Position numbers and translations under genes: made by a program | From: Mayamaea pseudoterrestris | Taxonomy: Eukaryota | NCBI GenBank assembly: GCA_027923505.1 | Contig: BROI01000007.1 | Location: 310,001 to 374,000, forward strand | Length of the DNA: 64,000 nucleotides | Direction: 5' to 3' | Notes under the pieces: model-generated | Database searches by the model: none | The model's input: the letters and a program-made list of their open reading frames with translations, nothing else | What the model was told of the DNA's origin: nothing | Part shown: piece after piece, positions 1-64,000 of the stretch | How the letters are laid out: each line of letters starts with the position of its first letter | Numbering within the stretch: position 1 is the first letter of the stretch

Positions 1-2240
1 CATCACCATGTATGCCACGGTGAGACTGAGCAGATCCAACAACTTGTTGGATCTGCTAGCGGTGCACCTCAAGTGGCAAGTGAGACTTCCAAAATGGCCT
101 GCAGACCCCAAAATACAGCCTGTAAGGACTGGAACATTGATTGGGACTCATAAAATTGTCCATCCATCACTATGCCCTGAGACTCCGCACATTCAACCAA
201 TGGTTGAATGTGCCAGCCCTGCACCCTTTTTGGCTGCAGGGATCATCAGCATTGCCCACTGAGCCCTCCAATTTCTTTCCAATCATGTTTGTTGTCAATG
301 ATGGGCCATAGGTTGGTCAGTTGCACCTCAGCATCCATCACCATGTACGCCACGGTGAGACTGAGCAGATGCAACAACTTGTTGGATCTGCTAGCGGTGC
401 ACCTCAAGTGGCAAGTGAGACTTCCAAAATGGCCTGCAGACCCCATAATCGGCCAACATGGACTGGAACATTGATTGGGGCTCATAGATTGTCCATTTGG
501 GTGTGGAAGCCATCAATATGCCCTGAGACTCCGCACATTCAACCATTGGTTGAATGTGCCAGCCCTGCTCCCTTTTTGGCTGCAGGGATCATCAGCATTG
601 CCCGCTGAGCCCTCCAATTTCTTTCCAATCATGTTTGTTGTCAATGATGGGCCATAGGTTGGTCAGTTGCACCTTAGCATCCATCACCATGTATGCCATG
701 GTGAGACTGAGCAGATGCAAAAACTTGTTGGATCTGCTAGTGGTGCACCTCAAGTGGCAAGTGAGACTTCCAAAATAGCCTGCAGACCCCATAATACCTC
801 ATAATACAACCAGTAAGGACTTGCACATTGATTGGGGCTCATGGACTTGTCCATTTGGGTGTGGAAGCCATCAATATGCCCTGAGACTCCGCACATTCAA
901 CCATTGGTTGAATGTGCCAGCCCTGCACCCTTTTTGGCTGCAGGGATCATCAGCATTGCCCGCTGAGCCCTCCAATTTCTTTCCAAACATGTTTTTTGTC
1001 AATGATGGGCCATAAGATGGTCAGTTGCACCTCATCATCCATCACCATGTATGCCACGGTGAGACTGAGCAGATCCGACAACTGGTTGGATCTGCTAGCA
1101 GTGCACCTCAAGAGGCAAGTGAGACTTCCAAAATGACCTACAGACCCCATAATACAACCTGTAAGGACTTGCACATTGATTGGGGCTCATAGACTTGTCC
1201 ATTTGGGTGTGGAAGCCATCAATATGCCCTGAGACTCCGCACATTCAACCAATGGTTGAATGTGCCAGCACTGCTCCCATTTTGGCTGCAGGAATCATCA
1301 GCATTGCCAGCTGAGCCCTCCAATTTCTTTCCAATCATGTTTGTTGTCAATGATGGGCCATAAGTTGGCCAGTTGCACCTCATCATCCATCACCATGTAT
1401 GCCACAGTGAGACTGAGCAGATGCAAGAACTTGTTGGATCTGCTAGCGGTGCACCTCAAGTGGCAAGTGAGACTTCCAAAATGGCCTGCAGACCCCATAA
1501 TACAGCCAACATGGACTGGAACATTGATTGGGGCTCATAGACTTGTCCATTTGGGTGTGGAAGCCATCACTATGCCCTGAGACTCCGCACATTCAACCAT
1601 TGGTTGAATGTGCCAGCCCTGCTCCCATTTTGGCTGCAGGGATCATCAGCATTGGCCGCTGAGCCCTCCAATTTCTTTCCAATCATGTTTTTTGTCAATG
1701 ATGGGCCATAAGATGGTCAGTTGCACCTCATCATCCATCACCATGTATGCCACGGTGAGACTGAGCAGATCCGACAACTTGCTGGATCTGCTAGCAGTGC
1801 ACCTCAAGTGGCAAGTGAGACTTCCAAAATGACCTACAGACCCCATAATACAACTTGTAAGGACTTGCACATTTATTGGGGCTCATAGACTTGTCCATTT
1901 GGGTGTGGAAGCCATCAATATGCCCTGAGACTCCGCACATTCAACCAATGGTTGAATGTGCCAGCCCTGCTCCCATTTTGGCTGCAGGAATCATCAGCAT
2001 TGCCCGCTGAGCCCTCCAATTTCTTTTTAATCATGTTTGTTGTCAATGATGGGCCATAAGTTGAGCAGTTGCACTTCATCATCCATCACCATGTATGCCA
2101 CGGTGAGACTGAGCAGATGCAAGAACTTGTTGGATCTGCTAGCGGTGCACCTCAAGTGGCAAGTGAGACTTCCAAAATGGCCTGCAGACCCCATAATCGG
2201 CCAACATGGACTGGAACATTGATTGGGGCTCATAGATTGT
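1..2240. repeat. Satellite family 1: tandem 348-bp unit, about 6.5 copies visible, runs off the left edge
   Basis: The motif catcaccatg recurs at 1, 336, 682, 1040, 1388, 1736 and 2084 (periods 335, 346, 358, 348, 348, 348). Each unit holds two long palindromes. Confidence 0.97.
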
Positions 2241-2532
2241 TCGGCTCAGGGCGGATGTTTAGAGGAGACTGCCTTGGGGACACTCATAAGATACCTTATG
2301 AGTACACTCTGAGTGATACACACATCATCGATGGTTCGGGACACGTCAGATGCGACATCAATGGAGGACGGACAACCACAGACCAAGTTGCCGATCCCCA
2401 GCCGATGCCTCTCATTCCTCTTGCTTGCTTGCTTGCCAACCCTGTTGTCTAGCCAGCTTGTTTGTTTGTTTGTTCTTGCCTTTGTTGCTCGAACCGCGTT
2501 TCTCAGCTTTCCTTCCCTCATTTCTCTCGATC

Positions 2533-5218
2533 ATGACGCTTGTCCGTTTGCCAGAAGCTCTCGAAGAGTTCCAGGGATCCCCAGCCAGCTTTCGCCTCCC
2601 CATTGAAACCAAGATCAAGACGACTTGGCTGGGTGCCAATGTGCCGCCGAAAGACGAGAGAGCCGCAGCCATGGAGTTCCAGATTGATGGTTGGGCTACA
2701 GGAAACGAGGTAGTGACGAGAGAGCAAGTGTTGGAGCTCCACAAGAGGATGTCGCTCTCGGACGAACCAGCCGGAGGTGGCCAGCAACTTTGGCTCGGGA
2801 CGCCAGCCCGGCTCAGAAAGTTGACGCAAGAAGACATTGGAGGGATACTCAGCCTTTCCACTTTCCAGCGCCAGTACCATGGGAATCAGCAGCCCGATCA
2901 TGAAGACCAGACGGCCGCCGCTGGGCAGACGGTCATCGTTTGCTCGGAGCGACCGTGGGCACAAAGGACGGACTCAAGTACAGTGTCCAGTCTGAGGAAG
3001 AAGAGTTGGAGACGCCACAGAGAGACTCGGAGACGCACCATTGAGTGTTGCGCCGCGCGTTATCAGCCAAGTGGATTTCCCCAACCCCAGCTATCAATCC
3101 AGTCCTCGCGACGGTGGCAAGAAACTCGCGAGAGGATCGCACCGACACCATCGACGACTGGTACACCAACATCATGGAGGATATGCTCATCTTTCCCCGC
3201 GGAGACAAGCTGCTGCAGCCAATGGTCCTCTTGTTTCATAAAGACGACGCGGCGCCAGACGACACTCCCGAGTCGACCATTATTGGAGGACAAGGAACCT
3301 TGCACGCCAACATGGAAGAACCAATGAAGTACATGCACGACGAGAAGGCAGTTTTAGCATATGCCACCAACAAGGAGCTCGAGCGCGACACGACAGCGCT
3401 CGCGCTGATGGGACGCTGCTTCTTTCTTCCCAAAAACCATGGCATCCCACTCGCAGTTGGATTCGACCCAGCCACATGCAACACTGGCAAAGCATTCATG
3501 GCGCATTGCATGGACTTCACGGGCCATCCGGCTGAAGTTTACGCTTGGATGGACAGCAACCCATTGTTGGATTTGTGGTTACAGACATGCTTCCACAGCC
3601 CCAAAGAAATGGAAGTGGAGACGTGCTTCATGTCGCAAGTCGCCGACACATGGACCGATTGGAAAAGCATTGATAGTAAAGCATCATTCGATACCTTCCA
3701 TCTCCCGGAGTTAGTCATGCGCAGCCGCCTGCTCTGGGATCATTTGGAAGCCACAATTGGCCAGAACTGGACGACAAAGTTGCGGCAGCTGGGCACACAC
3801 GCCATGACGATTTTTGACCAGTCGCCAGACATTGCTTCCTTCCACACGTATCACATGGAGGACATGTGGTACATGGTGGGTTTGCTAAACATAAAAACTC
3901 AGACATGGGTGAAGAATTTCGAAATACAGTTCCAAAAGAAAAACTTGCCGAGCTGGCTCGAGGATTACGCGCGCCTCGACATTCAAGCGTCGCTATCTGC
4001 CGAGAGCCTCGCCACAATGAAGATAGAAACAAAGGAGCATTTAGCGGGCAATATGACTCCGTCTTCCGCCGCAAAGGGACGCAAGCGCCCGCCTCCAGAG
4101 GATTTACTCTCAGGCATCTTCAAAGACCGTTTCCACTCGACATCAGCCAGTCCGTTCCAAGCCAAGACAGACAGTCGGACCCCTCACGAGAGCACTTCGG
4201 AAACCTTCAGTGTCAAAAAATTACGCTATAACGCTCAAACATTGTGGGAGCGCCGTGATCAAGGAGACCAAGACGACGACGCGTGCATCTATGCTGGCTC
4301 AAGGCCGCCACAGCAGGCGACCGACCGGCCACGCCCGAACGGTACCGTCCCAAACAGCAACAAAAACAAGCGGCCAGAACGCAAAATTTGTCTGGTTTAT
4401 TCCTCCCGTTTGAGCAAGACCGAACGGGCATGCACCGGTATTTGCAAAATGAGGAGGACTGCACACAAACACCCTTTGGCTGGTGCCTCATTCCCACTGT
4501 CGATACCATTGACGACCCATTCATGTTCACTCGTGAACGCTACGTTGGCGGCACCTTGGTAGCAGCCATGGTGGATATTGCTCACTTGGGATCATATCCA
4601 GTTCCTCCTACCGTCCGTTTCGGACCAACCAATGAGGAAGACGCAAATACGGTCTACGACGACTACACAATGTTTCTTCCAGGCATCATCAGCAAGGCTT
4701 ATTGCATTAATGTTCTCGCGGGTCGCACAGGCCAAGGCGAGTCCAGACAAGTCAGCAGCTTCTTTGCAAACGAGTTAGAGGCAGCAACACACTCCAGTTT
4801 TTCGACATACTTTCGCCCATTGTTTGAGAGCGACATCTTCTTTCGTGGCGCGTCGCAAGTCAAGGCATTACAAACTGGAGCAGTATCAGCTGGTGAAACA
4901 TATCAATACGGAAACCTCTCAGCCGCAATTACGCCCTTCCACTTTATTCCAACTGTATTGAGCAGCAGCAGCTACCGACTCCCGCAGGATGGACTGTCCA
5001 GCACGCAGATGATTCAGTTGATTAAAAACTTGGGTTGGTGGCTCCACATCATGTTCCATTTTCCATCGCGCTACAAGAATCTTCGCAGTATCAATTCAGA
5101 ACTATCGCCATTCCTGCTTGTATCACCACTCGCTGGCAACTTGTTTTGGCTGACTGAACTGCTCAGCAATCATCCGACTCAACAAGCATGGTCACGACTA
5201 GCGCCACACCGCCCATGA
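2533..5218 (+). pseudogene. Putative ORF1 (gag-like) of the DIRS/Ngaro element, split by about two frameshifts
   Basis: ATG at 2533 (MTLVRLPEAL...) follows a pyrimidine-rich leader. The overlapping long ORFs 2350-3327, 3045-4562 and 4283-5218 read as one protein if joined near 3050 and 4380. No domain recognised; the gag assignment is by position only. Confidence 0.5.
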
Positions 5219-5334
5219 CCACGGGCGGTCTTTATTGGCCTGCAACGCTGATAAAAATCTTTCTTGGATGGGCATTGGAATTACTGTCCTGACGAAAGCA
5301 CTGGCGTAAGGAGGAAAAGCTGTCATATCATATC

Positions 5335-7023
5335 ATGTTTCCGCGCTTCCTTTGGGCGTATGTGCCAGGCCTTTTCCTCGCATTGATATCATACATCCCT
5401 CCAAAACATGGGCGTCTTGGCGACGAAGGACGATTAATCAATGACCCTTCAACGCCCTTACACCCGCTCGATCGCGGAAACGTTAATCGCCAGATGCCCA
5501 AGATTGGCAAAGCAGGACATGACGCATTGCAAAATCCAAAAGTACATTATGGCTCGGTCATTCCGCGCATGATCAAGCTCATTTGGAACCTGCGCTTAGA
5601 CCATCCAACGGAGGAAATATACATGGCAGCGGACGACATATCAGCCGCATTCCGCTGGCTCCACTACCACCCTGACATTGCAGTTGCTTTCAGCACGGTC
5701 CTAGCCGACTGGTTGGTTATCCCTGTTGGGCAAATCTTTGGCGGCGTGCCGTGCCCTGGTTGGTACATGAAGCTGGGTGAGATACGCAGTCTCATCGCAG
5801 CAAGGGGCAGCCACACTAACAAGGGATCTCTCGAGTATTCATCCACTGCAGGAGGTTCAGATACCGCCTATCGCAGTACCGTTGTACAACCAAGGCTGCT
5901 CCTTGGCCCCGATTACAAGCTTGGCTTCTCCTCGTTTGTTGATGACCAAGGCGTGGCGGCCATTGGCTCCACAATCAAGGAAGCGGTCCATCGCAGTGTC
6001 ATTGCAGCAAGAATTGTCTTTGGAGATGTGGACGATAGACGCCGCGGCGCCTGCATCAATGCGGCCAAGTGGCAGCCACACATCTCGCACAAACTCCATT
6101 ACTTGGGCCTTGACTGGGACACACGCCGCATGGAGGTTTGCCTGCCAATTTTGAAACAACAAAAATTAGCCTACTTGCTGGATCAAATACACAGCGACTG
6201 GACGACAGCACAAAGGCCAAAATCAGTCCTGGTACCTGTCGGGGACAAAGCCACCATCTTGGGCTTACTGCGCCATGGAGCCTCCGTGGCTGATCTCGCC
6301 GACTATCTGTCCATTCGCTTGCAGCAATCACTTTCCGACCAAGCCTCTAAAGCTGACGCAAAACTGCGGCACAGCCTCGCTCGTCGGGGCACTGCAAAGG
6401 ATAAACAGATTGCCCTACGAAAGTGGTGGAAAACAGCTCGCATTGCCTTATCGGCGGGAGCATTTGCCGACACCCTCTGTATGTTACGCCAAACGCTCGA
6501 CAACGAGGAGTGGGCTCACGTTTGGAGAAAACCAATCGGGTTGATGGTCGACCGCGAGCCGACCAACTCAATGAAGAGCGATGCCAGCACCAAGGGACTT
6601 GGAGCATTCAACCATCTCTTGAGCTTCATGTGGCGCTTAAATGACGAGGACTTGGCCGCTTGTGGGTTTAAAACGCGGAACGTTCAAACTCGCCCATTGC
6701 AAGGACCCATCACAGATGACGACTATCACATCAATGTACTGGAGTTTGTTGCCATCATTATCAACGTCGTCCTGTCCATTGCAGTCTACAAAAATTGCCC
6801 CATTCGACGCCACCAACAACACATCTTCAATGTGCTATCCGACAACACATCCGCGCTCTCGTGGATGCGCCATGCCGCCCGCTGTAACAAGCCACACGTA
6901 CGCCGCCTCGCCAGGTTTTTCCACGCAATTGTTACTTACAGCACGCTTTTCCTTCGGCAGGTACCGCCAACCCAAGATGCGGGCGAGATGGGCGCACCCA
7001 ACCACTTGCCTTTGTCGACTTAG
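5335..7023 (+). CDS. Reverse transcriptase + RNase H of DIRS/Ngaro type, probably truncated at both ends
   Basis: RT motifs GRLINDPS, AADDISAAFRWL, IPVGQIFGG..CPG, SSFVDD (YxDD), LHYLGLDWDT. RNase H motifs SDASTKGLGA, HINVLEFVAI, SDNTSALSW. The usual final RNase H motif (HIPGxxNxxADxLSR) is missing. Confidence 0.88.
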   Translation: MFPRFLWAYVPGLFLALISYIPPKHGRLGDEGRLINDPSTPLHPLDRGNVNRQMPKIGKAGHDALQNPKVHYGSVIPRMIKLIWNLRLDHPTEEIYMAADDISAAFRWLHYHPDIAVAFSTVLADWLVIPVGQIFGGVPCPGWYMKLGEIRSLIAARGSHTNKGSLEYSSTAGGSDTAYRSTVVQPRLLLGPDYKLGFSSFVDDQGVAAIGSTIKEAVHRSVIAARIVFGDVDDRRRGACINAAKWQPHISHKLHYLGLDWDTRRMEVCLPILKQQKLAYLLDQIHSDWTTAQRPKSVLVPVGDKATILGLLRHGASVADLADYLSIRLQQSLSDQASKADAKLRHSLARRGTAKDKQIALRKWWKTARIALSAGAFADTLCMLRQTLDNEEWAHVWRKPIGLMVDREPTNSMKSDASTKGLGAFNHLLSFMWRLNDEDLAACGFKTRNVQTRPLQGPITDDDYHINVLEFVAIIINVVLSIAVYKNCPIRRHQQHIFNVLSDNTSALSWMRHAARCNKPHVRRLARFFHAIVTYSTLFLRQVPPTQDAGEMGAPNHLPLST

Positions 7024-7127
7024 TTTACTTTTCTACTCGACACAACGTGCTCATTAGCCATAGCGCACTCCTGAAAGATGGCAGCCAGGCATCGATTGCG
7101 CCTCGTTTCGATCGATAAGAGCCAAAA

Positions 7128-10100
7128 ACAACTTGTCACCAGTCTCAGCCTGTGTGACAACTTGTCAGCAGTCAAATGCCCTACAGCCATCAGCATGCCG
7201 CAGCCCTACAACAATAGCACAGCATGGTGCCAACATCATTATTCAGGCTGCGCTACATGATGGTATGCCTGGCTGGTGTCTCAGGGGTTGGCAATGTATT
7301 TGGTGACAACTTGTCACCAGTGTTAGCCCGCAAATGTCGTGACATTTAAACACCCCTACAGCAAGCCCTGTAGGTGCCCAAAATACACCAAAATGGTGCC
7401 AACATCATTTTTAAGGCTGCCCTATAAGATGGAATGCCAGGCTAGTGTCTCAGGGGCTGGCAATGTATTTGGTGACAACTTGTCACCAGTCTCAGCCTGT
7501 AGATGCCGTGACATTGAAACGCCCCTAGAACAGGCCCTGTGCCAACATCATTATTCCGGCTGCGCTACAAGATGGTAGGCTTGGTTGGTGTCTCAGGGGT
7601 TGGCAATGTATTTGGTGACAACTTGTCACCAGTCTCAGCCCGCAGATGCCGTGACATTCAAATGCCCCTACAGCAAGCCCTGTAGGTGCCCAAAATACAC
7701 CAGAATGGCGCCAACATCATTATTCAGGCTGCGCTAGAAGATTGTATGCCTGGCTGGTGTCTCAGGGGTTGGAAATGTATTTGGTGACAACTTGTCACCA
7801 GTCTCAGCCCGCAGATGCCATGACATTCTAACCCCCCTACAGCAAGCCCTGTAGGTGCCCAAATTACACCAGAATAATGCCAACATCATTATTCAGGCTG
7901 CGCTACATGGTGGTATGCCTGGCTGGTGTCTCAGGGGTTGGCAATGTATTTGATGACAACTTGTCACCAGTCTCAGCCCGCAGATGCCGTGACATTGAAA
8001 CCCCCCTACAACAGGCCCTGTAGGTGCCCAAATTACACCAGAATGGTGCCAACATCATTATTCAGGCTGCGCTACAAGATGGTAAGCTTGGCTGGTGTCT
8101 CAGGGGTTGGCAATGTATTTGGTGACAACTTGTCACCAGTCTCAGCCTGCAGATGTCATGACATTCAAACGCCCCTACAGCAAGCCCTGTAGGTGCCCAA
8201 AATACACCAGAAGGGTGCCAACATCATTATTCAGGCCACGCTACAAGATGGTACGCTTGGTTGGTGTCTCAAGGATTGACAATGTATTTGGTGACAACTT
8301 GTCACCAGTCTCAGCCCGCAGATGCCGTGACATTCAAACCCCCCTACAGCAGGCCCTGTGGGTGACCAAATTACACCAGAATGGTGCCTACATCATTATT
8401 CAGGCTGCGCTAGAAGATGGTATGCCTGGCTGGTGTCTCAGGGGTTGGAAATGTATTTGGTGACAACTTGTCACCAGTCTCAGCCCGCAGATGCCATGAC
8501 ATTCTAACCCCCCTACAGCAAGCCCTGTAGGTGCCCAAATTACACCAGAATAATGCCAACATCATTATTCAGGCTGCGCTACAAGATGGTAGGCTTTGCT
8601 GGTGTCTCAGGGGCTGACAATGTATTTGGTGACAACTTGTCACCAGTCTCAGCCTGTAGATGCCATGACATTGAAACACCCCTACAACAGGCCCTGTAGG
8701 TGCTCAAGTTACACCAGAATGGTGACAACGTCATTATTCCGGCTGCGCTACAAGATGGTAGGCTTGGTTGGTGTCTCAGGGGTTGGCAATGTATTTGGTG
8801 ACAACTTGTCACCAGTCTCAGCCTATAGATGCCGTGACATTGAAACGCCCCTAGAACAGGCCCTGTAGGTGCTCAATTTACACCAGAATGGTGACAACGT
8901 CATTATTCCGGCTGCGCTACAAGATGGTAGGCTTGGTTGGTGTCTCAGGGGTTGGCAATGTATTTGGTGACAACTTGTCACCAGTCTCAGCCCGCAGATG
9001 CCGTGACATTCAAACCCCCCTACAGCAGGCCCTGTGGGTGCCCAAATTACACCAGAATGGTGCCTACATCATTATTCAGGCCACGCTACAAGAGGGTACG
9101 CTTGGTTGGTGTCTCAGGAATTGATAATGTATTTGGTGACAACTTGTCACCAGTCTCAGCCCGCAGATGCTGTGACATTCAAACCCCCCTACAGCAGGCC
9201 CTGTGGGTGCCCAAATTACACCAGAATGGTGCCTACATCATTATTCCGGCTGCGCTACAAGATGGTAGGCTTGGTTGGTGTCTCAGGGGTTGGCAATGTA
9301 TTTGGTGACAACTTGTCACCAGTCTCAGCCCGCAGATGCCGTGACATTCTAACCCCCCTACAGCAAGCCCTGTAGGTGCCCAAAATACACCAGAATAATG
9401 CCAACATCATTATTCAGGCTGCGCTACATGATGGTATGCCTGGCTGGTGTCTCAGGGGTTGGCAATGTATTTGATGACAACTTGTCACCAGTCTCAGCCC
9501 GCAGATGCCGTGACATTGAAACCCCCCTACAGCAGGCCCTGTAGGTGCTCAAGTTACACCAGAATGGTGCCAACATCATTTTTCAGGCTGCGCTACAAGA
9601 TGGTAGGCTTGGTTGGTGTCTCAGGGGTTGGCAATGTATTTGGTGACAACTTGTCACCAGTCTCAGCCTGCAGATGTCATGACATTCAAACGCCCCTACA
9701 GCAAGCCCTGTAGGTGCCCAAAATACACCAGAATGGTGCCAACATCATTATTCAGGCCAAGCTACAAGAGGGTACGCTTGGTTGGTGTCTCAGGAATTGA
9801 TAATGTATTTGGTGACAACTTGTCACCAGTCTCAGCCCGCAGATGCCGTGACATTGAAACCCCCCTACAGCAGGCCCTGTAGGTGCTCAAGTTACACCAG
9901 AATGGTGCCAACATCATTATTCAGGCTGCGCTACAAGATGGTAGGCTTGGTTGGTGTCTCAGGGGTTGGCAATGTATTTGGTGACAACTTGTCACCAGTC
10001 TCAGCCTGCAGATGTCATGACATTCAAACGCCTCTACAGCAAGCCCTGTAGGTGCCCAAAATACACCAGAAGGGTGCCAACATCATTATTCAGGCCAAGC

Positions 10101-13045
10101 TACAAGAGGGTACGCTTGGTTGGTGTCTCAGGAATTGATAATGTATTTGGTGACAACTTGTCACCAGTCTCAGCCCGCAGATGCTGTGACATTCAAACCC
10201 CCCTACAGCAGGCCCTGTGGGTGCCCAAATTACACTAGAATGGTGCCTACATCATTATTCAGGCTGCGCTAGAAGATGGTATGCCTGGCTGGTGTCTCAG
10301 GGGTTGGAAATGTATTTGGTGACAACTTGTCACCAGTCTCAGCCCGCAGATGCCATGACATTCTAACCCCCCTACAGCAAGCCCTGTAGGTGCCCAAATT
10401 ACACCAGAATAATGCCAACATCATTATTCAGGCTGCGCTACAAGATGGTAGGCTTTGCTGGTGTCTCAGGGGCTGACAATGTATTTGGTGACAACTTGTC
10501 ACCAGTCTCAGCCTGTAGATGCTGTGACATTGAAACGCCCCTACAACAGGCCCTGTAGGTGCTCAAGTTACACCAGAATGGTGACAACGTCATTATTCCA
10601 GCTGCGCTACAAGATGGTAGGCTTGGTTGGTGTCTCAGGGGTTGGCAATGTATTTGGTGACAACTTGTCACCAGTCTCAGCCTGTAGATGCCGTGCCATT
10701 GAAACGCCCCTAGAACAGGCCCTGTAGGTGCTCAATTTACACCAGAATGGTGACAACGTCATTATTCTGGCTGCGCTACAAGATGGTAGGCTTGGTTGGT
10801 GTCTCAGGGGTTGGCAATGTATTTGGTGACAACTTGTCACCAGTCTCAGTCGCAGATGCCGTGACATTCAAATGCCCCTACAGCAAGCCCTGTGGGTGCC
10901 CAAATTACACCAGAATGGTGCCTACATCAATATTCAGGCTGCGCTACAAGATGGTATGCCTGGCTGGTGTCTCAGGGGTTGGAAATGTATTTGGTGACAA
11001 CTTGTCACCAGTCTCAGCACGCAGATGCCGTGGCATTCTAACCCACCTACAAAAGCCCTGTAGGTGCCCAAAATACACCAGAATAATGCCAACATCATTA
11101 TTCAGGCTGCGCTACATGATGGTATGCCTGGCTGGTGTCTCAGGGGTTGGCAATGTATTTGGTGACAACTTGTCACCAGTCTCAGCCCGCAGATGCCGTG
11201 ACATTGAAACCCCCCTACAACAGGCCCTGTAGGTGCTCAAGTTACACCAGAATGGTGCCAACATCATTATTCAGGCCACGCTACAAGATGGTAGGCTTGG
11301 TTGGTGTCTCAGGGGTTGGCAATGTATTTGGTGACAACTTGTCACCAGTCTCAGCCTGCAGATGTCATGACATTCAAACGCCTCTACAGCAAGCCCTGTA
11401 GGTGCCCAAAATACACCAGAAGGGTGCCAACATCATTATTCAGGCCACGCTACAAGATGGTACACTTGGTTGGTGTCTCAGGGATTGACAATGTATTTGG
11501 TGACAACTTGTCACCAGTCTCAGCCCGCAGATGGAGTGACCTTCAAACCCCCCTACAGCAGGCCCTGTAGGTGCCCATATTAAACCAGAATGGTGTCAAC
11601 ATCATTATTCAGGCTGCGCTACAAGATGGTAGGCTTTGCTGGTGTCTCAGGGGTTGGCAATGTATTTGGTGACAACTTGTCACCAGTCTCAGCCCGCAGA
11701 TGTCATGACATTCAAACGCCCCTACAGCAAGCCCTGTAGGTGCCCAAAATACACCAGAATGGTGCCAGCTTCATTATTTAGGCTGCGCTACAAGATGGTA
11801 GGCTTGGCTGGTGTCTCGGGGGATGACAATGTATTTGGTGACAACTTGTCATCAGTTTCAGCCCGCAGATGTCGTGACATTCAAACGCCCCTACAGCAAG
11901 CCCTGTAGGTGCCCAAAATACACCAGAATGGTGCCAACATCATTATTCCGGCTGCGCTAGAAGATGGTAGGCTTGGCTGGTGTCTCAGGGGATGACAATG
12001 TATTTGGTGACAATTTGTCACCAGTCTCGGCCCACAGATGTTGTGACATTCAAACGCCCCTTCAGCAAGCCCTGTAGGTGCCCAAATTACACCAGAATGG
12101 TACCAACATCATTGTTTAGGCTGCGCTACAAGATGGTATGCCTGGCTGGTGTCTCAGGGGTTGGAAATGTATTTGGTGACAACTTGTCACCAGTCTCAGC
12201 CCGCAGATGTTGTGACATTCAAACGCCCCTACAGCAAGCCCTGTAGGTGCCCCAAATACACCAGAAGGGTGCCAACATCATTATTCAGGCCACGCTACAA
12301 GATGGTATGCTTGGTTGGTGTCTCAGGGATTGACAATGTATTTGGTGACAACTTGTCACCAGTCTCAGCCCGCAGATGCCATGACATTCAAACGCCCCTA
12401 CAGCAGGCCCTGTAGGTGCCCAAATTACACCAGAATGGTGCCAACATCATTATTCAGGCTGCGCTACAAGATGGTATGCCTGGCTGGTGTCTCAGGGGAT
12501 GGCAATGTATTTGGTGACAACTTGTCACCAGTCTCAGCCCGCAGATGTCGTGACATTCAAACGCCCCTACAGCAAGCCTTGTAGGTGCCCAAATTACACC
12601 AGAATGGTGCCAACATTATTATTCAGGCTGCGCTACAAGATGGTATGCCTGGCTGGTGTCTCAGGGGATGGCAATGTATTTGGTGACAACTTGTCACCAG
12701 TCTCAGCCCGCAGATGCCATGACATTCAAACGCCATTACAGCAGGCCCAGTAGGTGCCCAAAATACACCAGAATGGTGCCAATATCATTAATCAGGCTGC
12801 ACTACAAGATGGTATGCTTGGCTGGTGTCTCAGGGGATGGCAATGCATTTGGCGACAACTTGTCACCAGTCTCAGCCCGCAGATGCCGTGACATTCAAAC
12901 GCCCCTACAGCAAGCCCTGTAGGTGCCCAAAATACACCAGAATGGTGCCAACATCATTATTCAGGCTGCGCTACAAGATGGTAGGCTTGGCTGGTGTCTC
13001 AGGGGATGGCAATGTATTTGGTGACAACTTGTCACCAGTCTCAGC
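7128..13045 (+). repeat. Satellite family 2 (169-bp unit), subfamily A, about 35 copies
   Basis: tggtgacaacttgtcacca recurs every 169 bp (e.g. acttgtcacc at 7621 and 7790). Consensus includes aatgtatttggtgac and ccctgtaggtgcccaaa. Confidence 0.98.
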
Positions 13046-13448
13046 TGACAAGTCGCAGAGCGGCGAAGTCAAGAGCCCGAACCCTAATTAGCTTGTGTCG
13101 AGTCCGCAGCTGTCGTATGTGACATGTGAATGAAGAAAGTGCGCAACCGTCGTGTGGATGCGTTGTATGAATGGAACGACCAGTTACGACTGATGTAATG
13201 TGATTGAAAGAAACGGATTGATCGGATGATCTTCCGAGTGGTCGATGTAGCGATGTAGCGATAAGCTCACAATATAGAACTACTAGTTTGCGACGAGAGT
13301 GCAGTCGTATTCGTGTAGTGGCGAGCGCAAGACTATTCGACGAGCCATCTCCATCAAGAGCTGTACAGACCGTGGCCAAGGACCCTGTATCGGAGCTTTT
13401 TGGAGGTAAGACGTTGACTGCGAAATCGTCAACGGTGTTAGATTAACA
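13046..13448 (+). repeat. 5' LTR, copy 1
   Basis: Starts with TG directly after the satellite (tctcagc|tgacaag). Matches 15513-15915 and is homologous to ~21575-21917. The 3' end is uncertain: ...gtca at 13431 or ...ttaaca at 13448. Confidence 0.85.
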
Positions 13449-13537
13449 TTTCAGTGCTTTGAGAGCGAGAACGAGCGAGGGAGCTATCGTGACACATTCG
13501 TCTGCAGCGAGTCCGATTCCTCTGATCAACCTCCACC

Positions 13538-15512
13538 ATGACGACGATTGATGTAACGACCTACAAGCGTGCCGTCGGTAAAGTCTTCGATATTCCGTGG
13601 CTCGCAGCGTCCGCAGCTTGGGACCCAAACGACCCTACCGCAGTATGCTTCGAATCCGAGGAACTCACGACTGCGGAGGCGATGGCCGAGTTGTCGGAAC
13701 AAGACGTGACGAACATTAAGACCCAGTACCAGTGGTCGACGATACGAACAAGCCGATTGCGCAAGCTCATGAGTTGGATTCACGAGCAACGTCGGACGAC
13801 TGCGCAATGGCAAGACTTGGAGAAAGACCAGATTACGAGCCGAGACCTCCCAGTAGCACCGGGGTCACCGACCGCAGGCAACCGCAGTTTCGGAGACTTC
13901 AGCGTTATCGGAGGCAACGACACCACGACGAAGCGACACGACATCAAGCTGGATCTGAAGACCATGCTGGAGCTCAAGAACGATCGCAAGTTCTGCTCCT
14001 ACTGGCGGGCCTTCAAGAACCGCATGCGAAGCGAGCGACTTGGCTACTTTTGGGACGACGAGTTCAAGGCACCAGCTGCACTCGAGCCAGAATTCGCCGA
14101 GTATCAGTATCAGTGTTCGAAGCTTTTAGCGGCGCTCGAGTATACCTGCAAGACTCCGCAGAGCAAGCTCATTGTCCGCAAGCACATCGACAGCGCGAAT
14201 GCCTCAGCGTGCATTGCAGAGTTGGAGGCGACATTCCTCGATGGGATGGCGCGCAAGTTGGATCTACGTTCGGCCGAAGACGAATGGCGCAATTTCACCC
14301 TCGACGCGGGTTACGCCAAGTCTCTCGTCAATTGGCTCATCCAGTGGTCCAGCAAGGAAGAGAACTACAATGACTACGCCGAGGAAACCGAGCTACTTAC
14401 AGCAAGCACGAAGCGTCAGATTTTGGAACGCGCGGTTTTCCGCCATGCGGATATGGCAGCGGCGGTGAACATGGCGCTGATCGAAGAGTCCAAGACCGGC
14501 AACCCGATGGCGTACACCCAGTTTTGGAACCTCCTGAACGACGTCGCACGTCAATCTGACAATCGTCGTGGCATCAAGGAGACCGAGAAGCGTCAGGCGA
14601 ACCAATCTGAGCAGACCAAGAAAGAGAAGGAGAAGACGAAGAAGGCAAGTGCGAACAATTCCCAGTCTACGCCAAGTAGCAGCAACAATCAGCAGTCCAA
14701 TCAGGGGGGCGGTGGTCGCGGCGACTTGAGCACGGGACGAGGCGGCGGCGGCGGCCGCGGTCGGGGAGATACTCGTTCGTATGTTCGCAGCTATGCCGAC
14801 ACGAAGACGATCGAAATTCCCAGCGACGTGAATGCGACGATTCCACCAAACACGTGGCGACTCCTTACCCGCGATCAGCAACATGAAGTGTTTGAACGCC
14901 GTGGTACGAGTCGAGCGGCCAGTGCTGCAGGTGGTTCGGCATCAGCAACACAGGCAGGCACCACGCAGACGACGAGTACAACACGCAACGCTAACGTCGC
15001 AGCCACTTCATCAGCGGCAACGACGGCGAGTGCGGCGACCGAACGTGTGAACAACACTAGCCGTGGCTCAGCGATGCGAAGTTTCTTAGGTCCAGACCAG
15101 CCCACGACTACGACTCGGGGAGCGAATATCGCTCAGAGTCGCAAGTACAAAGTCGCGAGCATTGACTTGGATAAGCATTCAGCATCGACTGTCGATCGCG
15201 GCGCGAGTGGCGGAGTATGGGGAGCGGACGGCCGCATCCTTACCGAGGACAAGTTCCACAAGATTGAAGTCACTGGAGTCGGTGGTCTCAAACTTCCGGA
15301 CCTGTCTACCGTCACAGCAGTCGCCAAGCTTAAGAGCACCAAGGGTTGGGTCGTCGGCGAGTTCCATAATTACGCATATTCTGGAACCGGCAAGACGATT
15401 CATTCGAGTATGCAGATGGAAGCCTTCGGACTTCATGTCAACGACAAGCATTACAACTTTGGTGGCAAGTTACGAATCGAAACGCCAGATGGATACAAGT
15501 TTATGCTCGGGA
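13538..15512 (+). CDS. Gag-protease of copy 1, cut off by the second LTR
   Basis: Translation is identical to 16005 onward up to ...YKFMLG, then reads into LTR sequence (stop at 15589). Confidence 0.85.
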
Positions 15513-15915
15513 TGACAAGTCGCAGAGCGGCGAAGTCAAGAGCCCGAACCCTAATTAGCTTGTGTCGAGTCCGCAGCTGTCGTATGTGACATGTGAATGA
15601 AGAAAGTGCGCAACCGTCGTGTGGATGCGTTGTATGAATGGAACGACCAGTTACGACTGATGTAATGTGATTGAAAGAAACGGATTGATCGGATGATCTT
15701 CCGAGTGGTCGATGTAGCGATGTAGCGATAAGCTCACAATATAGAACTACTAGTTTGCGACGAGAGTGCAGTCGTATTCGTGTAGTGGCGAGCGCAAGAC
15801 TATTCGACGAGCCATCTCCATCAAGAGCTGTACAGACCGTGGCCAAGGACCCTGTATCGGAGCTTTTTGGAGGTAAGACGTTGACTGCGAAATCGTCAAC
15901 GGTGTTAGATTAACA
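15513..15915 (+). repeat. 5' LTR, copy 2
   Basis: Copy of 13046-13448 at offset 2467, no difference seen. Confidence 0.88.
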
Positions 15916-16004
15916 TTTCAGTGCTTTGAGAGCGAGAACGAGCGAGGGAGCTATCGTGACACATTCGTCTGCAGCGAGTCCGATTCCTCTGATCAACCTC
16001 CACC

Positions 16005-18692
16005 ATGACGACGATTGATGTAACGACCTACAAGCGTGCCGTCGGTAAAGTCTTCGATATTCCGTGGCTCGCAGCGTCCGCAGCTTGGGACCCAAACGAC
16101 CCTACCGCAGTATGCTTCGAATCCGAGGAACTCACGACTGCGGAGGCGATGGCCGAGTTGTCGGAACAAGACGTGACGAACATTAAGACCCAGTACCAGT
16201 GGTCGACGATACGAACAAGCCGATTGCGCAAGCTCATGAGTTGGATTCACGAGCAACGTCGGACGACTGCGCAATGGCAAGACTTGGAGAAAGACCAGAT
16301 TACGAGCCGAGACCTCCCAGTAGCACCGGGGTCACCGACCGCAGGCAACCGCAGTTTCGGAGACTTCAGCGTTATCGGAGGCAACGACACCACGACGAAG
16401 CGACACGACATCAAGCTGGATCTGAAGACCATGCTGGAGCTCAAGAACGATCGCAAGTTCTGCTCCTACTGGCGGGCCTTCAAGAACCGCATGCGAAGCG
16501 AGCGACTTGGCTACTTTTGGGACGACGAGTTCAAGGCACCAGCTGCACTCGAGCCAGAATTCGCCGAGTATCAGTATCAGTGTTCGAAGCTTTTAGCGGC
16601 GCTCGAGTATACCTGCAAGACTCCGCAGAGCAAGCTCATTGTCCGCAAGCACATCGACAGCGCGAATGCCTCAGCGTGCATTGCAGAGTTGGAGGCGACA
16701 TTCCTCGATGGGATGGCGCGCAAGTTGGATCTACGTTCGGCCGAAGACGAATGGCGCAATTTCACCCTCGACGCGGGTTACGCCAAGTCTCTCGTCAATT
16801 GGCTCATCCAGTGGTCCAGCAAGGAAGAGAACTACAATGACTACGCCGAGGAAACCGAGCTACTTACAGCAAGCACGAAGCGTCAGATTTTGGAACGCGC
16901 GGTTTTCCGCCATGCGGATATGGCAGCGGCGGTGAACATGGCGCTGATCGAAGAGTCCAAGACCGGCAACCCGATGGCGTACACCCAGTTTTGGAACCTC
17001 CTGAACGACGTCGCACGTCAATCTGACAATCGTCGTGGCATCAAGGAGACCGAGAAGCGTCAGGCGAACCAATCTGAGCAGACCAAGAAAGAGAAGGAGA
17101 AGACGAAGAAGGCAAGTGCGAACAATTCCCAGTCTACGCCAAGTAGCAGCAACAATCAGCAGTCCAATCAGGGGGGCGGTGGTCGCGGCGACTTGAGCAC
17201 GGGACGAGGCGGCGGCGGCGGCCGCGGTCGGGGAGATACTCGTTCGTATGTTCGCAGCTATGCCGACACGAAGACGATCGAAATTCCCAGCGACGTGAAT
17301 GCGACGATTCCACCAAACACGTGGCGACTCCTTACCCGCGATCAGCAACATGAAGTGTTTGAACGCCGTGGTACGAGTCGAGCGGCCAGTGCTGCAGGTG
17401 GTTCGGCATCAGCAACACAGGCAGGCACCACGCAGACGACGAGTACAACACGCAACGCTAACGTCGCAGCCACTTCATCAGCGGCAACGACGGCGAGTGC
17501 GGCGACCGAACGTGTGAACAACACTAGCCGTGGCTCAGCGATGCGAAGTTTCTTAGGTCCAGACCAGCCCACGACTACGACTCGGGGAGCGAATATCGCT
17601 CAGAGTCGCAAGTACAAAGTCGCGAGCATTGACTTGGATAAGCATTCAGCATCGACTGTCGATCGCGGCGCGAGTGGCGGAGTATGGGGAGCGGACGGCC
17701 GCATCCTTACCGAGGACAAGTTCCACAAGATTGAAGTCACTGGAGTCGGTGGTCTCAAACTTCCGGACCTGTCTACCGTCACAGCAGTCGCCAAGCTTAA
17801 GAGCACCAAGGGTTGGGTCGTCGGCGAGTTCCATAATTACGCATATTCTGGAACCGGCAAGACGATTCATTCGAGTATGCAGATGGAAGCCTTCGGACTT
17901 CATGTCAACGACAAGCATTACAACTTTGGTGGCAAGTTACGAATCGAAACGCCAGATGGATACAAGTTTATGCTCGGGATGGAAAGTGGCATGGCGACCT
18001 TGCCAATGTTTCCAGTGTCGGCGCATGAGCTTCACACCTTACCTCGGGTCATGATGACCTTCGATGGACCTTGGGATCCGAATGAGTTTGACGTCGAGCC
18101 GACCGAGGACGACGACTATGACTCTTCGGATGACGATGACGACGAGGACGACGTACCGGACTTGTTGTCGCGCGACGAAGACGACGAAGACAGTGACGAC
18201 GAAGAGGGCTTCACGCGCGTGACACGTTCGCGTACGCGGAATCGCACCCATCGTCAGAGCAACGTGACGTATACGAATCTCGGACACGACAATCAACCTG
18301 TTTACACCGAGAAGGAGCTGAATGTTTGTGCCGTCGTACAGAAGTACAATGCGGATCTCGTCTATCAGCCCTACAAGTCTATCCTGCCAAAGAAACCTGA
18401 TATCGACGCATTGCTGCCAAACTTTGCATGGTACCCGGCGCAGACGATCAAGGATACTTTGCGCCACAGCACGCAGTTCAACATGCACGAGCGCCGATAC
18501 CCCCCACGAATGCATCGAAAGAGCCGATTCCTGAACGTCTACCGTCTAGATGATCGAGTGGCCCATGACACCATGTTCTTCGACGAACCAGCCATGGATG
18601 ATCACATCGACGAATGCAGGGTAGCGCGTGCAGCTATTCTATGGTTGTCGCAGTCAGATCATTGCCGTGTATCCCATGCGGACGAAAGGTGA
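16005..18692 (+). CDS. Copia Gag-PR and start of integrase (open part of the polyprotein)
   Basis: 895-aa ORF with Gag carrying an RGG tract, aspartic protease STVDRGASGG, GKTIHSSMQMEAFG, an acidic linker and integrase DRVAHDTMF. It shifts frame near 18620. Confidence 0.9.
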   Translation: MTTIDVTTYKRAVGKVFDIPWLAASAAWDPNDPTAVCFESEELTTAEAMAELSEQDVTNIKTQYQWSTIRTSRLRKLMSWIHEQRRTTAQWQDLEKDQITSRDLPVAPGSPTAGNRSFGDFSVIGGNDTTTKRHDIKLDLKTMLELKNDRKFCSYWRAFKNRMRSERLGYFWDDEFKAPAALEPEFAEYQYQCSKLLAALEYTCKTPQSKLIVRKHIDSANASACIAELEATFLDGMARKLDLRSAEDEWRNFTLDAGYAKSLVNWLIQWSSKEENYNDYAEETELLTASTKRQILERAVFRHADMAAAVNMALIEESKTGNPMAYTQFWNLLNDVARQSDNRRGIKETEKRQANQSEQTKKEKEKTKKASANNSQSTPSSSNNQQSNQGGGGRGDLSTGRGGGGGRGRGDTRSYVRSYADTKTIEIPSDVNATIPPNTWRLLTRDQQHEVFERRGTSRAASAAGGSASATQAGTTQTTSTTRNANVAATSSAATTASAATERVNNTSRGSAMRSFLGPDQPTTTTRGANIAQSRKYKVASIDLDKHSASTVDRGASGGVWGADGRILTEDKFHKIEVTGVGGLKLPDLSTVTAVAKLKSTKGWVVGEFHNYAYSGTGKTIHSSMQMEAFGLHVNDKHYNFGGKLRIETPDGYKFMLGMESGMATLPMFPVSAHELHTLPRVMMTFDGPWDPNEFDVEPTEDDDYDSSDDDDDEDDVPDLLSRDEDDEDSDDEEGFTRVTRSRTRNRTHRQSNVTYTNLGHDNQPVYTEKELNVCAVVQKYNADLVYQPYKSILPKKPDIDALLPNFAWYPAQTIKDTLRHSTQFNMHERRYPPRMHRKSRFLNVYRLDDRVAHDTMFFDEPAMDDHIDECRVARAAILWLSQSDHCRVSHADER

Positions 18693-21520
18693 CGTCACGA
18701 AACGATTCCGTGATTTCATCCGCGAAGTTTGGAGTCCGTTGGAAGTCTTCTCGGATAATGCGAAAGAAGCGATGAGTGCCGAGTTTGACGAAGTTATGCG
18801 CGAGTTCATGATTGCCGTTCACCACATCGGAGCCGTACTATCAGAATCAAAACCCAGCCGAGCGCACCATCGGGCACGTAAAGGAAAGTCATGAACGACT
18901 TATGGACCGAACGGGCACTCCGGCATGCTTCTGGCTACTGGCGCTTTACTCTTTCAGACCGAGATGTACCGTCATTTGTCGCATCCTGCCTTGGACGGCA
19001 AGTCTCCCATCGAGTTTATCACTGGGCAAGTCCCCGACGTGTCGAAGGTATTTGCATTTTCGTTGGTTTGAAATTGTCAACTACTTTTGCCGGATGTCGG
19101 AGGCTTCCGAAACGCCGCGAGCGCCCTGTTGGTCCCAACACCGAGAACGGTGCGACGTTCATCTGCGTTGCGAGACACTGGTTGGCTTCGGGCGCCCAAA
19201 GACAAAATTTTGGACCCGGCGACCGGCCCCCAGTCATGACAGAAGGGACGGCGCTCTCTCTATACCACCTGGTAGGTGGCCAAGATCTTGCGCCGTGAAA
19301 TGATCAAGAAGATTACCGACGCCGACAGCAGAGATGATGATTCTTTCATTCCTGACGAAGACGATACCCCTTTGGTCGAGACGGTGGAATACCAGCGCGG
19401 GAGAAGATTGACTCGCGAGCAAGATCCGGGCACCACGAGAAGAACCAACTCGTGCAGGCTGCACTATCGAGTTCGGCAAAAACGGACGACGGGCAAGAAG
19501 TTCGAACGACCGTCATGAGCAAGCTGAACAACCGCGACGCCCAGAACCATCAGAACATTAAAATGATGCTGAAGCTTGGTAACGGCGAAGCGGACGAAGT
19601 CATGTCGTATGTCGAGGTTTCCGATCTCTACGAGGCGAAGTGAACCAAGACATGGCGAATCCTGACGGTAAATGGTTCTTCAAGGAGATTCTAGACCATC
19701 AGGGGTCCGCTGACGAGCAAGTCGAAGAACTGGAAGCATTCCAAGTGGAACGTCCTTGTACAATGGGACGATGGATCCAAGACTTGGGAGCCTTCAACGC
19801 GATGATCGAAAGCGACAAAGTATCAGTGGCAGCCTACGCTGCAAAAAGCATAATCTTCTGACAAGGACGGATGGACATCGTTGAATCGATGGGCCCGGAA
19901 TGCCAAGAAGGTTGCGCGCAAGGTGGCGACGCCGAATGGAGCAGCAGAAGAACGGACCGCGCACAAGTTTGGAGTCCAAGTACCCTTGAGATTGGAAGGA
20001 AGCGCGGCGTTTGCAGGAAGCTGCAGGCACACGAAGTGGACGGAGCGAAGGTGTGGAGCTTGGGCGAACCTGGACGAGTACGAGACGTTTCACGATCTCG
20101 GTCCGAGTTCCACCACAACACCACCAACTGGTTACCAAAAGATCCGAGTCCATTTTGTGTATGATGTCAAGCACGATTTCGAGACAGGCACGTCTCGCTG
20201 CAGGGCCACATGACGAAAGACAATCGACGATGCCTACCCAGTGTTATCTCATTGAAGGCAATGGTCTAGTTTCTCGTCATTGGAGAAGCGAACGGCAAGG
20301 AAGTGCATGGTCGGTGACATTGGGAATGCTTATCTCCAAGCCGTTCACCAAGGAGAAGGTATCGCCGTTGGAGGCCCCGAGTTCGGGGAGCGCGAAGGAC
20401 ACATACTGGCCGTCAAGGCTTTGCACGGATTGCGAACGAACGGAGCACGATTCCACGAACGCAGCCGACGCCCTTCTGCGGAAGGGTGGAAGCCTGCCCC
20501 ATTGCGATTCCGATCTGTGGATCAAGCGACCGGCGACAGCACTGGAACTGTTATATTTAGACGATCCAGCAGCGCGTTCTCTTCTTCAAGATGCTAGAGG
20601 AGAAGTACAAGTTTAAGCTCAAAGGTATGATCCCGATATCATTCGGCGGTGACTTTGGACGACGACGGACCTCTTTACTGGTCGGCCAAGACCTACGCGA
20701 AACCTTGGCGCAGTACGAACGCTTGTTTGAGGTCCCCGAAGAAGTACTCATCACCAATCGACAAAGACGATCATCCAGAACTTGACCAAAGAGCTACCGG
20801 AACGACAAAGAAGATTTACCAGTTCGGAGCACTTCAGTGGGCAAATTACTTGGGTCGATTTGACATTGCCGAGCAGTTGTGAGTCTGTCGCGACCGTGTG
20901 GAGCCGCGGGAACGTGAAGCGCAGTCTGTGGATATTTAGAGAGGACGAGCATCCGCTTCCGCACGGCGGGTTAGCCAACGAGGAGCGGCACCATGGAGGA
21001 ACAAGATTGAGCGCAGCAGCGTTACGGGAAGGACGAGTTGATGAGATGTTGACGCCTACCCACCGCCAAAGGGTGTGACTGTACTAACATCAACTCGAGG
21101 ATGCTTTCATGCACACTGTGACAGGTGCAAGTCATTGGCTAGTTTTGTATTTGTCAACCAGACGCCTGTCGACTGGCATTGCAACTCCAGGCTACAGTCG
21201 AGACAGGATCGGAATTCGGCGTGAGCAAAGAGTGGAACGGATATCAGCATTTCTCTAATGCAAGGCCGCTCATGGCTATGGGCTACTATTAGAAGTCTGC
21301 CTATGTACGGAGACAACTACAGTGATTACACAATCTACAACTCGAAGTTCGATTACTGTCCAAGCCATACAATGCGCTTCGGGCCTACCATGGCGGCAGT
21401 TGCTGCGGGAATTATCAAGTTTGTGAAGATTGACGAAAGCGAGAACATTGGCGACGCATTTCGCTTCGGGTACCTGCCAGACCAGATGCGAGCGGCGTAC
21501 CGCGCCTTGTTATGGCGGCG
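18628..21520 (+). pseudogene. Copia pol (IN core, chromodomain-like module, RT, RNase H) broken by many indels
   Basis: Fragments in alternating frames: FSDNAKE, TSEPYYQNQNPAERTIG, YLHFRWFE, WFFKEILDHQG, HKFGVQVP, GYQKIRVHFVYDVKHD, GDIGNAYLQA, KALHGLRTNGARFH, GALQW..LGRFDI, VNQTPVDW, MYGDN, ENIGD. The indels may be sequencing errors. Confidence 0.85.
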
Positions 21521-21574
21521 AACATCGGATGCAATTGGAAGGGCAAGAATGCGTACACAGCAGCGACCCAGGGA

Positions 21575-21920
21575 GACAGAGCGGCGGTCAAGAGCCAAAC
21601 CCCACATTAGCTTGGGTTTGAACCCAGCGTCGATGTGACATGTGAACGAAGAAAGTGCGCAACCGCCGGGGGCGGTGTATGAATGGAACGACATTGCAAC
21701 TGAGTAAGATGGAAAGAAACGGATTGATCGATGATCTTCCTGCGGGATGTAGCGACGAAGCGAAAGTGGCAATAAGAACACAAGTTTGCGACAAGGCAGC
21801 GAGAGGGCGAAGCAAGAAACTATTCGACGAGCCATTCCATCAAGAGCTGTACAGACCGCGGCCAAGGACCCTGCATCGGAGCTTTTGGAGGTAAGACGTG
21901 ACGCGAAACTGTCAACGAGC
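21575..21920 (+). repeat. 3' LTR (indel-rich copy)
   Basis: Matches the 5' LTR block by block (cagagcggcg, gtgacatgtgaa, gaagaaagtgcgcaaccg, tattcgacgagcca, caagagctgtacagaccg, ggaggtaagacg, gtcaacg). Preceded by a short purine run (cagggag). Confidence 0.85.
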
Positions 21921-21932
21921 TACTGTGAGACT

Positions 21933-22130
21933 GAATGTGCACGGCATTTGTGTTGAGACTGGTGACAAGTCGCCACCATTGCCACCCTGAGACACCAGCC
22001 AAGACCACCCAGCACTTGTAGCTCAGCCTAAATAATGATGTTGACCATTTGGTGTATTTTGGGCACCTACAGGGCTTGCTAGGGGCGTTGGAATGTCACG
22101 GATCTGCAGGCCGAAACAGACAAGATGTCA
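21933..22130 (-). repeat. About one monomer of the 169-bp satellite in inverted orientation
   Basis: tgagactggtgacaagt ... ctgagacaccagcc ... gggcacctacagggcttgct is the reverse complement of the family-2 unit. Confidence 0.9.
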
Positions 22131-22139
22131 TCGACCTAA

Positions 22140-24919
22140 CAAAACCCCCATGCCCCGGCCACCCAAAAACCCAATGAGTCAGGCAAAACATTCCAGGGTG
22201 TGCCATGGACAGGAGCCAAAGGTGCAAAAGGGAATGCCTAGGCCTACAGCATGGAATGGTCTGCAAGATGTGGGTGGGCCAACACCACAAATTATGGAAC
22301 CAGCCACTACAATGCCCCATGCCCCGGCCACACCAACAACCCAATGAGTCAGGCAAAAACATGTCCAGGGTGTGCCACAGACATGAGGGATGGGCTGACG
22401 TGGTGCAAAACGGACTGCCTGGAGGCCTACACCATCTGCAAAATGGGTGTGGGCCAACACCCCAAATTATGGAATCATAACACAATGCCCCATCCCCCGA
22501 TCACCCAACAACCCAACGAGTCATGCAAAACGTGTCCAGGGTGTGCCATTGACATGAGGATGGTCCGATGATACAAAACGGACTGCCTGGAGGCCTACAG
22601 CATGGAATGGTCCACAAGATGGGTGTGGCCAACACCCCAAATTATGGAATCATACCACTACAATGTCCCATGCCCTGGCCACCCAACAACCCAATGAGTC
22701 AGGCAAAAACATGTCCAGGGTGTGCCATTGACATGAGGATGGGCTGACATGGTGCAAAACGGACTGCCTGAGGCCTACACCATCGCAAAATGGGTGTGGC
22801 CAAAAAAACACCCCAAATTATGGAATCCTACCACACAATGCCCCTCGCCCCTGATCACCCAACAAACCCAATGAGTCATGCAAAACATGTCCAGGGTGTG
22901 CCATTGACAAGAGCATGGTCTGACACTGAACAAAACGGACTGCCTGGAGGCCTACAGATGGAATGGCCCACAAGATGGGTGCGGCCAACACCCCAAATTA
23001 TGGAATCATACCACACAATGGGACCCCATGCCCTGGCCACCCAACAACCCAACAGTCAGACAAAAACATGTCCAGGGTGTGCCATTGAGCAGAATGGGCT
23101 GAAATGGTGCAAAAGGACCGCCTGGAGGCCTACACCACTGAAAAGGGTGGCCAACACCCCAAATTATTGGAACACCACTACAATGCCCCGTCCCCGGATC
23201 ACCCAACAACCCAATGAGTCATGCAAAACAAGTCCAGGGTGTGCCATGACATGAGGATGGTCTGACATGATACAAACGAACTGCCTGGAGGCCTACAGAC
23301 AGGAATGGCTACAAGATGGGTGTGTGGCCAACACCCCAAATTATGGAATCATACTCACACAATGCCCCATGCCCTGGCCACCCAACAACCAAGTCAGGCA
23401 AAACAAGCCAGGGTGTGCCATGACAGGAGGATGGCTGAAATGGTGCAAAACAGACTGCCTGAGGCCTACACCATCTGCAAATGGGTGGGCCAACACCCCA
23501 AATTACGGAATCATACCACTACAATGCCCCGTGCCCTGATCACCCAACAACCCAATGAGTCATGCAAAAACATGTCCAGGGTGTGCCATGACACGAGGGA
23601 GATGGTCTGACATAGTACAAAAGGGACTGCCTGGAGGCCACAGCATGGAATGGTCTACAAGATGGGTGTGGCCAACACCCCCAAATTATGGAATCATACC
23701 ACTACAATGCCCCCATGCCTCTGGCCACCCAACAACCCAATGACTCAGGACAAAACATGTCCAGGGTGTGCCATGACATGAGGATAGGGATGCAAAACGG
23801 AAACGACGGGAGGCCACGCCAAAATGGGTGGCCAACACCCCAAATTATGGAATCATACCACTACAAATGCCCTCTCCCGATCACCCAACACCAATGAGTC
23901 ATGCAAAACATGTCCAGGGTGCCATTGGACATGAGCAGGAAGGGCTGACATGGTACAAAACGGACTGCCTGGAGGCCTACAGCATGGAATGGTCTACAAG
24001 AGGTGCGGGCCAACACCCCAAATTATGGAATCATACCACTACAATGCCCCATGCCCTGGCCACCCAACAACCCCAAGAGTCAGGCAAACACATGCCAGGG
24101 GTGTGCCAGAGGATGGGCCAAATGGGCAAAACGGACTGCCTGGAGGCTCACCATCTGCATGGGTGTGCAACACCCAAATTATGGAATCCTACCACACAAT
24201 GCCCCCATCCCCCGCTCACCCAACAACCCAATGAGTCGTGCAAAACATGTCCAGGGTGTGCCATCGACATGAGGATGGTCTGACAGTACAAAACGGACTG
24301 CTACAGCATGGAATGGTCTACAAGATGGGTGTGGCCACCGCAAATTATGGAATCATACCACTACAATGGCCCATGCCCTGGCCACCCAACAACCCAATGC
24401 ATCAGCAAACATGTCCAGGGTGTGCCATTGACATGAGGATGGGCTGATGGTGCAAAACGGACTGGGATTGGAGGCCTAAACCATCTGCAAAATGGGTGTG
24501 GCCAACACCCCAAATTATAATCATACCACACAATGCCCCGTCCCTGGCCACAACAACCCAATAAGTCAGGCAAAACATGTCCAGCGTGTGCCATTGCAAG
24601 GAGGATGGGCTAATGGTGCCAAACGGACGCCTGAGACCAACAAAATGGGTGTGGCTAACACCCCAAATTATGGAATCATACTACATAATACCCGCTCCTG
24701 ATCACCCAACAACTCCAATGAGTCAGGCAAAAACATGTCCAGGGTGTGCCATTGACATAAGGGGATGGGCTAAATGGTGCAAACGGACTGCCCGCTCATC
24801 TGCAAATGGGTGTGGCACCCCAAATTATGGAATTATACCACCAATGCCCTGTCCCTGCACCCAAACCCAATGAGTCAGCAACACATGTCCAGGGTGTGCC
24901 ATGACATGAGGATGGGCTG
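22140..24919. repeat. Satellite family 3, ~175-bp monomers alternating as an A/B dimer, about 16 monomers
   Basis: ccaatgagtca(g/t)gcaaaa...catgtccagggtgtgcca...gtggccaacaccccaaattatggaatc recurs at about 22171, 22341, 22513, 22691, 22868 and onward. Confidence 0.95.
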
Positions 24920-27900
24920 GTGTCTCAGGCATGGCAATGTATTTGGTGACACCCTACACCCAGCCCGCAGATGACGTGATATTCAAACGCCCCTACAGGA
25001 AGCCCTGTAGGTGCCCAAAATACACCCGAATGGTGCCACCATTATTATTGTGGCTGCGCTACAAGTTGGTTTGCTTGACTGGTGTCTCAGGGGACGGTAA
25101 TGATATTGGTGACAACTTGTCACCAGTCTCAGCCTGCAGATGCCGTGACATTAAACGCACCTACAGCAAGCCATGTATACACCCAAATGGCACCAGAATG
25201 GTGCCAACATCATTATTCAAGCTGCGCTACAAGATGGTTGGCTTGGCTGGTGTCTCAGGAGACGGCAATGATATTGGTGACAACTTGTCACCAGTCTCAG
25301 CCTGCAGATGCCGTGACATTCAAACGCCCCTACAGCAGGCATTTAATACTCCCAATGACATCAGAATGGTGCCAACATCACTTGGCTTCGCGGATGGTAT
25401 GCCTGGCTAGTGGCTCAGGGCAGTACGATATTGGTGACAACTTGTCACCAGTCTCAGCCCGCAGATGCCGTGACATTCAAACGCCTCTACAGCAAGCCCT
25501 GTAGGTGCCCAAAATACACCAGAATGGTGCCAACATCATTATCCAGGCTGCGCTACAAGATGGTATGCCTGGCTAGTGTCTCAGGAGACAGCAATGATAT
25601 TGGTGACAACTTGTCACCAGCTTCAGTTCAAGAGATCGTGATTATCCAAACGCCCTACAGCAGGCATCTTATACACCCAAATGGCACCAGAATGGTGCCA
25701 ACATCATTATTCACAGGCTGCGCTACAAGATAGTGCCTGCCAGTGTCTCAGGGGATCTAATGATATTGGTGACAACTTCATCACCAGTGTCAGCCTGCAG
25801 ATGTCGCGTGACATTCAAATGCCCCTACAGCAGGCCATGTATACACCCAAATGACACCAGAATGGTGCCAACATCATTATTCAGGCCGCGCAACAAGATG
25901 GTATGCCTGGCTAGTGTCTCAGGGGACGGCAATGATATTGGTGACAACTTGTCACCAGTCCTACTCCGCAGATGCCGTGACATTCAAACGCCCCTACAGC
26001 AGGCCATGTATACACCCAAATGACACCAGAATGGTGCCAACATCATTACTCAGGCTGCACAACAAGATGGTATGCCTGGCTAGTGTCTCAGGGGACGGCA
26101 ATGATATTGGTGACAACTTGTCACCAGTCTCAGTCTGCAGATGCTGTGACATTCAAACGCCCCTACAGCAGGCCATGTATACACCCAAATGACACCAGAA
26201 TGGTGCCAACAAAGATGGTATGCCTGGCTAGTGTCTCAGGGGACGGTAATGATATTGGTGACAACTTGTCACCAGTCTCAGCCTGCAGATGCTGTGACAT
26301 TCGAATCTCTACAGCAGGCCCTGTAGGTGCCCAAAAACACCAGAATATTGCCAACATCATTATTCTGCGCTTACAAGATGGTATTCCTGGCTAGTGTCTC
26401 AGGGGACGGATGATATTGGTGACAACTTGTCACCAGTCTCAGTCTGCAGATGATGCTGTGACATTCAAACGCCCTGGCCACATGTATACACCCAATGACA
26501 CCAGAATGGTGCCAACATATTACTTCAGGCTGAACAACAAGTATGGGTATGCCTGGAGAAGTCTACGAGATATGACAACTTGTCACCAGTCCCAGCCTGC
26601 AGATGCTGTGACATTCAAACACTTACAGCAGGCCATGTATACACCCAAATGACACCAGAATGGTGCCAACATCATTATTCAGGCTGCGCTACAAGATGGT
26701 ATGCCTGGCTAGTGTCTCAGGCAATGGCAATGATATTGGTGACAACTTGTCACCAGTCTCAGCCTGCAGATGCCATGACATTCAAACACCCCTACAGCAG
26801 GCCATGTATACAACCAAATGATACCAGAATTGTGTCAACATCATTATCCAGGCTGCGCTACAAGTTGGTATGCCTGGCTAGTGTATTAGGAGACAGCAAT
26901 GATATTGGTGACAACTTGTCACCAGTCTCAGCCCGCAGATGCCGTGACATTCAAACGCCCCCTACAGCAGGCATCTTATACGACCCAAATGACACCCAGA
27001 ATGGTGCCAAACATCATTATCCAGGCTGCGCTACAAGATGGTATGCCTATTAGTGTCTCAGGGACGGCAATGTATTGGTGACAACTTCTCACCAGTGTCA
27101 GCCTGCAGATGCCGTGACATTCAAATGCCTCTACAGCAGGCCATGTATACACCCAAATGACACCAGAATGGTGCCAACATCATTATTCAGGCTGCGCAAC
27201 AAGATGGTATGCCTGGCTAGTGTCTCAGGGGACGGCAATGATATTGGTGACAACTTGTCACCAGTCTCAGCCTGCAGATGCCGTGACATTCAAACGCCCC
27301 GGCATTCAAACGCCCCTACAGCAGGCCATGTGTATACCCAAATGTCACCAAAAAATTGCCAACATCATTATTCAAGCTGCGCTACAAGATGGTATGCCTG
27401 GCTAGTGTCTCAGGGGACAGCATTGAGATAAGTGACAACTTGTCACCAGTCTCAGCCCGCAGATGCCGTGTGTGACAAACGCCCCTACAAGCCTGTAGGT
27501 GCAAAACACCAGAATGGTGCTTACATCATTATTCAGGCTGCGCTACAAGATGGTATACCTGGCTAGTGTCTCAGGGGATGGCAATGATATTGGTGACAAC
27601 TTGTCACCAGTCTCAGCCTGCAGATGCCATGACATTCCAATGCCCCTACAGCAGGCCATGTATACACCCAAATGACACCAGAATTGTGCCAACATCATTA
27701 TTCAGGCTGCCCTACAAGATGGTAAGCCTGGCTAGTGTCTCAGGGGACAGCAATGATACTGGTGACAACTTGTCAACAGTCTCAGCCCGCAGATGCCGTG
27801 ACATTCAAACGCCCCTACAGCAAGCCCTGTAGGTGCCCAAAATACACCAGAATGGTGCCAACATCATTATTCAGGCTGCGCTACAAGATGGTATGCCTGG

Positions 27901-30900
27901 CTAGTGTCTCAGGGAGTAATGAACAACTTGTCACCAGTCTCAGCCTGCAGATGCCGTGATATCTAAATGCCCCTATGAAAGAGGCCATGTATAAAGAACC
28001 CAAATGGCACCAGAATGGTGCCAACATCATTATTCAAGCTGCGCTACAAGATGGTATGCTGGCTAGTGTCTCAGATGGTAATGATATTGGTGACAACTCT
28101 GTCACCAGTCTCAGCCTGCAGATGCCATAACATTCAAACGCCCCTACAGCAGGCCATGTATACACTCCAATGACACCAGAATGGTGCCAACATCATTTTC
28201 AGGCTGCGCAACAAGATGGCATGCCCGGCTAGTGTCTCAGGACGGCACGATATTGGTGACAACTTGTCACCAGCGTCTCAGCCTGCGATGCGGTGACATT
28301 CAAACGCCCCTTACAGCAGGCCAAGGATACACCCAAATGGCACCAGAATGGTGCCAACATCATTATTCAGGCTGCGCAACAAGATGGTATGCCTGGCTAG
28401 TGTCTCAGGGGACGGCAATGATATTGGTGACAACATGTCACCAGTCTCAGCCTGCAGATGCAGTGACATTCATACGCCCCTACAGCAGGCCCTGTAGGTG
28501 CCCAAAGTACACCAGAAAATTGTCAACATCATTATTCAGGCTGCGCTACAAGATGGTATGCCTGGCTAGTGTCTCAGGGGACATGCAGTTTCATTGTATT
28601 GCCTGGCTAGTGTCTCAGGGACAGTAATGATATTGGTGACAACTTGTCACCAGTCTCACCTGCAGAGAACATTCAAATACCCTACAGCAAGCCATGCATA
28701 CCCAAATGACACCCAGAATGAATTAACATCATAATGGGCTGCTACAAGATGGTATGCCTGGTTGTATATCAAGAGTTGAAGTGATATTGGTGTAGCATCA
28801 CCAGTCTGTATGCCAGATGCCGTGACATTCAAACATTGACAGTACCCAAATGACACCAGAATGGTGCCAACATCATTATTCAGGCTGCGCAACAGGATGA
28901 GTAAACCTGGCTAGTGTCTCAGGGGATGGCAATGATATTAGTGACAACTTGTCACCAGTCTAACGCATCATGACAGCCATTAACACCCAAATGTCGCAGA
29001 ATATTGCCAATATCATTGTTCCTGCTTTTAACAAGATGGTATGCCTGGCTAGTGTCTCAGGGGAACAATGTTTAGTGACAACTTGTCACCATCTCTACAA
29101 TCCGTGACACACCAGCCATGTATACACCCAAATGACACCGATCTGCCAACATCTTCTTCTATGCCAAAATGGTATGCCTGGCTAGTGTCTCAGGACAGCA
29201 ATGATATTGGTGACAAACTTATCACCAGTCTCGGCCTGCAGATGCCGTGACATTCAAGCCCTCAGGCCATGTGGTGCCACAAAATACACCAGATGGTGCC
29301 TAACATCATTATTCAGCTGCACTTGTATGCTGGCTTAAAACTTCTCAGGGGATGGCTGAAAAATTCCCTACCATCTCAATGACATTCTACCCCTACAGCA
29401 GCCATGTATACACCAAGACAATGTCCATATTTACACAATGGTATGCCTGGCTAGTGTCTCAGGACGACAATGATGTGGTGACACTTCAGTCTCCAGCCTG
29501 CAGATCCTGACACAACCCTACACAACCATGTATACACAAATAACTACATGGTACCAACTCATTATTCAGCTGCGCTACAAATGTTTCCTGGCGGCTGTGT
29601 CTCAGGGGACACAAATTTGACAACTTGTGTGGCCTACGCGTGACATTCAAACCCCTACAGCAGCCAATGTAACACCAAAATACACCAATTTTCAACATCA
29701 TTATTCTTGCTACAATGATATCCTAGTGTCTCGAGAGGAGACGGCAATGATATTGGTGACAACTTCACCAGTCTCACTGCAGATCGTGACATGACCCGAC
29801 AGCCATGTATACACCAAATGACACAGAATGTCCATGATCTCGAATGCGCAACAATGGTATACCCGGCTGGGTGTCTCAGGGGGCCGGCAATGATATTGGT
29901 GACAACTTTGCCCCTGGTGACCTTTCAAACGCCCAATTGTGGGTACACCAAAATACACCAGAATGGTCCACCTGCATCTTCAGACTGCACAAATGAGTAT
30001 GCCTGGAAACTGTGTCTTTCGGGGATGGCAATGATATTGTGACAGCAATTGATCTGACCACGCAGATCCGTGACATTCCCTTCACAGCAACCCTGTAGGT
30101 GCCCAAAATCACCAGATTGCCAACATCATTATTCAGCTGCGTACGATGATATGCCTGGCTAGTGTCTCAGGCGGCAGTAATATTGGTGACAACTTGTCAC
30201 CAGTCTCCAGCCCGCAGATCCATGACATTCAAGCCCCCGCCCACCGGTACCCAAAATACACCAGAATGGTGCCAACATCATTATTCAGGCTGCGCTACAA
30301 GATGGTAAGCCTGGCTGGTGTCTCGTGTGTGGTGACAACTTGTCATCAGTCTCCAGCCCGCAGATAGACATTCAAATGCCCCTACAGCGGGCCATGTATA
30401 CACCCAAATGACACCAGAATGGTGCCAACATCTTATGCAGTTGCGCTACAAGATGGTCATGCCTGGCTAGTGTCTCAGGGGCCCAGCAATAATATTGGTG
30501 ACAACTTGTCACCAGTCTCACCCGCAGATGCCGTGACGACATTCCGCCCCTACAGCAGGCCATGTATACACTAAATGACACCAGAATGGTGCCAACATCA
30601 TCATTCAAGCTGCCCTACAAGAGGTATGCCTGGCAGCTAGTGTCTCGAGGGAACGGCAATGATATTGGTGACAACTTGTCACCAGTCTCACCTGCAGATC
30701 CGTGACATTCAAACGCCGTAAGCCCTGTGTCTACGCAGAATCGTTGCCAACATCATTATTCAGGCTGCGCTACAATGGTATGCTGGCTGGTGTCTCGGGG
30801 ACAGTAATGATATTGGTGACAACTTGTCTGTCTCAGCCTGCAGATCCCGTGACATTCAAATGCTCCTACAGCAGGCCATGTATACACCCAAATGAAGCGC

Positions 30901-33900
30901 AGAATGGTACCAACATCATTATTCGAGCTGCGCTACAAGATGTTATGCCTGGCCCTAGTGTCTCAGGTGCGATATGGTGACAACTTGTCAACAGTCTCAC
31001 CATGCCGTGACATTCAACGCCCCCTACAGCAGGCCATGTATACACCCAAATGACACCAGAATGGTGCCAACATCATTATTCAGGCTGCGCAACAAGATGG
31101 TAAACCTGGCTAGTGTCTCAGGGGATGGCAATGATATTGGTGACAACATCTGATCCCCTCTTGATCGCGATATTCAAATGTTTCTGGCAGGCAGTGCTTA
31201 ACACCCAAATGTTCCCAGAATATTGCCAATATCATTATTCAAGCTGCCTACAAGATAGCGCACCCTGGCTAGTGCCAGGGGAGTCAATGATATTGGTGGA
31301 CCAAACTTGTCACCAGTCTCAGCTGAGATAAATGACATTCAAACGACAGCAGGCCAGGTGGAGACACCCAAATGACACCAGAATGGTGCCAACGATCATT
31401 ATACAAATTGGGCTACAAGATGGTGGCGCCTAGCTATTATCTCAGGGGACAGCAATGATATCGGTGACAACTTGTCACCAGTCTCAGCTCCGGATGCCGT
31501 GACATCCAACGCCCCGACAGGCCACAGAGTGCAAATGACACCAGAATGGTGCCAACATCATTATTCAGGCTGCGCTACAAGATACTATGCCTGGCTAGTG
31601 TCTCAGGGGATGGCAGATATTGGTGACAACTTGTTGGTCAGGCTCCGCAGCCTGCAGATGCCGCGGACATTCAAACGCCCCCCCCAGCAGGCCAGCGTAT
31701 ACACTCCAAATGACACCAGAATGGTGCCAACATCATTATTGAAATTGCGCTACAAGATGGTATGCCTGGGCTAGTGTCTCAGGGGACGGTAATGATATTG
31801 GTGACAACTTGTCACCAGTCTTCAGCCTGCAGATGCCGCGGACATTCAAACGCCCTACAGCAGGCCATGTATACACCAAATGACACCAGAATGGTGCCAA
31901 CATCATTATTCAGGCTGCGTAACAAGATGGTATGCCTGATAAGTGTCTCAGGGATGGCAATGATATTGGTACGAACTTGGTCACTCAGTCTCAGCCTGGG
32001 TAGATGCTATGACATTCAAACGCTCCCAAAGCAGGCCCTAGGAAGCTCAAATACACTAGAAATGGTGCCAACATCTATTCAGGCCAGCCACAAGATGGTA
32101 TATCTGGCTAGTGTCTCAGGGGACAGCAATGATATTGGTGACAACTTGTCACCAGTCTCAGCCTGCAGATGCCGTGTGTGATACTGAAACGCTTTGCAGC
32201 AGGCCAGGTATATACCCAATGTCACCAGAATATTGCCAATATCATTATCGCTGCCCCACAAGATGGTATATGTCTGGCTATATCTCTTAGGGGGGACAAG
32301 AATGATATTGGTGATAACTTGTCACCAGTTTCAGCCTGCAGATGCCGTGATTCAAACGCCCTACAGCAAGCCCCAGGTGCTCAAAGGTCTCAGAATGGCG
32401 CCAACATCATTATTCAGGCTGCGCACAAGATGGTATATCTGGCAGTGTCTCAGGGGACTGTAATGATATTGGTGACAACTTGTCACTAGTCTCAGCCTGC
32501 AGATGTCGTGGATATTTAAACGCCCCTACAGCAGGCCATGTATGACTAAATGACACCAGAATGGTTAATATCATTAGTCAGGCTGAGCTACAAGATGGTA
32601 TGCCTAGCTATTGTCCTAGATGGTTATTGCGGAGCAACTCGGGTTTGCCAATCTCAGCCCGTAGATGCCATGATATCTAAACGCCTCCACAGCAGGCCAT
32701 GTATACACCCAAAATTGAATGGTGCCAAGACTATTTATTGAAATTGCGCTACAAGAATGCCTGGATATTGTCTCAGATGGCAATGATATTTGCACAACTT
32801 GTCACAAATTATGCAAACTTTTCAAACCGCTTCACTGGGATAGCAGGCCATATACACCTAAATGACACCAGAATGGTGCCCATTAAGGTACAAACTGCGC
32901 CACAAGATGGTATGCTCAGCTATTGTCTCAGGAGATTGGTAACAACTTGTCACCAGTCTCTACTAAGATGCTGTGGATATTCAAACTTAGAACAGGCCAG
33001 ACTCAAATGACACCAGAATGGTGCCAACATCATTATTCAGGCTGCGCAACAAGACATGGTATGCCTGGCTAGTGTCTCAGGGGATGGTTAATGATATTGG
33101 TGACAACTCTCTGTCATCAGTCCTGTTTCGCAGATGCCGTGATATCTGGAAACTTCCGGTGAGCAGGCCGGCAGAGACACTCAAAATGACACTCAGAATG
33201 GTGCCAACAATAATATTGAAATTGCGCCACAAGATGGTATGCCTGGCTAGTGAACTCAATCTAATGATATTGGTGACAACTTGTCACCAGTCCCAGCCTG
33301 CAGACGTCGCGACATTCAAACGCCTCACAGCAGGCACAAGGAGAAGACCTAAATGATTAATCTAGAATGGTGCCACATCATTATTCAAAGGTTAACAAGA
33401 TGAAAGTCAACTAGTGTCTCAGGGACGGTAATGATATTGGTGACAAACTTGGTCACCAGTCCTAGCCTGCAGATTATTCAAACATCATTATTCAGGCCAG
33501 TCCCACAAGATGGTATGGTCTGGCTAGTGGCCTCAGGGGACGGTAATGATATTGCGGGACAACTTGTCATCAGTCCTCTATGCCGTGACATTCAAACGCC
33601 CTCACAGCAGGTCATGCATACACCAAATGACAATTCAGAATGGTTAAAGGATCATTATTCAAATTCATGCTTACAAGATGGTGCATGCCATTATTGTCTC
33701 AGGGGACAGACGACAGCTGGTGACAACTCTGTCAACAGTCCTCAGCCTGCAGATGCCGACATTCAAACGCTCCTCACAGCAGGCCACATGCATGGAAAAC
33801 TAAATAACACCACAGAATGGGAAAGAACATCATTAGTCAGGCTGAGCTACAAGATGGTATGCCTGGTTAGTGTCTTGTGGAGTGGTAGCTGGATATTGGT

Positions 33901-36900
33901 GGATAATGGTCATCTAATCTCAGCCCGGCAGATGCCGTGACATTCAAACGCCCCTACCGTATACAGCAGGCCAAGGGGAGCACAAATGACACCAGAATGG
34001 TGCCATGATCATTATACAAAGCCACAAGATGGTATGCCTAGCTGTTGTCTCAGGGGACAGCAATGATATTGGTAACAACTTGTCACTCAGTCTCAGCTCG
34101 CGGATGTCGTGACATTCAAACGCCTTGCAGGGGCCATAGAGTACCCAAATGACACCAGAATGGTGCCAACATCATTATCCAGGCTGCGCAACAAGATGGT
34201 ATGCCTGGCTAGTGTCTCAGGGGATGGTAGATATTGGACAACTTGTCACCAGTCCCAGCCTGCAGATGCCGATATCCAAACGCCTCGCAGCAAATCGCGT
34301 ATGGCCACCCAAAACCAGAATGGTGCCAACATCATTATGGAAATTGCGCTACAAAATGGTATGCCCTGGCTAGTGTCCTCAGGGGATCGCAGATATTGGT
34401 GACAACTCTTGTCACCAGCGTCCTCAGCCCGCAGATGCCGTGATATCTGAAACGCAGGGTCTTGCCAGCAGGCCATGGAGCACCCAAATGACACCAGAAT
34501 GGTGCCAACATCATCATTTAGCCGCAATAAGATGGTATGTCTATCCTGTGGGACTGGCAATGATATTGGTGACAACTTGTCACCAGTCTCAGCCTGCAGA
34601 TGCCGTGACATCCAAACGCTCTCACAGCAGGCCCTGTAGGTGCCCAAAATACAACTGTGAATGGTGCCAACATCATTATTCCAGCTGCAAACAAGATGGT
34701 ATGCCTGGCTAGTGTCTCTAATGGGGTAAATGATATACGACAATTTATTACACCAATCTCAGCCCGCAGATGCCATGATCTCAAACGCCTACAGCAAGCC
34801 CTGTAGAGGCCTAAAAAACTAGAAATAAGCTAAGACTACTTTTCAGGCTATGCTACAAGATGGCATGCCTGGTTAGTGCCCTAGGGGAGGAGATATTGGC
34901 AACATCAGGTTCCAGCTCTGGTGGCAGATGCCGTGACATTCAAATGCCCCTACAGCAGGCCATGTATACACCCAAATGACACCAGAATGGTGCCAACATC
35001 ATTATTCAAATTGCGCTACAAGATGGTATGCCTGGCTAGTGTCTCAGGGGATGGCAATGATATTGGTGACAACTTGTCACCAGTCTCAGCCTGCAGATGT
35101 CGCGGACATTTAAACGCCCCTGCCAGCAGGCCAGGTATATACCCAAATGTCACTCAGAATGGTGCCAATATCATTATTCAAGCTGCCCGACAAGATGGTA
35201 TGCCTGGCTAGTGTCTCAGGGGACAGTACGATATTATGACAATCTGTCACTCAGTCTCAGCCTGCAGATGCTGTGATATTCAACCGCCCCACAGCAAGCC
35301 CTGTAGGTGCCCAAAATAAACCAGAATGGTGTCAACATCATTATTCAGACTGAGCTACAAGATGGTATGCCATTAGTGTCTCAGGGGAAATGATATTGGT
35401 GACAACTTGTCACCAGTCTCAGCCTGCAGATGCCGTGGACATTCAATGCCCCTACAGCAGGCCATGTATACACCTAAATGACACCAGAATGGTGCCAACA
35501 TCATTATTCAGGCTGCGAAGATGGTATGCCTGGCTAGTGTCTCAGGGATGGAGATATTGGTGACAACTTGTCACCAGTCTCGCCCGCAGGATGCCATGAC
35601 ATTCAAATGCCCCTTACAGCAGGCCCCCAAATGACACCTGCAGAATGGTGCCAACATATTCAGGCTGCGCAACAAGATGGTACTGCCTGGCTAGTGTCTC
35701 AGGGACTAGACGATATTATGACAACTTGTCACTAGTCTCAGCCTGCAGATGCCGCGGACATTCAAACACCCCTACAGCAGGCCATATACACCCAAATGAC
35801 ATCAGAATGGTGCCAACATCATTATTCAGGCTGCGCAACAAGATGGTATGCCTGGCTAGTGTCTCAGGGGACAGCAATGATATTGGTGACAACTTTTCAC
35901 CAGTCTCAGCCAGCAGATGCCGTAAACATTCAAACGCCCTTACAGCAGGCCATGTATACACCCAAATGTCACCAGAATATTGCCAATATCGCTGCCCTAC
36001 AAGATGGTATGCCCTGGCTAGTCTCAGGGACGGTAATGATATTGGTGACAACTTGCTCCCACTGCTGTGCGCTCAGGGGACATTCAAACGCCCTACAGCA
36101 GGCCATGCGGAGATAGTTAATGACACTAGAATGGGTTTAAAGATTTGATTTATCAGCAGCCAAAAAAAGGCCTGTATTGTCTGAGATGGTAACATGTTAA
36201 TACTTGTCACTCAGTCTCTAGCCTGGGTAGATGCTGTGGAGATTCAAACACACCTACAGTAGGCTAATACAACCAAATGATACCAAAATGGTGCCAACAT
36301 CATTATTCAGGCTGACAAGATGGTAGCGCTGGCTAGTCTCAGGGGACGGTAATGATATTGGTGACTTGTCACCAGTCTCCAGCCTGCAGATGCTTGACAT
36401 CCAAACGCCCTTACAGCAGGCCATGATAATTCAAATGACACCAGAATGGTGCCAATATCATGGCCCAGGCTGCGCCACAAGATGGTATGTTCATTAGTGT
36501 CTCAGGGGATTACATGATATTAAGGGGATGAACTGCCAACCTGTCATTGGCTCAGCCTAGATGTGAGCACAAACGCCCTACAGCAGGCCATGTATACAAC
36601 CAAATAACACCAGAATGGTGCCAACATCATTATCCAGGCTGAGCGGTAAGATGGGTATGCCTGGCTAGTGTCTCAGGGGACGGCAATGATTTGGTGGACA
36701 ACCTGTCACCAGTCTCAACCTGCAGATGCCGTACATTCAAACAACCCTACAGCAGGCCATGTATAAAAGACCCAAATGAATTGTATCGGTGCCAACATCA
36801 TTATTCAAATTGCGCTACAAGATGGTATGCCTACAGGCTCTCAGGGGACGGGCATGATATTGGTACAACTTATTAAGAACTGGTCACACCAGCCTCAGCC

Positions 36901-37270
36901 TGCAGATGCCGTGGATATTCAAACACCCCTACAGCAGGCCATGAGTATGAATCAGCCAAACCTTAGAATAAAAGCTAAGACTATTATTCAGGCTGAGCTA
37001 CAAGATGGTATGCCTGGCTAGTGTCTCAGGGGAGGCAATGATATTGGTGACAACCTGTCACCAGTCTCAGCCTGCAGATGCCGTGACATTCAAACGCCCC
37101 CAGCAGGCCATGTACACCAAATGAAACCAGAATGGTGTCACGATCATTATTCAAATTTGCGCTAAGATGGTGGCGTCTGGCTAGTACAGCATTATAAATG
37201 ATGTTATGACAAACTTGGTCACTAGTCCTAGCCTGTAGCACGTGACATTCAAACGCCCTACAGCAGGCCA
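24915..37270 (+). repeat. Satellite family 2, subfamily B, about 70-75 copies, noisy
   Basis: Same palindrome and period, with diagnostic variants aatgatattggtgac, ggccatgtatacacccaaatgacacc and ggctagtgtctc. Many indels. Confidence 0.96.
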
Positions 37271-37357
37271 TAATATCTGGTACGGATCGAACGGCAACCA
37301 TATTATTATAGACCAGTGCGTGTAAAATAAAACCGACGATAACCAACACTAATTCGT

Positions 37358-38271
37358 TCAATACGATCGACACAGCTCTGGCAGTTTGGAGCGACATGGA
37401 CCAGTCTTCAGTCCGAACATCTTTGCCCGCCTGATCATCAAATCAACGTAATCTATGACACTACACCATCGCGGCAGCTCGACTGACTGCGTAGCTTTTC
37501 CTCGCTTCGCGTCAATCCAGTTTCGCCCTGCGCCAAGTCGCGGTGGCACCAGGTGATACGAGGCGCACCACTCCGGCTGGGCGACGAAAGAGGTTCCTGA
37601 CAAGTTGCAGCCTATGGGCATGTGCTCGCCACTTCCAGACTCCCAAACAAGGTCAAACGGAATTGTCGCAAAGGGCATGTCCAATGAATACGACTGAAGC
37701 AGCACCGTCGGGCAACGTTTTGCGTCACGGCGAGTTCATTGGCGCGATTCGCTTCGGCGTGACCCAACACTTTAGCGTAAACCAAACTTCGCGAGTGAAT
37801 GTCGGGACGATCTGCCAATGCCATCCAACGTCGGGATCGGTGTTGCGAACGACTTACGTCGGCCCATTTCAAGACTTGATTGATCGCCGACTGCGCCTGC
37901 TGGTGGTCAACGCGATCGATGGAAATATAGTAGCTATGATATAAGTTCGCCCATACGTCTGGATGATACGATGGTAATGAGTGTGAGTTTACTTTAAGAA
38001 ACGATACGCTCCTCGTTCTATCATTGCTCACTCCACCTTCCCAGGCTTCGAGACTGACTCAGAAACCAGCAATACCACCTTCGTCCATATCAATTGTCTT
38101 TAATTAGCAAGACTCTCTCGACTCAGATTCACCGTCCGTCTGATTTTTAGACTAGCGGCAGTAGCCATGTTAAGGCGAGTACACGTGCTGCTGCTGCTGC
38201 GTCCTTGATATCCTTTGATTCGTCCATGCTGCTGTCACTGTAGCAGACAAGGCAATGATGAGAAACCTCAT
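37358..38271 (-). pseudogene. Possible frameshifted gene of unknown function with a signal-peptide-like start
   Basis: The minus strand reads MRFLIIALSATVTAAW... near 38270, followed by ORF pieces 37612-38031 and 37358-37705. No domain recognised, and it lies in the error-rich segment. Confidence 0.35.
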
Positions 38272-38503
38272 TTGCATCATTCGTCTTGATGGAGCAAGAT
38301 GAGAGAGACAAGGCAAGCTCGAAATGGAATCTTTTGGAAGGCAAAAAAGTGGCCGATGGACGACAGCGCATCGAATCGGTGAGGGTGATCCTGACGAAGA
38401 AGTCGCAACGAGACTCAAAGCTGTCGCATGCGACATGCTTCGCTCGCCCATCAATCGCCTCGTCATTTTTTATTTTGAGACGAACCATTTCATGTACTGT
38501 ACC

Positions 38504-39700
38504 ATGAGCAAAGGCGAGTGCAGCAGTACAGAATCAAACTTTTGCGCAGCAAGAGACATTTTCTTGTCCCCTGATGAGCGCTATGACGTTTGGGTGGTGA
38601 AAAGAGTTGAACGACCAGAGTTGCTAGAGCGAACGAAGACCGAAAGCCCACCATCGAAAAGAAAGGAATTTAAATGTGATGGCGTTAGATTCATGCAAAA
38701 CAGAGCGGTGAAGAGGAATGTGTGCTCCCGCCAACTGATGGCTGCGATTTGCTAAACTGGCGAACGCATGGTCTTGCAGCTGTCGGTCGAAGGATCCCAC
38801 GTACACTTTTGAACGTTGGCTGCGGATGCACTGCTGCGATGAGAACGGCAGCTTCCGGATCATTCATCGGAGGGTGGTCAGCGGAAGGAGCTGCGGAGCA
38901 AACTTTGGAGCCGCCTTTACATACAGCCATTGCAACACATGTTGATGAAGTGAACGAAACATGTAGCAAGGCACAATCAACTCTAAATGCTTCATCACCG
39001 TGGTTTGAGCGAGATAACGTGCCCGCTATTATTCACGGCTGCACTAAAGACTGGTCTGCCATGGAAACGTGTACATTGGAACGTTTGGTGCAGCGATTTG
39101 GAGACTTGCAGTGGAGATTTTCCGATACGCACGCCGAAACCCATAACTGAGCAAATAAACATTCAATGGGAAGGCAGACGATGCAATCATTGGCAGCCTG
39201 CGACTCCGCAGTTTGCCAACGAGAACGAGTTTGTTTGCTTGACGAATATTCAGTGCCGACTTGTTTTGGTCCGACTTGTTTTGACCTTTGCCTGACGACC
39301 AGCGACCACCATTTCGATGGATACTCATTGACCAGCTCGATCCGGGAACTGGCTTTGCACATTGACCCAGCTGGTACCACTTCGGGTAACGCTGCAAGGC
39401 CCTCAAGCGGGTACTATTTCCTTTGGAACCGACTTAACACTGGTATGCAGGACCCAGCAATTCCATCGGCCATATGGTTCCAAAGTGGAATATTACTGAT
39501 AAAGTGCCAGAGATTTAGATGCAGTGAAGTGTTACAGCGACCAGGCGAAACAGTCTACGTTCCCGCGGGCTGGCCACATGTAGTGTTAAACCTTGAGACT
39601 AGTGTGTAGCGATTACAATCAATAAATCAGCGCAACCACAAAGGTCTGGCAGGCAATGTAGAACGGAAAGGCACACTTTACCGGGATGCAATGCCATTGT
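38504..39700 (+). pseudogene. JmjC-domain (JMJD6-like) oxygenase, frameshifted in this sequence
   Basis: ERDNVPAIIHGCTKDWSA, LERLVQRFGD, EYSVPTCF, LHIDP (HxD iron ligands) and QRPGETVYVPAGWPHVVLNLETSV (distal His) are spread over several frames. End is approximate. Confidence 0.8.
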
Positions 39701-39760
39701 CCGGGATTTAGCAGAGGAAATACGTAAGTTTAAAAACTAGAAGCTTAAATAGTGTGAATT

Positions 39761-42700
39761 TTAGATTTCAGCCCTTGCGTCAACAACCGACCCAAAGCCC
39801 ATTGTTGACACCGACGCAGCGTCATGGCTAATGGCGATTTGTAGAAAGTCTGGCCGCTCAGGTTTCGCGACTCCCCGAGCTCGTTGTTCGCGGACCGACT
39901 GAACCACAGTTCGACATGTTTTTGACCAAATGTGGAGAGCAATGACGCACGACTTGGTCTTGACGGAAAGAAAGCCATTGGTTCGTCTCCATCTCCGCAT
40001 GTCAGCGGCAATGCCATGGCCTCGCTCCTTGAAGGCTTTGACATACTCTTTTGCGCCGTAAATGCCAATTGACGCGAGAAAGTCGCACTGCCATGTTCGC
40101 AAAATGTTGGATAGCGACAAAGGATCGCCTTTCAGAGCATTAGCAGGTTTGCCTCGTCCACAGCTGCAAGCGACGCCAAGCTCGGGAAGGTAAAACTCGA
40201 CATGATCCTTTCGGACACCAAACAAGGAGTCTTCGCAGGTGCATTGATCGGCAACACCAATGTTGCTGATAATTACTTTTCCATTCGATTCTTGCGAGTC
40301 ATCGCGACCATTTCCTGGAAGAAAAAATGTCCCAGTCGACGACACGGCGGATGCCGCCACACTCGCACGGCTGCTACCGTCAAGAAAGATACGTTCTGCA
40401 GCATCAAGTATCTCCTCAGCCTTTTGTTTAATCTCATTCGACGACCCATTGACTACATCCTTCATAGATTCACTCGACACAACAGCAACATCAAGATGCT
40501 CCGCAGGCGACGCACTTTTGGAAAGGATGTACGATTCATCCTCGCCATCATTGTAAGGTAACTCGCAGGAACATGTGGACAGTTCATCGAGCAGCGGCTG
40601 CAGCGGATTATTGTTTTCGATAAATGTCAGATCTTCGCTTTTCTTTTCTTCCTCGCAATTGGCAGAGAGAAATCGTTTCTTGATGCTCGTAGTAGGCGTC
40701 GCAGAAATTGCTTCATCAGGCTTGTTCGTCTCGCCAATGGCGTCTTGTAACACATTACCTGGCGAACGAGAAATCTCGGCTGGAGGCACCATTTTGGAGC
40801 CTTGTATTTGCTCGATTCTCCGCTCAATGTGACTAATCTCAAGTTTCAACGATTCCTGCTTGCAATGATCCCGAAGCTCTGCCAACTCTCGTTGGAGATC
40901 GGCATTATGTAGCTCAAGACGATCGTTCGTAGCTTGAGACGCTCGCAGTTCGCAACGAAGCTCTTGCACTAGGCCACTAAAGTCGTTGTCTTGATGTCTC
41001 TTCTCGCTAGACTCCACAAACTCATGAGCTTTCATCTGACAGGCCATGCCTGCAGGTGCAGCATCTGTATCACGTTTTTGCTCTTCAGTATGGACGTTCG
41101 ATCGCAGTTCTGACAAGTACGACTGCTTGGCGGCAACTTCCTTTTTCAGTTTACAAAGCTCATCTGTCAAAAGTATCTTTTCGTCTTTGAGTAAAGCGAT
41201 TTGGTTTTGTAAGAGCAAAGCATCTTGTCTTGCACCATCGTCCATACTCCAAAGGGAATCCGAGTCATCAATTAGACTTTCCAAATCATCATCGTCCGCG
41301 TGACTCATCGATAATTCGTATGTCAGGAGCGGTGATACACAAGACTCGCGCGCTTTCACTCGATTAGCCTGGTCGACTGCTTCGACGGACAAATCGCGAG
41401 CCATTCTGGCTTCGCACTCGGCCGCCTTGAGCTTCTCCTGGAGACCTGATAATTGATCGCCCAATATGTCGTCGCTGGCCTTGTTGGCGCCACTCAAGGC
41501 CTCTTTCAAATGAAGCACCATGTTTCGCAACTTCCTATTCTCCGCGCGCAGTGCCGCATGCTCTGACGGGCTAACGTCCGCCTTGATCAAGTTTTGCTTG
41601 ACAACGTTTGCAATTGTCCGCGACCTTTCAGCGTATCGCAAGGTATTAATCGACTCTTCCGCATTGACGTCTGCTGGAGAAACGCAAGCAATCAGTACTG
41701 TCCGGCAATTTCCGCCGAGAGAGTCTCGTAAAAGCCTTGTGAGCTTTGAATCGCGATAGGGAATGTGACTGATAGTCTCTCCGCCGCGTTTGGCCCGGTC
41801 CGAGAGCGCTGACACTACCTTGCCTAGCACAAACAAGTCCTTGTTAATGTTAATTGATTCTTGCTGCTGCACTCCAACTACTCCTGTATCCTTGATGCGC
41901 TCACTTCCAGCCAAGTCAACCAGTGTCAACTTCGCCGTCACCACCGCGTCTCGTTGCTTGTTTGTGGAGGAAGGAGGCGCTACAGTAATTGCCACGGTGC
42001 AAACGGCATGCGATCGACTTGATCGTTCATTGAGTCGCGTGCTCGCCGTCGTTCGTCGCAGCGTCGCCTGCTCCATCAAGCTGTGCATGTGATCCATAGT
42101 GTGAACCTTGCATGTCTGTAGGCCGCGGATTGAAACGCCATGGCCATGATCCTGCATCTTCAAGGCCGTGGTCGATCCAGCAGGTGCATTCGTTAGCAAG
42201 TCGCGCAACTCATCCTGATAAATTTCCAAGCAACTAAGCTTGACTTGGACTGAGAATTGCCGGTCTTCATAGTCTTGTTTGAATCGAAAAATGTCGCGGA
42301 CAGCGCGAGGAATAATGCCGTCATTCTCATCCAAGCAATCCAAAAGGCTGCTATTGGATGCTGCAAGGTAGTCGTCGCCGGCGAGGGTTCGCGCGTCCTT
42401 TTGACCTCCCATTGTAAAAGTCTAGCAATGTGTGCGCGGCGAATGATAGAGATTATGAGAATGCATTCTTATGTGAGTCCGAATCTTCATCGTCAATTCA
42501 CTCGCGTCTCGCATGCCATCTTATCTCACCTTTCCAGATCCAGTCTGTCCATAGGCTAGAATGGTCGTATTGTATCCCTGAAACAAGTGTTCCGCCATGT
42601 TTGGTAGCGAATGTTCATAGACAAATTGCTGCGTCGACAGCGGACCAAAGACGGCGTCCATTTCAAACTCTCGATGACCCGACGACGATTCCGTGGCAAC

Positions 42701-43135
42701 AATCGTAGGTAAAGGCAACTGCTGCTGCTCCTGCTGCTGATTGCTATACGTATTATTGTAGACAATCTTCGAGTCGCTACAATGCATGGTCAGGACAATG
42801 CCCTCGTCCAAGCAATGCTCCGATTCCTTCATCTTGGTCGGCGTTGCTGTCGGCGATGAAAATGAGCTGCGCAGCCTCGACAAGATTCCAGTCTCAGCTT
42901 TGGGCTCGGTAGATGCGCCTTCCTGAATGCGTATACTTCGCTTGCCGCCTCGCTTGGCTTCCTCCTGATTCATTGGTCGAATGCGAGCAACGACGCGAAT
43001 ATGACTGATTGGGTGAATGGCTAATGCTGCTGATGATGATGGACTTTGGTATGAATCTGTTTCACTCTCTGAGTCTTGTTCAAGCAAAGCGCGACCGCGA
43101 TCATTGGGAGTCTTGTAGCTCAATGACGAATCCAT
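39761..43135 (-). CDS. Kinesin motor protein (kinesin-4/KIF4-like), 2 exons: 43135-42530 and 42421-39761
   Basis: IRVVARIRP, FEMDAVF and GYNTTILAYGQTGSGK|TFTMG (P-loop restored by a GT-AG intron at 42529-42422), then LEIYQDELRDLL, NERSSRSHA, LVDLAGSER, HIPYRDSKLTRLLRDSLGGN and a coiled-coil stalk. Confidence 0.95.
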
Positions 43136-43630
43136 TGTGAATTTATTTGCGCCGTCGAGCTCGCTCGTGACAATGTCAGTGTGCAGTTAGAGTACAATAG
43201 ATGCTGTTCTGCGAGCCCGGGAGGAGCGTCTCCACTGCGTGACAAAGGCGTTGATTGTTTCTCGCTGCAAGCTAGGAACGCTACGAATCTATCGCTGAAT
43301 GCTGTTCGTCTCACAATTTCAGCGAGTCGACGCTGTCGTGTTGAATGTGAATGTTGAGAGAGAAAAAGAGCGTTGGCAGAGTGTCAAGCAAACCTCATGT
43401 CCATCGTCGGCGTGATTTTGCGCCTCCGCCGAGCGCGCGCGGCGTGACTGCAACCGCCAACCGACACACAAAATGAGCAACTTTCTTAGCGATGGGGTTA
43501 ACCGCAAGCGTTCCACGACCGCGCGCGATTTCACCATGGAGATCGATCCGTTGCTATCTCATCTGCCTCCATACTACACCCTCATTCTCACAAGCCGCGT
43601 TTCAACTGTCAAATCCAATTACTAATCACT

Positions 43631-44266
43631 ATGAACACATCCGCCGTTTCCTCGTCCTCCGAATCAACGTCTTCAGCGACCAATGTCAACCAAAAGATTC
43701 ACAATGATTTGCAAATCGTTGTCGACAAAATGAACGGATGCGAATCGTTAATGCAGTCCAGCAAGACTGCCTCACAGGAACTATTGGCCGTCGTTGGATT
43801 CTTGGAAGCTTGTCAGCCTCGCATGATTGAGTTGGTGGAAGCGGCTGCCCAAGGCGCCTTGTCGGAGCAGGTTTTGATGGAAGCCTTGCAGGTGAATGAT
43901 CGACTCACCAAGATTTTGAGTGACGTGGATTGTCAAATTGATTTTGATAGTAGTCATGCAGCTGCGCCTTCGGAACCGGAGTTTACCATTCAGGAGGAGG
44001 GAGGGGACGAAGATTTGCTTCTCATGGAAGACTTTGATCATCCGCTAGCTCCTGCTGTCGTTGCTACGTCAGCTGTCGCCACATTGGACGAGCCTGCCAC
44101 GGCCGGACCGAAAACAACGGGAGAGGATCTAGACGACTTGCTGGATCTGGATAACGAAGCTGCCATGGATCAGCTCACTATGGGGGATGACGATGCAGGA
44201 GGCAAAGTCACATCGACCAAGTCGGAGGATGAGTTTGACGAGTTCCTCGTGGGACGAAGTAGCTAA
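43631..44266 (+). CDS. GAT-domain protein (TOM1-like, no VHS domain seen)
   Basis: LEACQPRMIELVE...LSEQVLMEALQVNDRLTKIL resembles the GAT helical bundle. The acidic tail ends EDEFDEFL, like TOM1-family C-termini. Confidence 0.7.
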   Translation: MNTSAVSSSSESTSSATNVNQKIHNDLQIVVDKMNGCESLMQSSKTASQELLAVVGFLEACQPRMIELVEAAAQGALSEQVLMEALQVNDRLTKILSDVDCQIDFDSSHAAAPSEPEFTIQEEGGDEDLLLMEDFDHPLAPAVVATSAVATLDEPATAGPKTTGEDLDDLLDLDNEAAMDQLTMGDDDAGGKVTSTKSEDEFDEFLVGRSS

Positions 44267-44383
44267 CTACCCGTACTGGTAGTCATTGTAGCAATATTGA
44301 AGTTTACATATTATACGACAGCAATGACAAATACCTTGGCGAATAAGGCGTAGCGACTAAGTACTGATTACAGATATATGTCT

Positions 44384-45034
44384 CTAGGCAGTTGCCGTTG
44401 TCAACTCGGCAAGCTTGTCCAAGACTTCTTGTGAATGCCTGGCAATGTGCGACTCCACATCCGTAAACACCCACCTCAAGTTTCCCTTGGGATCAATAAT
44501 ATACGTCTGTCGATTGCTAAAGGTTCCAAAGCCAGGAATGGAAAGGGCGCTCCCGTACAATTTGCTGACCATGCCACCTTGATCGGATAGCATGTAAAAG
44601 TCCAAACCCTCCGCCGAGCAAAATTGCGCATTCTTTTCAACAGGATCGACGGAAACACCAACAATCTGAGCATTCAGCTTGCGGTATGAGTCCATGTCGC
44701 GCTGAAAGGCTCGGGCTTCCAACGTACAGCCCGAGGTAAAGGCGCCAGGGTAAAAATAAAGAACAGTATACTTGCCAGTCTTGGTGAGCGACTGCAGCGA
44801 GGTCGTTCCTTCGCCACGGCTATTGGGAAGCTCAAATGCTGGTGCCTTGGCTCCGGCGTTTGGGACTGCTGCAACAGCAGAGGTTGCGGAAGAGCCAAAG
44901 GCTAGAGCGGCACCTCCGAGTGCGAGTCCATCACGAACAAAGGCGCGACGTGATGACTCCGATGGCGACAAGGCAAGCCCTGAAGTCAAGACTAGAGCCA
45001 ATAGAAGGAGACAAAGGCGGCTATATTGATTCAT
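44384..45034 (-). CDS. PRXQ: Peroxiredoxin Q / BCP-type, predicted plastid (thylakoid lumen) protein
   Basis: Peroxidatic motif VLYFYPGAFTSGCTLEA (PxxxTxxC), IVGVSVD, RQTYIIDPKG. Start placed at MNQYSRL (45034), followed by a signal peptide and then SRRAF + hydrophobic stretch + AVA. Confidence 0.92.
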   Translation of the reverse strand: MNQYSRLCLLLLALVLTSGLALSPSESSRRAFVRDGLALGGAALAFGSSATSAVAAVPNAGAKAPAFELPNSRGEGTTSLQSLTKTGKYTVLYFYPGAFTSGCTLEARAFQRDMDSYRKLNAQIVGVSVDPVEKNAQFCSAEGLDFYMLSDQGGMVSKLYGSALSIPGFGTFSNRQTYIIDPKGNLRWVFTDVESHIARHSQEVLDKLAELTTATA

Positions 45035-45242
45035 GTTGATGCTGCCTCGAGTGTTAGTGATGGGAGTTCTGTAGTAGTTGCAGAAGGACTGAATATTGAT
45101 GATGGATCTCGAGTGTTGATCTTCATGGTGAGTCACTTTACTCGCGTCGTCGTGTCGTAGCGTTACTAGATGACGTCGTTTCTTCGCGTCACGCTGCCTC
45201 CACTCGTTGCTCCACAAAAATTGAAACGCACCTACCTCCATA

Positions 45243-46001
45243 ATGATGAGCCTGGGACGACAAAGAATAGGTTTTATACTTCGAAAAGCCACGTTTAACG
45301 GAGGCGAAACGTCATCACTTGGAAACTACGCGAACTTTAGATGGAAGAATGAGCGACGATACCTTTTTCCGTCACAGCAACCCTTCGTCACATTCTGTCA
45401 TCAGTTAGGTCGGCGTCGCGACGATGATGAACAGCGAGTTCGCACAAGTCAATTGTCATTGACAAGAATACCAACGAGCATGCAATACCATAGCAATGCC
45501 CGAGATGAGCGTAGTGCCGTTGCCATTATTCTTGGATTGGGAGCCGTTTCAGCAACTGCCTACGCGGGCGCCTCGGCCGTGCGCGCATGGAAGGAGTTCC
45601 AGGCCAGCCTACCGGAAGTTACGGAGGAGGACTTGAAACGGCAAAAGGAGGAAGCAACGCAAAAGTCGCAAGGTGCTAGTGAATCTACTGACAAGGCAAG
45701 CGAGCCAAAGGGGAAGGATACAAAGCAGCAAACGGCGCGAGAGAACTTTTTCAAAAAATGGTTTGCCGTTGATGTTGGTGCTTCCTACTACGAAGGCGGC
45801 TTTGAGGATATCATGACAAAGCAGGAGGCTGCATTGATTCTTGGAGTGCGGCAATCGAGCTCGCCGCAACGGATTCGCGATGCGCATCGCCGTCTGCTAG
45901 TGTTGAACCATCCTGACACTGGGGGTTCAACTTATCTATCGGGAAAGATAAATGAAGCAAAGGAGCTGTTGCTCAAAGGTCGCAAGCGAAATAGTTCGTG
46001 A
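45243..46001 (+). CDS. PAM18: Mitochondrial import motor J-protein PAM18/TIM14 (DNAJC19-like); start codon uncertain
   Basis: Transmembrane segment followed by [20 protein letters not shown]...[30 protein letters not shown]. Confidence 0.92.
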
Positions 46002-46393
46002 GCTCATTCCACTCGGCATGGTAGCTGTGCAGGATTGAAATTTCTTGTACGTGTTCAGGAAAGGACCAGCTTATTGTAATTGAATCTGAGACACCATCTC
46101 GTCAGATATAGCCCTCCAACTTTTAAATAAGTTGTGTTTAAAGCTCTACCTGACTTTCAAAGCTATCGTACTTGTACATTTTACAAGCTGATGCGATAGC
46201 AGTCGCCCACGGGAACGCGAGTACCGATACGATGTTAAATTGATTCCCAGCAAAGCGTCGACCATGCGATTGTCTCTCGGCCATCACAATCACCACCCAG
46301 CCAACAACAAACGCCTCGCCGCCGCAACGCTGCACAATTTCAATCATCTTAACCGCACAGAGTTGCATTTAGCGAACGAAGCCTTGTCCTATC

Positions 46394-49066
46394 ATGTCGG
46401 ACGACTCAGAAGAAGAATTTGTGTTTGAAGAGGCGGAGAAAAAGCCGTCGGCCAAACATTCATCGAAAGTCCACAAAAGCGATGCAGCTTATTTAAACAA
46501 CTACGATGATGACATGGAAGTTGATTCGGACGAAGAAAAGCCCATTAAGAAGTTGAAAACGAAAAAGCCAAAGGCGGTAGAAAAGAAAGTAAAAGCAAAA
46601 GCTACTATCAATGACTCGGACGACGACAATTTTATTGATGATACCGACGTTACACCCAAGAAAAAGAAGTCAAAGTCTAAATCAAAGTCAAAAAAGGAAG
46701 ACAGCGACTCTGACGACGATGACTTTGTCGAGGATGACGACGCGGCGCCGAAAAAGAAGAAAGCAAAGTCCAAACGAAAGCTTATGAAGGACGACAGTGA
46801 CTCGGACGATGGTTCCTTGCCGAGGAAAAAACCATCGTCAAGGTCCAAGGCGAAACGCAAATCGAGCGACAGCGAGATGGATGAGGATGACGACTCGTTT
46901 GATGACGAAGACTTGTCGTCGAAAAAGAAGAAAAAGAAAAAGGCGAAAGAGCCAGTAGTCAAAAGCGTATCAATCAAGAAACGAAAGGCGGCGCCCGAGT
47001 CGGACAGCACGCCCGTCAAGAAGAAAAAGGTCAGACCTGACGAGGTCAAGTCTGAGATAGGGTCCACGAAGACCAAAGGCCTTAAGGAATTGGACCGCAC
47101 AGCTCGTTTGCAGTACGCCATGCAATCTTTTCTGTGGTGGAATGCCAAGGAGCCTCCGTCTGGATACAATTGGTCCGAGCTAGAGCATGCTGGCTTGAGC
47201 TTTCCTGAGGCGTACAAGCCTCATGGCATCAAAATGAAATACAACGGAAAAGAGGTAACGCTAACGGCGTTGCAGGAGGAAGCGGCTACTTTTATGGCAG
47301 CGACGGATCCGGACGGCATGCATCTCGGCAACCAGAAAACGGCCAAAATTTTTACGAGCAATTTTTTCGCTGACTTCAAAGTCTTGCTAGGAAAGGGACA
47401 CGAGATAAAGGATTTTGCTAAATGTGATTTTGAGCCGATTCGTCGCCATCTCAACGAGCAAAAGATTGTCAAGAAGGCCATTACTGACGCCGAGCGCTCG
47501 CTAAACAAGGAGGAACGCGACAAGGCACTATTCCAATATGGTTTCGCCATTGTTGACGGCCACCTTGAACGCGTGGGAAACTACAATATGGAACCTCCTG
47601 GAACCTTCCGTGGACGCGGTGCGCATCCAAAAATGGGAAAACTAAAGCAGCGCGTCTTGCCGGAGCAAGTTTCCCTAAACTTGAGCGAGGCAGCCCCCGT
47701 TCCACGATGCGGCTTGCCTGGTCATGCTTGGAGCGACATTCGCCACGACCCTCGCGGGCAATGGCTTGCGTCTTGGAAGGAAAACATTAACAATCAGAAC
47801 AAATATATGCAGCTTGCAGCTTCTAGCTCCTTCAAAGGTAAATCTGACCGAGCCAAGTACGGAAAGGCTGGTTTGCTTTGCAAATACATAGAGAAAATCC
47901 GCAAAGTGGTTAAGAAAGATCTTGGCTCGAAGGACATCGAAGAACGAGAGCTTGCGACTGCAGTTTGGGTAATTGATCGCTTGGCACTTCGTGTCGGCGG
48001 CGAAAAGGATACGGATGAAGAAGCTGATACTGTTGGATGCTGCTCCTTGCGCGTTGAGCACTTGCACTTTGATCCGAATCAAGAAGGGGGAGACAATCGC
48101 GAGATTGAACTTGAGTTCCTCGGTAAAGATTCGATGCTTTACAAACAGACAATTGATTTCGGATCGCACATTTACAACGAGGAGAATGGGATGGGCACCA
48201 AAGTGTACGATAATTTTAAGTCGTTTTGCAAGGGCAAAAAGCCTACGGACGATGTATTTGAAAACATCAACCCGACTTTGCTAAACAACCACCTCAAGCA
48301 GTTCATGGACGGCTTGAGCGCAAAAGTTTTTCGTACCTACAATGCAAGTAAGACGTTGCAGTCCGAGCTGCGTAAACACGAGGCTTCGCCTTCCTGGAAA
48401 AGTCTTTCAGCGTCCGAAAAGGTTACGGAATACAATAATGCCAACCGCGAAGTTGCCATTCTCTGCAATCATCAAAAGTCCGTCAGCAAAGCGCAGGAGA
48501 CGCAGCTCGAGAACATTGGCCAGAAGGTGGAGGTCCTCAAGAAGCAGAAGCATGCACTCAAGGCCATTTTAAAACGACTGAATAAGGGCGAGACGGACAG
48601 TATTCCGTTGCGAAAGTCAATTACAAAAGCGGAGGAAGATGTTAAGAGTGCGATTGAAAAAGCCAAGAAGCTAAAAGATAAGGCGAAAACTAACGAAGAA
48701 AAGATTGCCGCGACGCAAGCTGACGAAGCCGCTAAACAAAAGCGTCGCGATCTTGCGGATATCAAGTTTCAAAAGGCACATCTTTGGGAGAAAATGCCGA
48801 CGATTGATCAAGTAAAGAAGCGCATTGAGAATTGGACCGCCAAGATCAACAAGGCTGAGATGGATCTGAAGCACAAGGACGACAATAAAGAGGTTTCGCT
48901 TGGAACGTCGAAGATAAACTACATGGACCCCCGTATCTCCGTAGCGTGGTGCAAGCGCAACGAAGTTCCCATCGAAAAAATCTTTTCGAAGACACTTCGC
49001 GACAAGTTTAATTGGGCGATGGCTGTCAAACCAGATTGGGAATTTAACGAAACCATTGCAGAGTAA
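46394..49066 (+). CDS. TOP1: DNA topoisomerase IB
   Basis: K/D-rich N-terminus, [66 protein letters not shown], and catalytic SKINYMDPR. Confidence 0.99.
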
Positions 49067-49181
49067 ATAAAATGACGGAAATACGTACCAGCAATTTAGA
49101 TTAAGCCAACTATTTAAAAGGGGAGATTATGCGCATTGCGTAGACGGGTATCGATGCTTATCGTTGTGTGCATCGTCGGTA

Positions 49182-51158
49182 CTAGCTAACCGATGAAAGC
49201 ATCCTTTCCCACAGTGAGGGTTCTGCTCCGTCCGCACCAATGTAATCATTGTCAATGATTGCGCAAAGGAAGTAAGTGTCTCGTATCGTTTCAATCAGGG
49301 TATAACTTTCGCTATCAAAATCATACAGATTCAACCACATGGTTGTCCAAAGTGAAAAGGCTTCCTCCGCCCAGACGACAAAGATATCTGGATCAAATAT
49401 AGTTGGTTGTAGAATCTCACGGTTGGGAAAGACGCCCCAGGTTAAAGCTGTGACTCCGCCAGGTTCCACCCCTTCCTGTACTAGCCGACCATCAATGTTG
49501 ACAGCGTAAAGATTCATGGAGGGATGGCTCCGCACTAAAGTAACAAGCTTTTCCAAATTTTCTGGACTGCAAAAGCACTCACAATACTCTTTCTGGTAGA
49601 CATATCCATTCGGTCCACCCCAGCCAAACGTCTTGTGTGAACTGGAAAGACCATTCGCAGACGGCTGACTATTGATTGTTAAACAGCCAGCTCGATTTAA
49701 TGCAGCAAGCTTGTCCTGGATTAGAAACGATTCCGGTTGAAGTGCAGCCTCACACCAAGGTATGTGAGGTAGTTTTCCTTCAATGTATCGAGCAAAAACT
49801 TCGTACACTTCTTTTGGTTCCGTTGGATGACGGCCAAGCATGGCGCGTTGGTCTTCCATCGTCCCCAAAGAAAATTGGTAAAAGTGACTGAGTTGCGAAA
49901 GTTCTCCAAATGCTGGCGATGTCGCGTCACCCCAACGACCGTTTGGAAACTCATCCCAATCCTCGGTGCGTAAAACATAGCTCTTGGGCCGATTTGCCCA
50001 GTTGATGGGCCTAATCTCCTCCGAAGATCGCTTCTCTAGTGCCGACGGTCGCCATGGAAATGGACGTTGTGAATTGGTGCGCACATCGTCACAGGAACCC
50101 TTAGCCGTCGGCTTGGCAGTTGGTTCGTTATTCACCGGACGGACATGATCGACGACCCCCAGGCGCATGAGTATCTGAGTGACACTCCGCTCCAGGTTAA
50201 GTGTATAAAAGTGAATGCCCTCGACGCCATTGCCCTGCCCGATAATGCGGCGACACATTTCCGAGGCAATGTCGCAGCCGATCTCCTTTACCGCTTCATC
50301 ATCATCTTTGACAGGATCAAGTCTATCCCAGACTTCCTGCGGAACCTTAATGTTACAGTAGCGGGTCATTTTCTCAAAGACGCTGTAGCTTTGTATAGGC
50401 ATAATGCCAGGGATAATTGGACAGGAAATGCCGATCGCACGACACTGTTTGACAAAATCTTGAAAGACATCAGTATCGTAAAAGAATTGCGTCAAGATGA
50501 AATCAGCGCCCGCGTCAATCTTGTCTTTTAAATGTTGGAGCTCTACTTGACGACTAGTAGACGACGGATGACCTTCAGGATGTCCAGCAACAGCAATGCC
50601 AAAGTATTGACCAAATTCTGCTCGAATCAACTTGACCAAGTCAATGGCTCGATCGCAGTCGCCTCCACTCACTTCATCAACTTCCCAAGACCGCTTCCCC
50701 ACTGGAGGATCTCCTCGCAGCGCCAAAATGTTTCTCGTACCCGACTCCTTGGCTAACTGCAAAACGCGGATCAGTTCAAGTCTCGACATTCCTTGACACG
50801 ATAAATGCAGTACTGCATCAACTCCCAAGTATTTTTGAGCATGTTGTGCAATATGAAGAGACCTCCATTCGGTACTTCCAGCAGCTCCCCAAGTTACATT
50901 GATGAAGAGCGGATCTAAACGCATTGTCATGCGATCAATCCGCGTCAACAAGTTCTCCAATCCAGCCTCAGTTTTGGGTGGAAAGAATTCAAAGCTCCAA
51001 TATAAAGGCTCGTCATTTGTGGACTTCCTGTGACGATTCCGTCGCTCGATAATCTTGTCAATGATGCGTCCCATGGCCCAATCGAGAAGCAAGCAGAGAC
51101 ACACGGACGATGAAGAAGTGATGGCAGCAGCAAGCGCAAGTCCATCATGGTCGTCCAT
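49182..51158 (-). CDS. MTHFR: Methylenetetrahydrofolate reductase with eukaryotic C-terminal regulatory domain
   Basis: SFEFFPPKT, NILALRGDPP, GADFILTQFFYD, HFYTLNLE, WANRPKSY, WDEFPNGRWG, TINSQP, TWGVFP. The true start may be the Met at 51074 (MGRIIDK). Confidence 0.98.
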   Translation of the reverse strand: MDDHDGLALAAAITSSSSVCLCLLLDWAMGRIIDKIIERRNRHRKSTNDEPLYWSFEFFPPKTEAGLENLLTRIDRMTMRLDPLFINVTWGAAGSTEWRSLHIAQHAQKYLGVDAVLHLSCQGMSRLELIRVLQLAKESGTRNILALRGDPPVGKRSWEVDEVSGGDCDRAIDLVKLIRAEFGQYFGIAVAGHPEGHPSSTSRQVELQHLKDKIDAGADFILTQFFYDTDVFQDFVKQCRAIGISCPIIPGIMPIQSYSVFEKMTRYCNIKVPQEVWDRLDPVKDDDEAVKEIGCDIASEMCRRIIGQGNGVEGIHFYTLNLERSVTQILMRLGVVDHVRPVNNEPTAKPTAKGSCDDVRTNSQRPFPWRPSALEKRSSEEIRPINWANRPKSYVLRTEDWDEFPNGRWGDATSPAFGELSQLSHFYQFSLGTMEDQRAMLGRHPTEPKEVYEVFARYIEGKLPHIPWCEAALQPESFLIQDKLAALNRAGCLTINSQPSANGLSSSHKTFGWGGPNGYVYQKEYCECFCSPENLEKLVTLVRSHPSMNLYAVNIDGRLVQEGVEPGGVTALTWGVFPNREILQPTIFDPDIFVVWAEEAFSLWTTMWLNLYDFDSESYTLIETIRDTYFLCAIIDNDYIGADGAEPSLWERMLSSVS

Positions 51159-51459
51159 GCATCACTTCAACTTGTCAGCGTGACGTCATAATGACACGTG
51201 CCAGCGCGCCGGCCAGTCGTTCCGACGTTTCGCGCTCACCATGGGACAATCGACAGCGGTGCTTTATGACTCGGCCGCAGTGCAAGAAGCCAACGCTCGC
51301 GACAGAAGCACATTGCGTAGTCTATTAATTTGACAAAAAGGTCTCGCGCTCGACGACTTGAATACTTGAAGGGACAGAAATATAGTGTAGCAACGAAACA
51401 ACTCGAGCATCCAAACGCACCGCCACTCGTTCCAACAAACGACCACAGCAATCAGCAGC

Positions 51460-53121
51460 ATGGCATCAGATTCGGAATCGTCGACTGAACAAGACAAGAA
51501 GAAGAAAAAGGAGAAGAAGGAAAAGAAAGAAAAGAAGGAGAAAAAGGAAAAGAAAGAGAAGAAGGAAAAGAAGGAGAAAAAGAGCAAGAAGGAAGACAAG
51601 GAGCAACATCATGAAGTTGTCGAATCCGACGACGAAAAGAAACGACTGAAAAAGGAAAAGAAGAAAGCCAAAAAGGAGGAGAAAAAGGCCAAGAAGAAGG
51701 AAAAGAAGAAAAAGAAGGACGCTGACAGTCACTCATCCGACTCCGAAGGATCCGCAGCTGACAATCACAAGACCACCAATGGGTCAGCTTCGCAACCAGC
51801 CGTCGTCGAACCGGCTAGTACGCCAGCTAGCAGCAACAGCCGATATATAACCATAGACCCGACCAAGTCGAACGCTTCTACCGCCAGACAACGAAGTACA
51901 ATCTCACGGAATCAACGGCCGAAGGAACCATTGCCGCAGTTTGACGAGAAGCCTGATTGGATGTTCCAGCAAAACAATTCGGAGGACAAGGTAGTTGGCC
52001 TTGGCATTGCCGCAAAACTAGCCAAGGAGCGCCGCCAGGAGCGGCAAGCCAGTGTGACAAAGCAAATACTTGATGATGTTGGAACAAGCTCCGATTCCAG
52101 AGCTTTTGCAAAGGATTTCAAGTCGAAAATGGAAACTGACAAGGATTTGAAAAAGAGAGTCGTGCTTGACAAGAATGCGTCGCCAAAGGACCAATTTCTT
52201 GTTCTCCTTAATCATGATCCTTGGCTGAATCATAGGAACAAAAGTTATGACGACGAGCTTACCTATGACTTTATTCGAAAGAACTCTAGAGTTTGTCGCA
52301 AAAAGATTAGCCTCGACTTTGCCAAGGACAAGATTTATCCGTTCAGCGTCCTTTGCGCCCTCGGCGCCAGCTCAAAGACGCTGGCGGAATGCTACAAGGC
52401 GTATCCACATGCTGCCGCATGGAACGATGGGTTTATTGGTACGCCCATGCATTACGCTTGCAACTATCGCGCACCGGCAGAGGTGTTGAAATTCCTGATT
52501 GATGAAGTACGTGTTGATGACGAGTCGAGCAGCAGCAGTTCCGGTAGCAGCAAAGGCTCGTCTGATGCCGACAAGAACTCGATGATTTGGTCAACGAATC
52601 ACATGTTTCGACTTCCAATCCACTTGGCTTGCATGGCGCAAGCTCCCGTCGCCTCGTTGAAAATGTTGATTGACGAGTACAAGCAGGGACTAGCGCGCGT
52701 TGACAAGGACGGTAATACACCGCTCCATTATGCGTGCGACCATGCAGACGCCGATTTGGACGTTGTCGATATGTTAGCGATTAAGAACAAAAAGGCTGTT
52801 GTTGTCAAGAACAAGACAAATGGACAGACACCCGTGCATCTTGCTGTCCATCGAGGCTGCCGATTAGAAATTATTGAAGCTCTCTTTCTCTCCGAACCCG
52901 ATCGGGCCCTGTCCATTGCTGATAAGGAAGGGAATATACCGCTTCACGTTGCAGTATTAACGAATGCTGACATGAAAATTATCCAGTTTCTCGTTTGGAA
53001 TCATGCAGACGGAGTGACCACTTACAACGATAAGAACGAGCGACCCATCGACATTGCACGGCGGCTTCAACGGAAAAATAGAGACTTGGCCGAGATTCTG
53101 GATCCATTAGGAGAGAGCTGA
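51460..53121 (+). CDS. Ankyrin-repeat protein with a Lys/Glu-rich N-terminus
   Basis: Ankyrin motifs GTPMHYAC, RLPIHLAC, GNTPLHYAC, GQTPVHLAV, GNIPLHVAV and ERPIDIA, plus a (KKE)n tract. Confidence 0.92.
   Translation: MASDSESSTEQDKKKKKEKKEKKEKKEKKEKKEKKEKKEKKSKKEDKEQHHEVVESDDEKKRLKKEKKKAKKEEKKAKKKEKKKKKDADSHSSDSEGSAADNHKTTNGSASQPAVVEPASTPASSNSRYITIDPTKSNASTARQRSTISRNQRPKEPLPQFDEKPDWMFQQNNSEDKVVGLGIAAKLAKERRQERQASVTKQILDDVGTSSDSRAFAKDFKSKMETDKDLKKRVVLDKNASPKDQFLVLLNHDPWLNHRNKSYDDELTYDFIRKNSRVCRKKISLDFAKDKIYPFSVLCALGASSKTLAECYKAYPHAAAWNDGFIGTPMHYACNYRAPAEVLKFLIDEVRVDDESSSSSSGSSKGSSDADKNSMIWSTNHMFRLPIHLACMAQAPVASLKMLIDEYKQGLARVDKDGNTPLHYACDHADADLDVVDMLAIKNKKAVVVKNKTNGQTPVHLAVHRGCRLEIIEALFLSEPDRALSIADKEGNIPLHVAVLTNADMKIIQFLVWNHADGVTTYNDKNERPIDIARRLQRKNRDLAEILDPLGES
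51496..51600 (+). repeat. Coding 9-bp (KKE) low-complexity repeat
   Basis: About 9 aagaaggaa-type units with synonymous variation, inside the ankyrin gene. Confidence 0.85.
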
Positions 53122-53577
53122 GCTTACAATAAGTTGAGAGAGATAACTTCCGGTAGGAGTTGTCAGTTTAATAGCACTGGCGCGCAAATATATTGAATGG
53201 TTCCTGATCTACTTAACATGCCCACAAAGTAACTAATCAGTGATTTATTTTTCAATGCATGTTTAAAGAGGTGAACTCACACCCACTAGCTAGATATGTC
53301 AAAAGAGTTGCTAACTGCACTTATTCACTGTTATGTCACTATCATCAATCTACTTCTGCCTCTTTCTGCAGCCATTGTTAACAAGCTGCTGATAGTAAAT
53401 TAGATGATTCTTGGGTAATGCTGAGCATCCCTTGTGGCACCCAATGATGCTTGCAACAATGACAGGCTAATGAAATAGGCATTCCTTTCAGTTGCTGCTT
53501 GGCAGGGTGATTCTTTGGGCAGTTGGTGCTGGTGCTAACTTTCTTATTTCAGGTGCGCTACAAGATAAGTTGACTGG

Positions 53578-53702
53578 CTGCATACACATGGCTCAAGGTG
53601 GGCTACTGAACGGCATGACAGCTGCTGGCTGAGACTGGTGACAAGTTATCACCAATCACATTGCATTCCACTGAGACACTAGAGCCAGTAAACTTATCTT
53701 GA
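53578..53702 (-). repeat. Diverged 169-bp-family partial monomer (subfamily C), inverted
   Basis: gcatacacatggctcaagg...ctgagactggtgacaagttatcaccaat...ctgagacac matches 62215-62335. Confidence 0.8.
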
Positions 53703-53946
53703 CCCCAGGTCCTATAGACATCCCCATCAATTAAAAACATCGCCACCACGGGCCAAGATATCAATGAGGCCAACAAACCCTAACAAACCTGGCAAGCTCA
53801 AATTTTTGGGAAGTTGTGGGAGTAGATGTGCCAGATAGAAAGGAAGGACTGTTTCAGAATCCAGACCAATTAGCTTATGGCCGTTATTTTGGGAATAGAC
53901 CTGCTAGCTTCCAACAAAGCTAAGGATTATGCCGCCAAACCAAACC

Positions 53947-56900
53947 TAAGCTTGGCTGGTGTCTCAGGAGATGGCAATGTATTTGGTGACAACTTGTCAC
54001 CAGTCTCAGCCCGCAGATGCCAAAATATTCAGACACACCTGCAGCAGGCCCTGTAGGTGCCCAAATTACACCAGAATGGTGCCAACATCATTATTCAGGA
54101 TGCGCTACAAGATGGTAAGCTTGGCTGGTGTCTTAGGGGATGGCAATGTATTTGGTGACAACTTGTCACCAGTCTCAGCCTGCAGATGCCGTGACATTCA
54201 AACACCCCTACAGCTAGCCCTGTTGGTGCCCAAAATACACCAGAATGGTGCCAACACCAATTTTGAGGCTGCGCTACAAGATGGTATGCCTGGCTGGTGT
54301 CTCAGGTATTGGCAATGTATTTGGTGGTGTCAACTTGTCACCAGTCTCAGCCCACAGATGCCATGACATTCAGACTCACCTACAGCTAGCCCTGTAGGTG
54401 CCCAAATTACACCAGAATGGAGCCAACATCATTTATCTGGCTGCGCTACAAGATGGTAGGCTTGGCTGGTGTCTCAGGGGATGGCAATGTATTTGGTGAC
54501 AACTTGTCACCAGTCTCAGCGCATAGGTGCCATGACATTCAGACACACCTACAGCAGGCCCTGTAGGTGCCCAAATTACACCAGAATGGTGCCACCGTCA
54601 TTTCTGCGGCTGCGCTACAGCATGGTAAGCTTGGCTGGTGTCTCAGGGGATGGCAATGCATTTGGTGACAACTTGTCACCAGTCTCAGCCCGCAGATGCC
54701 GTTACATTCAAACCCCCCTACAGCAGGCCCTGCAGGTGCCCAAATTACACCAGAATGGTGCCAACATCATTGTTCAAGCTGCGCTACAAGATGGTAGGCT
54801 TGGCTGGTGTCTCAGGGGATGGCAATGTATTTGGTGACAACTTGTCACCAGTCTCAGCTCACAGATGCCATGACATTCAGACACACCTACAGCAGGCCCT
54901 TTAAATGCCCTAATTACATCAGAATGGTGCCACCATCATTTTGGAGGCTGCGCCACAAGATGGTAGGCTTGGCTGGTGTCTCAGGGGATGGCAATGTATT
55001 TGGTGACAACTTGTCACCAGTCTCAGCCTGCAGATGCCATGACATTCAAACGCCCCTACAGCTAGCCCTGTAGGTGCCCAAAATACACCAGAATGGAGCC
55101 AACATCATTATTCAGGCTGCGCTACAAGATGGTAGACTTGGCTGGTGTCTCAGGGGATGGCAATGTATTTGGTGACAACTTGTCACCAGTCTCAGCGCAC
55201 AGGTGCCATGACATTCAGACGCCCCTACAGCTAGCCCTGTAGGTGCCCAAATTACACCAGAATGGTGCCAACGTCATTTTTCAAGCTGCGCCACAAGATG
55301 GTAGGCTTGGCTAGTGTCTCAGGGGATGGCAATGTATTTGGTGGTGTCAACTTGTCACCAGTCTCAGCCCGCAGCTGCCGTGACATTCAGACACACCTAC
55401 AGCAGGCTCTGTAGTTGCCCAAATTACACCAGAATGGTGCCAACATCATTATTCAGGCTGCGCTACAAGATGGAAAGCTTGGCTGGAGTCTCAGGGGATG
55501 GCAATGCATTTGGTGACAACTTGTCACCAGTCTCGGCCCGCAGATGCCGTTACATTCAAACCCCCCTACAGCAGACCCTGCAGGTGCCCAAATTGCACCA
55601 GAATGGTGCCAACATCATTGTTCAAGCTGCGCTACAAGATGGTAGGCTTGGCTGGTGTCTCAGGGGATGGCAATGTATTTGGTGACAACTTGTCACCAGT
55701 CTCAGCCCGCAGATGCCATGACATTCAGAAACACCTACAGCAGGCTCTGTAGGTGCCCAAATTACACCCGAACGGTGCCAACATCATTTTTGAGGATACG
55801 CTACAAGATGGTAAGCTTGGCTGGTGTCTCAGGGGATGGCAATGTATTTGGTGACAACTTGTCACCAGTCTCAGCCCACAGATGCCGTTACATTCAAACC
55901 CCCCTACAGCAGACCCTGCAGGTGCCCAAATTACACCAGAATGGTGCCAACATCATTGTTCAAGCTGCGCTACAAGATGGTAAGCTTGGCTGGTGTCGCA
56001 GTGGATGACAATGTATTTGGTGACAACTTGTCACCAGTCTCAGCCCGCAGGTGCCATGACATTCAGACACACCTACAGCAGGCTCTGTAGGTGCCCATAA
56101 TACACCCAAACGATGCCAACATCATTTTTGAGGCTGCTCTACAAGATGGTAAGCTTGGCTGGTGTTTCAGGAGATGGCAATGCATTTGGTGACAACTTGT
56201 CACCAGTCTCAGCCCGCAGTTGCCGTTACATTCAAACCCTCTTACAGCAGGCCCTGCAGGTGCCCAAATTACACCAGAATGGTGCCATATTATTTTTTGA
56301 AAATGCGCGACATGATGGTAAGGTTGGCTGGTGTCTCAGGGGATGGCAATGCATTTGGTGACAACTTGTCACCAGTCTCGGCCCGCAGTTGCCGTTACAT
56401 TCAAACGCCCCTACAGCTAGCCCTGTAAGTACCCAAAAACACCAAAATGGTGCCAACATGATTGTTCAAGCTGCGCTTCAAGATGGTAAGCTTGGCTGGT
56501 GTCTCAGGGGATGGCAATGTATTTGGTGACAACTTGTCACCAGTCTCAGCCCGCAGATGCCAAAACATTCAGACACACCTACAACAGGCCCTTTAGGTGC
56601 CCTAATTACATCAGAATGGTGCCAACATCATTTTGAGGAGGCTGCGCCACAAGATGGTAGGCTTGGCTGGTGTCTCAGGGGATGGCAATGTATTTGGTGA
56701 CAACTTGTCACCAGTCTCAGCCTGCAGATGCTGTGACATTCAAAGGCCCCTACAGCAAGCCCGGTATGTGCCCAAAATACACCAGAATGGTGCCAACAAC
56801 ATTATTCAGGATGCACTACAAGATGGTAAGCTTGGCTGGTGTCTCAGGGGATGGCAATGCATTTGGTGACAACTTGTCACCAGTCTTGGCCCACAGTTGC

Positions 56901-59900
56901 CGTTACATTCAAACCCTCCTACAGCAGGCCCTGCAGGTGCCCAAATTACACCAGAATGGTGCCAACATCATTGTTCAAGCTGCGCTACAAGATGGTAAGC
57001 TTGGCTGGTGTCTCAGGGGATGGCAATGTATTTGGTGACAACTTGTCACCAGTCTCAGCCCGCAGATGCCATGACATTCAAACACACCTACAGCAGGCCC
57101 TGTAGGTGCCCAAATTACACCAGAATGGTGCCAACATCATTATTCAGGCTGCGCTACAAGATGGTAGGCTTGGCTGGTGTCTCAGGGGATGGCAATGTAT
57201 TTGGTGACAACTTGTCACCAGTCTCAGCCCGCAGGTGCCGTGACATTCAGACGCCCCTCTAGCAAGCCCGGTAGGTGCCCAAAATACACCAGAATGGTGC
57301 CAACATCATTGTTTAAGCGGCGCTACAAGATGGTAGGCTTGGCTGGTGTCTCAGGGGATGGCAATGTATTTGGTGACAACTTGTCACCAGTCTCAGCCTG
57401 CAGATGCCGTGACATTCAAACGCCCCAACAGCAAGCCCGGTAGGTGCCCAAATTACACCAGAATGGTGCCAACATCATTGTTCAAGCTGCGCTACAAGAT
57501 GGTAGGCTTGGCTGGTGTCTCAGGGGATGGCAATGTATTTGGTGACAACTTGTCACCAGTCTCAGCTTACAGATGCCGTGACATTCAAACGCCCCTACAT
57601 CAGGCCCTGAAGGTGCATAAATTACACCAGAATGGTGCCAACATCATTATTCAGGCTGCGCTACAAGATGGTAGGCTTGGCTGGTGTCTCAGGGGATGGC
57701 AATGTATTTGGTGACAACTTGTCACCAGTCTCAGCCTGCAGATGCCGTGACATTCAAACGCCCCTACAGCAAGCCCGGTAGGTGCCCAAATTACACCAGA
57801 ATGGTGCCAACATCATTGTTCAAGCTGCGCTACAAGATGGTAGGCTTGGCTGGTGTCTCAGGGGATGGCAATGTATTTGGTGACAACTTGTCACCAGTCT
57901 CAGCCTGCAGATGCCGTGACATTCAAACGCCCCTACAGCAGGCCCTGCAGGTGCCCAAAATACACCAGAATGGTGCCAACATCATTATTCAGGCTGCGCT
58001 ACAAGATGGTAGGCTTGGCTGGTGTCTCAGGGGATGGCAATGTATTTGGTGACAACTTGTCACCAGTCTCAGCCCACAGATGCCGTGACATTCAAACGCC
58101 CCTACAGCAAGCCCTGTAGGTGCCCAAATTACACCAGAATGGTGCCAACATCATTATTCAGGCTGCGCTACAAGATGGTAGGCTTGGCTGGTGTCTCAGG
58201 GGATGGCAATGCATTTGGTGACAACTTGTCACCAGTCTCAGCCCGCAGATGCCGTTACATTCAAACCCCCCTACAGCAGACCCTGCAGGTGCCCAAATTA
58301 CACCAGAATGGTGCCAACATCATTGTTCAAGCTGCGCTACAAGATGGTAAGCTTGGCTGGTGTCGCAGTGGATGACAATGTATTTGGTGACAACTTGTCA
58401 CCAGTCTCAGCCCGCAGGTGCCATGACATTCAGACACACCTACAGCAGGCTCTGTAGGTGCCCATAATACACCCAAACGATGCCAACATCATTTTTGAGG
58501 CTGCTCTACAAGATGGTAAGCTTGGCTGGTGTTTCAGGAGATGGCAATGCATTTGGTGATAACTTGTCACCAGCCTCGGCCCGCAGATGCCGTTACATTC
58601 AAACCCCCCTACAGCAGGCCCTGCAGGTGCCCAAATTACACTAAATTGGTGCCACCATCATTGTTTAAGCGGCGCTACAAGATGGTAGGCTTGGCTGGTG
58701 TCTCAGGGGATGGCAATGTATTTGGTGACAACTTGTCACCAGTCTCAGCCTGCAGATGCCGTGACATTCAAACGCCCCTACAGCAAGCCCGGTAGGTGCC
58801 CAAATTACACCTGAACGGTGCCAACATCATTATTCAAGATGCGCTACAAGATGGTAAGCTTGGCTGGTATCTCAGGGGATGGCAATGCATTTGGTGACAA
58901 CTTGTCACCAGTCTCAGCCCACAGATGCCGTGACATACAAACGCCCCTACAGCTAGCCCTGTAGGTGCCCAAAATACACCAGAATGGTGCCAACGTCATT
59001 TTTCAAGCTGCGCTACAAGATGGTAGGCTTGGCTGGTGTCTCAGGAGATGGCAATGTATTTGGTCACAACTTGTCACCAGTCTCAGCCTGCAGATGCCGT
59101 GACATTCCAACGCCCCTACAGCAAGCCCAGTAGGTGCCCAAAATACACCAGAATGGTGCCAACATCATTATTCAAGCTGCGCTACAAGATGGTAGGCTTG
59201 GCTGGTGTCTCAGGGGATGGCAATGTATTTGGTGACAACTTGTCACCAGTCTCAGCCTGCAGATGCCGTGACATTCAAATGCCCCAACAGCAAGCCCGGT
59301 AGGTGCCCATAATACACCAGAATGGTGCCAGCATCAATATTCAGGATGCGCTACAAGATGGTAAGCTTGGCTGGTGTCTCAGGGGATGGCAATGTATTTG
59401 GTGACAACTTGTCACCAGTCTCAGCCCACACTCACCGTGACATTCAAACGCCCCTACAGCATGCCCGGTAGGTGCCCAAAATACACCAGAATGGTGCCAA
59501 CATCATTATTCAAGCTGCGTTACAAGATGGTAGGCTTGGCTGGTGTCCCAGGAGATGGCAATGTATTTGGTGACAACTTGTCACCAGTCTCAGCCTGCAG
59601 ATGCCGTGACATTCAAACGCCCCTACAGCAGGCCCTGCAGGTGCCCAAAATACACCAGAATGGTGCCAACATCATTATTCAGGCTGAGCTACAAGATGGA
59701 AGGCTTGGCTGGTGTCCCAGGGGATGGCAATGCATTTGGTGACAACTTGTCACCAGTCTCAGCCCACAGATGCCGTGACATTTAAATGCCCCTACAGCTA
59801 GCCCTGTAGGTGCCCAAAATACACCAGAATGGTGCCAACATGATTGTTCAAGCTGCGCTACAAGATGGTAGGCTTGGCTGGTGTCTCAAGGGATGGCAAT

Positions 59901-62154
59901 GTATTTGGTGACAACTTGTCACCAGTCTCAGCCCGCAGCTGTTATGACATTCAGACACACCTACAGCAGGCCCTTTAGGTGCCCAAATTACACCAGAATG
60001 GTGCCAACATCATTATTCAGGCTGCGCTACAAGATGGTAAGCTTGGCTGGTGTTTCAGGGGATGACAATGTATTTGGTGACAACTTGTCACCAGCCTCGG
60101 CCCACAGATGCCGTTACATTCAAACCCCCCTACAGCAGGCCCTGCAGGTGCCCAAATTACACTAAATTGGTGCCAACATCATTGTTTAAGCGGCGCTACA
60201 AGATTGTAGGCTAGGCTGGTGTCTCAGGGGATGGCAATGTATTTGGTGACAACTTGTCACCAGTCTCAGCCTGCAGATGCCGTGACATTCAAACGCCCCT
60301 ACAGCAAGCCCGGTAGGTGCCCAAATATCACCTGAACGGTGCCAACATCATTTTTGAGGATGCGCTACAAGATGGTAAGCTTGGCTGGTGTCTCAGGGGA
60401 TGGCAATGTATTTGGTGACAACCTGTCACCAGTCTCAGCCTGCAGATGCCGTGACATTCAAACGCCCCAACAGCAAGCCCGGTAGGTGCCCAAATTACAC
60501 CTGAACGGTGCCAACATCATTGTTCAAGATGCGCTACAAGATGGTAGGCTTGGCTGGTGTCCCAGGAGATGGCAATGTATTTGGTGACAACTTGTCACCA
60601 GTCTCAGCCTGCAGATGCCGTGACATACAAACGCCCCTACAGCAGGCCCTGCAGGTGCCCAATATACACCAGAATGGTGCCAACATCATTATTCAGGCTG
60701 CGCTACAAGATGGAAGGCTTGGCTGGTGTCTCAGGGGATGGCAATGCATTTGGTGACAACTTGTCACCAGTCTCAGCCCACAGATGCCGTGACATTCAAA
60801 TGCCCCTACAGCTAGCCCTGTAGGTGCCCAAAATACACCAGAATGGCGCCAACGTCATTTTGCAGGCTGCGCTACAAGATGGTAGGCTTGGCTGGTGTCT
60901 CAGGGGATGGGCAATGTATTTGGTGACAACTTGTCACAGAGTCTCAGCCTGCAGATGCTGTGACATTCCAACGCCCCTACAGCAAGCCCGGTAGGTGCCC
61001 ATAATACACCAGAATGGTGCCAACATCATTATTCAGGATGCGCTACAAGATGGTAAGCTTGGCTGGTGTCTCAGGGGATGGCAATGTATTTGGTGACAAC
61101 TTGTCACCAGTCTCAGCCTGCAGATGCCGTGACATTCAAACGCCCCTACAGCATGCCCGGTAGGTGCCCAAAATACACCAGAATGGTGCCAACATCATTA
61201 TTCAGGCTGCGCTACAAGATGGTAGGCTTGGCTGGTGTCTCAGGGGATGGCAATGCATTTGGTGACAACTTGTCACCAGTCTCAGCCCGCAGATGCCATG
61301 ACATTCAGTCTTACCTACAGCAGGCCCTTTAGGTGCCCAAATTACACCAGAATGGTGCCAACATCATTATTCAGGCTGCGCTACAAGATGGTAAGCTTCG
61401 CTGGTGTCTCAGGGGATGGCAATGCATTTGGTGACAACTTGTCACCAGTCTCAGCGCGCAGTCGCCGTGACATTCAAACGCCCCTACAGCAAGCCCTGTA
61501 GGTGCCCAAATTACACCAGAATGGTGCCAACATGATTGTTCAAGCTGTGCTACAAGATGGTAGGCTTGGCTGGTGTCTCAGGGGATGGCAATGTATTTGG
61601 TGACAACTTGTCACCAGTCTCAGCCCGCAGCTGTTATGACATTCAGACACACCTACAACAGGCCCTGCAGGTGCCCAAATTACACCAGAATAGTGCCAAC
61701 ATCATTGTTCAAGCTGCGCTACAAGATGGTAGGCTTGGCTGGTGTCTCAGGGGATGGCAATGTATTTGGTGACAACTTGTCACCAGTCTCAGCCCCCAGA
61801 TGTGGTTACATTCAAACCCCCCTAGAGCAGGCCCTCAGGTGCCCAAATTACACTAGAATGGTGCCAACATCATTGTTCAAGCTGCGCTACAAGGTAATAG
61901 GCTTGGCTGGTGTCTCAGGGGATGGCAATGTATTTGGTGACAACTTGTCACCAGTCTCAGCCCGCAGATGCCATGACATTCAGACACACCTACAGCAGGC
62001 CCTGTAGGTGCCCAAATTACACCAGAACGGCGCCAACATCATTTTTGAGGATGCGCTACAAGATGGTAAGCTTGGCTGGTGTCTCAGGGGATGACAATGT
62101 ATTTGGTGACAACTTGTCACCAGTCTCAGCCTGCAGATGCCGTGACATTCAGAC
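53947..62154 (+). repeat. Satellite family 2, subfamily A-like array, about 48 copies
   Basis: Clean 169-bp periodicity of ggctggtgtctcaggggatggcaatgtatttggtgacaacttgtcacca. Confidence 0.98.
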
Positions 62155-62159
62155 CCAAT

Positions 62160-62512
62160 TTTTCTTGTTGCGCGCCTGAAATAAGGATGTTTGCCCCATT
62201 CTGGTTTGATCTGGGCATACACATGGCTCAAGGGATGGGCTTTTGAAAGGCATGGCAGCTGCTGTCTGAGACTGGTGACAAGTTATCACCAATTACATCC
62301 CAGTCCCTGAGACACCAGCTAGTAATTTTATCTTGAAGCGCACCTGAAACAAGGATGTGAGCACCATTCTGGTTTGATTAAAGCATACACATGGCTCAAG
62401 GTATGGCCACTTGAAAGGCATGGCAGCTGCTGGCTGCGGCTGGTGACAAGGTGTCACCAATCACGTCGCAGTAAACTAAGGGACCCGCCAGTGAAAAAAA
62501 ACCTTGCAGCGC
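62160..62512 (-). repeat. About two diverged 169-bp-family monomers (subfamily C), inverted
   Basis: Two tandem copies of cctgaaa.aaggatgt...ccattctggtttgat...gcatacacatggctcaagg...tggtgacaag.t.tcaccaat. Confidence 0.85.
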
Positions 62513-62715
62513 CCCTATGAGAGTGGGTTGTTGATAATTTTACTGCATCTGCCATATGCATCTACATTCAATACTAGCTGTCATCCAAAGAGTAGTCAAT
62601 TTAAACACAACAACATCCATAAATCGAGCCCTCGGTCAGAATCAAAATAGTACATAAACTTGATATCTATATTTTAAAGCTTCTTTACAGCATCACAAAG
62701 GTATTTCCACACGCT

Positions 62716-63204
62716 TCACTGAAGAAGAACCCTTGAAATATCACGCTGATTCGGCCGGACCAAATCACGCACAAGGAGGAGCGGCACTAGGTATAGAATC
62801 AAGAATGGTTGCGCAAAAAAGCGAAGCGACGGGGGAAGAGTTCCAAGAAAGGCCGTAATTGGATGTCGAATCCAAAGGAGGGCTGATGTGATGGAATGGA
62901 TGACGTCGGCAAAATCTTCAACGACGGCCTTGGCAATGGTAACAATGAACTCGGTCAGGTCAATGCGTCGAACGGGATTGACTGCGGCTTGACGAACATT
63001 GACTTGCTGTCTCGTGCGTGCGACTGAAGATGGTGAGCGCGTATTGATCGTTGACTGCATTGCTGATGATGGGCGGAGCGATTGTGGTGCGGTGTGGTGA
63101 ACCTGCAGTTGCGCCTTCGTCGTAAATGAATTCCACCGTGTGACGGCAAAGCCATCGACGCTGGCAAGCAGAAGCAATATAATGGCGAGTAAGAATCTTG
63201 ACAT
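62716..63204 (-). CDS. Hypothetical protein, predicted plastid-targeted membrane protein
   Basis: MSRFLLAIILLLLASVDG|FAV signal peptide with Phe at +1, an S/T/R-rich transit-like region, and a hydrophobic C-terminus similar to the neighbouring gene. Confidence 0.7.
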   Translation of the reverse strand: MSRFLLAIILLLLASVDGFAVTRWNSFTTKAQLQVHHTAPQSLRPSSAMQSTINTRSPSSVARTRQQVNVRQAAVNPVRRIDLTEFIVTIAKAVVEDFADVIHSITSALLWIRHPITAFLGTLPPSLRFFAQPFLILYLVPLLLVRDLVRPNQRDISRVLLQ

Positions 63205-63557
63205 CTTGGAGAGATGAGTGAAGAGCGCTGTTCGAAAGAAGAGCAAGAATTGTGAACCTCGCGAATAATGTTCAAAGAAAGGCAAACTACGAAACCACGA
63301 CTTAAAAATCATCGGCGAAGTCTGCACAAAAGGCGACGTCATTCCAGTTGCGGTGCGAGGTCTGAATGCATTGCGCCATTTTTTTGCTAAGTTAGTATGA
63401 TTACTCTCACTATATTAAGGCATTCCACCAACAAATAATAGGCCTACGGCTAGCAATCCAAATATACAAATTTAGCGACGGATATCAAGCTCAGCTTGTC
63501 CGGCAAAACCGACCACGAAGTTGGCAATGTTCCCGAGCTAACTGCCCTCCATCAAGT

Positions 63558-64000
63558 CTAGCCCTGAAGCCCCGCTTGCTCCTGCAGTTCCATGGACAGA
63601 AACGAAGATTCTGCAACTGCTTCCCTCATATCGAGCTCGGATATATCTGACTCCAACTCGTTGGCACTGTTTACATGGACCGGCCAATACTGTGTGCTTC
63701 CATCAGCAACTTGCACCGCCCTCTTCCATCCTTCCACAAAGTGATCATGTGAGCGTCGGGCATTGCTTCTATTCGGGCCTGCCAGGTTGCGGAGAATGAG
63801 CAAAGGTGCATAGTAAAGCACCAAGAAGGGTTGCACAAAGTACCGAAGCCATGTTGGCCAAATGTTAAGGACCAAGGCCATGATGGTTCTAATCCAGGCA
63901 CCCGAAAGTGCAACTGCCGACGTGTAAATTGCAGTCGCTGAAATGCCAGTCATGGTCCGTAGAAAACTGCGGGCGGCTGTCAAAGAAAACCCTGTCACAT
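63558..64000 (-). CDS. Hypothetical membrane protein (5' end outside the window), paralogue of 62716-63204
   Basis: Open for at least 146 codons; contains WPTWLRYFVQPFLVLYYAPLLILRNL. Confidence 0.75.
   Translation of the reverse strand, partial: VTGFSLTAARSFLRTMTGISATAIYTSAVALSGAWIRTIMALVLNIWPTWLRYFVQPFLVLYYAPLLILRNLAGPNRSNARRSHDHFVEGWKRAVQVADGSTQYWPVHVNSANELESDISELDMREAVAESSFLSMELQEQAGLQG

Follow-up and report, generated by a model that had tools for sequence, protein, structure and literature searches.

Domain order, fold and conservation leave little doubt that the 64,000-nucleotide stretch of Mayamaea pseudoterrestris contig BROI01000007.1 analysed here (the window) carries a young Ty1/Copia LTR retrotransposon of the CoDi-A (CoDi-I) type, and that the segment at 19673–19874 (+) is the integrase C-terminal chromo-fold domain of this lineage. 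Copies of the lineage lie preferentially in long-methylated repeat DNA, chiefly in a 169-bp satellite (SAT169), at preferred positions of its monomer, and this association, observed in standing copies, very probably reflects a choice made at insertion. The bias looks real, and the chromodomain is its putative cause. The chromodomain itself is not new; what is new here is its structural support, its distinct cage pattern and a count of the satellite bias.

Element architecture and integrity of the window copy

A SAT169 array (7539–13045, +; CpG o/e 0.29) forms the 5′ flank of the element and adjoins the 395-bp 5′ LTR with its TG...TA ends (13046–13440, +) at 13045/13046, a junction at monomer phase 23. 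The LTR and part of the gag-protease region (13046–15524, +; 99.9% to 15513–17991) are doubled in an exact 2.47-kb tandem duplication spanning 13046–17991, whose breakpoint is a short sequence common to the protease region and the LTR start; doubled LTRs and tandem elements also occur at loci L055, L057/L058 and L062/L063. The full element body begins with the second LTR copy (15513–15907, +) and continues with gag, protease and the integrase start (16005–18692, +) in a frame that is open and lies in well-polished sequence. Pieces of the D, D, E motif mark the frame-broken integrase catalytic core (approximately 18550–19000, +; rve E 0.045, a weak match). They are followed by the segment immediately before the chromo module (approximately 19480–19640, +), the module itself (19673–19874, +; predicted to form three strands plus helices) and a frame-broken reverse transcriptase (RVT_2) with RNase H (approximately 20130–21500, +). 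The 3′ LTR (21577–21917, +) lies in unpolished sequence and is 80% identical to the 5′ LTR, the alignment having 25 gap openings.

An intact copy elsewhere in the genome measures 6706 bp, has 395-bp LTRs ending in TG...TA and encodes, within a single 1958-aa ORF, first gag and protease, then integrase and the chromo segment, and finally RT and RNase H. The protease motif lies at aa 550, the integrase D residues at 852 and 916, the chromo segment at 1262 and the RT from ~1416; this RT matches PF07727 (RVT_2) above the cut-off, with an E-value of 3.5e-21. LTRs throughout the family end in TA rather than CA (window 13431–13445), and those of two sister families end in AA and CA, respectively. Exact 5-bp target-site duplications were found in 9 of 21 end pairings of the family and are absent from the window copy. 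Among the sequencing runs listed by a run search, there was no RNA run containing the element.

The initial annotation had assembled the segment from peptide pieces spread over three frames at 19673–19874 (+), allowing for about four single-base indels. Comparison with the intact copy gives five, at 19702, 19793, 19840, 19843 and 19859. A DNA search of the organism's own genome (30.6 Mb, 41 contigs) produced 40 matches among 48 candidates, and in all 19 other copies fetched for the frame check the segment lies in one open frame, so that the corrected peptide stands except for one residue. Short-read contigs from four of four public runs disagree with the window at at least four of the five indel sites, among the contigs listed. 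Relative to the intact copy, the window has zero indels in the bins before 18500 and 10–52 indel events in each 500 bp beyond that point. Because of this jump in density near 18500, the frame breaks are most likely assembly errors, with less certainty for the locus itself, since short-read contigs collapse copies. True decay of the window copy is disfavoured: the indels begin abruptly near 18500–18600 and run on into the satellite beyond.

The 3′ flank of the window copy is the same satellite, inverted (21932–24919, −) and without a target-site duplication, and the copy is therefore not one clean insertion. It joins a phase-23 5′ junction in the plus orientation to a 3′ junction near phase 57–58 in the minus orientation, within unpolished sequence, and is probably a chimeric join. 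The ~3 kb of inverted satellite returns to the original orientation near 24915, where no element lies; it sits within unpolished sequence reaching ~37150 and is possibly a read artefact. Taken alone, the window copy is weak evidence for targeting, and the result rests on family counts that leave it out.

Lineage assignment

The integrase lies between the protease and the RT, which is the Copia order, and pattern searches of the 1958-aa ORF of the 6706-bp copy found no CCHC array, GPY/F, env or added gene. A Ty3/Gypsy chromovirus is thus ruled out, as the integrase precedes the RT and GPY/F is absent. In the RT tree, the chromodomain carriers group together in one clade, to the exclusion of the other Copia elements of the genome. 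No relative named CoDi was among the RT relatives returned, so the CoDi-A assignment rests on markers, which Llorens et al. 2009 tabulate in the available part of supplement 3 (PMC2774666) and which include an integrase C-terminal chromodomain. Protease pattern 3, read by eye, has no exact LPIV; this motif is variable in the clade, being present in five of the seven CoDi-A members listed in that part of the supplement.

The initial annotation regarded such a domain as atypical of Copia and convergently acquired, and mentioned similar segments in other diatom Copia polyproteins. This is correct, but was already published for CoDi-A/CoDi-I in 2009 and 2017. The accessible text of Llorens et al. 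2009 (PMC2774666) describes a putative CoDi-A integrase C-terminal chromodomain, flags it as deserving attention and proposes a capture independent of the chromoviruses; that of Ustyantsev et al. 2017 (PMC5348765) restates both the CoDi chromodomain and its independent capture.

Chromo fold and aromatic cage

An AlphaFold (AF2) model of the segment has a mean pLDDT of 83, with predicted strands at residues 14–21, 37–42 and 47–51 followed by helices; strands 1 and 2 are separated by a conserved 18-residue loop. In a VIA structure search of 48,161 chains, every one of the 23 chains matched at Z ≥ 5 contains a chromo or chromoshadow domain, and the best match reaches Z 6.9 with an rmsd of 2.5 over 54 aligned residues. 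Chromoshadow matches (Z 6.9, 6.7, 6.1) and chromo matches (Z 6.7, 6.1, 6.0) are tied within 1 Z. The top Foldseek ranks are likewise chromo/chromoshadow entries, but at E ≥ 0.067, with no hit for the segment model at E ≤ 0.001. These scores for a predicted structure are middling (all Z < 8), and it is the unanimity of the matches that carries the case for the fold. The proteins cpSRP43, GEN1 and eEF3/New1 are also among the structural matches; these are chromo folds without a histone-reading role.

At the sequence level, Pfam Chromo (PF00385) matched neither the window fragments nor the intact segment, and matched 2 of 23 homologous segments weakly (best E 0.00099). PDB sequence searches with the segment and its profile gave chance hits only (a lectin and NKG2D), with cpSRP43 at E 0.77; the corresponding segment of a relative did reach chromodomain proteins, cpSRP43 at E 1.1e-4. 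The chromo fold claimed in the initial annotation is hence borne out by structure (AlphaFold, VIA, Foldseek) and weakly by sequence (Pfam). Of the checks it proposed for the fold, the Pfam search misses this segment, while the AlphaFold model ranks chromo and chromoshadow domains first.

The module is conserved. Of 120 RT-nearest relatives examined, 110 have 200 or more residues upstream, and all 110 carry the module; 2459 cluster representatives match it at E ≤ 0.001. Some relatives (P0026, P0043, P0078, P0118) have two to four chromo-module matches per protein. Among 152 domains taken from the best 150 of the 2459 library hits, cage position 1 is aromatic in 131/149, cage position 2 is W in 149/152, and the spacer between W and T is 5 residues long in 127/130 matches, as compared with 8 in Rhino. 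In an alignment of a relative with the Rhino chromodomain, positions 1 and 2 are retained, and three residues are missing where position 3 would lie. Of the three aromatics of a methyl-lysine cage, two are therefore present and the third is deleted, and the full three-residue cage of an HP1-type or group I reader is lacking, which makes an HP1-like methyl-lysine read-out doubtful. The domain also differs from group II, defined by the absence of the first and third aromatics, in that position 1 is usually aromatic. The cage pattern is thus neither group I nor group II as these are defined in the available text of PMC3605345.

Insertions are enriched in SAT169

We fetched 40 stretches covering the other copies of the focal family, and scored a junction as lying in a satellite if, of the 60 flank bases next to it, 30 or more matched one. 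In this family, 11/33 3′ junctions (three tandem joins to the family itself being scored as misses) and 10/34 5′ junctions lie in SAT169. Two sister families, in which the chromo module was checked in one copy each, contributed 22 and 16 copies, drawn from the 150 best of 308 RT candidates; inner tandem copies were passed over, whereas truncated ones were included. Of their 3′ ends, 5/22 and 4/16 lie in SAT169. The controls were the 30 best-scoring RT loci, none of which has a chromo module in the 1.5 kb preceding the RT; they form a separate clade of eight families, and three were dropped (one without a callable end, one without a flank and one interrupted by the focal family). None of the remaining 27 lies in SAT169, and four lie in other satellites.

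Pooled over the three chromodomain families, 20/71 3′ ends fall in SAT169, against 0/27 for the chromodomain-less controls (Fisher p 0.0013) and 3/60 background points (p 0.0004). The background consisted of the scored midpoints of sixty evenly spaced 3-kb samples (180 kb), with some contig extents estimated; SAT169 makes up 3.5% of the sampled bases and all library satellites 10.7%. When any satellite is counted, the contrast is weaker (27/71 vs 4/27, p 0.03), and in satellites other than SAT169 there was no excess over the controls (7/71 vs 4/27, p 0.49). About six in ten chromodomain copies (44/71) lie outside any satellite. Collapsing the repeated 3′ junction left p at 0.0012. The control families look as young as the focal one (within-family identity 97.4–99.9% vs 98.8%), so that older controls as the cause of the contrast are unsupported.

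Four of the nine insertions with an exact 5-bp duplication lie in SAT169, each with a different duplication. No exact duplication was found in the other 12 of the 21 end pairings, and one pairing among the 21 is spurious; with exact duplications in only 9 of 21, recombination or mis-joins are common. According to the accessible part of PMC2806351, recombined CoDi elements of P. tricornutum likewise lack exact duplications. Some junctions may copy a single event, as phase 24 in the minus orientation was found in three contigs. The initial annotation had proposed a satellite-targeting device and suggested looking for enrichment of family insertions in satellites: the excess is present for SAT169, and the targeting idea holds as a family-level bias, with the chromodomain as its presumed agent. 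A search by titles and abstract openings, with subscription papers (including Gao et al. 2008) outside its scope, found no published count of satellite bias or of CoDi insertion preference, and the portion of 10.1101/2025.10.24.684338 available contains nothing on satellites or chromodomains.

The repeat landscape has several other features. Besides SAT169, there are at least five more satellite families (units of 348, ~181, 144 and 182 bp and a second 169-bp unit; L130, L148, L161, L162, L174, L175, L179 and window 1–2240), and all satellites together, at ~11% of sampled bases, are abundant for a 30-Mb genome. One copy of a chromodomain family sits directly behind the RT of a chromodomain-less Copia and is nested in it (L085/L120, G000:C13 near 242600). 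Several chromodomain-less Copia families (L092, L094–L096, L099, L102–L104) have very long open frames of 2445–2809 aa, well above the usual length of a Copia polyprotein.

Insertion phase and flank composition

Phases were counted from the 17-bp palindrome of the SAT169 monomer, using 18 exact 3′ junctions, with two of the 20 left out (one offset, one truncated). Ten of the 18 fall in phases 23–36, i.e., 14 bp of 169 (simulated p 4e-5), as do 7 of 15 distinct phases (p 0.005); in the sister families alone the cluster has p 0.09. The cluster is exploratory, having been found and tested on the same junctions. Phases 23, 36, 57 and 163 each occur in both orientations, and phase 23 occurs in two families, which points to separate insertion events, and there are at least 20 distinct combinations of family, phase and orientation. 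Of two junctions that were not part of the phase set, L044 falls at phase 25 and L040 lies outside the satellite. No base preference was found at 56 non-satellite junctions, and the used phases score no higher under that profile (p 0.26); a target-sequence motif behind the hot spots was rejected accordingly. The palindrome is near-perfect over 17–19 bp (e.g., window 13021–13037), one arm has 6–7 bases in common with the LTR start, and insertions crowd 14–28 bp to either side of its centre.

Outside satellites, the flanks of chromodomain copies have a median CpG o/e of 0.77 (n = 41), compared with 1.0 for controls (n = 23; p 0.03) and 1.14 for the background (n = 53). Flanks this poor in CpG, with SAT169 itself at 0.29, agree with a preference for DNA that has long been methylated. 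As stated in the accessible text of PMC9998398, both H3K9 and H3K27 methylation are found on the methylated TE regions of P. tricornutum.

A proposed tethering model and its alternatives

We lean slightly towards a chain of events in which the domain tethers integration to satellite heterochromatin and positioned chromatin sets the phase. The chromo domain would stay on the integrase after polyprotein cleavage and would tether the integration complex to satellite heterochromatin, probably by way of a changed pocket or a protein–protein contact and not through a complete HP1-type cage. On the nucleosome-length repeat, a positioned nucleosome or protein would leave a short stretch beside the palindrome open to cutting, and the element would thereby avoid genes in a compact genome. 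Integrase chromodomains are considered likely to steer integration to heterochromatin in the accessible text of PMC5348765, and that of PMC3545840 describes Ty1 hot spots at fixed nucleosome positions.

The evidence amounts to one lineage contrast, in which any integrase difference could be the cause, because all chromodomain families group in a single RT clade, to which none of the eight control families belongs. The bias might then be real but stem from another part of the CoDi-A integrase, e.g., the segment before the chromo module, or from host partners, with the chromo fold serving DNA or RNA binding or intasome assembly. Domain and lineage are inseparable here, as every one of the 110 relatives carries the domain and the controls belong to a distant clade; the cage is incomplete, and the cpSRP43, GEN1 and eEF3/New1 folds without histone reading are among the structural matches. 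Moreover, the available part of 10.64898/2026.09.17.752431 describes the targeting of CENH3 chromatin by Tal1 through its integrase C-terminus. Cage positions 1 and 2 are, however, strongly conserved, and three groups of retrotransposons independently gained a chromodomain at the same site, which suggests a common targeting role, as argued in the accessible text of PMC5348765. We consider this explanation unlikely.

Standing copies in one imperfect assembly also mix insertion choice with selection. Insertion could have been near random, with the excess arising later through purged genic insertions, satellite blocks copied together with their elements, recombination between elements or long-read mis-joins. 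End pairings without an exact duplication, the joined phase-23 and phase-57/58 ends of the unpolished window copy and the recurrence of some junction types across contigs agree with such a history. Yet purging should also have struck chromodomain-less Copia of the same age, none of which lies in SAT169, and the variety of junction types, the four SAT169 insertions with four different duplications and the p-value retained after collapsing the repeated junction all speak against it, leaving it distinctly unlikely. Least probable, and in our opinion very unlikely, is passive attraction, in which bent or cruciform DNA at the palindrome is simply an easy integrase substrate, with no tether. The junctions do lie near the palindrome, mostly 15–28 bp to one side and some 14–27 bp to the other, a pattern noted post hoc, but none of the 27 chromodomain-less Copia lies in SAT169 and the bias reaches CpG-poor flanks outside satellites.

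It is conceivable, though on the whole doubtful, that CoDi-A chromodomains make up a third class of integrase chromodomain, with cage positions 1 and 2 kept, position 3 lost and an extra conserved loop, which tethers Copia integration to the chromatin of one satellite and to a fixed monomer phase. This would be the first functional evidence that a chromodomain directs targeting in Ty1/Copia, and the insertion phases would show where a nucleosome or protein is positioned on a diatom satellite that may be centromeric or heterochromatic. The literature searched contained no earlier test of the fold or insertion bias of the CoDi-A chromodomain. The presence of young Copia elements with and without a chromodomain beside abundant satellites in one genome makes an old targeting question testable. 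Should the domain steer insertion, Copia and Gypsy would have independently reached the same way of hiding in silent chromatin with a different binding pocket, and insertion phases offer a way to study the satellite chromatin of a group with poorly mapped heterochromatin.

Comparison with known systems

The element resembles CoDi-A, as described in the accessible texts of PMC2774666, PMC2806351 and PMC5348765, in its Copia order, its putative integrase C-terminal chromodomain and the lack of a CCHC array, GPY/F and env; some CoDi families described there also lack TG/CA ends, as here. Those portions of the three papers contain no insertion-site test for CoDi-A, whereas the present host genome is satellite-rich and its copies display a measurable satellite and phase bias. 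With the Ty3/Gypsy chromoviruses (group I with a YWY cage, and group II, in the available text of PMC3605345), it shares an integrase C-terminal chromo fold and presumed heterochromatin targeting, but it belongs to another superfamily with another domain order and without GPY/F. Relative to the chromovirus domains described there, the present domain has lost the third aromatic, unlike group I, kept the first, unlike group II, and has the 18-residue loop.

In yeast Ty1, too, the integrase is of Copia type and its hot spots occupy fixed chromatin positions. According to the accessible part of PMC3545840, the targets of Ty1 are nucleosomes upstream of Pol III genes, and its two hot spots lie ~70 bp apart. 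In SAT169, by contrast, there is one main cluster in the satellite monomer. Another parallel is Tal1, a plant Copia. As far as the available text of 10.64898/2026.09.17.752431 describes it, Tal1 is likewise an LTR element whose integrase C-terminus guides it to satellite arrays; its preference was seen for new insertions, while ours is seen in standing copies. Tal1 is directed to CENH3 chromatin, whereas SAT169 is dispersed over many contigs and only possibly centromeric, and the candidate device here is a chromo fold.
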